64,000 nucleotides of DNA, taken from contig CM059431.1 in the NCBI GenBank assembly GCA_030390025.1, positions 117,182,001 through 117,246,000 on the forward strand, given 5' to 3'. Shown piece by piece: positions 1 to 64,000 of the stretch (its first letter is position 1; each line of letters starts with the position of its first letter). The position numbers and the translations under genes are program-made. The notes under the pieces were generated by a model. The model did not search any database and was not told the origin of the DNA. It saw only the letters and a program-made list of their open reading frames with translations. This DNA is from Squalus acanthias (Eukaryota).

Positions 1-620
1 TTGCCGTCATCAACCTTCTCTGTTACCTCATCAAAAAACTCAACCACATTAGTTAAACTTGATTTGCCTTTAACAAATCCATGCTGGCTTTCCTTAATTA
101 TTCCACATTTGTCTAAATTACTCATAATTTTGTCCCGGATTATCATTTCTAAAATCATCTCCACTACTGAGGTTAAACTGACTGGCCTGTAGTTGCTGGG
201 TTTATCCTTACACCATATTTTTGAACAAGGGTGTAACATTTGTAATTCTCCAGTCCTCTGGTACCACCCCCGTATCCAAGGAAGATTGCAAGATTATGGC
301 CAGTACCTCTGCAATTTCCACCTTTACTTCCCTCAGCATCCTAGGATGCAACACCTTGTGACTTACCTACTTTAAGTACAGCCAGCCTTTCTAGTACCTC
401 CTCTTTATCAATTTTTCTCCCATCCAGTATCTCAACTACCTCCTCTTTCACTATGAGTTTGGCAGCATCTTCTTCCTTGGTAAAGACAGATGTAAAGTAC
501 TCATTTAGTACCTCAGCCATGCCCTCTGCCTGCATGCGTAGGTCTCCATTTTGGTCCCTAATCGGCCCACCCCTCCTCTTACTACCCGTTTACTATTTAT
601 ATGCCTATAAAAGACTTTTG
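1..620 (-). mobile_element. CR1 LINE ORF2 fragment (linker/RT N-terminus), degenerate
   Basis: Minus-strand peptide AEVLNEYFTSVFTKE...EVLERLAVLKVGKS matches the other CR1 ORF2 copies in the window (e.g. 26060-26977). Confidence 0.9.
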
Positions 621-621
621 G

Positions 622-842
622 AATCCATCCCTAAAGGACATTAGTGAACCATTTGGGTTTTTATCACAATTTGAGAGCTTCATGATCTCTTCTGCTGATA
701 CCAGCTTTTTAAAATTTATTATTAAACAGAATTCAAATTCTCAAACTGCCATTGTGGGATTTGAACTAATGCGTTCTGGATTTTTGTTAGGGGCTCTGGA
801 TTACTCGTCTAGTAACATAACCACTCCATTATTACACCCATG
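622..842 (-). mobile_element. Degenerate tRNA-derived SINE
   Basis: Reverse strand shows a tRNA-like head (gtggttatgttactagac...gttcaaatccca) with A/B-box-like motifs. Confidence 0.5.
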
Positions 843-2099
843 ATGCAGTAGATCCCATTAAAATTTTGAAAGCTTTGTGTACAGAAATTCATTACAGATC
901 CAAGTAATTATTCATTATTGTCATTACACTTGAAAATGCATATATCTCAAGTTTATAATACTGATGTAAGCAATGTACTGTCTTAATCAAAGTACAGGTT
1001 TGGGAAAGATAGAAAGTGTGGGAATGGTTATTTATAATGGTGACCTGTTTAGAGTTTTATATTGTTCCAAGTAGAACCAGAAATGTAAATTGCTCAAGTG
1101 GATTTTAAAAGCCAAGTTGAAAGTAAATGCTTTTCCAGTTGTTTTGTCCTAACTCAGCTTGAGGTAATTATTTTCATTAATACATTTAAATACTGCGTTA
1201 TATACTAGAAATCTTGGTGAGGATTCAGCAGAATGTTTGCTTCCCAACTCCAAGGCTTTAGGTTTGTATCCTCAGGCTGTGTGACATTTAAAGCTGCCAG
1301 CCTTAATTCAATATACACGTACATATTTCCAAGTGAGAATAAAAATGAAAATATAATAAAACATTTTAGTTTCATTCAGGTACAAAATCTTGCCACTCTC
1401 TACGCCTACATTTAAATAAATTAATCCTACACTTTCCTTTTCTTCCAAATAAACTGTAGCGTTAATGTGCCTTCATAATTTTTGGACTATCATGGATTTC
1501 TGAGATTTTAAATAAAAAGGAATTTACAATCGAGCTTTTCCGTCTCTACACCCGTAACTACCACATTTCATAGCAACAAGTCCGACTCCTTTACGTGACC
1601 TCAGTTCTCTCTAGATAATTACATTAAGCTCTATTTCATTTGGTGCAGAGAATTTTTTTTTTAGTACACAATCACCTGCACAAATCAAGTCTCATGCAAA
1701 TATACTCGGGAGGTTCTTATTAGTTTACGTTTTATCACAAAAAACACCACCAGAAAATCCTTTAGGAATTCCTTTAATTATTTCAGAACTTCGGGCTATA
1801 ATTAATTCAAGTATTGTGCAAAGGGAAATGACTTACTACAGTAATTCCTACTATTTGAATAAATATTCTCCACAAAGATTTCTCCCCACATAGCACATGT
1901 ATTATTGGAAAGGGCAATTTGGGATTAAAACCCTAAGGTCTATATTTCCTTCTCTTAGTGGATTACTGGTTAATAGGGTTTATCACAGAATTTAATGGAG
2001 CAATTTTAAAATGCTGGCTTTGTGCCATTTTGACGAGGATGAACTCCATGATTTGTGAAGTGAACCGACCAGTGACAATCCAATAACACTTTTTTCACA

Positions 2100-2857
2100 T
2101 TTACTAAACATATAACTTGGTGTAAATCGTGAAGTACTTTCATTTTATTGGGGATGATTGCATTGACATCATGACATTGACAGAAACCTCCCTGCCTGGT
2201 TATACTTTACACCCCCTGCCCTGCACAAACAACCACCCTGCCCTTATCACCAAACCTCACCTTGGTCTCTTCCATTAACTCCTCTGGTACCTATTCCTCA
2301 TTTGTGCACCTCACCTTGTTCCACCCCTCTCAGCTTCCCTTTTAAAATCCTCATTCTCTAACATCCACCCAAACCCACCCTGACTTTCTGTCCGCGATAT
2401 CCTCACTCGTTTCCTCCCTCAATTTCTGCACTGAGCGACTCCTAATTCAACCTTCATCTTAACTCATCTTGGCCTTTCTCCTCTGAATTCACTGCCCTCT
2501 TGCACTTCCTTAAACAATTCCACCATATAAACTCTCCTACCTATATTCATGGCCAACCCCTCAACCATGTGTTTTCACGTGGCTACTATATTTCCACCAT
2601 CTCAATCACAGACAAGCGCATCCCTGATCACTTATTTGTGTCTCTCACAACTATCATCCCACTTCTCCCTTCCAACCCCACTTCCTCGGCATTCATCCCT
2701 GGGGAAAAGTACTTCCCCGCCCCCGCCCCAAGTCACTTATAACTGCACTTTCAAACTCCCAATTGGTTAGCAGTTGCCATAATTCCTCTCTAGCTGTTGA
2801 TGTGCTCAATCAATCAGTCACCTTTGTTTTTATGCCCTTGTCCCAGTAAAACCCTCA
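2100..2857 (+). mobile_element. L2 LINE, endonuclease region (5' half; interrupted by a Harbinger element)
   Basis: APE-type motifs (DIMTLTET, PTYIHGQPL, DHLFVS) in C/T-rich L2-like sequence; the element continues at 6714. Confidence 0.75.
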
Positions 2858-3192
2858 GGGGGAAAAAATTGTTCCCTTAGCACCTCCTGTTAGCACTAAT
2901 AGATGGCACTAATGGGGTGCTAAACCAATATCGCGAATCCAGCGCCACCGGTAAGAGATATCGCCGGGAACGTCAACGCCAGGTAGATCATGACGTCAGT
3001 GAGTGTACAACGCTCACTGACCACCCAATCTGCTAAATTGATTCTCACCACTTACCTTAGCGCCTGGAATAATCATCAACAGGGAGAGCTGGCATGAAGC
3101 ACCAAGAAGCCAGCTCCAGGGATGTTATTGACAGGGATAATCAGTAATCACTCGCAGCTGTCAGGTTAGTGCAGTTTCAGTGTTTTCTTGTC

Positions 3193-4417
3193 ATCTTTTT
3201 CTTATTCATTCATGGGATGTGGGCATCGCTGGCAAGGCCAGCATTTATTGCCCATCCCTAATTGCCCTTGAGAAGGTGGTGGTCAGCCACCTTCTTGAAT
3301 TGCTGCAGTCCGTGTGGTTAAGGTACTCCCACAGTGCTGTTAGGTAGGAAGTTCCAGGATTTTGACCCAGTGATGATGAAGGATCGGCGCTATACTTCTA
3401 AGTCAGGATCATGTGTGACTTGAAGGGGAACTTGGAGGAGGTGCCTGCTGCCCTTGTCCTTCTAGTTGGGAGAGGTCGCGGGTTTGGGAGGTGCTGTAAA
3501 GAAGTCTTAGTGAGTTGCTGCAGTGCATCTTGTAGATGGTACACACTGCAGCCATGGTACACCGGTAGTGGAGGGAGTTAATGTTTAAAGTGGTGGATGG
3601 GGTGCCAATCAAGCAGGCTGCTTTGTCCTGGATGGTGTCGAGCTTCCTAGTGTTGTTGGAGCTGCACTCATCCAGGCAAGTGGAGAGTATTCCATCACAT
3701 TCCTTACTTGTGCCTTGTAGATGGAGGAAAGGCTTTTGGGAATCAGGAGGTGAGACACTTGCCGCAGAATACCTAGCCTCTGACCTGCTCTTCTTTCCAC
3801 GGTATTTATGTGGCTGGTCCAGTTAAGTTTCTGGTCAATGGTGACCCCCAGGATGTTGATATGGGGGATTCGGCGATGGTAATGCCATTGAATGTCAAGG
3901 GGCGGTGGTTAGACTCTCGCTTGTTGGAGATAGTCATTGCCTGGCACTTCTGTGGCACGAATGTTACCTGACACTTATTAGCCCAAGCCTTAATGTTATC
4001 CTGGTCTTGTTGCATGCGGGCATGGACAGCTTCATTATCTGAGGAGTTGTGAATGGCACTGAACACTGTGCTGTCTTCAGCGAATATCCCCATTTCTGAC
4101 CTTATGTTGGAGAGAAGGTAATTGATGAAGCAACTGAAGATGGTTGGGCCGAGGACACGGTCCTGAGGAACTCCTGCAGCGATGTCCTGGGGCTGTGATG
4201 ATTGACCTTCAACCACCACAACCATCTTCCTTTGTGCTAGGTATGACTCCAGCCAGTGGAGAGTTTTCCCCCCCGATTCCCATTGACTTCAGTTTTACTA
4301 GGGCTCCTTGATGCCACACTCGGTCAAATGCTGCCTTGATGTCAAGGGCAGTCACTCTCACCTCACCTCTGGAATTGAGCTCTTTTGTCCATGTTTGGAC
4401 CAAGGCTGTAATGAGGT
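3193..4417 (-). mobile_element. 5'-truncated LINE (CR1-like clade, distinct family) nested in the Harbinger
   Basis: RT motifs ALDIKAAFDRVWH, GVPQDRVLGPTIFSCFIN and MEYSPLAW; flanking Harbinger sequence is contiguous in copy 2 (41530-41590). Confidence 0.85.
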
Positions 4418-4468
4418 TGGGCGCTGCTGCAACAGTTTCATTCAATAATTTCAAGGTTCTTTTTTATC

Positions 4469-4591
4469 AGGAGTCTTGTGGCAACTAAAAAGTAGTTACA
4501 TTTATTCTTCAAAGATTCAAACTGCTACAGAGGAGTCTTGTGGCAACTAAAAAGTAGTTACATTTATTCTTCAAAGATTTAAACTGCTACA
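4469..4591 (+). repeat. 62-bp tandem duplication upstream of the transposase ATG
   Basis: aggagtcttgtggcaactaaaaagtagttac...gctaca occurs twice here and once in the sister element near 41430-41495. Confidence 0.9.
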
Positions 4592-4604
4592 CTTGGTAAC
4601 ATTA

Positions 4605-4880
4605 ATGGAGGCTGTACTGGCATGCCACCTTGTCCTCCAGGATCTATGGTGGTGGGAGCGTAGGCAGCGATAAAGATGGGAACATGTGTGCAGAGAGATA
4701 AGGTGGGACATTAGGGCTCTCACCAGGAGACCTTACCCTCCGAGGGTATTCCGGGAGCACTTCTCCTACCTTCAATTAAGCGAGGAGCAGTGTTTAAGGT
4801 GGCTCCGCATCACCAAGGAGGTGGTCACAGAACTCTGCCACCTCCTCCAAACAGATCTCCAGCCTCAGACCAGGATGACT
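4605..4880 (+). pseudogene. Harbinger transposase N-terminal fragment
   Basis: RRPYPPRVFREHFSYLQLSEEQCLRWLRITKEVVTELCHLLQ, nearly identical to 41124-41419; truncated before the DDE core. Confidence 0.85.
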
Positions 4881-4929
4881 TAAACCCCAGATCCCCTTTG
4901 CTCACCACATCCCCATTATTCCATCCCTC

Positions 4930-6485
4930 TCAGATCTTGTGTGGCATCAAGCTGCGACTGCATGAGAGCAGGCTGAGATTGGATGCCACAAATCATAGAC
5001 TCCATTACAGCACTAAGACATTGTTTCACTTCCGCCTGTGCTGCATTGGAAGCTGCCAGATCGCCCATCACACGCAGCAGCAGATCTGGGTCGCCAAGGT
5101 CTCTCTGGGAGTTTACCATCCTTTGTAGACTCGAAATGGTGGGCTCCATGGTGTGCGCAGAGCCTTGTATGATGTTGGAGGCAGAATCCTCCACGCTCCT
5201 TACCATTGCCAAGAGGCTCTCGGGCTCCCTTGCCATTGCACCTATCATCTCCGTGTGCATGCCCATCATCCTTCTTCTAAACGCCTCCCTATCGAGGTCC
5301 TCGTATGAGTCCTGAGCAGCAGAACTTGCGCGCGAACTCGCCCTCCGTTGCGCTGGCCCCAGATCTACCCTTTCCCCCTGGCCTTGCTGTAGCCCACTTG
5401 TCACCCAGTGCCTCACCTGTGCAAATCCCGCTATTATACTAACCTCTAAAGAATGCGTAGTGCCAGTATCTGAGCTGGTGTCTGCAGGTGAGAGATGAAG
5501 TGACGCGATGTGTTCTTCCTCCTCCTTTTCTCCCGCCTCGCTCTCTACGGTGCCCTCTGGGACAGGCTGCTCAGCTGCTTGCTCATTATCTGAAAGCATA
5601 AAGGCACAAGAGTCGGGTTAAGGTGAGGGGAGGGGGGACAGGAACCGAGAAATGCATGCATACAGCATGGTTAGCTGGAAAGTGCGAAATGCTTGTGGGG
5701 TGAGGGGGAAGTGGGATGTGAGAAGAAAGAGTAAGGATGAACATACTGTTGTTGTCCCCAAGGAGGGTCAATGTCGCTGGTGGCCACAACACCCACCACC
5801 TGGCGCCCAATAATTTGCAGCGCTCGATTCTCCAGCTCAGACAGTGGTTGGGTGTTGGCTTGTCCCCCGCCTGTGCACTCCTGCTCCCTCCTGTTGTGCG
5901 TCACCTTGGCCTGTAAGAGAAAGGAAAGTGTGTGATTGAGTGTGGAGCAATGTGTTTGGGTGATGTGCCTGCCATAGTTGAATAGCTGTCATTGTGTGCA
6001 AGGTGTGAGATGTGGGTGTGAGTGTTGGTAGGTAGAGATTGTTAGTGGGTGAGTGCTGGGAGTTTGGTGCTTTGGGCAGTGTGTGAAGATTGTGGTACAG
6101 ATGGTGGTATGTAGCATTTGTTGAAGCATTCAATCACCCTGACCACCCGAGTGAGGTCGTTAAATTTCTTCCTGCACTGGGTGTGGGTCCTGGGGACCAC
6201 AGTGCTGCCCGAGACATTCTGCATTACCTCCCTCCACATGGTGTGGAAGACTTGTGGCGAGGGCCTCCTGCCACTTGCTGGGTAGAGCACCACCCTCCGT
6301 CTCTCCACAGCGAACACCAATGCCTCCAATGCTTCATCGGAGAATCTGCGGGTTCTCTCCCTGGGGTGTGGACCTGCCATGAGCACACCTGGTTCAGTCC
6401 TCCAGCTCCTTCTCCTTGTTCTGCTTCTGCTTGCTGAGACAGCTGCACAGGCAGCAATGTTGAGAATGAGGTGCTGTAGCAGCAA
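4930..6485 (-). pseudogene. Harbinger Myb/SANT-like DNA-binding gene, 3 exons (~6485-6138, 5910-5747, 5589-~4930)
   Basis: RFSDEALEALV...WREV...RTHTQCRKKFNDL trihelix/Myb motif; GT-AG sites at 6137/5911 (phase 0) and 5746/5590; 1-nt frameshift near the end of exon 2. Confidence 0.85.
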
Positions 6486-6713
6486 TGAACCTCCCCTTTA
6501 AGTAGTGAAAAAAGCCTGTGCCAATGATGAGTTGTGATTAGACTGCACCCAATATTGGTCCAGCCTTTAAGGGTAATGCCAATGAGCTTGGATTTTAAGA
6601 CTTGATTTAGGACTCCAATCATTTTATTCAGCAGTGAGGATGAATTTTATGTGCAGTCCAAAGCATTTGCGCCTGGCGCCACCCATTCCTTGGCTATAAC
6701 GAATTTCTAGCCC

Positions 6714-7610
6714 AAAGTTGCTCCCACCCTGGTATAGCCCCCTTCTCTCCCTGAAGTCCAAGGGGTGCAGGCTTGAATGTATCTGGTGCACTTGTTTAGC
6801 TATTCATTGTCATATCTGAATGAACCACTTTAAGCACTACCGGGCCCTGCTCTCCTCTGCCAAAACTGTACACTTTTCTAGGATCTTCCCCCTGCCCCCA
6901 CAACCCCACCACACCCCCCGGCCTCTTTTCTACACTACCAGCCATCTTCTTAAATCCCTCTCCCCTACCCCTCCACCCTCACCTCCAAATACAAGTGCGA
7001 GGAGCTTGTGGATTTCTTTGTCACTAAGATAGAGACCATCCATTCAGCTGCCTTTGACATTTCGCCTCCTCCTTTTGTCCACTAAGACAAATTTCCCGCA
7101 AGGTGCCCCCATGCCCAAGCCCTGAACCCGTATCGTTTTCTATTTTCTCTTCTATCTCCCCTTATGCCCTCTCCGAGCTCATCTTGTCCATGAGACGCAC
7201 CTTCTGCTCTCTCGACCCTATTCCCACTAAATTGTTGATTTCCTTCCTGGCCCCTCTGCTAGCTGACATTGTAAACGGTTCTCTCTCCTCAGGAACTATC
7301 CCCATCCATTCCAAAACTGTTGTCGTTACACCGTCGCAAAAAAAAACATATTTGAAAATTCCCATCTCCAATGTTCTTTCCTCTTAAGTCCTTGAATGTG
7401 TTGTCGCCTCCCAAATCTGTGCCAATCTTTCCCGCAACTCCATATTTGAATCTCACGAATTAGGTTTCTGCCCCTGCCAGAGTACTGAAATGGTCCTAAT
7501 CAAAGAGTCAAATGACATCCTCTGTAAGTATCACCATGGCGCACTGCTCCTATTCTTCTCAACCTTTCTGCAGCCTTTCACATGTTCGACCACACCATCC
7601 TCCTTCAATA
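6714..7610 (+). mobile_element. L2 LINE, linker and RT N-terminus (3' continuation)
   Basis: SLDPIPTKLL, LAPLLADIVNGSLSSG, GF..STEM and SAAFHMFDHTILL-like motifs. Confidence 0.8.
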
Positions 7611-7611
7611 A

Positions 7612-8003
7612 TATAAGGACATAGGAACAGGAGTAGTCCATTCAGCACCGTGACAATTTTCCGCTATTCAATTAGATAAGGCCTGATCTAGACCTCAACT
7701 CCATTTACCGGCCTTTGCTTTATATCCCTTGGTAAACTTACCCAACAAAAAACTATCGCTCTCAGCCTTGAAAATTTCAATTGATCCAGCATTAACAGCC
7801 TTTTGGGGAGAGGGTCCAGATTTAAACATTCTTTGTGTGAAACAGTGCTTCCTGATTTCACTCCTAAATGTCCTAGGTCTAATTTTAATATTAGATCCCC
7901 TTGTTCTGGATTCCCCCACCAGAGGAAATAGTTTCTCTGTATCTGCCTGAACAAATTCCTTTTTAAAGACCTTGATTAGGTCACTGTTCAACCTTCTGAT
8001 CTC
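7612..8003 (-). mobile_element. CR1 3' fragment
   Basis: RRLNSDLIKVFK...KLFPLVGESRTRG...FTQR plus a CR1-type 3' UTR. Confidence 0.85.
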
Positions 8004-8199
8004 AAGATGATAGCGAATTGGCAACCCGTTTTATATCTCTCCCGATTTTTATTTCCACAGTTGGAACAAAAAATCGGGAGAGATGTAAAATAGGCTGCCA
8101 ACTCACTATCATGATGCGGAGATGCCGGTGTTGGACTGGGGTGGACAAAATTGAGAGGTCGCACAACACCAGGTTATAGTCCAACAGTTTTATTTGAAA

Positions 8200-8237
8200 T
8201 CACAAGCTTTCGGAACTATCGCTCCTTCCTCAGGTGA
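8200..8237 (-). ncRNA. Minimal type I hammerhead ribozyme motif (pLTR, minus arm)
   Basis: Reverse complement of 10043-10080. Confidence 0.75.
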
Positions 8238-8572
8238 AGTAAATTGGATACAGAATCGTCAGAGCATATATAGATGGAAAAAAAAGCATGTGTACTTTAC
8301 AATTGCAGACCAATAAATTAAATCATCCTGACTATCTGCCGAGGTGTGATAAAGTTAATTAAGTCAGCCAGGAAGGTACCACATCAAAAGACATAGCAAG
8401 ATACAACTGAGACAATGAGGTGAAGTCGCAGGGGTTCTAACGTGTCAAAAGCTGCCGTCTGTATGTAAAACGAAAAGCTTTAAAAAAAAAATTTACTTTT
8501 TTACTGGGAAAATTTTTACTTTTTTACTGGGAATCACATCTGTGAACAAGCTAACGACGACTCGAGTCCGGA

Positions 8573-9482
8573 TCACGTCATGTATCGTGACATAAACCCA
8601 AGATCCCGATTGAGACCGTCTTCATGAGTGCAGAACTTGGCTATCAGTTTCTGCTCGATGATTTTGCGTTGTCGTGTGTTTCTAAGGTTGCCTTGGAGAA
8701 CGCTTACCCGCAGATCCGAGGCTGAATGTCCTTGACTGCTGAAGTGTTCCCCGACTGGGAGGTAACAATCCTGCCTGGCGATTGTTGCGCGGTGCTCGTT
8801 CATACGTTGTCTCAGTGTCTGCATGGTCTCGCCGATGTACCATGCCGCGGTGCATTCTTTCCTGCAACGTATGAGGTAGACAACGTTGGCCGAGTCACAT
8901 GAGTATGTACCATGTACCTGGTGGGTAGTGTCCTCACGTGTGATGGTGGTATCTGTGTTGATGATCTGGCATGTCTTGCAGAGTTTGCCATGGCAGGGTT
9001 GTGTGGTGTCGTGGTCGCTGTTATCCTGAAAGCTGGGTAATTTGCTGCGAACGATGGTACTTCTGAGGTTAGGCGGCTGTTTGAAGGCAAGTAGTGGAGG
9101 CGTGGGGATGGCCTTAGCGAGGTGTTTGTCGTCATCGATGACATGTTGAAGGCTGCGAAGAACATGGCGTAGTTTCTCCGCTCCGGGGAAGTACTGGACG
9201 ACGTAGGGTACCCTGTTGGTTGTGTCCCGTGTTTGCCTTCTGAGGAGGTCTATGCGATTTTTCGCTGTGGCCCGTCGGAACTGTCGATCGATGAGTCGAG
9301 CGTCATATCCCGTTCTTACGAGGGCGTTTTTCAGCGTCCGTAGGTGTCCATCGCGTTCCTCCTCGTCTGAGCAGATCCTGTGTATTCGCAGGGCTTGTCC
9401 ATAGGGGATGGCTTCTTTAACATGGTTAGGGTGGAAGCTGGAGAAGTGGAGCATCGTGAGGTTGTCCGTGGGCTTGCGGTAG
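8573..9482 (-). CDS. PLE ORF C-terminus: RT thumb, Cys linker and GIY-YIG endonuclease (open frame, 5'-truncated)
   Basis: YRKPTDNLTMLHFSSFHP thumb motif, PCHGKLCKTC linker, NVVYLIRC...WYIGET..TLRQRMNEH and GLNRD. Confidence 0.9.
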
Positions 9483-10042
9483 CACCACGCAACAATCGCC
9501 AGGCAGGATTGTTACCTCCCAGTCGGGGAACACTTCAGCAGTCAAGGACATTCAGCCTCGGATCTGCGGGTAAGCGTTCTCCAAGGCAACCTTAGAAACA
9601 CACGACAACGCAAAATCATCGAGCAGAAACTGATAGCCAAGTTCTGCACTCATGAAGACGGTCTCAATCGGGATCTTGGGTTTATGTCACGATACATGAC
9701 GTGATCCGGACTCGAGTCGTCGTTAGCTTGTTCACAGATGTGATTCCCAGTAAAAAAGTAAAAATTTTCCCAGTAAAAAAGTAAATTTTTTTTTTTTTAA
9801 AGCTTTTCGTTTTACATACAGACGGCAGCTTTTGACACGTTAGAACCCCTGCGACTTCACCTCATTGTCTCAGTTGTATCTTGCTATGTCTTTTGATGTG
9901 GTACCTTCCTGGCTGACTTAATTAACTTTATCACACCTCGGCAGATAGTCAGGATGATTTAATTTATTGGTCTGCAATTGTAAAGTACACATGCTTTTTT
10001 TTCCATCTATATATGCTCTGACGATTCTGTATCCAATTTACT

Positions 10043-10080
10043 TCACCTGAGGAAGGAGCGATAGTTCCGAAAGCTTGTGA
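10043..10080 (+). ncRNA. Minimal type I hammerhead ribozyme motif (pLTR, plus arm)
   Basis: UCAC-CUGAGGA-A-GGAGC(GAUA)GUUCC-GAAA-GC-UU-GUGA: conserved core, 5-bp stem II, stem I UCAC/GUGA, palindromic AAGCUU stem III. Confidence 0.75.
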
Positions 10081-10349
10081 TTTCAAATAAAACTGTTGGA
10101 CTATAACCTGGTGTTGTGCGACCTCTCAATTTTAACTCACTATCACCCATTATACACTATCACACAAAGTCAAGATATATGCCCATGAGTTTTATTATAA
10201 TTAACGGCCTTAAAGCAGGCTGCATATAGTGATACCACTATTCCCGACCAGAATGGAGATGATTGGGTAATTTCCCTGTCAATCACGCCTGGAGACGGCA
10301 CTGCTCTGAGTGACTGGATTGATTTTACGCACATAATTTACAAAGTATT

Positions 10350-10975
10350 AACATCACAGAAACCGGCCATTTGGTCCAACCGGTCCAGGCCGGTGTTTAT
10401 GCTCCACACAAGCCTCTTCCCACCACTCTTCACCTAACCCCATCAAGATAGCCTATTCCTTTCTCCCTCATGTGCTTATCTAGCTTCCCCTTGAATGCGC
10501 CTGTGCCATTCGCCTCAACTACTCCCTGTGGTAGGAGTTCCACATTCGAACCACTCTTTGGGTAAAGAAGTTTCTCCTAAATTCCCTATTGGATTTATTA
10601 GTGACTGTCTTATATTTATGGCCCTTAGTTCTGGTCTCCCCCGCAAGTGGAAACACCTTCTTTACATCTACCCTTGCAAACCTTTTCATAATCTTGAAGA
10701 CCTCTATCAGGTAACTCCTCAGTCTTCTCTTTTCCAGTAAATCATTTTTGTAACTTCTCCAGAGCCTCTCTATCCTTTTTCTAATATGGAGACCAGAAAT
10801 GTTCACAGTACTCCAAGTGTGGTCTAACCAAGAATCTATACAAGCTTAACATGACTTCTCTGCTTTCCAATTCTATCCCTCTAGAAATGACCCACAGTGC
10901 TTTGTTTGCTTTTTTTTTTATAGCTTTATTAACCTGTGTCACTACTTTTCCTGATCTGTGAATCTGTACCATCTG
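10350..10975 (-). mobile_element. CR1 3' fragment
   Basis: LVRPHLEYC, RRLRSYLIEVFKIM and FFTQRVVRMWNS on the minus strand. Confidence 0.85.
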
Positions 10976-11615
10976 TAATGGAATGCTAGCCTTTATATCT
11001 AGAGGACTAGAATACAAGGGGGTAGAGGTTATGCTGCAGTTGTACAAAACCCTGGTTAGACCACACCTGGAGTACTGTGAGCAGTTCTGGGCACCACACC
11101 TTAGGAAGGATATATTGGCCTTGGAGGGAGTGCAGCGTAGGTTTACCAGAATGATACCCGGACTTCAAGGGTTAAGTTACAAGGAGGAATTACACAAATT
11201 AGGGTTGTATTTGCTAGAATTTAGAAGGTTAAGGGGTGATCTGATTGATGTTTTCAGGATATTAAGGGGAACAGATAGAGTAGATAGAAAGAAACTATTC
11301 TGCTGGTTGGGGATTCTAGGACTAGGGGGCATAGTCTAACAATTAGAGCCAGACCTTTCAGAAGTGAAATTCGGAAACACTTCTACACACAAAGGGTGGT
11401 AGAAGTTTGGAACTCTCTTCTGCAAACAGCAATTGATGCTAGATCAATTGTTAATTTTAAATCAGAGATTGATAGCTTTCTGTTAACCAAAGGTATTAAG
11501 GGATATGGGCCAAAGGCAGGTATATGGAGTTAGGTCATAGATCAGCCATGATATCATTGAATGGCGGAACAGGCTTGAGGATCTGAATGGTCTACTCCTG
11601 TTCCTATGTTCCTCT
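10976..11615 (+). mobile_element. CR1 3' fragment (different subfamily, head-to-head with the previous copy)
   Basis: [37 protein letters not shown] and a 3' tail ending cctatgttcct. Confidence 0.9.
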
Positions 11616-12622
11616 ACTGCATTTAGACATTTATTTTCCAAGGAGTATGTGGCCTCCTCATTTCCCCACCAAAATATATTTATATTTGTATATAACTATC
11701 CTCCACTCACTGCATTTTGCTGGTGTAATCACCCTGCTTTTATCAGGAGATGTTGCTATAGTTTTGGTCATGAGTTCTATTTGCTGTAGTTCATAGAGAC
11801 ACTTTTTAATAGACTCTGTTTTTTTGCTGAGTAAATAGACTTTTTTTGCTGTAAAATAGACCGTTTGCTGTTCGTCCTGCCGTAAATCCCGCCCTGCCTC
11901 CAACTCATTGGCTGACACAGTGGTGTCAGTAGACACTCTGCTTAAAGAAAGAATTGGTAAATCTATACTTAGGAATGGGACAAAGCATTACAACAATATG
12001 TGTGTACAAAGAAAATTGAACGTTGTGTGGAAAATAATGGTTCCAAGGCTACTTCAACAATAGAAATGTAATTCCAAGGAAGGTAGCCAGGTAACGATGA
12101 ATAATATGGGATGTAATGTTGGGTGGGCATCTGGGACATTAGTCAATTTATTTTTGGGAGTAGGCCGTTACTGGTACTAATCTAATTTCCTAGCACGCAC
12201 AACAATTTCACTGCAGCAAAAGTTAAAAAGGCAAGTGTCATGACATCCCAAGGCACCTTACTTAATTTCAAATAGATTGTTTTCAGATATCTTTTGAAAA
12301 TAATATTATAATGTTAATGTCAAATGTTAAAATACAAGAGTGTTAATATAAAAGCAAATATTTTAGCTTGCCAATTCAGTATCGAATAATTTTGATGGAA
12401 GTTTAATAATATGAAATGGTCCATCCCCGTCTATGGCCATAGAAAGAAACTAAAGGAAGAGAAAAAAATAATTGCAAACAAAATTAGGCATATTCCTATT
12501 GTATTACACGCAGTGAGACAGAACTAATGAAAGTGGCAAAGTCATTAAGAAGGAAAACACATGAGTTTAGTATTGTTTAGTATTGTCATGAAGCAGGACC
12601 ATCTGTCAATAAGAAACTCCAT

Positions 12623-13377
12623 GGGGGAGAAATTCATTTTCGCTCTGTTTGGGGTGTTAAAACTTCGAAAGCTGAAAAATTAGCGCCAGGCGCCCACGAA
12701 ATTCAGTTGTAGCACTCCAAGAGGGAAGTAGAGTGCTAAATCAAGCGCTAACCACTTCTCTTAGGGCGCTAATGTCGGAGAGCGGGGTGGTACCGGCAGA
12801 GTGCGAGACAATTTGCAGTGCATTCTAGACAGCACTCTTCAATCACAGAGGCTGCTTCCCTCGCTTAAAGGGAAGGGACAATACTGCACCAGAAGCTATT
12901 TGTCGGCACTGCAGTCTTGCAAGGCGACTGCCAATACAGCACCAAACACTGTCACAAAGTGAAGGGCTTGGACATCCTGCAACAATGAAAGAGTGAAAAC
13001 TTTGTGCAGGCACCAGACTGGTGCAAATAATAACGGTTCAGCGATCTGAAAAGCATTCCCTTTAATTACTGCTCCCGAAGTGGCCATCTGACTTCAGAAC
13101 GTCTCCTCTTGCTGGCATTGTCAACACGAGGAAATACTGCAGGGGGCGAAAGTCAATTTCACATCCGGGGCGCTAACGGGGCAGTGCACATTTGATGATG
13201 TCACGATCTACGAGGCGCTAGATGCCCAGGTGATAAGAGTTCGCGCCAGCGCTAAACCGGCACTGAAGTTCGCGGGCATCGCTGCATTCGTTGCACCTGG
13301 TCACTATCCCCTTAGGTGCCCCATTAGCGCACCCGCCAGGTGCTAAGGGAGACGCAAACAATCCAAATTTTGCACTC
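12623..13377. mobile_element. Harbinger-type non-autonomous element
   Basis: GGGGGAGAAATT / degenerate AATTTTGCACTC termini, 3-bp TSD CAT, subterminal TAGCGC-rich motifs like the 48334-51122 element. Confidence 0.75.
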
Positions 13378-13600
13378 CATCTGTTTATCATCCGATACTA
13401 CAGCTTTAGTATCATAATCACCTGTTATCATTGGAATACAAGTGAAAGGGATATGAACCTTCCAGTGATAATGAATGTGCTATAATAAAGAGGATCTCCA
13501 GCATCAGGCGTTCTTTTAGAAAGTGAACAGATACAAAGAGTTATGATTGACATTCTTGTTCAGTCCATTTTTGTTGAGTATGACTTTTTTTTAAAACAGT

Positions 13601-13775
13601 GGGGCTAATTTTGACTTTGTGCAACAGTGTAAAATGGGGAATAGCGAATCGGCAGCCCGTTTTACATCTCTCCCGATTGACTTCAATGGAAATAAAAATC
13701 GGGGGAGATGTAAAACTGGCTGCTGATTCACTTTCACCCATTTTTACACTATCGTACAAAGTCAAAATTATCCCC
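13601..13775. mobile_element. 175-bp palindromic Harbinger MITE
   Basis: GGGGCTAATTTTGACTTTGT / ACAAAGTCAAAATTATCCCC termini; 3-bp TSD AGT. Confidence 0.85.
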
Positions 13776-13879
13776 AGTGAGTGCTGTTGATATAATGGAG
13801 GGTTCAGAAGTACAAAGGCTTGGAAAAAAAACTCCTAAAAGAGCCCAACACTATGTGGAAGCTGAATTAACATAGACAT

Positions 13880-14097
13880 ACAAATTACATAGAATATACA
13901 GCACAGAAACAGGCCATTCGGCCCAACTGGTCCATGCCGATGTTTATGCTCCACACGAGCCTCCTCCCACCCCTCATCATCTAACCCTATTAGAATAACC
14001 TTCTATTCCTTTCTCCCTTGTGTTTATCTAGCTTCCCCTTAAATGCATCTATGCTAGTCACCTCAACTATTCCTTATGGTTGCGAGTTTCACATTCC
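13880..14097 (-). mobile_element. CR1 3' end fragment
   Basis: Same 3' UTR as 10350-10560 and 45030-45250. Confidence 0.8.
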
Positions 14098-14830
14098 AGG
14101 AACAGTCAGCATTGACTCTTTTCTGGGTTTAGGGTTGGAGTTCTACTAATGTTAACTCTTTTCTCTATTGCCCTTTGTAATTTCTTCAACTCAGTGCCTT
14201 TGATTACATCAGCACTCATTATTTCAACAAAAGAAATGACAGAAATGGAAGGAAGTTAATGTTAATCCTGACATTTTGTAATTGTCTGACTTTTCAAAAG
14301 GGCTCTTGATGGTAAAACTGCCTTTGTAATAGTATGACGGTGTCATCCTTCCTTGAGCCTATGTGGCTTGCCCTGAGAGAGTCTTTCTGAAACTGCCCTC
14401 CTTGGGATGAGTGTAATATACCAATAGATACTGCTCTGTGCCTTGTGCTGGGTGTTAAATATGGTAAGGGTGGGATTCTTGTAACTGCCCTTATCCCAAC
14501 TGAATAATGAATGGGAAATCCTGCAGAGCTGGCTAACCTTCACACCTGAATTCCCAATATGTGCTGAAGGTGGGCTAAGCTCCAAGCTGGGAGTAAGAGT
14601 TCATTACATCTGGTCTACATTGAATGCAGTCGCCATTCATGAACAATGTACAGTGTCAGTTTTTTTTCCATTCGGCAGCAGTACAATACAATCAGTACTA
14701 AATTTTGTTTCATTCCACAAATAGATGTATATATCTTTACAACAGTTGTAGGTTGTTTCACCATACTACTAAACAAGCTGATGTACTTTCTTTGTTAATT
14801 ATTTTACCACTGTCTTACTATTATGCAGAA

Positions 14831-15710
14831 GACCTGAAATGTTGGGCTAGATTTTGATACTGGGGCGGGTTGGGGTCGTGTCATCTGCATTTTGTGTTAT
14901 CCACCCAACTGCAATTGGATGTGGGAGATTGATGCAATTTTCACTTAATTGGGCAATTGAGTTCCAGCATGTGGGAACCCATGAAACAATTAGTGGTTTC
15001 AGTCTGAAAGTCGCCTCTGATGATGTCATCATTGCTGCTGCATTGCAGGTCAGAGACTGCCTGGCTTTTGCTGTGAGAGGATTTGGATGCAAAATGAGCA
15101 GCAGCTCTAAGGAGAGAGAGAGAGATAATTTTTTGCATCCAGGTCCTCTCACAGCAAAGGCCAGGCAGTCTGTGAAGACCTTCAATGCAGCAGCATCAGA
15201 GGTGACTTTCAGACCTAATACTACTACTACCTTCATCACATCTCCATTGTAATAGTGGACCTGCAGCTGATAGTCAGCTATCCAAATGTGCTCCCGCCAG
15301 GTTTCACAATCGTGGTTCAGAACAGGTTTGCTTCAAGTAGATCAAGGGTTAAAATCACAAAGGCCTTTCAAAATGGCATTATAGAGCCAATTTAGTGCTT
15401 GTTAAGGGCTTGTTAAAGGTCTTAACAGCCTATCCCGTCTCTTAAAGGTGGGACGGAGTTGGGACCAGCAGACACGATTTAATGAAAATTGCGTGGAGGC
15501 GGGATGGAGGCGGACTTGTGCCCGCCCGCCAGTTTTCGCAATTTTAAACTCCCCCCCATGCCTCCAAACCCGCCTCCACGGGTCAATGAAAATCCAGCCC
15601 GTTAACTCTGTTTCTCTCTCCACAGATGCTGCCTGACCTGTTGAGTATTTCCAGCTTTTTCTGTTTTTATTTCAGATTTCCAACATCCGCAGTATTTTGC
15701 TTTTGTTTCA
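14831..15710 (+). mobile_element. PLE-derived short element (pLTR 3' part) split by the MITE
   Basis: gacctgaaatgtt + gttaactctgtttctctctccacagatgctgcc matches 57815-57890 and 61962-62147. Confidence 0.75.
14844..15600. mobile_element. Harbinger MITE (family B) with an internal hairpin
   Basis: TIR GGGCTAGATTTT / AAAATCCAGCCC; 3-bp TSD GTT; ends match 22650-23493 in reverse orientation. Confidence 0.9.
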
Positions 15711-15825
15711 GTATATTGTTATTTTTTTTGGTAGCCATTCTTAGTTTAATTCTATTACTTTATTTTTTGCATGATGGTGGGAAAACAGGTCGCCGATAGA
15801 ACAATTTTGCTTTCAAAATACTTAC

Positions 15826-17393
15826 AGCAAAAATGTATCCCATATTGAATGGGGCAGATATAGCGTAGAGCTGCAAGCAGAATATCTGATGTTCAGAAGA
15901 GCACTCCCGATACCAATAATCTAACATTGCACTTTTTTCAAGATATCTATCCTGATGGGGGTCTCTGAATAAAGTAGCCAAGTAATGTCTGTAAATCACA
16001 AAATTATACAGTGGGTTTATGCCCATTGGGACTGGCTTCATACTGTCCACACATTTACATGAGGCTCTGTAACAGTTAACAAACAGAACTTTCATCCCCC
16101 CTCCACCCGCTGTAGGCTAGTTTGGAATCCAGATTCCACAGGGACATTTACACTCGCTGCCCTGTAAAGTAAGATTGTTAACAATATTGGAGCAAAAAAG
16201 ACATCATTAAAAATATATGTAATTACCGTGTTCAAAAGGAGTCTGCATGATTTATGTAAATAACGGGCAATCAATTGCTTCCAATGAATTCCCTTCGGAA
16301 TGTTGGCTTGTCCAGTGACCCTGCAAAGATTAATAAGATGTTTCAACACTTCGACCCAGGGCTCCATAGATTAAAGCAGAATTCCTTTCTAGTGAAAATC
16401 AAAGTATGTCTTGATTTACAATTTCCGGCCTAGATTGAGGGAGAGGACATATTAATGCATTTCCTTGGTGGAGGTTCTCAAGCTACCAGTTCCATGTAAG
16501 CAGGCAAGTCATGAACCCGTATGATTTCCTGTGAACTTTAAAAGTGATCCGGATTTGGCTACTCTGTTTTATCTTATTATTTGCCACATGAGAACCACAG
16601 AGTCTAAACAACAATAGCAATTTGCATTTATATAGCGCTTTAAAAAAATATTCGTTCATGGGATATGGGCGTCGCTGGCAAGGCCCCATTTATTGCCCAT
16701 CCCTAATTGCCCTTGAGAAGGTGGTGGTGAGCCGCCTTCTTGAACCGCTGCAGTCCATGTGGTGAAGGTACTCCCACAGTGCTGTTAGGGAGGGAGTTCC
16801 AGGATTTTGACCCAGCGACGATGAAGGAATGGCGATATACTTCTAAGTCAGGATGGTGTGTGACTTGGAGGGGAACTTGGAGGTGTTGTTGTTCCCATGC
16901 ACCTGCTGCCCTTGTCCTTCTAGATGGTAGAGGTTGCGGGTTTGGGAGGTGCTACCGAAGAAGCCTTGGCGAGTTTTAACGTAGTAAAGCTTTCCAAGAC
17001 ACCTCCCAGGAGCGTTATCAAATAAAATTTGACACCGGGTCACATAAGGAGCTATTAGGACAGGTGAGGTAGGTTTTAAGGAACATCTTAAAGGAGGAGA
17101 GAGAGGCAGAGAGGCGGAGAAGTTTAGGGAGCAAATTTCAGAGTATACGGCCTAGGCAGCTGAAGGCCCGGCTGGCAATGGTGGAGCGATGAAAATCGGG
17201 ATGCACAAGCGGCCAGAATTGGAAAAGGTCAGCGATCTTGGAGGGTTGGAGGGGGTTAAAGGGAAAGGGAGAGGCAAGGCCATAAACTGACACAATCACC
17301 TCGTATTTGTGCTGAGGGGTTCTCCTGATCTCCTGCCATAGCTTTCTTCAGGAAATGGCACAGAGGAAGTTCGGGTGCAATACTGTTCAAGTA
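15826..17393 (-). other. Three candidate host exons (17393-17300, 16320-16227, 15988-15826), product unknown
   Basis: Each lies in non-repeat sequence with a pyrimidine-rich CAG acceptor, a GT donor (gtgatt, gtaatt, gtaagt) and an open frame; no recognisable protein family. Confidence 0.35.
16605..17285 (-). mobile_element. L2 3' end interrupted by a CR1-like LINE 3' fragment (~16645-16975)
   Basis: ttgcatttatatagcgcttt...aacgtagtaaa tail is split by a sequence matching 3200-3520. Confidence 0.7.
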
Positions 17394-18782
17394 CTGAATG
17401 GGGGAGAAAAGGACTATCACTCCTGTTCCCTATGCATTGCTCCTGTTCCCTATGCATTGCTCCTGTTTTTTTTGACACTATTTGGGAGCCAGGCAAAGGA
17501 ATATTTGCCCTAGTTGTTTGTTTTGGGGCCTTGCTGACTGTCCATATTATTAGATGGTTAATTGTTGTCCCTTTCCTTGAACAGGTGATATATCATGTTT
17601 GGGGAATCTGAGATACCATCTTTGTTTTTCATTTTCCCTTTATTCATTATCAGGGTGCAGGGTGAATGCAAGGTAAATCCTATGCCTTTATTATTCATAT
17701 CTTCTGTTATAATTCATGATGTAGTGTTGTGTTCTTTTCAATTAGTATTGTTATTTAAAACTTTATTTTTAATATATTCTCTAACAGATAAATAGGAAAT
17801 ATGAAGCTTTATGTAATATGATAAATTGGTTTCCTGCTTTATTCCTATTAATGCTGTGTGTGAATTCTTCCATGACATTTCAACACTGCCTCAGGCAATA
17901 ATTGAGGAAGACCGAAGGCAGTGAATCATAAAAGGCCTGAAATAATTTACAAATAGCGCAGAAGACAGGCACATAGTTAAAGGAGTAAATTCCATCTATC
18001 ATGTATAATCTTTATGACTGAGCTTGGCTCAGTCGGTGGCATTCTCCCCTCTGGATCAAAAAGTTGTGGCCGCAAACCCAAAAACAAATACTTTGAACTC
18101 GATCCTGCACCTTAAAGGTAACTGATTGTCTATAAAGTATTTTAAGGTGTCTCAGAGAGGCATTCTTGACATAGAAAAACATTAGGCAGCTCACTAAAAT
18201 GTGAAATGCCAGTTCAGTGATTTCACACCTGCGTTTTACAATAGATTTTTTATCGATGCAAAGCCAGAACCACTTACTGTTTATACAGCTCATTGTAAAT
18301 GGATTCCTCTATTTGTCGGTTGCTGGCTAGTTTTGTTTAGGGGCATGTCAATGGTTGAGAACTTGTTAATAGTGTAGATTCCTGGTGTTCAATGTGCTTT
18401 TGTTTTAGAGGCACTTTGAAAAGTGTTACTGTCTGTTGGCTTTGAGATTAAATATCTTTTTAATTGAGAATCCTTTTTCTACAAAACAAAATAGTTGGAA
18501 ATAAATTTGTGCTTTCAAACAGATTGCTTTTTAATCTGTCCTTTTTTTTTACTGCTTCATGTATTTTATTTGAACTATTTCTCCTGTTCTTTCTCATGTT
18601 TCTGTTCAGTAACTTTTATTTTTCTTCGATTTCTTTCATTAAGGTTACATTTTGTGTAACAATTGTTCCCCTTTCATTCCGATGTTTTTCTCTTTACCTT
18701 TTAATTATGATGTTTGCCTGTATGTTCTTATTCATTTCTTCATGGTAGAATGTCTTCTTTGCTAGTCTGTATGGCAAGAATT

Positions 18783-20542
18783 AGGCCGGAATTTTACTGG
18801 CGCTGAGAGGGCGGGATCGGAGGCGGGTCAGCTGTCGAAATAGAAAAGATTGACAGCGGTTCTGGAGCCCGCTGTCAACCCACCTCCACGCGAGTCTCCC
18901 AGGTGTGGGGTCTGTCAGCGCTGAACAGACCCGACACCAAGCGGCGGACAATTTAGATCATTAAGTGCATTGTTAAGAGGCAATTAAGTCTTAATTTAAG
19001 CTTACCGTTAGATTTTTAGAGTTCGCCAACGGCTTCCCCGCTGCTCAGGAATCACGTCAGGTAAGGAGGTCGGGTGTTGTGTCAGCATGGGATGATTTAC
19101 TCACTTGACAGCAACAAGTGGTCTATAAAAGCTCTCATTTCATAGGTCTTCATTTTGCAAGGTTAGAAGCTCTTGCTTACTGCATTTGGAAGGCAGATTG
19201 AGCTTTATGCAGCTTGCAACTGTTTGGTGCTAACTCTCTATCCAGTGTCCCCTCATTCGAACAAACTCTCTAAACATTGACAGATCGCTTCTGTCATCTC
19301 AACCTCACCTGCCATCTATTCCATCAGCATCGGTGCCCTTGAAAAAATATCACCTTGGTCCTCAGAATCCCACCATGGTCAGCCCCAACACCAGCATTAC
19401 CAGGCACACCTGCAGCACCAACATCAACACCAACCTTCTCTGCAATCAACTGATAGAACACAGGGCATCAGCACCCGACCACATTGTTGCCCGGGACGCC
19501 AGGGATGGCCTCACCATGGCCAGATTTACTTCACTTGACGCTGCACACCCTGGCTGCCACGTGATGTGCCAGGTTGGCACCAACCCACACCAACACCATA
19601 AAGCACACCTACAATTTCCAAGCCATTCCTTTCACACTCATCACCATTGCGGGGTGGGGGAGGGGGGTACCCTTATGTCTCACCATTCACTGCAACTCAG
19701 TAAGCCACTTCCAAAGGTGCACACAAATCTGTCCAAGAATGCAAAGTGTTGAAAATAAAGATTTCAATGTTTGACAGCACATTAACAGAACCTTCACATG
19801 AACATTGGCTTAACCATCCAAGTGCCTACTCTTCTGTGTTGTTAGTTGGTATGCTTGCAGTAGGATGAGGGTGAGTGTGAGGGGTGGCTAGTGAGATGGG
19901 GAAGTGATAATGTAGATAGAGTGAGATGGGTGGAGGTGCAAGGTAGGTTGGTGTGAGTAAAGATATGCAGGAGTAGGGTAGGGAAGGCAGAGAGATGGGG
20001 ATGTGATGAGTGTCACAGCAGGGTGAGTTTGAGTGTGGCTTGGCAGTAACGTTTCATGATCTAATGAGATCATTGAAAGGTTTGTGCCACTGCAGCCTGG
20101 TCCTCCTGATGACATCCATGCTTGTGCCCTTCTGTGCAATGTGCAACCAGGCTGCGTTGGTCTCCTGGGGAGGTGTCTTCTGCCCATTGGAAGGGAAGAG
20201 AACCTCCCTGTGTGCTGTGGAGGGAGTCATGGGAGAGCCTGGGTGCAGCCGTGCACCTTTGTGCAGTTCTTGTCCGTGTTTGCAGAACCTCAATGCTGTA
20301 GAGCACTGACAGCACAACTGTTAAAATCAATTTGGACATGGCCCCTTTAAGGAAGCCAACTGATTGCGCATCATCAAATGATGTCATCAGACCCGCTTCC
20401 TTTTAATTGGCCAGGAACCTTGCAGGGCGGGCTTAACAAGCCCAATCAATGTAAAATCACTTGGAGAGTGTGGGCTGGAGCAGGCAGCGGGCTGGGACCG
20501 CGACACCGACCCCGGCTGCCCCAATCGGCGAAATCGTGGCCT
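18783..20542. mobile_element. Harbinger deletion derivative with Myb/SANT exon 1 remnant (-, ~20054-20320)
   Basis: AGGCCGGAATTT / AAATCGTGGCCT termini; AWLHIA...RTRLQWHKPFNDLIRS. Confidence 0.75.
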
Positions 20543-20559
20543 AAATCTCTGCTCAACAC

Positions 20560-23500
20560 CTCCTCTTCTTGGTTCAACCAAGACTGGTAAACCAAGATTA
20601 GTAATGGAGAGGAGCAAGGAACAATCTAGAGTGGAACTTCTAAACTGGAATAGGGCTTACTTCAATGGGATGCGAAAGGATCTAGCCAGGGTAAAATGGA
20701 ACCAAAGACTGACAGGAAAAACTGTAACGGAACAATGGGTGATCTTTACGGAGGAGATGTTCCAAGTACAGGCTAGGTACATTACAATAAGAGGGTAAGG
20801 GAACCAAAGCAAGGGCTCCTTGGATGACAAGGGAGATAGAGAAGATAATGAAACAAAGAAAGAGGGTGTATGATGCATGTCAGGTGAATTCTTCAAGGGA
20901 GAACCAGACCAAATACAATAAGTTGAGAGGGGAAGTGAAGTTGAAAATAAGATTGGCAAAGAGAATATGAAAGTAGAATGGCGGTTAACATAAAAGGGAA
21001 CCCAAAAATCTTCTACCAGCATGTAAACAGAAAGCGGGTAGTAAGAGGCGGGATGGGGCCTATTAGGGACAAAGAAGGTGATATATGCTTAGAGGTGCAG
21101 GGCAAGTCTAGAATACTCAATGAGTACTTTGTATCGGTGTTTACTGAGGAGATGGATGCTGACAAAATATCGGTAGCAGTGGAAAAGGTAGAAGCAATGA
21201 AAGGGGTGAAAATTGATAGAGAGGATGTACGAGAAAGGCTGGGTATGCTTAGAGTGGATAAGTCGCTTGGTCCAGATGGCTTGCATCCCAGGTTGCTAAG
21301 GGAATTGGGGGAGGAGATTGCGGAAGCGTTTGCCATAATTTTCCAATCTTCCCTAGACGTGGGGGAGGTGCCTGAGGATTGAAAAGTGGCAAATGTGACA
21401 CCATTGTTCAAGAAAGGGTGTCAGGACAATCCTAGTAACTACAGGCTGGTCAGTTTAACATCAGTGGTGGGTAAAGTTTTAGAAACAATAATCAAGGAAA
21501 AATTAATGAGCACTGGAGAGGTTTAACCTAATTAAGGAGAGCCAACACGGATTTGTAAAAGGTAGATTGTGTTTGACTAATCTAATTGAAGTTTTTGACG
21601 AAGTAACAGGGAGGATTGATGAAGGGAATGCAATGGATGTTGTCTACATGGATTTTAGGTAGGTGTTTGACAAAGTACCACATAGAAGGCTGGTTAACAC
21701 AATTGAGGCTCATGTAATAGGTGGGTCAGTGGCAGCTTGGATAAGGAATTGGCTTGAGGATAGAAAACAGCAAGTTGTGGTAAATGGCTGTTTTCAGACT
21801 GGAGGATGGTAGACAGTGGTGTTCCCCAAGGGTCAGTGCTGGGGCCACTGCTTTTTTCGATACATATAAATGACCTGGATATTGGAATACAGAGTAGAAT
21901 TTCTAAATTTGCCGATGACACCAAACTTGGGGGTGTGGTAAACAGTGAGGATTATACCAATCGACTGCAGCAGGACATAGAAAGGCTAGCAGAATGGGCA
22001 GACAAATGGCAGATGGAATTTAATACAGAGAATTGTGAGGTGATGCATTCTGGCAGAAGGAACAGAGAGGCAATATACACTTAATGGCACAGTTTTAAAG
22101 ATTGTGCAGGGACAGAGGGACCTGGGAGTTGATGTGCATAGGTCCCTGAAGGTGGCAGGACATATTGAGAGAGTGGTTCGATCTTGGGCTTCATAAATAG
22201 AGGTATTGAGTACAAATGTAGAGAAGTTATGCTGAAACTTTATAAAGTGCTGGTTAGGCCACAACTGGAGTATTGCGTCTGGTTCTGGTCACCACACTTT
22301 AGGAAGGATGTGAATGCCCTTGAGAGGGAGCAGAGGAGATTTACCAGAATGGTTTCGGGGATGGGGGATCTTAGCTACAAGGACATGTTGGAGAAGCTGG
22401 ATTTGTTTTAATTAGAGTAAAGGAGGTTGAGGGGTGATTTGATAGCAGTGTGCAAGATTATGACGGGTTTGGATAGGCTAGACAGGGAAAGGCTGTTCTC
22501 ACTAGTTGATGATACAAGGACTAGGGGACACAGACTTAAGGTTTTGGGCATGAGATACAGGGGGGATGTGAGGAAAAACTTTTTTACGCAGCGAGTGGTG
22601 AGGACCTAGAACTCGCTGCCGACGGAAGTGGTGGAAGTGGAGGCACTCAGGGCTGGATTTTCATTGACCCGTGGAGTCGGGTTTGGAGGCGTGTGGGGGG
22701 TTAAAGTTGCAGATTCGGGTGTCCCGAACCCATCCCACCCCCAACCCGCTTCCATGCCAGTATCACTGGAGGCGGGTACCCGACCTGTGCTGGGACCCGC
22801 CTCGGGGGATTAGTGGCAATAAACTGCCTGTTAACAGGTAGTTAACAGGCAGTTTTTTGCCTAATCCCTATTTTGATGCATGAAATGTGGGCTTCCCGAC
22901 AGGTCTCAACCACGCCAAGTTAGCGAGGCAGACCGTGGGTCTGCAGGGGTTGGAGGGGTCGATATGTCCGGTGGGCAGGTGAGTGATGGGTGCATGTGTG
23001 CAGAGGTAAGTGTGTAAGGTAAGTGCAAAGTGTGGGAAAAAGTTTTACTTACCTTAACTTCCTCCTGCAGGTGTCAGCCCTTCAGGTCTCGGGAGTCAGA
23101 AATCTCACCGGCACAGAAAACAGAATGGCCGTGGTGCTGTCAAAAACTGCAGCCTCTGTTTTCTGTGCTGGAATGATTTCTAACTCAGCCTGAGAGGAAG
23201 CCTGAGAGTAAGGACTCAAGTTAGAGTACAGATTGTCAGTGTTTGACAGCTTCACAGAGCTGTTAAACGCTGATATTTCATCTGTCAAAAGTTCTTGACA
23301 GATGAAATGTCAATCTGTGACGTCACCTGTTGCCGGGTGGCCCTTAATTGGCCTGCTGAGCTCGCTGGGCGGGGTCAACAAGGTCAATCAAGTGAAAATG
23401 CAGTGGGTTGGCCACAAGTCGATGGAGGCGGGACTACAACCCAAAAAGTGGGAGTCCCGCCTCCATCACGTCCCCAGTATCAAAATCCAGCCCTCAATGT

Positions 23501-23660
23501 TTTCAAGGGGAGACTGGATAGGCACTTGAGGGAAATAAACTTGCAGAGCTACGAGGATAGAGCGGGGGAATGGGACTGACTGAATGCTCCACAGAGAGCC
23601 GGCACGGACTCGATGGGCCAAAAGGCCTCCTTCTGTGCCGTTATGACTCTATGACTATGA
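20560..23660 (+). mobile_element. CR1 LINE, 5'-truncated ORF2 with stops; interrupted by a MITE at 22650
   Basis: KSLGPDGLHPRLLRE, SGVPQGSVLGPLLF, KFADDTK; tail tatgactctatgactatgac. Confidence 0.95.
22650..23493. mobile_element. Harbinger MITE (family B)
   Basis: Perfect TIR GGGCTGGATTTT / AAAATCCAGCCC; 3-bp TSD TCA; CR1 sequence resumes on both sides. Confidence 0.95.
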
Positions 23661-24734
23661 CATGACATTCCCCCTGCTGTTCTGTTGCTTGTTTCCTTCT
23701 TGTATTTTGTATAATTAAAATAAAATACCAATAATTTGCATATCTCTGTCCAAGGGCTATTTTCATTGTTTCCAGTGCAGTTCTATCCTTCCCCTACAAA
23801 TCTTCATCAATTCAGTTCTCTGGGAAATGAGCATTTCTTCCATTTTCTCAGTAGCCCATTTTGAATTTCCTTTTCCCAGCCCTGACTTTGAGCAATAAGT
23901 ATACATCTTATCGGAGTCCCAGTAAGACCTTGCAAAACCACTTTTCCCCCTCCTCATACCGTACTTATAACTTTGTGTCGTGAAGACAGAAGACAATATA
24001 GAGTGTAATTAAACATTGGCCCTAAAATTCATGGGGTCAGACAGGGTGTAAGTCGCATTCATGCCGGGGGGGTGGGAGGGGGGCGATAAGAGCCAGAATA
24101 TGGGCTGGATCCAGCCTCTGCAGGGATTTTTCCCCATTTGGAGTGGACCTTTAAATTCCAATATGGGGGTGGGGGGGAAGGGTGGAGTTTGGGCCCAGAC
24201 TAGTTGAGACTTGGTGTGAATTCCTTTTGAGGCCTTCTAGAGTAATGTAATCAATCCTGGAGGGGATCAATTATCTTCTCTAGTTGGAGTCGCTCCAGTG
24301 GGAGCTTAAGAGTTTAAAAATCCATTTTCTCAGACCCAATTGGGCTTCCAGATGACGTTGCTATCCCTTACAAGGGCGGATATGCTCAGGCTGGGGCATC
24401 TGTTGCAAATACACCCTTACAGGTGCCAGTAGCCCACCCTGGCAATGCAAACATCTCCACTCCTGGAATTTGGCATGGGGTCTTTGTCCTTTGACATTGG
24501 CAGGCAGGGTATCTGCTCACTGCACTTACACCGGCAGAATGGGGCTCCAGAAGTTTCCAGGCTGCTGTCCTTACTGCAGCACCTTGATCAATGGAGTGTC
24601 TGTGACCTCTGCCAATGTGGACAAAAATGAAGTGTGGGAAAATGAAATGTATTTGTTGGCTGCAGCTTTGTAAAAGAATGAATGGATTTTTAGAGGAATG
24701 TATTTGTCATTCCTTCAAAGAAAAACAAAGCGTT

Positions 24735-39000: not shown

Positions 39001-39120
39001 TTAATTTGGCATATTCGGATGGCTGGGCCTACATGTAGTTTTCTTTGGTCCTGTAGAGGACCGTATGATTTGCTTGGTTTGCTACTGTCACCGGGAGGTT
39101 GATTTAACGGCAAGTTAAAT
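36070..39120 (-). mobile_element. Vingi-like (Ingi-related) non-LTR retrotransposon, ~3 kb, single broken ORF (APE, RT, zinc knuckle)
   Basis: ICQINIE, LEETH, GLPQGSVLAPMLFNVY, YADD, KLAGSTWGADAQTL..AL.YSTAEYC, CDCG.PNQTLEHII; no RNase H; 3' end ccatacgaaagaaga. Confidence 0.8.
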
Positions 39121-39506
39121 CATGAGCTAGGTGGAGAGCAGATAGCCCTTGTCTCCAAGCAGCCATCCTTGAGCTTGATGTGATGGCTGGAAGATTGCTG
39201 GTACACCTGGCTGGCACAGGATGATCTCAGGATTGTTATATGGTGCCCACAAAGCCACGTGGGTGCAGTCGGCGGTGCCCTGCGCCATGGGGAAGCCCAC
39301 TATCCTGGCAAAGCGACATGCACGCTCGGCCTGCTTCTCTCTGGTGATTGAGAAGCCAAAGTAGTCCCTTCTCCTGCTGTAAAGAGCCTCAGTGACCTCC
39401 CGGACGCAGCAATGGATGGCGACCTGTGTGATGTTAGCTATGTCTCATGTTGCAGACTGGAAGGATCTGCTGGTGAAAAAATTGAGGGCCACAGTGACCT
39501 TGACTG

Positions 39507-41123
39507 TGTAGAATTCGCAAAATTATCGCGATTTTATAATAATAAGGAGACATAAAGTTTCGTATAAACAGCTTTATTTCAGCAAAATGCTGTCAAGTTT
39601 CAAAAGGGACACAAGCAGCCTGTAAAATGGCCGCCACGCCTCGTGGCAGAAGGTTCTAGACTTTCAGTAGGCAGACAAGATGGCGTTTCAATAAACATTT
39701 CAGCAAGATCGGACAGGACTCAGCACATTGGAGATAATGACAAGACGCGATGGGTTTGCATTTTAAAACATAAATACTGGAATCGGTTTTCCAGGTACAA
39801 ACAAGAGCTATTGTACTGGGCAATCAAGGACCCATCCAAAGACATTGATATGCAAAATCCCCACGGCTCTACGATGAGAGAGCCGTTCGCGGGTACTCAC
39901 AGCAAGCATTTGGAAGCCCCCAAAACCCCTCCAGGGAGACTACTAGCCAGTTCCACAATGGGAGAAATATTAACGGGTACTCAAACAGTTACAAGTGTCA
40001 CCGAAACCCATTAACGACAAGTACCACCCCATACAAGAAGTTTGAGCGCCAAAACATGACAAAAGATGAACATTTAGATTGGGCGGGAGATAAGGAATTA
40101 CAGTACTATAACTGTAGTGTCCAAACATCCATCTTTCTCTTATTCTTTACCACCGACTGGGGCTCTGGACTCTCATTCTCTGATCCACTGATTTTCCGGG
40201 AGTCAACCTCGTGGCTTGCCGCGAAGATCTGTGGAGAACTGGACTGTGAAGGTCGATAAGCGGGCGCACCATCCCGAGAAGTCGGTAAACGGTGTTGAAA
40301 CCGAAGGCTCGAGAGGAGATGAGATGAGAAGAGAAGAAGACGACTACACGTGCCGCCGCGGTCAGTAAACCCCGACCGCGCCCGAAAATCGATTAACCAT
40401 TTCTTCGAATTCTATCGGCTACTCCACAACTGGTGTCGGTCCAGAAAGACTTTTTCTTTGAATTTTACCGGCTAACTGGTGCCGGGCATAGGAAGACTCT
40501 TCTTTGAGTTTTATCAGAGTTCCGAGGTCAACACAGATCTTCATGACAGCAGACGGTCCAGCCTGCTAGCCGGAGCAGAAGCGAGTAAACAAGTGGGGTA
40601 CAGAGACCCCTGATCAACACGTGGATAGTCAGGTGCTGTGGTGAAAACATCCGAGCAGAGTTTCGGAATTCTCCGAGTTATCACGAGTGGTGAGCATGAG
40701 TCTCGATCCTACAAATCTAGATTAGGACAGGTATTGATAGGGGAGGGTTTATGTTTTAAGGATAATTATAATGTGTGTCCCCTTTTACGATGTGTCGTGC
40801 GCTCCTCGTTTCCCTAAACCTAGTTGCATAAATGTATGTTAGTTTGTACTGTCATTAATCTGTGCTTATGACATGTATTTCGTAATCTTGAATAATATGC
40901 AATAAAGATTTTCCATTTCGCACTATTCAACCGGGTCTACCTGAGTTTTTCTCTGCATTATTGCTCTCGCACCTAAGTCCAGTGTCAGAACCGTAAGGGC
41001 GAGTGGGTCGAACCACTCACAGGTGTCTAGTGTTACCAGGCTGGCGGGAGACCAGAACAGGCAACAAGGCCTAACCCCGCACTAGCACCCAGGCTAAGCA
41101 CAGAGCCACGCGAACCCCTTACA
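39507..41123 (+). mobile_element. 1617-bp solo LTR
   Basis: TGTA...TACA ends; 4-bp TSD ACTG (39503-39506 / 41124-41127); removal restores the transposase frame ALPVAVKVTVALN; TATA-like motif near 40105, AATAAA at 40901. Confidence 0.9.
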
Positions 41124-42158
41124 ACTGCCACTGGAAGAGCCTTGGTTGCCCTGGTCTGAGGCTGGAGGTCTGTTTGGAGGGGGTGGCAGAGTTCTGTGAC
41201 CACGACCTTGGTGAAACGGAGCCATCTAATACACTGCTCCTCGCTTAATTGAAGGTAGGAGAAGTGCTCTCGGAATACCCTTGGAGGGTAAGGCCTCCTG
41301 GTGAGAGCCCTGATGTCCCTCCCCATCTCTCTGCGCACATGTTCCCATATTTCTTGCTGCCTCCGCTCCCTCCGCCATAAATCCTGGAGGGCGAGGTGGC
41401 ATGCCAGTACAGCTGCCATTAATGTTAAAAGGGTAGCACTTTGAATCTTTGAACAATGAATGTAACTATTTTTTGGTTGCCAGAAGACTCCTGATACAAA
41501 AGAACCTTGAAATTACTGAATGAAACTGTTGCAGTGGGTGAAACTAACAAAAAGAACACTGAAACTGCACTAACCTGACAGCTGCAAGTGATTACTGATG
41601 ATCCCTTTAAATAACATCCCTGGAGCTGGCTTCCTGGTGCTGCACGCCAGCTCTCCTGTCGCTGTTTACTCCAGGCACACTTACTGACGTCACGAGCTAG
41701 CTGGCATTGATGTTTCCGGTGATACCTCTTACTGGCGGCGCTACCGGGGGGTGTGCGGCCTTGGATTCGATTCGCCCCAGCGATATTAGTCTCGTGCCCC
41801 ATTAGTGCCATCTGATGGCGCTAATGGCAGTTGTTAAGGCGACAAATTTTTCCCCCATCAATTTCGGATTTAAAATTAACAATTGACCGAGCATCAATTG
41901 CCGTTTATGGAAGAGAGTTCCAAACTTCTATCAGCCTTTGTGTGTAGAAATGTTTCCTAACTTCACTCCTGAAAGGCCTGCCTCTAATTTTTAGACTATG
42001 TCCCCAAGTCCTAAACACCCCAACCAGCAGAAATAATTTGTCTCTACTAATCCTATCAGTTCCACTTAATATCTTGAAAACTTTGATCAAATCACCCCTT
42101 AACCTTCTAAATTCCAGGGAATACAACCCTAGTTTGTGTAATCTCTCCTCATAATAAT

Positions 42159-42940
42159 GGGCCTGAATTTGCGGTCTTGATGATGGCGAACTGGCAGTGG
42201 TCGCCGTCATTTCGCCTTTGAAACTGGCCTAAACTTCAGGAATTAGCGCGTGTGTAGGAAATCCTGAATTTGCGGTCTGTCATTCACTGCTCTTCCACAG
42301 GCTGCGCTGTGCCCCCAACCACCCCACACTCCCCCACCCATACAGAGCTGGCAATCACTGAAATCTCTCAAATCATGGAAACTGACAAACTTTGGCTCCT
42401 CCGCAGTAATTACGCTGTTAAATTCCCCATTAAAAGTTAGATCCAAAGGGATTAGGTGTAACTGGGGTTTTAACAGTGTATTGACTGCTAAGCAAAGGTT
42501 ATGGCCCTGAACAACTAATTAACATTTTGTGCAGTATCAAATTTATCCATTTCAGTAAAAATTAACATTTTTAAGAAACTTAAAAAAATATATTTTTTTA
42601 AAGTTTGTTCATCTTTATTTCAGGTTTGCCTTTTCCCCATGTGAGAGCCCCAATCTTCGTTTTGCTCCCTATTAAATTTTTAAAACGTTAGAATCAAAGA
42701 GCTTACCCACTTCCTAGTTCGCTGTCTGTGAGAATTCCACGTTTTGATTGGCTGCTTAGGCAGCTTGTTGATGTCACAGCAGCTCTTCACTGGGAATCCC
42801 CATTAACTTCCATTGATTTGAATTACACGTCAGAAAAGCCCAACTTTTTGACACCGAGATCGCGAGATCTTTGTGCGAAGCTTACTTTGGGGCCAGCGGC
42901 AAACGCCTTTGCTTCGCCGTTGGCCACAAATTCCAGGCCA
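42159..42940. mobile_element. Harbinger-type MITE
   Basis: GGGCCTGAATTTG / CAAATTCCAGGCC termini; AT-rich centre like 58560-59324. Confidence 0.8.
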
Positions 42941-43579
42941 AAATATATAAAACCCAGTTTTATATATAGGGAGGCTGGTGAATTTGGCAGAGGCTGCCTC
43001 TTTCTGCCCTTCCACCTCCCTCAAACATCTCACGAAGTGTCAATTTGGCCCCCTTTATAAAACATTTTGGGAAGCTCTTTGGGGTACAGGTCAAGTCCAA
43101 GACCTGGAACCACAGGTAAGTCTCATTTCTGCCAGTTGGTTGTTGCCTCTTCTCACTGGGCATACTGGCCGACAATGAGAAAACACCCATCTTCCAAGTC
43201 CGCTTCAGTTGGTCGTGCACCCTCTGACATGGGGGACCATGGTTGGGGTGGAAAGAGATTCCACTGTGGGAGTGTGCTGGAAGGGCCACGGAATGTCAAC
43301 CCCACTATTTTTACTTGTACAAGCTGAAAGTAATGCATGTGTTGTGTAAGTACATATGGATTAATTGAATACTTGGGACTCATATTAGACATGCAATGAA
43401 CATAATAAATGTTTGCTTGCTGTGTTTTATCTTCTACAACTGCATAACTGCCTTTTTACTCAGTCTACACTAGGCATTGCAAAATAGTTAGTAATATGAA
43501 CATTGGAGTACCACACAATGAATTCTACCCGGATTGTGTTTCAACATTTACCTGAATATCAACACTTGAGGCCATGATT

Positions 43580-45800
43580 AACGGACACAAATTCTCATCT
43601 CCCTCTGTCGGGTGAGAACGGGATAGGAGTACAATGAAGATGGCAGCATAGTACTTACCATCCTGTTCCGGCTGACATCCTGGTCTCGGCCATTTTGGTA
43701 GAAGCATTGAAATGGGCAGCTGTGGCTCGGAAACGGGTGGCAGTCTCATTATCATGACAGAACCCCTCACAAGTTGGTAGTGGACTCCTTCCCACTGTCC
43801 GACATGCTGCGGAAGTCCCCTGGCAGGCAGTCCAAAGCAGTGAGTAATTGGCGGTGCACAGAAATCGTCCTTCTTTAAAGAACTGGGCCCCTGAAGTCTT
43901 CATCTCTGTCCTTTGCAGCAGGGCTAGGATGTGAGCTTGCTCAGTGGGGAGCTGCTCTCTGAGCCGTCCTATCCACCTTCTCTTGCATGGTGTTCACTTG
44001 TGTTCGGTGATTCATCAATGCAGACCCCTCTAACTCACAATCTACAGGATGAGGGGTGCCAGTTTCTGATCTGGTACATGTAAGGGTGAGAGCGAGTGAT
44101 GGTGCATCTTCAAGTGGCATTGCCTGCTCGATAGGTGCTGCCACTTGGCCCGAGACTTCTGGTGGACCTGGAAAGAGGGAGCGGGGCAAGAGTTAGTCGG
44201 GTACTGGTTAGCAGTAGCAGATGGTTCTGTGCCAGATTGTCATGCAGAGTGATGCTGACTGAAAATGTTTCCCCTAGAATATGACAATTTACAAATTAAC
44301 CTCTGTGGTGTTTCCCATTGTTTAGAAACTACAGTAACATGAAAAAGTAGATAAATCTGATATCTGACTGTATAGCGTCCATATTCAGGAACCATATTCA
44401 TCAATATTCGAAACGGCTAACGTAGATTGGGGAGTTGACCCTTTGTAAGCTGAATTTATCCCTTATAGCAATATCATAATATGAATTTAAAACATTCTCT
44501 TCCATGCTATATAGGTAGAAGTCCCAAAATACTACATGCTCCCAAAGTGTTTAGGACCTCTTAACACCATGTTCTCCATGCAGATGCTCATGGCTTTGCT
44601 ATATGTTCCCCAGTGGATCGCATTCCTGCAGTTACAGCTAGTGGACTTCTCCACAGTCATTACCACACCATGCAGCCTCAAATGACTCCATGAGCTGATA
44701 ATAGTCTGATCACAATCTTCTTTTATAAGCAGGCCTCATGAGATCTGAATCGCTGGGCTCTGTAGCTGAGGAAGAACCTGCACTGGCCATATAGTGAGTA
44801 GGTTCCTGTTCATCCACTGCCATCTCAACTTGCTCCTCTTCACTCATACTGAGTGCTTTACCCAGCAATCCCTCCTCAAGCTCATTACTTATATCTCCCA
44901 AGGAGACTGTTCCTGTGCTAATGCTTTCAGCAAATGAAGCGAATGAAGTTATCATGAGGTGCTGGCTTCTTTTGTCACATTAGAATCAATGGCTGGTTCT
45001 TATAGGATGCCTATAGAAATACAATACATATTAATAGAATGTACAGCACACAAACAGGCCATTCAGCCCAACTGGTCTGTGCCTGTGTTAATGCTTCACA
45101 CGGGCCTCCCCCCACCCTACTTCATCTCACCCTATCAGCATATCCTTCTACTCCTTTCTCCCTCAAGTGTTTATCTAGCTTCCCCTTAAAAGCATCTATG
45201 CTATTCGCCTCAACTACTCCTTGTGGTAGCGAGTTCCACATTCTAACCACTCTCTGGTTAAAAAAGCTTCTTCTAAATTCTCTATTGGATTTATTAGTGA
45301 CTATCTTATAGTTATGGCCCCTAGCTTTGGTCTCCCCCACAAGTGGAAACATCTTCTCTGCATCTACCCTATCAAACACAGCCTTCTCTTTTCTAGAGAA
45401 ATGCAAATGAGTTAGAATGCTGGCTCTGTGATCCCCTCCCCCCTTCAAATCTGACTTACATGAAAAAATAGGGGTAGATGTGATGAAATAGCAAAGCTTT
45501 GCACTGTGAGCACTGAATCATAAAATCTGTTTCATATTATTTGCAATGGTGTTGCGCTTGACTATATGTCTGATTGACAGAGTGAATAACTGAGTAAATG
45601 GAAGAAAAGAGCAAGCATGAGAAGAATATTATTAACCTTCATCTTGTGGGGTTCTCCAGCTTCATCCTCCCCATCTACCACAATGCTCTCTCTTTCAATG
45701 GTTTTCAAGCTAGCCTCTTCAAGGGTTCTCAAGGCTTATAGTTACAGAGTTTTGCATCCATGTGCAACTGTTCTTTTGCTGCTGGCAGAGAAAGAGTGTT
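43580..45800 (-). pseudogene. Old Harbinger Myb/SANT-gene remnants (interrupted by a CR1 3' fragment at 45030-45400)
   Basis: EDAPSLALTLTCTRSETGT and ASAGSSSA..SDSDL..AYKRRL resemble exon 3 of 4930-6485; 45640-45790 resembles exon 2. Confidence 0.55.
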
Positions 45801-46554
45801 GAAATGTTGGAAGTCTCAAGCGCACATAAAGTTGTTTTTTTTATATTTGTTCATGGGATGTTGGCGTCGTTGGCAAAGCCAGCATTTATTGCCCATACCT
45901 AGTTGCCCTTGAGAAGGTGCCAACCAAGTGGCCATCCAGCAGGCATCATGAGTGTAAGTACACAAACATGTGTCGTGAAATTTAGCTTTCTCAGAAGGAT
46001 ATTTTGAGTAAACTGCTGCTAAGAGGTCAGTGTGCCTGAGTTTTAGTTATAAGTTGCTGCTGGAATTTGTGCGGCGCTGTGGTATGGCCAGGCACGGTAA
46101 GCATTCAAGGGTTTGCAAGTAGTCTGAGTGCTTTGCAGCATGCAGCAGTTGGTGTGTAACAGGGTGTGAAGAAACACTGTGTGACATGCATACTCTGCCT
46201 GTCTACTTGGTATAAGTTATTGGTAAATAGACTTAGCGTGGCTGATTTTCTCAAACCCTAAACTTCTTTCTCATTTGTCATCAGGTTGTCCGAGTGGTTG
46301 ACACAGCATTTACATATTGCACTACCCCCTCCAATGCACTGTGGAAAGATTTCCCTGGACTACTGAAGTAGATACCCCTCATTTACCTCACTTTTTGGAG
46401 TAACAGTTCAAAAGATGTACTGGTGAACCAGGGTGATCTGTCTTGATGTAGTTCCATTACATCAGGTGACAATTCATTTTGCAAAGACGACATTTTTTAG
46501 CTGCCGTCCTTGAAATAGCTACCCGAGTGATGGAATTCCGACCTCCTGCCCCCT

Positions 46555-47230
46555 ATCTGTCAGAGGTGCCTTCTTCCAGAGGAGACGTTATACCCAGGTC
46601 CCATCTGCCCTCTTAGGTAGACATAAAAGATCCATGGCACTATTTGAAGAAGACAGGGGAGTTCTCCCTGTGGCCTGGCCAATATTTATCCCTCAACCAA
46701 CATCACAAAAACAGATTATCTGTACATTATCTAATTCCTGTGGGACATTGCTATGCGCAAATTGGCTGCTGCGTTTACAACAGTAATTACATTTCAAAAG
46801 TACTTAATTGGCTGTAAATCGCTTTGGGACATCCTAAGGCACTATATCAAGTTTACTCTCTCCAGCACTGGCGTACCATGGCTACAGTGTATACTATCTA
46901 CACGTTGCACCGCAGCAAGTCGCCAAGGCTACTTTGGCAGCACCTCCCAAACCCACAGCCTCCAGCACCTAGAAGTTCAAGGGCAGCTGGTGCATGGGAA
47001 CACTATCACCTCTACGTTCCCCTTCAAGTCGCACACCATCCGGACTTGGACATTTATTGCCATTCCTTCGTCGTCGCTGGGTCAAAAAGCTGGAACTCCC
47101 TACCTAACAGCATTACGGGAGCATCTTCGCCATGTGGTCTGCATCGTTTCAAGAAGAAGGCCCACCACCATCTTCTCAAGGGCAACTGGAGTTGGACAAT
47201 AAATGCCGGCCTTACCAACGATACCCATAT
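46555..47230 (+). mobile_element. Deu-SINE fragment (46555-46840) followed by a CR1-like LINE 3' fragment (46840-47230)
   Basis: Deu core aaaagatccatggcactatttgaagaa; then the reverse complement of 3200-3570. Confidence 0.7.
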
Positions 47231-47539
47231 CCCAGAAATGAATATAAACAAAAGTGATTTCTTTCCTTCAATCTTCGGTCCAGAAAACCTCCACGATAAT
47301 TCTTTACCTATATCTAAAGTCTTCTGCCTATCAACACTTTAAAGACCTGGATCATATCCTCTCTCAATACTTTTTCCAATGGAAGTAAGTTCAATTGTGA
47401 GACGTTTCCTTCATAATTTAGAGTCCTAAGTGCAGCAATTACCCTTGTTTCTCTTTTGAAACCCTTCCAATGCATCAATATTCTTTTGAACGTAAGGTGC
47501 TTAGAACACAATACTCTAAATGCAGCTATAGCAAGGAGT

Positions 47540-47995
47540 TAAAGAAAGACTTGCATTTACTCAGCGCCTTTCATGACCACCGGACGCCTCAAAGCACTTT
47601 ACAGCCAATGAAGTACTTTTTGAAGTGTAGTCACTGTTGTAATGTAGGAAACGCGGTAGCCAGTTTGCACACAGCAAGCTCCCACAAACAGCAATGTGAT
47701 AATGACCAGATAATCTGTTTTTGTTATGTTGATTGAGGGATAAATATTGGCCAGGACACCGGGGATAACTTCCCTGCTCTTCTTCAAAATAGTGCCATGG
47801 GATCTTTTACGTGCACCTGAGAGAGGAGACGGGGCCTCGGTTTAACGTCTCATCCGAAAGACTGCACCTCCGACAGTGCAGCACTCCCTCAGCACTGCAC
47901 TGGAGTGTCAACCTAGATTTTTGTGCTCAAATACCTGGAGTGAAACTTGAACCCACAACCTTCTGACTCAGAGGCGATGGTGCGAGCAACTGAGC
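47540..47995 (-). mobile_element. Deu-domain SINE (SacSINE1-like), near full length
   Basis: Closely matches 33671-34098 and keeps the tRNA-like head (gctcagttgctcgcacc...gttcaag). Confidence 0.85.
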
Positions 47996-48384
47996 AGGGT
48001 TAAAATAATTTGTTTTGACTCATGCCTGTAGGATGCATCACAGTACTTGATTAGCCTTGTTGTTAATAGTGTTACATACACTGGAAGCTTAATGGTCAGC
48101 AAACCCAATTGTAGTTGTTGTTCTGGATTGTTGCACAATTTCCAGCCCCAGCTATTAATGGTGACTAACCATGTGTCATGTCAGAATTTAAAGAATAGTT
48201 CTCCTTTTCATTATGCAGTGACTGGTGACTCTGTTTAGCCTTTAGGCAATGCTTGCATTTTGAACATGGCCTACATGACAAGCTATCAGCATCTTTAGAC
48301 TGATTTTTCACTGTATTGTTGGCAAGAATTATAGGGGGAGAAATTTGGTTGGTTAGCACCTCCCGTTAGCGCCTCCGGGGGGCT

Positions 48385-49274
48385 GCTGCAATGCCACGGG
48401 GAAAGGGAAGCTCGGGGGCCATGTCCCCGGAGGGTGAGTTCACGCGCGAGTTCTGCACAGGACTCAGATGATGACTGCGATGTGGAGGCGATGACCAGAC
48501 GGACGATGGGTGCAATGACAAGGGTGCCTGAGAGCATGGATGCACTAGCTAGGAGCTGGGAGGAGTCTGCCTCCAGCATTGCTCTCATCTTTGCGCACAC
48601 CATCGAGCCCATCCTTGACAGTTTGGATGGTCAACTCGCAGAGAGACCGTGGGAACCCAGACCTCATGCTGCATGTAATGGGTGAGGTGGCAGCAGCTAT
48701 TGCAGCACAGGCCGAAGCAACGCAATGGCTTAGTGCTGTATTGGAGTCAGTAGTTGCTGGCATCCAATCTCAGACTGCTCTGATGCACCCTCAGATTGAT
48801 GCCACGCAGGCGCTGACTGCTGCCATCATTGCTGGGTCATCCACAGTCCACCGGGGATCTCACGCTGCCGCAGCAGGCCAGCAATCTGTGCTCGAGCAGA
48901 TTGCTCCGGATGCTGAGGTTCTGCCCCAGGGGAGTGGCAGTGTGTCGGTCAAGCAGGACTGTGCTGTCCTCTTTCAGGATGACAGCATTCCTGCTCCCAC
49001 CACTGCCACTCCGCCATTGCCCTTGTCGCAGCCTGTAACCCAGCCATCCCAGACTGCTGCCGCCCATGCTGAGTTGGTGCAGTCTGCAGCCGGGCCTTCC
49101 AGGCCCAGAGCTGGTCGAGGGCGCCCTGCAAGGCCATCAACAATCTCTGGCTCCCAGACTCAGCAGCCTTCCACTAGCCTTGCTGCAGCCACTGGGGCCA
49201 CATTACAGAGGAGCAGTAGGGTTGGGAGGGGGGAACTCCAAAGGGGAGGGAAATCATTGAAGAGAGGGGAGTAA
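48385..49274 (+). pseudogene. Harbinger Myb/SANT-partner gene, C-terminal exon
   Basis: SSRASSAQDSDDD...MGAMTRVPES...VNSQRD.G.PDL aligns with ORF 4916..5599. Confidence 0.8.
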
Positions 49275-49504
49275 AGAATACTTTAGTAGCAAATGGAGGT
49301 AGTGTGTGTTAATAAATTGATGTGTTTGTAAATATATTGTGTTTCTTTATGAATAGTTGTGTTTCATAAGAGAGAGTTGTGTTCGATATTAAATTGTTAA
49401 TTTGACCTTGCACGTTTTGTGATGTTTCGCATTTGACTTTTGCCCATCGATAGGGACTGTGAGCTGGCTGTAATGATGTGGTTGTTCTGCGCAAATGCCA
49501 TGTG

Positions 49505-50654
49505 CTATATCATTGATTGGAAACGCTGTCTAATGAGGCGCTCACGAACAACCCTTGCAGAAGCAAGATTGAGTGGCTCCCTCCTCCATTGCCGCTGCTC
49601 CTCCTCCTCTTCATCCTCCTCCTCCACCTCCTCCTCTTCCTGAGGTGGACCTGCAATCCCTGGTGGCAATGGCTGGGCCCTCAGAATGGCCAGGTTGTGC
49701 AGCATGCAGCACACAACAATGAAAAGGGAGACTCGATCAGGGGAGTACTGCAGGGCTCCTCCAGAGCGGTCAAGGCAGCGGAAGCATTGCTTTAGCACCC
49801 CGATAGTCTGTTTGATCAGGTTCCTGGTGGTGGTATGGCTGTCATTGTATTGGGGTTGGGGAGGGGTGTCATCAACCAGATGGCGAGTGGATAACCCTTG
49901 TCTCTGAGCAGCCAGCCGCGAGCTTCATGTGGTGGGAGGAACAGTGCTGGGACACCGGTCTGTTGCAGGATGAATGCATCGTGGCTACTGCCAGGATAGT
50001 GTGCATTGACAGCGAGGATGCGCTGTCTGTGGTCGCACACCAACTGAGTGTTCAGAGAGTGGTAGAATTTGCGGTTACGGAACACTACTGCATTATGATG
50101 AGGTGCCCGCAATGCCACGTGGGTGCAGTCAATGGCGCCATGAAAAATAGGATGCCCGCTATCCTTGCAAAGCCGCATGAGCGTTCATCCTGTTTCTCAC
50201 CGATCATGGGGAATGAGATGTACTCCCTTCTCCATCTGCAGAGAGCGTCTGTTACCTCCCGGATGCAGCAATGGACGGTGAACTGTGAAATGTTTGCAAT
50301 ATCCCCTGTTGAAGCCTGGAAGGAGCCGCTGGCATAGAAATTGAGAGCAACTGTGACCTTAACTGCCACTGAGAAAGATGTCCTGGTCCTGAACTGAGGC
50401 TGGAGGTCTGGCTGCAGTAGGTGGCAAAGCTCTGTGACCACCTTCTTGCTGAAATGGAGCCTTCTACAGCACTGCTCCTCTGAGAGATGAATGTAGGAGA
50501 AGTGCTCCCGGAATCTCCTGGGAGGATAAGGCCTCCGGTTCAGAGCCCTGTTGGCCCTCCTACCGCTGGCTACGTTTTGCAATCTTTCTCTCTGCTTCCA
50601 CTACCTCTGACGGTGACGCTGGAGGGTGAGGTCCAGTGCCAGTACAGCCCCCAT
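49505..50654 (-). pseudogene. Harbinger DDE transposase (HARBI1/DDE_Tnp_4-like), frameshifted
   Basis: VKVTVALNFYASGSFQ, GAIDCTHV, RNRKFYHSLN.QLVCD, GSSHDAFIL, DKGY, CCMLHNLA and an acidic tail. Confidence 0.92.
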
Positions 50655-51122
50655 TAAATCATGGTAATGTTGCACTATCAAATGTAACCCAAATGAAAAT
50701 GATAAATTTTTCTCAGCCAGAATATTCCTTCAAGTTGAAAACGGTGAAATGGGTCAAAATGCCTGTCTGTTTGTGTCAGACTGACAAGGCAGCATTGTTG
50801 CCGACAAAAAACCCCCCGAAAGTTGACCCCTTTATATAGCACTCCTCCAGCGCTTATCCGACTGCAAACTGCCTCCCTGCACCTGTCGTTGCTAACGGCA
50901 GGCGCTCAGGCAGGGGGGCGAGAGGAATTTCTGAGCTGGGGCGATGCCGGGGCACTGCGCACCCGGATGACGTCATGATCTCCGGGCGCAGGAGATCGTG
51001 GCGCTAGTGGTTACCGCCACCGCAATCCTCCAGCTCAATCTCGTAGCTGTCGGTACTAGCACCATGCCCGGTCGCAAAGGGAGGCGCTTATGGGTGGCGC
51101 AAAGGCACCCAATTTCTCCCCC

Positions 51123-53795
51123 AAGGTACACAGAGGACTGGGAGATGCAAATAGCAGTAGAGTAAAGAATAGTTCAGAAATAGGAGGAATCGGACTTGGG
51201 CAAATTCGAAGCAGTCTAAGATGGGTTTAGAGTGCATGTGCGAAAATGCACAGAACGTGGTAAATAAGGTTGGTGAGCTCCAGGCACAAGTCACCACATG
51301 GGACTATGACATAGTGGCAATAACAGAGACCGGGCTCAAAGAAGGGGAGGATTGGGAACGTAATATTCCTGGCTACAAGATATTCAGGAAAGATAGGGAA
51401 CAAAAAAAGGAGGGGAGAGCAGTGAAGGGGTCAAAAGTTAGATTAGCGGATTAACTGACTAGCTGGCAGATGTAATAAAGGAGAAGTCTGGCAGAACAAA
51501 GACAGTTGGAAAAAGCATATTACACGATGATTGGGGGCGTGAAAGAAGGCAAGGAGGCCATACATTGAACAATGGGCCGCCAATGTGATTTGCGAAGATG
51601 TGGTTAAGTGTACGAAATTGGATAAGAGCTAAAGAGTAGAACAATGGCAGATGTGGAAACAGGGCAAATGAGATAAACAAGATGTGTTTTGTGGAGATGT
51701 GATTAAGTGTACGTGACTTGGACAATTAATTGGCCAAGTCCCGAAGATGTAAAGGAAACAAGATGTAAGATTGTATATAAGCCAACTGCTTGAATGTAAA
51801 AATTAGACTCCCATCTCAGCTCAGACTGAGAGGGCCTCCCCCTGCACGTGCTTGAATAAAGATTGCTTGGAACCAGTACATGCTCGTCTCCATCTGCTTT
51901 GAGGCAGAGAGAAATCCCACAACAACTAGCAGTATTAATCAGAGAAACTATTATAGCACTGGAGAAGGATGATGTAGTTGAGGGGTCAAAGCCAAAGTCT
52001 ATTTGGTTAGAATTAAGGAATGATGGAGGAGCTATTATGCTACTGGCTGTATACTGTAGGCCACTCAATAGTGGTCAGGAGATAGAGGAGCAAATTACAG
52101 GCAAATTACAGAAAGATGCAATAACTACAGAGTAGTGATAATGGGGGACTTCAATTATTCTAATATGGACTGGGATAGTAACAGTGTAAAGGGCAAAGAG
52201 GGGGAGGAATTCCTGAAATGTATACAAGAGAACTTTCTTGATCAGTGTGCTTCTAGCCCAATGAGGAAGGAAGCAGTGCTTGATCTAGTTCTGGGGAATG
52301 AAGTGGAGGAAGTGGAGCATGTTTCAGCAGGGGAGCATTTGGGGAACAATGATCATAATATCATCAGGTTTAAAATAGTTATGGAAAAGGACAAGGTACA
52401 ATCAAGTGTTAAAATACTTAACTGAAGGAGGGCTAACTTCAGTGAGTTGAAAAGGGATCTGGCCCAGGTGGATTGGATTCCAAAATTAGGAGGCAAAACA
52501 GTAATTGAACAACAGGAGGCCTTCAAAGAGGAGATGGTTCAAGTACAGAGTAGACACATTCCCATGAGGGGAAAGGAAGGGCATCCAAAGCTAGAGCTCC
52601 CAAGATGATGAAAAATATCGAGGTTAAAATGAGGCAGAAAAAGGAGGCTTATGATAATTGTAAAGCTCATAATACAGTAGAGAACCAAGCTGAATATCGA
52701 AAGTACAGAGGAGATCTAAAAAAGGAAATAAGAGGGGCAAAGAGAAAGTATGAGAATAGATTAGCAGCTAACATAAAAGGGAACCCAAAAGTCATTTATA
52801 AACATATAAATAGTAAAAAGGTAGGCAAAGGAACTTTGGGGCCAATTAGGGACCAAAAAGGAGATCTTCTTGTGGAGGCAGAGAGCATGGCTGAGGTACT
52901 CTGCATCTGTCCTCACTAGAGAAGAGGATGTAGCAAAAAAGGAGGAAGCAGTAGCAATATTGGCTAGGATAAAAATAGATAAACCCTGTCCAGATGGGAT
53001 GCATCCAAGGTTACTGAGGGAAGTAAGGGTGGAAATTGCAGAGGCTCTGGCCACAATCTTCCAATTCTCCACTCTGCCTTGGGTAGGGGTTGGTGCCAGA
53101 GGATTTGAGGATTGCAAATGTTACACACCTGTTTAAAAAAGGAGAGAGGGATAAACCCAGCAACTACAGGCCAGTCGCCTAACGTCGGTGGTGGGGAAAC
53201 TTTTAGAGACAATAATCCGGGACAAAATTAATTGGCCTTTGAAAAAGAATGGGCTAATAAATGAAAATCAGCACAGATTTGTTAAAGGCAATTCTTGGAG
53301 AAGGTGCAGAAGAGATTTACTAGAATGGTACTAGGGGTGAGGAACTTCAGTTATGTGGAGAGATTGAAGAAGCTGTTTTTTTCTCCTTAGAGCAGAGAAG
53401 GTGAAGAGGAGATTTGATAATGATGTTCAAAATCATAAACAGTTTTGATAGAGTAAATAAGGAGAACCTGTTTCCAGCGGCAGAAGGGTCGGTAACCAGA
53501 CACACAGATTTAAGGTGATTGACAGAAGAAGCAGAGGCGATATGAGGAAACATTGTTTTACGCAGCGTGTTGTTATGATCTGGAATGCACTGCCTGAAAG
53601 GGTGGTGGAAGTAGGTTCAATAGTAACATTCAAAAGGGAATTGGATAAATACCTGAAGGGATAACATTTACAGGGCTATGGAGAAAGAGAAGGGAGTGGA
53701 GTTAATTGGATAGCTTTACCCAAGAGCTGGCACAGGCATGATGGACCGAGTGGTCTCCTTTTGTGCTGTTTCATGCTATGATCCTATGATTCTAA
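51123..53795 (+). mobile_element. CR1 LINE ORF2 with the RT core deleted near 53295 and a solo LTR in the APE domain
   Basis: YDIVAITET, GDFNY, DHN; sequence jumps from QHRFVKG to LEKVQKRFTR; ctatgatcctatgatt tail. Confidence 0.9.
51423..51927 (+). mobile_element. ~0.5-kb solo LTR-like insertion
   Basis: Starts TGAAGGGG, has ...CACAACA near the end; AGCAG duplicated at 51418-51422 / 51928-51932; TATATAA near 51774, AATAAA at 51855. Confidence 0.75.
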
Positions 53796-53865
53796 CTCTG
53801 TGTGAAAGATGTTTGTAGAAGAGCTTTTATTTCTCTGACTTTGGAAAGCTACCTTTTGGACAATA

Positions 53866-55640
53866 GAGGGGAAATATTGGGTCACGCCCCCTTTGGGGCG
53901 ATAACTTCGCTGATGCGCTACTTTAACACCCCGAAAAAGTTAGCGCCCCCGCGCCCGAAATTGAATGGTAACGCCCCAAGCAGGAGGCGGGGCGCTACGG
54001 GAATTGATATTGGGTTCACTGTTACTGCAGTTGCATGAGTCCGGGCAGAAAGGGGCTGTCTGGGTTATTTCCTCCTCTTCCGCTTCGTCCTCCTCCTCTT
54101 CCTTCTCCTCATCTTCCGTTTCCGCCTCCTCCTCCTCCTCAGCTGGTCGCCTCATGATGACGAGGTTGTGGAGCATGCAGCAGACCATGACAAATCTTGA
54201 GACACGTTCTGGTGAGTACTGCAGGGCTCCTCCAGACCAGTCCATGCAGCAGAAGCATTTTTTTGAGGACGCCTATGGTCTAATCTATCAGATTTTGTGT
54301 GGCAGCATAGCTCTCATTGTACGCATGCTGCCCACGTGTGGTTGGGTTGCAGAGCAGAGTCATGACCCACGTGGTCAGCGGATAGCACTTGTCACCCAGT
54401 AGCCACCCTCTGGTTTGTCTTGGTGAGTCAAAGACTGCGGGAACCACGGACTGGCGCAAAATAAAAGCATCATGACTGCTGCCAGGATACCGGGCATTCA
54501 CCATCATGATGTGCTAAGCATGATCGCACATCAGCTGCACATTCAGCGAGTCGTAACCTTTTGCAGTACAATTCAGCATTTAGATACAATGCCTACAAAG
54601 CCATGTGCGTGCAATCAATGGCGCCCTGCACCATGGGGAAGCCCGCTATCCTGGGAATGTCACGTGAACGCTCCGCCTGTTTCTCTCTGGTCAGAGAGAA
54701 GACAATGAAGTCCCCTCTCCTGGCATAAAGAGCTTCTGTCTCCTCTCTTACACAGCAGTGGACAGCGAACTGTGGGATGTTACAGATGTCGCCTGCTCCA
54801 TCCTGGAAGGATCCCGATGCGCAGTATTCAGGGCCATGGTCACCTTCACAGCCATTGGCAGCGCTGTCCTTGCCCTGGAGTGAGGCTGCAGGTCTGGTTG
54901 CAAGAGGTGGCAGAGTTCGGTGAGCACCTCCTTCGTAAAGCGTAGACTCCTCACACACTGCTCCTAGCTCAGGCTGAGGTAAGAGAATTGCTCTCGGAAG
55001 ACCTTAGCTGGGTAAGGCTTCCTGCTGAGAGCCCTTCTCCCCCTCCTCCTCCTCCCTCTGCGAGTACCTTCTCCTCTTCTTGGAAGCCTCTGTTCCATCT
55101 CCCTGTCATGCTGCAGGCCAAGGGGTGATGACAACTAGAGCACCCATGACTGGGAGCAAGTGGTCTGACCAGAATCCTTGAAGTCAGAACCAAGGCCTTC
55201 TCCACTTGCAGCACCACTCCCTGTCACCTCACCAACTTTAAACAACTCTAGAAAGCTCCAAAGACTTCCACAAACTTACACGGAGCCATTAGAAATGAAT
55301 CAGCAACTAACCTGTAAGTAGGTGATGATCTCTTTAAATATCATTGGTAGGGGGCCCTTGCAGTCATTCGAGGTTAATGCAGGGCATTATTTCAGCGATG
55401 AGGACAAAAATGGCAGCGCTGGCGTCAAATCAGCGTTGCACACTGATTAACGTCACGATCTGCCTACTCTACATACTTCTGGTGCACGCTCCCAGCGCCG
55501 GCACTAACGCCTTCACCAAGATGGCGTCTGGTGTGGCACGCACCAGAAGCGTGCGCGCACGGCGCGGATGTCATTCTCGTCACAAAATGGCACCTGTAGC
55601 GTCAAAAAAAACAGGTGCTGCAGAGCCGAATTTCTAGCCC
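53866..55640. mobile_element. Harbinger deletion derivative with degenerate transposase (-, ~54000-55147) and no Myb gene
   Basis: AATTTCTAGCCC right end; GFPMVQGAIDCTH, YPGSSHDAFILRQS, GWLLGDK and CCMLHNL motifs. Confidence 0.88.
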
Positions 55641-56519
55641 AGTCTTTCCTCTCGTTCTGAAAATATTTCAACAGATCCGTCTGTAGAACGAGGTTCTCTG
55701 TTGCCAACAAACCTGCTGGTTGACGTGGCTGCAGGTTCACAATTGGGCTTTCTTCACTTTTCCCCACAACTCCTCAATGCCTCTTTAAACTGCTACAGGC
55801 CTTTAAGATCTGTGGCATCATATAATTTTCAGCCCCACTAGTAGTTCGGCTGCCAATCAGATATAATTCATGCCTGCAGCTCGCGCACAATATGCTAATG
55901 AGGCTGAACCGAGAAATTCGAGTGCATTAAGCACTCATTGACTCAAAGGTTGCTGACCTGGCACACCTGCCTCTCGCCAAGTCCACGCATACACAGATGA
56001 AAATTGGCCCCATTATCTTCGTTACATACTGGTCGATTTCCCAGTCCTGCTGGACCACCACAAGCAAAGATCAGAAAATCTACCCCCTAGCGTATAATGA
56101 TTCAAAGTTTTGGAGAATATCCATATATCTTTTTAGAACATGCTCATTTGTCAGGTGCGTTGTGGTTGGCTGCAATATATTGGAAAATAAATTGCAGACT
56201 CCCACTGAGTTTTGCATTTGTTACTTGACCCATCTGAACTTATTGCTGTAATTAACATCCTATAACTATGCTATTAATTTACCAAAGCACAATTCAACGT
56301 ATCATGATTGCATAGATGAATCTGTATTTTCTTTCCTTCATTGCACAATTTAAATTGGCCCAATATTCATCTTTTAGTGAAAGATGGGAAAATACTTGTT
56401 TTTGTCTTTAATTAATGCTAGCAAAATAGGCAGCTTTGCAACACATGGTTTCTGAAAATACAATGTCATTAGTGAGTTGTTACCTATGGAATAAAGCTGG
56501 CATTCGCTCATCTCGTAGA

Positions 56520-56585
56520 TGCCGCATGCACCAGACCGGAAGTTGAGATCCACTGTTTTGCCTGTAATTCAGTTGCTTGGGTGAC
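56520..56585. promoter_or_regulatory. Promoter-like motif cluster (ETS, X-box-like, NRF1-like)
   Basis: ACCGGAAGT (56535-56543), GTTGCTTGGGTGAC (56572-56585) and GCCGCATGCA in unique, locally CpG-containing sequence. Confidence 0.3.
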
Positions 56586-57260
56586 GTTCGGTAGGATTTC
56601 TTGGCATTCTCTTTTAGCTGCTTAATCCTGCGGCAGACAACTTCAATTTTAGATTCAAAGTACTCAATCAGACAATTAGATATTTAATTCTATTGGAGTG
56701 GTTTAAATTTGCACGTATTTTCAATCAGATAATTCTGTGGCATCTTTGTCAACATCTGCCCTGGATATTATAGAGATTAGGTTTGGCCATTGGGAGATTT
56801 CAGAAAGACAAGAAGCAACTTTCCAGAAGCTGCATTTAATTTTCTAATCTATTCTTCATAACCCAGATATAATTTTCATGTTTGAATATTAAGTGCCGTT
56901 GGCCCATAAGAGTAAAAAATAATCAGTGACAGCTTGGTGTTGAGTTCCAAGTATCTTTACTCATGAGTAAAAACGATAATTACTCACTTGCGCCTGCAGA
57001 TCTTATAAGTTTAGAGCATGTCACTGGTGAGATATTAGCTATTTATTTAGTCCTCTTCACAAACGTCCTGTGGAGCTCCCCATTCTAAATCCTCAAGGAT
57101 GCGAAAGGATTACATAGTACTCGCTAACTAAAAGCTGGCAATTTATTTAAATCTTGTAGCAAGATGAATTATTAGCTGAAGCAACTAGATTAGGCATTGA
57201 CTCCATGATTATAGCCATCTAGTGTGGAGGCTGAGCAATTACAGCTATATGGAGAAAGAG

Positions 57261-57445
57261 AGGGTGAAATTGGTCTTGGGTAGTAGCACAAAATAGCGTG
57301 ATAGCAAATCGGCAGGCCGCTTTATACCGCACCCGATTCTCTTTTCCATTGACTTCAATGGAAAACAAAATAGGACAGGGTATAAAAAGGGTTTCTGATT
57401 TGCCTTCACTCATTTTGTGCTACCACCCAAGCATAAGTTCACCCT
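57261..57445. mobile_element. Palindromic Harbinger-type MITE
   Basis: AGGGTGAAATT / AAGTTCACCCT termini; centre ttttccattgacttcaatggaaaa shared with 13601-13775. Confidence 0.75.
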
Positions 57446-57734
57446 TACAGAGAGAGAGACAGCCCCCATGATTGCACAAGTTGGGTAGCAGTGTGAAAAT
57501 CGGCAGTCAGCAAAGGCTTTGGTAAACACCATTTGTTTGTGAAATTCAGCCTGACTTCTCCTTTTGAATGTTTCAATGAATGAGAGAGGTAAAACAAATT
57601 TGGTCTGTATGCCTGTCCATGTTTGAACATGGACTCCTGTTACATGTGTACTGCAAAATGGATCAGGACCTCAACACCACTTGAGAGGGAGCAGCATCAG
57701 ATATAGGACAAGACTTGTTCTTGCCTCCTCCCCC

Positions 57735-57895
57735 CGCCCCAACTTTCCCTGTACCTGTGCTTGCTTAAAACCTCTTACATCTGTAACATTTTCCAGTTCT
57801 GATGAAGGGTCACAGACCTGAAACGTTGACTCTGTTTCTCTCTCCACAGTTGCTGCCTGACCTGCTGAGTGTTTCCAGCATTTTCTATTTATATT
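57735..57895 (+). mobile_element. PLE-derived short element with minimal hammerhead motif (57795-57831)
   Basis: AGUU-CUGAUGA-A-GGGUC(ACA)GACCU-GAAA-CG-UU-GACU; palindromic AACGUU stem III. Confidence 0.75.
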
Positions 57896-58041
57896 TATGA
57901 TAGGACAAGACATGCTGGTGACAGAGATGCCAGCGTTCATTTGTCCCATATAAATGACACATAGCTATTGTAAAATAGTGAGCATTTCTTGTACGGATGG
58001 CATATTGCACCAATACAGCAGGCATATGATATAGTTGCACC

Positions 58042-58193
58042 CAATGTTCCCCCTAACCTTTTATTTGTGCACGGGACCTTTAAATCTGCACGGCTGCGCA
58101 TGCGTGGTATCCGTTCCAGCGGCAGCAGCTGGTGAACGGGCTGCGTGGGACCTTGCAATTGATGCATGGCCGTGCACCTTAGGGGGAACTTTG
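58042..58193. mobile_element. hAT-type MITE
   Basis: TIR CAATGTTCCCCCTAA / TTAGGGGGAACTTTG; 8-bp TSD GTTGCACC / GTTACAAC (6 of 8 match). Confidence 0.75.
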
Positions 58194-58559
58194 GTTACAA
58201 CACGTGTGTCAATGTCAGTTTTGACATAGTGTGCCTACAGGACTGCAGAGAATATTCAAGAATCATAAAAATTGCTTTCTTTGTAAGACGTGCGGAAATC
58301 GCCCCTCGCCCCGTCAAACAGCTTCCATAGTTCAGACCCGTCAAAAAGACAACACAAAACCCAATGAATCTGCAAAACATCTTTTATTTAAAAATCAGCA
58401 AGAGATTACAAGCAAGCATCCGATAGTTATGTAGCATATAATAATTCACAATTTCTATACCACAGCATAAACAGAGCTATCACTTTTTCTTTAAGCTCAA
58501 GCAAAACTCCACATATGCACTAACACCAGTGAGTGGTCAATTCGGCAGTGACTAGACAT

Positions 58560-59324
58560 GGGCCAGAAATTCGTCTCTCCGGCTTCCTGCGGGTGCAAGC
58601 ATCGCGTGCGTACTTACCTACCGCGCCTGCCGTTGTGCTTCGGGCCCACGAGGACTTCGGCTCCTGGGCCTCCTCCAGCTGCCGGTGTGCAGTGCTTGCG
58701 TATCCCAGGGGCGCAGTTAGTTCAAAGCGTTCCCTGGGATCACGTGGGCAATGGAGTGCCAATCCTAATAGGGCATTTTCATTCATAGATTTGACAGGAA
58801 GACCTGTCAAATCTATGAATAGGGATCAGCCCCAAAGCCACACTAAAACTTCAAATAAATTTAAAAAACACCATCACATTTTTAAAATAACTATAAATTA
58901 CATAAATTAACTACTTTAAACAAAAATTTAAATTTTTGAAAAAATTAATTTAACTTTTTAACGGTACTAAAAATAAACTTACCTTTCTTTAAAGTATGTA
59001 AAAAAGATAAACCTGTTGAAAAAATGTTTAAATTGTAATTAATTAACCACTTACCTTGTTAAAAACAGGCCTTGCGCCTCCTTTTTAAATGTGCAGCTTC
59101 TCCATACTTACCCTCACGGAGAAACCTGAAAAAAAAATCGAAGTTCGCTGCGTGCGCACAGCCTCTCCCACGCACGCGTTCGACTTCTGAACCCCTTCCT
59201 TCAGGGGAACGGAAGTTCCGGTTTCCCGCGCATGCGCAGTGCATGCGTGAAACCGGCACTTCAGGTGGCCTTACGGGTGAGTACACAGCGCGTACTCACC
59301 CGACAAGAGCCGAATTTCTGGCCC
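58560..59324. mobile_element. Young CpG-rich Harbinger MITE
   Basis: Perfect 14-bp TIR GGGCCAGAAATTCG; internal hairpin attcatagatttgacagg-aaga-cctgtcaaatctatgaat. Confidence 0.9.
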
Positions 59325-60099
59325 ATGGATTTCAGGAAACTGACCAGGTCGCCCGGCTGCAGCAGTGAGTGGTCTTGAAACAGTACCTTTTATACCCTAA
59401 AATTCGGCTACCCTCCCACTGCGTACGTGTCCCTAACTATACGGCATAATGGTCATCAGTTGTTTCTCAGACCCTCTTATCACTAGTTCGTTGAGCATCT
59501 GTGGGTCTCAAGGCTAGGTGCATTCCATAGTCTGAAGATGTTTCTGTTATTGCATGGATTTCACAGTTCAATAGCTAATAGCTTCTTCTTCTCCACAAAA
59601 CTTTTTGAAACTGTTTCCAGTTGCAGCCTTTCACTTTTTTTTTAGCAGAAAGTCTCTGTTCCTGTTCAAGGCCTCTTTATCTGTGAAGTTTTTTTCGCAC
59701 AAGTTCCCACAGGAACCTCTCAACCTCTCGAAGCATGCTGGTATATCAAAATGTGATCATTTGTTTTCAGTTTTGGTCAAGTTACAGCAATATTTACAGC
59801 AAATGGCTTATTCTGCATCTTTAACTTTAAGGATATGATTTTAAATTTCTTTTTGAACTATGCCACAAAATGAGATGTTTTCTTTACCTTGCACTGCTCT
59901 GCAGAGTGATACTGTGTAATGTGCACATTTTGTATACTGCAATGTACTGTTTAGTTTGAAAAGAATTCAAGGCTACACCTTCTGCTACAGTGCTGGGGTC
60001 ACTGAGGGAAAATGCTACTTTCTTGAAAATGGCTTTTCATTTTCTTCTGTTTTGTTTACCCTTTTACCTCTCCTCATCTGAAGATGTGATCCATGGTAT

Positions 60100-60445
60100 A
60101 TTTTGTTCCATTGACACCAACAGACCTTTAGAACCTCTCCCAATTGGCCATTCTTCTTGTGGGTGGCTAGTGAGTGAATATTGGCAAGCCATTTCACCAG
60201 GGAAGCTTCATATCCCAGCCTAACGCTGTCCTACCTGTCTATACATGCAATAGCAGCAGGAATCACTGGATAGATATCAGTAACAAAAAGCTTGACTAGT
60301 CTTTACCTTCCATAGCCTAGCATAGTCTATTGTAGTGGTTGAAATCAGCTAACTCAGGATAGAACCTGGATTGAACTTGTGATTTTCTGTTCTTTATGGT
60401 TCAGCAACATGTCATGTGGTCCATATACCTACTGAGCTATTGGAG
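60100..60445 (-). mobile_element. Degenerate tRNA-derived SINE
   Basis: Reverse strand tagctcagtaggta...gttcaatccagg...gagttagctgat head. Confidence 0.55.
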
Positions 60446-61209
60446 GAGAAAAAGTTTTATTTTATAATCATTTGAAATATTTTTGAAACCGGTGTCATTC
60501 CTTTGTGGCCCTGTTTGGAACACTGACAATGTAGTAGAATGTGAGCTAACATTGGCCAAGCTAAGATACTAATCTTGGTTGTTGCCATCTTGTGAGGCGC
60601 ACAATAGAATTGAGGTATTTTCCCAGAAGGAGGGAAATAAAATCGGAAGATGAGTCATCTCAGACTGTTCCTCTAAATATCGAACCACCGGTTACAAATT
60701 ACTATTAGCACCAACCTTGGAATAAGTAGCCTTCATCCTTCCCGAATGAACAATGTGCATGGAGCTGGGGATCTAAAAAAGGGTGAAAATAACTAAAATA
60801 TAAAAGAATTGTTCTACAATGGAGGGCTCTTGACTTTTAAACTATCTAGTGACAAGACATCAGCGTTGATTGTACCAATCTTTTGGGATATCAGTCCTTT
60901 TATACTTTATTCAATAAACAACAATATTCTATTATTGTGGAACTACAAACTAGTATTATAGTATGATCTATGGCTGCCAATAACAAATCATTATGTTTCT
61001 CCTTATTAGCTATGGTGCAGGATCTTGGGAGTTTTTGCTACAGAGACAGCAGTGACAATGAAGCAAACATTCATGTAATATGATGGTTGCTTTCTTTTTT
61101 TTGTCATTGCAAAGACATCAGCCTAATGACTCCAATATAATTGACTTGGGATTGGTGTAGTGGGGGCACAGCACCACTGTTTTCTTTCCTTCAAAAAAAA
61201 GGATAAGGA

Positions 61210-61648
61210 CCATAGAAACATAGAAACATAGAATCTAGGAGCAGGAGTAGGCCATTCGGCCCGTCGAGCCTGCTCCACCATTCAATACGATCATGGCTGA
61301 TCATCCAAATCCAGTACCCTGTCCCTGCTTTAATCCCCACAGTACACATATCCCACCCTACCCCCGTAACCCCACGTATTTAATTCCCCCTAACATATCC
61401 CATCCTATCCCCATAACCCCACATATTTAATCCCCCCTTAACACTAAGGGTCAATTTATCATAGCCAAATCAACCTAACCCGCACATTTTTGGACTGTGG
61501 GAGGAAACCGGAGCACCCGGAGGAAACCCACGCAGACACGGGGAGAATGTGCAAACTCCACACAGACAGTCACCCGAGGTCAGATTCGAACCCGGGTCTC
61601 TGGCGCTGTGAGGCAGCAGTGCTAACCACTATGCCACCGTGTTGCCCC
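61210..61648 (-). mobile_element. HE1/V-SINE-like SINE with CR1-derived 3' tail
   Basis: tRNA-like head gggcaacacggtggcatagtggttagcactgctgcctcacagcgcc...ggttcgaatc; V-domain gggtttcctccgggtgctccggtttcctcccaca; (tttctatg)n CR1-type tail. Confidence 0.88.
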
Positions 61649-61961
61649 ATGAAGTGGTAGAGGTTCAAAATGGCATCGGTTTGATTTCTTTTCAGTTGTT
61701 TATTTTCAATTTTTTTGAAAGACATTCAATCGCCTACCTTAACTATCGGTGGACTATTTCCATTCCACCCCAAAATAAATGGTGGCACTGGTGCATAAAC
61801 ATGCTGATGTGTATGCAAATTTTAGTTTACGTATTCATCTAGCAGGGCTATTCATCATTTTCTACCACTGAATGGAATACATGTAGCACCATATCACGAT
61901 TAGCATTGATGTTAATAATGAAAATACAATTCTTCCAGGAAGTCCAAATAATCACTTCATT

Positions 61962-62147
61962 AATACAAAAGCAAAATACTTCGGATGCTGGAAATCTGAA
62001 ATAAAAACTTGCTGGAAATACTCAGCAGGTCAGGCAGCATCTGTGGAGAGAGAAACAGAGTTGACGTTTCAGGTCCTGAAACGCTAACTCTGTTTTTCTC
62101 TCTCCACGGATGCTGCCTGGCCTGCTGAGTATTTCTGGCTTTTTCTG
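61962..62147. mobile_element. Miniature inverted PLE-derived insertion
   Basis: 13-bp TSD TAATCACTTCATT (61949-61961 / 62148-62160); two divergently oriented pLTR ends, one with a longer tail. Confidence 0.85.
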
Positions 62148-62454
62148 TAATCACTTCATTGGCCACTTGTCTTTGGTGCTACACTTATTGCTATTTCTAA
62201 AGTGTCATTGCTATAGCAAATTACTGCATCAAATTGTATTACTGCCACTCTGATGATGGATGAAGCTGATATATTAACACAATGTGCCACAGACTGTTGG
62301 GATGGAGGTTTACTCCCGAGTTCGCCCACACAATAACCTAGCTGCGCTTTCAGAGGAGGCAGAGCGATGAGGTGAACCCATCTTAAACAGGGAAAGATAA
62401 ATTGATGAATATTAAATTCACAGTGGTGTAAGGATCTTCTGAAAATTAGCAGAA

Positions 62455-63430
62455 GAAAGAAAGCATTTTATTTGTACAGCACCTTTCCCACATGACAACA
62501 GTGACTACACTTCAAAAGTACTTCATTGGCTGTAAAGCACTTTGGGATGTCCTGAGCTGTATAAATGCAAGTCTTTCTTTTTTCTTTTTACCTTATCAAG
62601 TCTTGAAGAAATTTCTGAAGGCACTTCACGTACAATGAATGACTTTGAAGTGCAGTGACTATTATTACATAGCAGCCATTTTGCACACAAGAACCTAGAA
62701 ACAGCAAGGAGTTGAATGACCAGTTAATCTATTTTTGGTGGTGTTGGTTGAGGGAGGAATGTTGACCAGGATATCAGGAGAACTCCCTGCTGTTCTTTCC
62801 ATATTGTCATGAGATTGTTACGATCCACCTCAACCACTAGACCGAACAGTCATCCTTGGTTTAATATCTCACCTGAAGGTTGGCATCTCCAGCAATGTAG
62901 TGCACCCTCAGCATGGCCCTAGAATGTCAGTCTAAATTATATACTCAAATTGCAGGAAAATTACCGAATAAATTTGGTAATTCATTTGCTGCCTGAGTTC
63001 TTAATTAAAGTGCCACCTTGGCTCAGTTGGTAGGACTCTTTATCTGAGTCAAAAGGTGTGTGTTCAAGCCCTATTATGAATGAGTGCATAATCTAGGCGG
63101 ATACTTCAGTGCCAGTCTGAGAGAATGCTGCATTGTTGGAAGTGTAGTCTTTCAGATGAGACGTTAAACCAGGATCCCGTCTGCCTGTTCAGGTAGATTA
63201 AAAGATCCCATGGGACTATTTGAAGAACAGCAGGGAATTCCCCATGTCAACATTTCTCCCTCTACCAACATTATCAAAAAAAGAATGATTATCATTGTTC
63301 ATTTGTTATTTGTTGGACTTTGTCAATTTGTTGTGTGTTTGCCTTCAGAACAGTGACTGACTTCAAAAGTAAACCATATCTTGTAAAGCACTATGGGATG
63401 TTCTTAGGATTTAAAGTTTTATATAAAAGC
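62455..63430. mobile_element. Old Deu-SINE copies (62455-62945 minus; 63015-63430 plus)
   Basis: tctttcagatgagacgttaaacc...aaaagatcccatgg Deu core, diverged. Confidence 0.65.
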
Positions 63431-64000
63431 ATGTTTGTTCTTCCTAGAGAATGCTGTATAGGGACCCTAAAAAGCCCCAGAATTGTAATTAAAATTTGAG
63501 GACTAAATGTAAATGAAACAAATGTTCTTAACAGTGCTGTCCATAGTGCCTAACCATGCCTAGTTGGAAGGCTCCTTTAAATAAACACGTTGCGAAGCTT
63601 TTGTGCATGTAGAGCACAGAATCGTGACTTTAACTGATTTTTAAATTTTAATATTTTTGCCATTAAAAATATAGAAAATGGAGGAACAAAATATTATCAT
63701 AAGCTTACGATGCCCATTGATTGGTAAAGCATTCTTCATTTGTGATAAATGACATGCATCGAGCGATTCTGTAACAAACTCAACAGATTGGGCCCAGTGA
63801 TTTTTGTCTCTTTGTGTGTGTGTTTCAAGGTAAGAGGTGATGTGTTGGCGCAGGGATCATTTTTCACTTTGCCCCTACTGACAGCATTAAGTAGACTTCA
63901 AGGTCAGGTATGTGGGACGGCATATTTACAGTGCAAGAGGTGTCCCAACTTGCATGTGGTGGTGCAGATTAAGATTTTTTGTAATTTACAACAGAAAATA

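Follow-up and report, generated by a model that had tools for sequence, protein, structure and literature searches.

A head-to-head pair of 5'-truncated Penelope-like element copies within one target-site duplication in Squalus acanthias

The origin of the inverted ends and one-sided tails of Penelope-like elements (PLEs) is not settled, and clean units provide exact nicks, start sites and junctions as data points. One such unit lies in a 64,000-nucleotide stretch of Squalus acanthias contig CM059431.1 (assembly GCA_030390025.1, positions 117,182,001 to 117,246,000), here called the window, and it raises the question of whether two opposed copies entered the host in one event, and by what route. 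Based upon sequence identity and architecture, we propose that it is almost certainly one insertion unit, in which a 1371-nt tailed and a 653-nt tail-less PLE copy, both truncated at the front, stand head to head within an 11-12-bp duplication (Table 1).

Table 1. Window coordinates of the PLE unit, its motifs and the host site.
Feature	Position	Strand	Basis
Host palindromic MITE, left of the insertion (without its outer ~44 nt)	8008..8111	.	79% to 13597-13779
Left target-site duplication (TSD), 12 bp (11-12 bp: last base also fits the family's tail end)	8100..8111	+	
One-sided tail, 35 nt (36 with base 8111)	8112..8146	-	
Long 5'-truncated PLE copy, 1371 nt: RT thumb, linker, endonuclease, 3' UTR, pLTR end, tail	8112..9482	-	
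Left inverted-repeat arm, 650 nt	8147..8796	-	
Minimal type I hammerhead ribozyme motif (predicted)	8200..8237	-	Fold; traits given in the accessible text of PMC4209133
Open 302-codon ORF remnant plus stop, starting at the YRKPTD thumb motif	8573..9481	-	
GIY-YIG endonuclease, CCHH motif, conserved R, H, E, N	8609..8884	-	Pfam PF01541 below cut-off; invariant columns
Single-copy spacer, 684 nt of the long copy	8797..9480	-	
CX4CxxC linker motif, Neptune/Nematis type	8969..8995	-	Translation, alignment, definition in the accessible text of PMC8557442
Head-to-head junction, 2-nt overlap AG	9481..9482	.	
Short inverted 5'-truncated copy, 653 nt: last 73 endonuclease codons, 3' UTR, pLTR end, tail-less	9481..10133	+	
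Second minimal hammerhead motif, identical to the left one (predicted)	10043..10080	+	
Right target-site duplication	10134..10145	+	
Host MITE, right of the insertion	10146..10190	.	Empty site continuous with 13641-13782

When the left arm is locally aligned to the reverse-complemented right arm (10133-9481), the alignment covers 653 columns and shows exactly two differences, namely a 3-nt gap in an A/T run (10 letters on the left, 13 on the right) and a single substitution (8790 C versus 9487). Both arms derive from the same subfamily. The 3' ends of the two copies face outward, and the 35 nt of the tail have no counterpart at the right end. The AG at the junction matches both sides; two contigs of sequencing run X8 continue past 9482 with different letters, which read as the thumb residues STSL of homologues, so that the overlap is exactly 2 nt. 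Searches by blastn (E<=1) and tblastn located no other copy of the element within the window. The first-pass annotation had described the arms as reverse complements that differ in poly-A/T length and one substitution, and had named many substitutions on exact alignment as grounds for refuting it; one substitution and one 3-nt gap are what that alignment revealed, and the outward 3' ends, the tail on the left arm only and the AG at the junction were likewise as described. A TIR transposon or MITE was considered for the unit as a whole and rejected, the arms consisting of retroelement coding sequence and 3' UTR.

The sequence AACTCACTATCA stands at 8100 and at 10134 but at no other place in the 64 kb, whichever strand is read; its chance at one fixed place is about 9e-8. 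Rejoining the flanks over one copy of this 12-mer gives a site which aligns unbroken to a paralogous palindromic MITE at 13641-13782 (80.5% over 149 columns). Since that paralogue has the 12-mer region once, the repeat is a true host duplication, in agreement with the earlier claim of a single insertion unit inside a TSD. The strict length of 12 bp did not survive. Family members at other sites often begin at 8111 (56 contigs in run X5 and 16 in X8, with unrelated flanks whose agreement is 0.39 and 0.44); the last base of the duplication is thus also an element base, and the TSD measures 11-12 bp and the tail 35-36 nt.

The host MITE belongs to a palindromic family of about 180 nt with copies at 13597-13779, 8008-10190 and 57290-57416. 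The copy at 13597 has GGGG...CCCC ends and a 3-nt repeat on its flanks, features of Harbinger-type elements. Rfam returned 12 matches at E<=10, all under the gathering scores: 11 miRNA models, which fell on the MITE hairpin, and one snoRNA model; a pri-miRNA at this place was dismissed, the miRNA matches being those of a generic hairpin. Elsewhere in the window, an ORF piece on the minus strand (6042-6497) contains a Myb/SANT-like domain (PF13873, E=1.8e-6) and is likely the remnant of a Harbinger-type transposon. Sequence related to it lies inverted at about 34860-35570.

The 302-codon open frame (9481-8576, minus strand) specifies the RT thumb, linker and endonuclease. The frame of 293 amino acids noted earlier is indeed open, although these codons run from an internal Met of the longer remnant and not from the start of a gene. 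The remnant is 90% identical across all 302 amino acids (E=2e-181) to P0001, a 643 amino acid RT-EN protein of the shark Heptranchias perlo, which upstream possesses, in one frame, an RVT_1 domain (PF00078) with PADKGG and YIDD motifs. In P0001 the YRKPTD motif comes after the RT core; the junction therefore cuts the thumb, which is all of the RT present at this locus. As the unit is without an RT core, it is not able to move by itself. Further relatives among 24 matches are from sharks, a turtle and a sea urchin. The Pfam GIY-YIG match (PF01541, E=6e-4) scores 20.4 bits and lies below the cut-off of 22.6. Residues C206, C210, H230, H246, Y202, Y215, G217, R226, E276 and N291 are invariant in 9/9 aligned proteins.

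On these motifs, judged by the definitions in the accessible text of PMC8557442, the element is a PLE with a C-terminal endonuclease (EN+) of the Neptune or Nematis type. Its linker residues CHGKLCKTC conform to CX4CxxC, and in that source a CX2-5CxxC linker between RT and EN is typical of Neptune, is also found in Nematis and is lacking in Poseidon; Neptune itself is described there as paraphyletic. The endonuclease follows the RT thumb, as opposed to the N-terminal endonuclease of Naiad/Chlamys; the Cys linker separates the element from Penelope/Poseidon, where there is none, and the retained CCHH and the form of the linker separate it from Hydra, where CCHH is absent and the linker is CxCX5C. 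In the accessible part of bioRxiv 10.64898/2026.07.22.740005, Neptune and Poseidon are the only PLE clades reported in vertebrates. The original identification as a PLE with a Neptune-type Cys linker is supported by the CX4CxxC, the CCHH and the 90% identity to a shark PLE protein.

A PDB sequence search with P0001 gave no match at E<=0.1, and no PLE structure was found among the literature matches listed. A metagenome scan revealed three distant plant-metagenome loci at 29-31% identity. Pieces 54-85% identical to the element protein are also present inside annotated isoforms of shark host genes (P0006, P0009, P0010, P0013, P0018-P0020), including septin 5a, XRCC5, PPP1R12A, follistatin-related 5, USP8 and others; these are either exonised copies or annotation slips.

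Each arm carries a minimal hammerhead motif in its pLTR, a candidate ribozyme. The putative structure has a CUGAGGA core, an extra A, a 5-bp stem II, GAAA, a palindromic AGCU and a 4-bp stem I. The core, the extra base between 9 and 10.1, the G10.1-C11.1 pair and the palindromic 15.2-16.2 agree with traits given in the accessible text of PMC4209133, where opposite-strand hammerhead pairs 100-700 bp apart were described in 2014. The fold energy of the motif does not exceed that of shuffled sequences (z -1.0), and the Rfam search gave no hammerhead match. In the 3' UTR of both arms a 23-nt tandem duplication adjoins the A/T run (8486-8531 and 9744-9789).

The family was followed in public sequencing data. 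Twenty listed runs contain part of 6600-11600. Five of these, all from organism A, contain more than half of the words of that stretch, while several runs of other organisms contain 0.25-0.33. Contigs of 4 of the 20 (X5 at about 55%) were mapped onto 7500-9560, a stretch that ends before the right TSD junction and the direct empty-site joint. No RNA run on record contains the region; X8 is RNA only by guess. With flanking repeats included, 28,079, 22,952, 3,141 and 15,238 contigs were placed in the four runs, and 27%, 28%, 24% and 12% of them, respectively, were at least 99% alike. On that count the family is highly abundant, at 22,952-28,079 contigs in the two DNA runs of organism A, and the share of contigs this alike indicates that organism A has a large subfamily of low divergence. 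At 8795-8796 a CT allele makes up about 30% of the depth in organism A and is absent in organism C.

In the run from organism C (X10), the 3' UTR stretch 8259-8465 is matched by no contig at 90% likeness, while the ORF and the terminal part are deeply covered; the family in this organism thus has a different 3' UTR. An orthologous-looking flank contig of organism C (7908-8107) ends before the insertion site and is uninformative on presence or absence.

At other sites, tailed ends fall at 8111, 8112 and 8114 and tail-less ends at 8148, 8152, 8153 and 8154. Because tail-less ends recur elsewhere, the short arm stops at an end typical of the family and not at a random place. Apparent head-to-head joints at other loci were also found, four in X5 (8573>9531, 8737>9503, 8911>9511 and 9291>9518) and one in X8 (8843>9528), each running from the long copy into the initial 80 nt of the inverted arm. 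In four of the five the sides are separated by 1-10 extra letters, and in one they overlap by 2 nt. Three have sides of 21-25 letters, none is from this locus, and two more opposite-strand joints have sides of 44 and 34. The joints come from the best 15 of 144, plus 12 of the 40 rows of a second table, at a likeness of 90 and mostly with short sides, and are therefore suggestive only.

In other contigs the tail-less end 8153 directly adjoins position 8110 of a copy of the host MITE (depth 4.9 in X3 and 26.7 in X5), and CR1-like copies at 7868 and 7865 are joined to tailed (8114) and tail-less (8148) element ends, respectively. Both target places, 8110 and 7865-7868, have TCACT 3-6 nt before the joint, and an insertion hot spot is possible on these three joints.

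The first-pass annotation called the unit freshly inserted. The single arm substitution is a CG-to-CA transition which replaces Arg with His in the right arm; the aligned proteins have Arg or Lys at this position in 9/9, so the right arm has the derived state. It may have arisen as an error when the unit was made, or later by methyl-CpG decay. Using the mutation rate of the epaulette shark, another species taken as a proxy (7e-10 per site per generation in the accessible text of PMC10587355), one substitution in 650 sites corresponds to 1.1 million generations (95% 0.03-6.1 million), a point value that is likely too high since CpG sites mutate faster; zero substitutions would set a 95% upper bound of 4.1 million generations. 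Where mutation is as slow as in shark genomes, near-identity of the arms does not mark an insertion as fresh, and the identity seen here is compatible with up to 4.1 or 6.1 million generations. Compared with its neighbours, the unit is young, the MITE paralogues being about 80% alike. The suggestion that the family may still be active is likewise not supported by this locus, whose arm identity allows millions of generations; neither an empty allele nor a copy with intact RT was encountered in the window and the contigs listed.

How, then, did the two copies come together? In target-primed reverse transcription (TPRT), staggered nicks with the duplicated bases at the 3' end of each strand yield a TSD. 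We consider it probable that both nicked target strands here separately primed reverse transcription. Staggered nicks would leave 11-12-nt 3' overhangs. The top strand would then prime at the distal (tailed) start site, with cDNA running to the RT thumb. Priming by the bottom strand would be at the internal (tail-less) site, which lies 35-36 nt upstream, and its cDNA would run 650 nt; the two cDNA 3' ends would be joined via the 2-nt AG overlap, and repair would fill the remainder. Such a model would produce outward 3' ends, a one-sided tail and a family-typical short end in one step. According to the accessible text of PMC11167929, an anole PLE protein, predicted to be a dimer, cleaves and extends both strands in vitro and begins reverse transcription at two adjacent internal sites which bound the tail, primer homology being unneeded. 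The anole element belongs to the Poseidon clade and is not of the Neptune type, and in that text the start sites are alike on both strands, which leaves the one-sided tail unexplained there. The AG overlap is itself weak evidence, there being 75 AG dinucleotides in 8147-9480, and the joints at other loci carry the limits given above (short sides, likeness 90, best 15 of 144, none from this locus). Alternatives have been published as well: the accessible texts of PMC8557442 and PMC3846280 propose, respectively, endonuclease resolution for the tail and self-priming for inverted junctions.

Both of these proposals lend themselves to our second-ranked explanation, a fold-back or template switch of a single cDNA, which is possible but which we would not favour. 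The top-strand cDNA would extend to 9482, anneal by its 3' AG to its own CT at 8795-8796 and serve as its own template over 650 nt; cleavage or termination at the tail boundary would then join it to the second nick. The arms, identical at 649/650 positions, are exactly what copying of one cDNA predicts; they have minority alleles in common at 8151, 8157 and 8795-8796, the sequence of the short arm lies wholly within the long copy, and the 2-nt overlap is compatible. Yet this route requires an extra step to end exactly at the family's tail-less end, would rest on the pairing of 2 nt only, and would have to turn at a junction with a 684-nt spacer and no palindrome. The extra letters in four of the five other joints look more like end joining than base-paired snap-back, a weak argument in the same direction. 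A single locus does not decide between two primers and fold-back. The first-pass annotation had offered two-strand priming or a template switch, and both are upheld as candidate mechanisms.

Two further readings carry far less weight. Inverted repeats can undergo gene conversion, and the family is very abundant; the unit could be the product of two independent events, with a second copy landing at the 5' junction of an earlier truncated insertion or with conversion homogenising older arms. This is improbable: a single TSD surrounds both copies with no second duplication, the arms belong to the same minority subfamily, and a base-exact coincidence at the junction would be required. Least probable of all is an assembly artefact from a fold-back read. 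No contig bridging 9481 or the left junction was present among the 32 pieces listed (70,382 others), as an artefact would have it; nor did any of those pieces bridge an empty site. A fold-back read would mirror the flank. Here an exact duplication is followed by the host MITE in its original register, which makes an artefact unlikely; moreover, the arms differ at two places, the turn lies 684 nt off centre, the end of the short arm is one typical of the family, and public contigs contain similar joints.

Returning to priming by both strands, we tentatively suggest that two-armed units might be the in vivo print of a PLE dimer engaged in concerted two-strand TPRT, with one subunit per start site and with preferred targets. 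At the site described here and at two other target sites, TCACT lies a few bases before the top nick. If the dimer reading is true, the two-start-site mechanism of Poseidon would hold for a second clade too, and a single step would account for both the one-sided tails and the inverted ends.

The unit had been presented as remarkable, but an inverted truncated copy, a one-sided tail and a TSD are the published norm, and the locus adds no new architecture. The accessible text of Arkhipova et al. 2013 (PMC3846280) gives the typical Penelope structure as inverted pLTRs, mostly head to head, with a 31-bp tail on one and 8-10-bp TSDs, and that of Craig et al. 2021 (PMC8557442) states the same architecture for all EN+ clades. 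Pen2a_Av of Adineta vaga (PMC3846280) and the unit in Fig. 2 of Craig et al. likewise have an adjacent inverted 5'-truncated copy and flanking inverted repeats. With the canonical EN+ unit in these accounts our locus shares a 30-40-bp tail at one end, the TSD, a pLTR hammerhead motif and the head-to-head arrangement. It differs in that both copies are truncated with no direct 5' pLTR, the inverted copy takes in 73 codons of the endonuclease, the TSD measures 11-12 bp against 8-10 bp, and the junction, which has a 684-nt spacer, lacks a palindrome.

With PAc, the Poseidon element of Anolis carolinensis, the unit has in common, as far as the accessible text of PMC11167929 goes, two end positions which bound the tail, a tail-less end without primer homology and a hammerhead upstream of the ends (here a motif only). 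Poseidon is without the CX2-5CxxC linker of the present element. The PAc start sites lie 111-118 nt into the ORF; here a comparison of the pLTR and tail with four longer relatives found no likeness to their N-termini (the best E, 0.044, lay off the tail), and the tail therefore likely precedes the ORF. PAc is said in that text to prefer ATT, which was not seen at the nicks here.

The C-terminal GIY-YIG with CCHH, the CX4CxxC linker and the DKG motif in P0001 are those of the Neptune clade, a placement made by motifs, with a linker that also occurs in Nematis. In a literature search that covered few subscription journals, nothing turned up that dealt with a Neptune family in sharks, with twin priming in PLEs, or with fold-back, second-strand or head-to-head work on Penelope. 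In LINE-1 twin priming, the second target strand primes a second cDNA, and an inversion joined by microhomology results within one TSD. There the inverted piece derives from a more upstream part of the RNA, and the 3' end is not repeated, whereas here both pieces have the 3' end.
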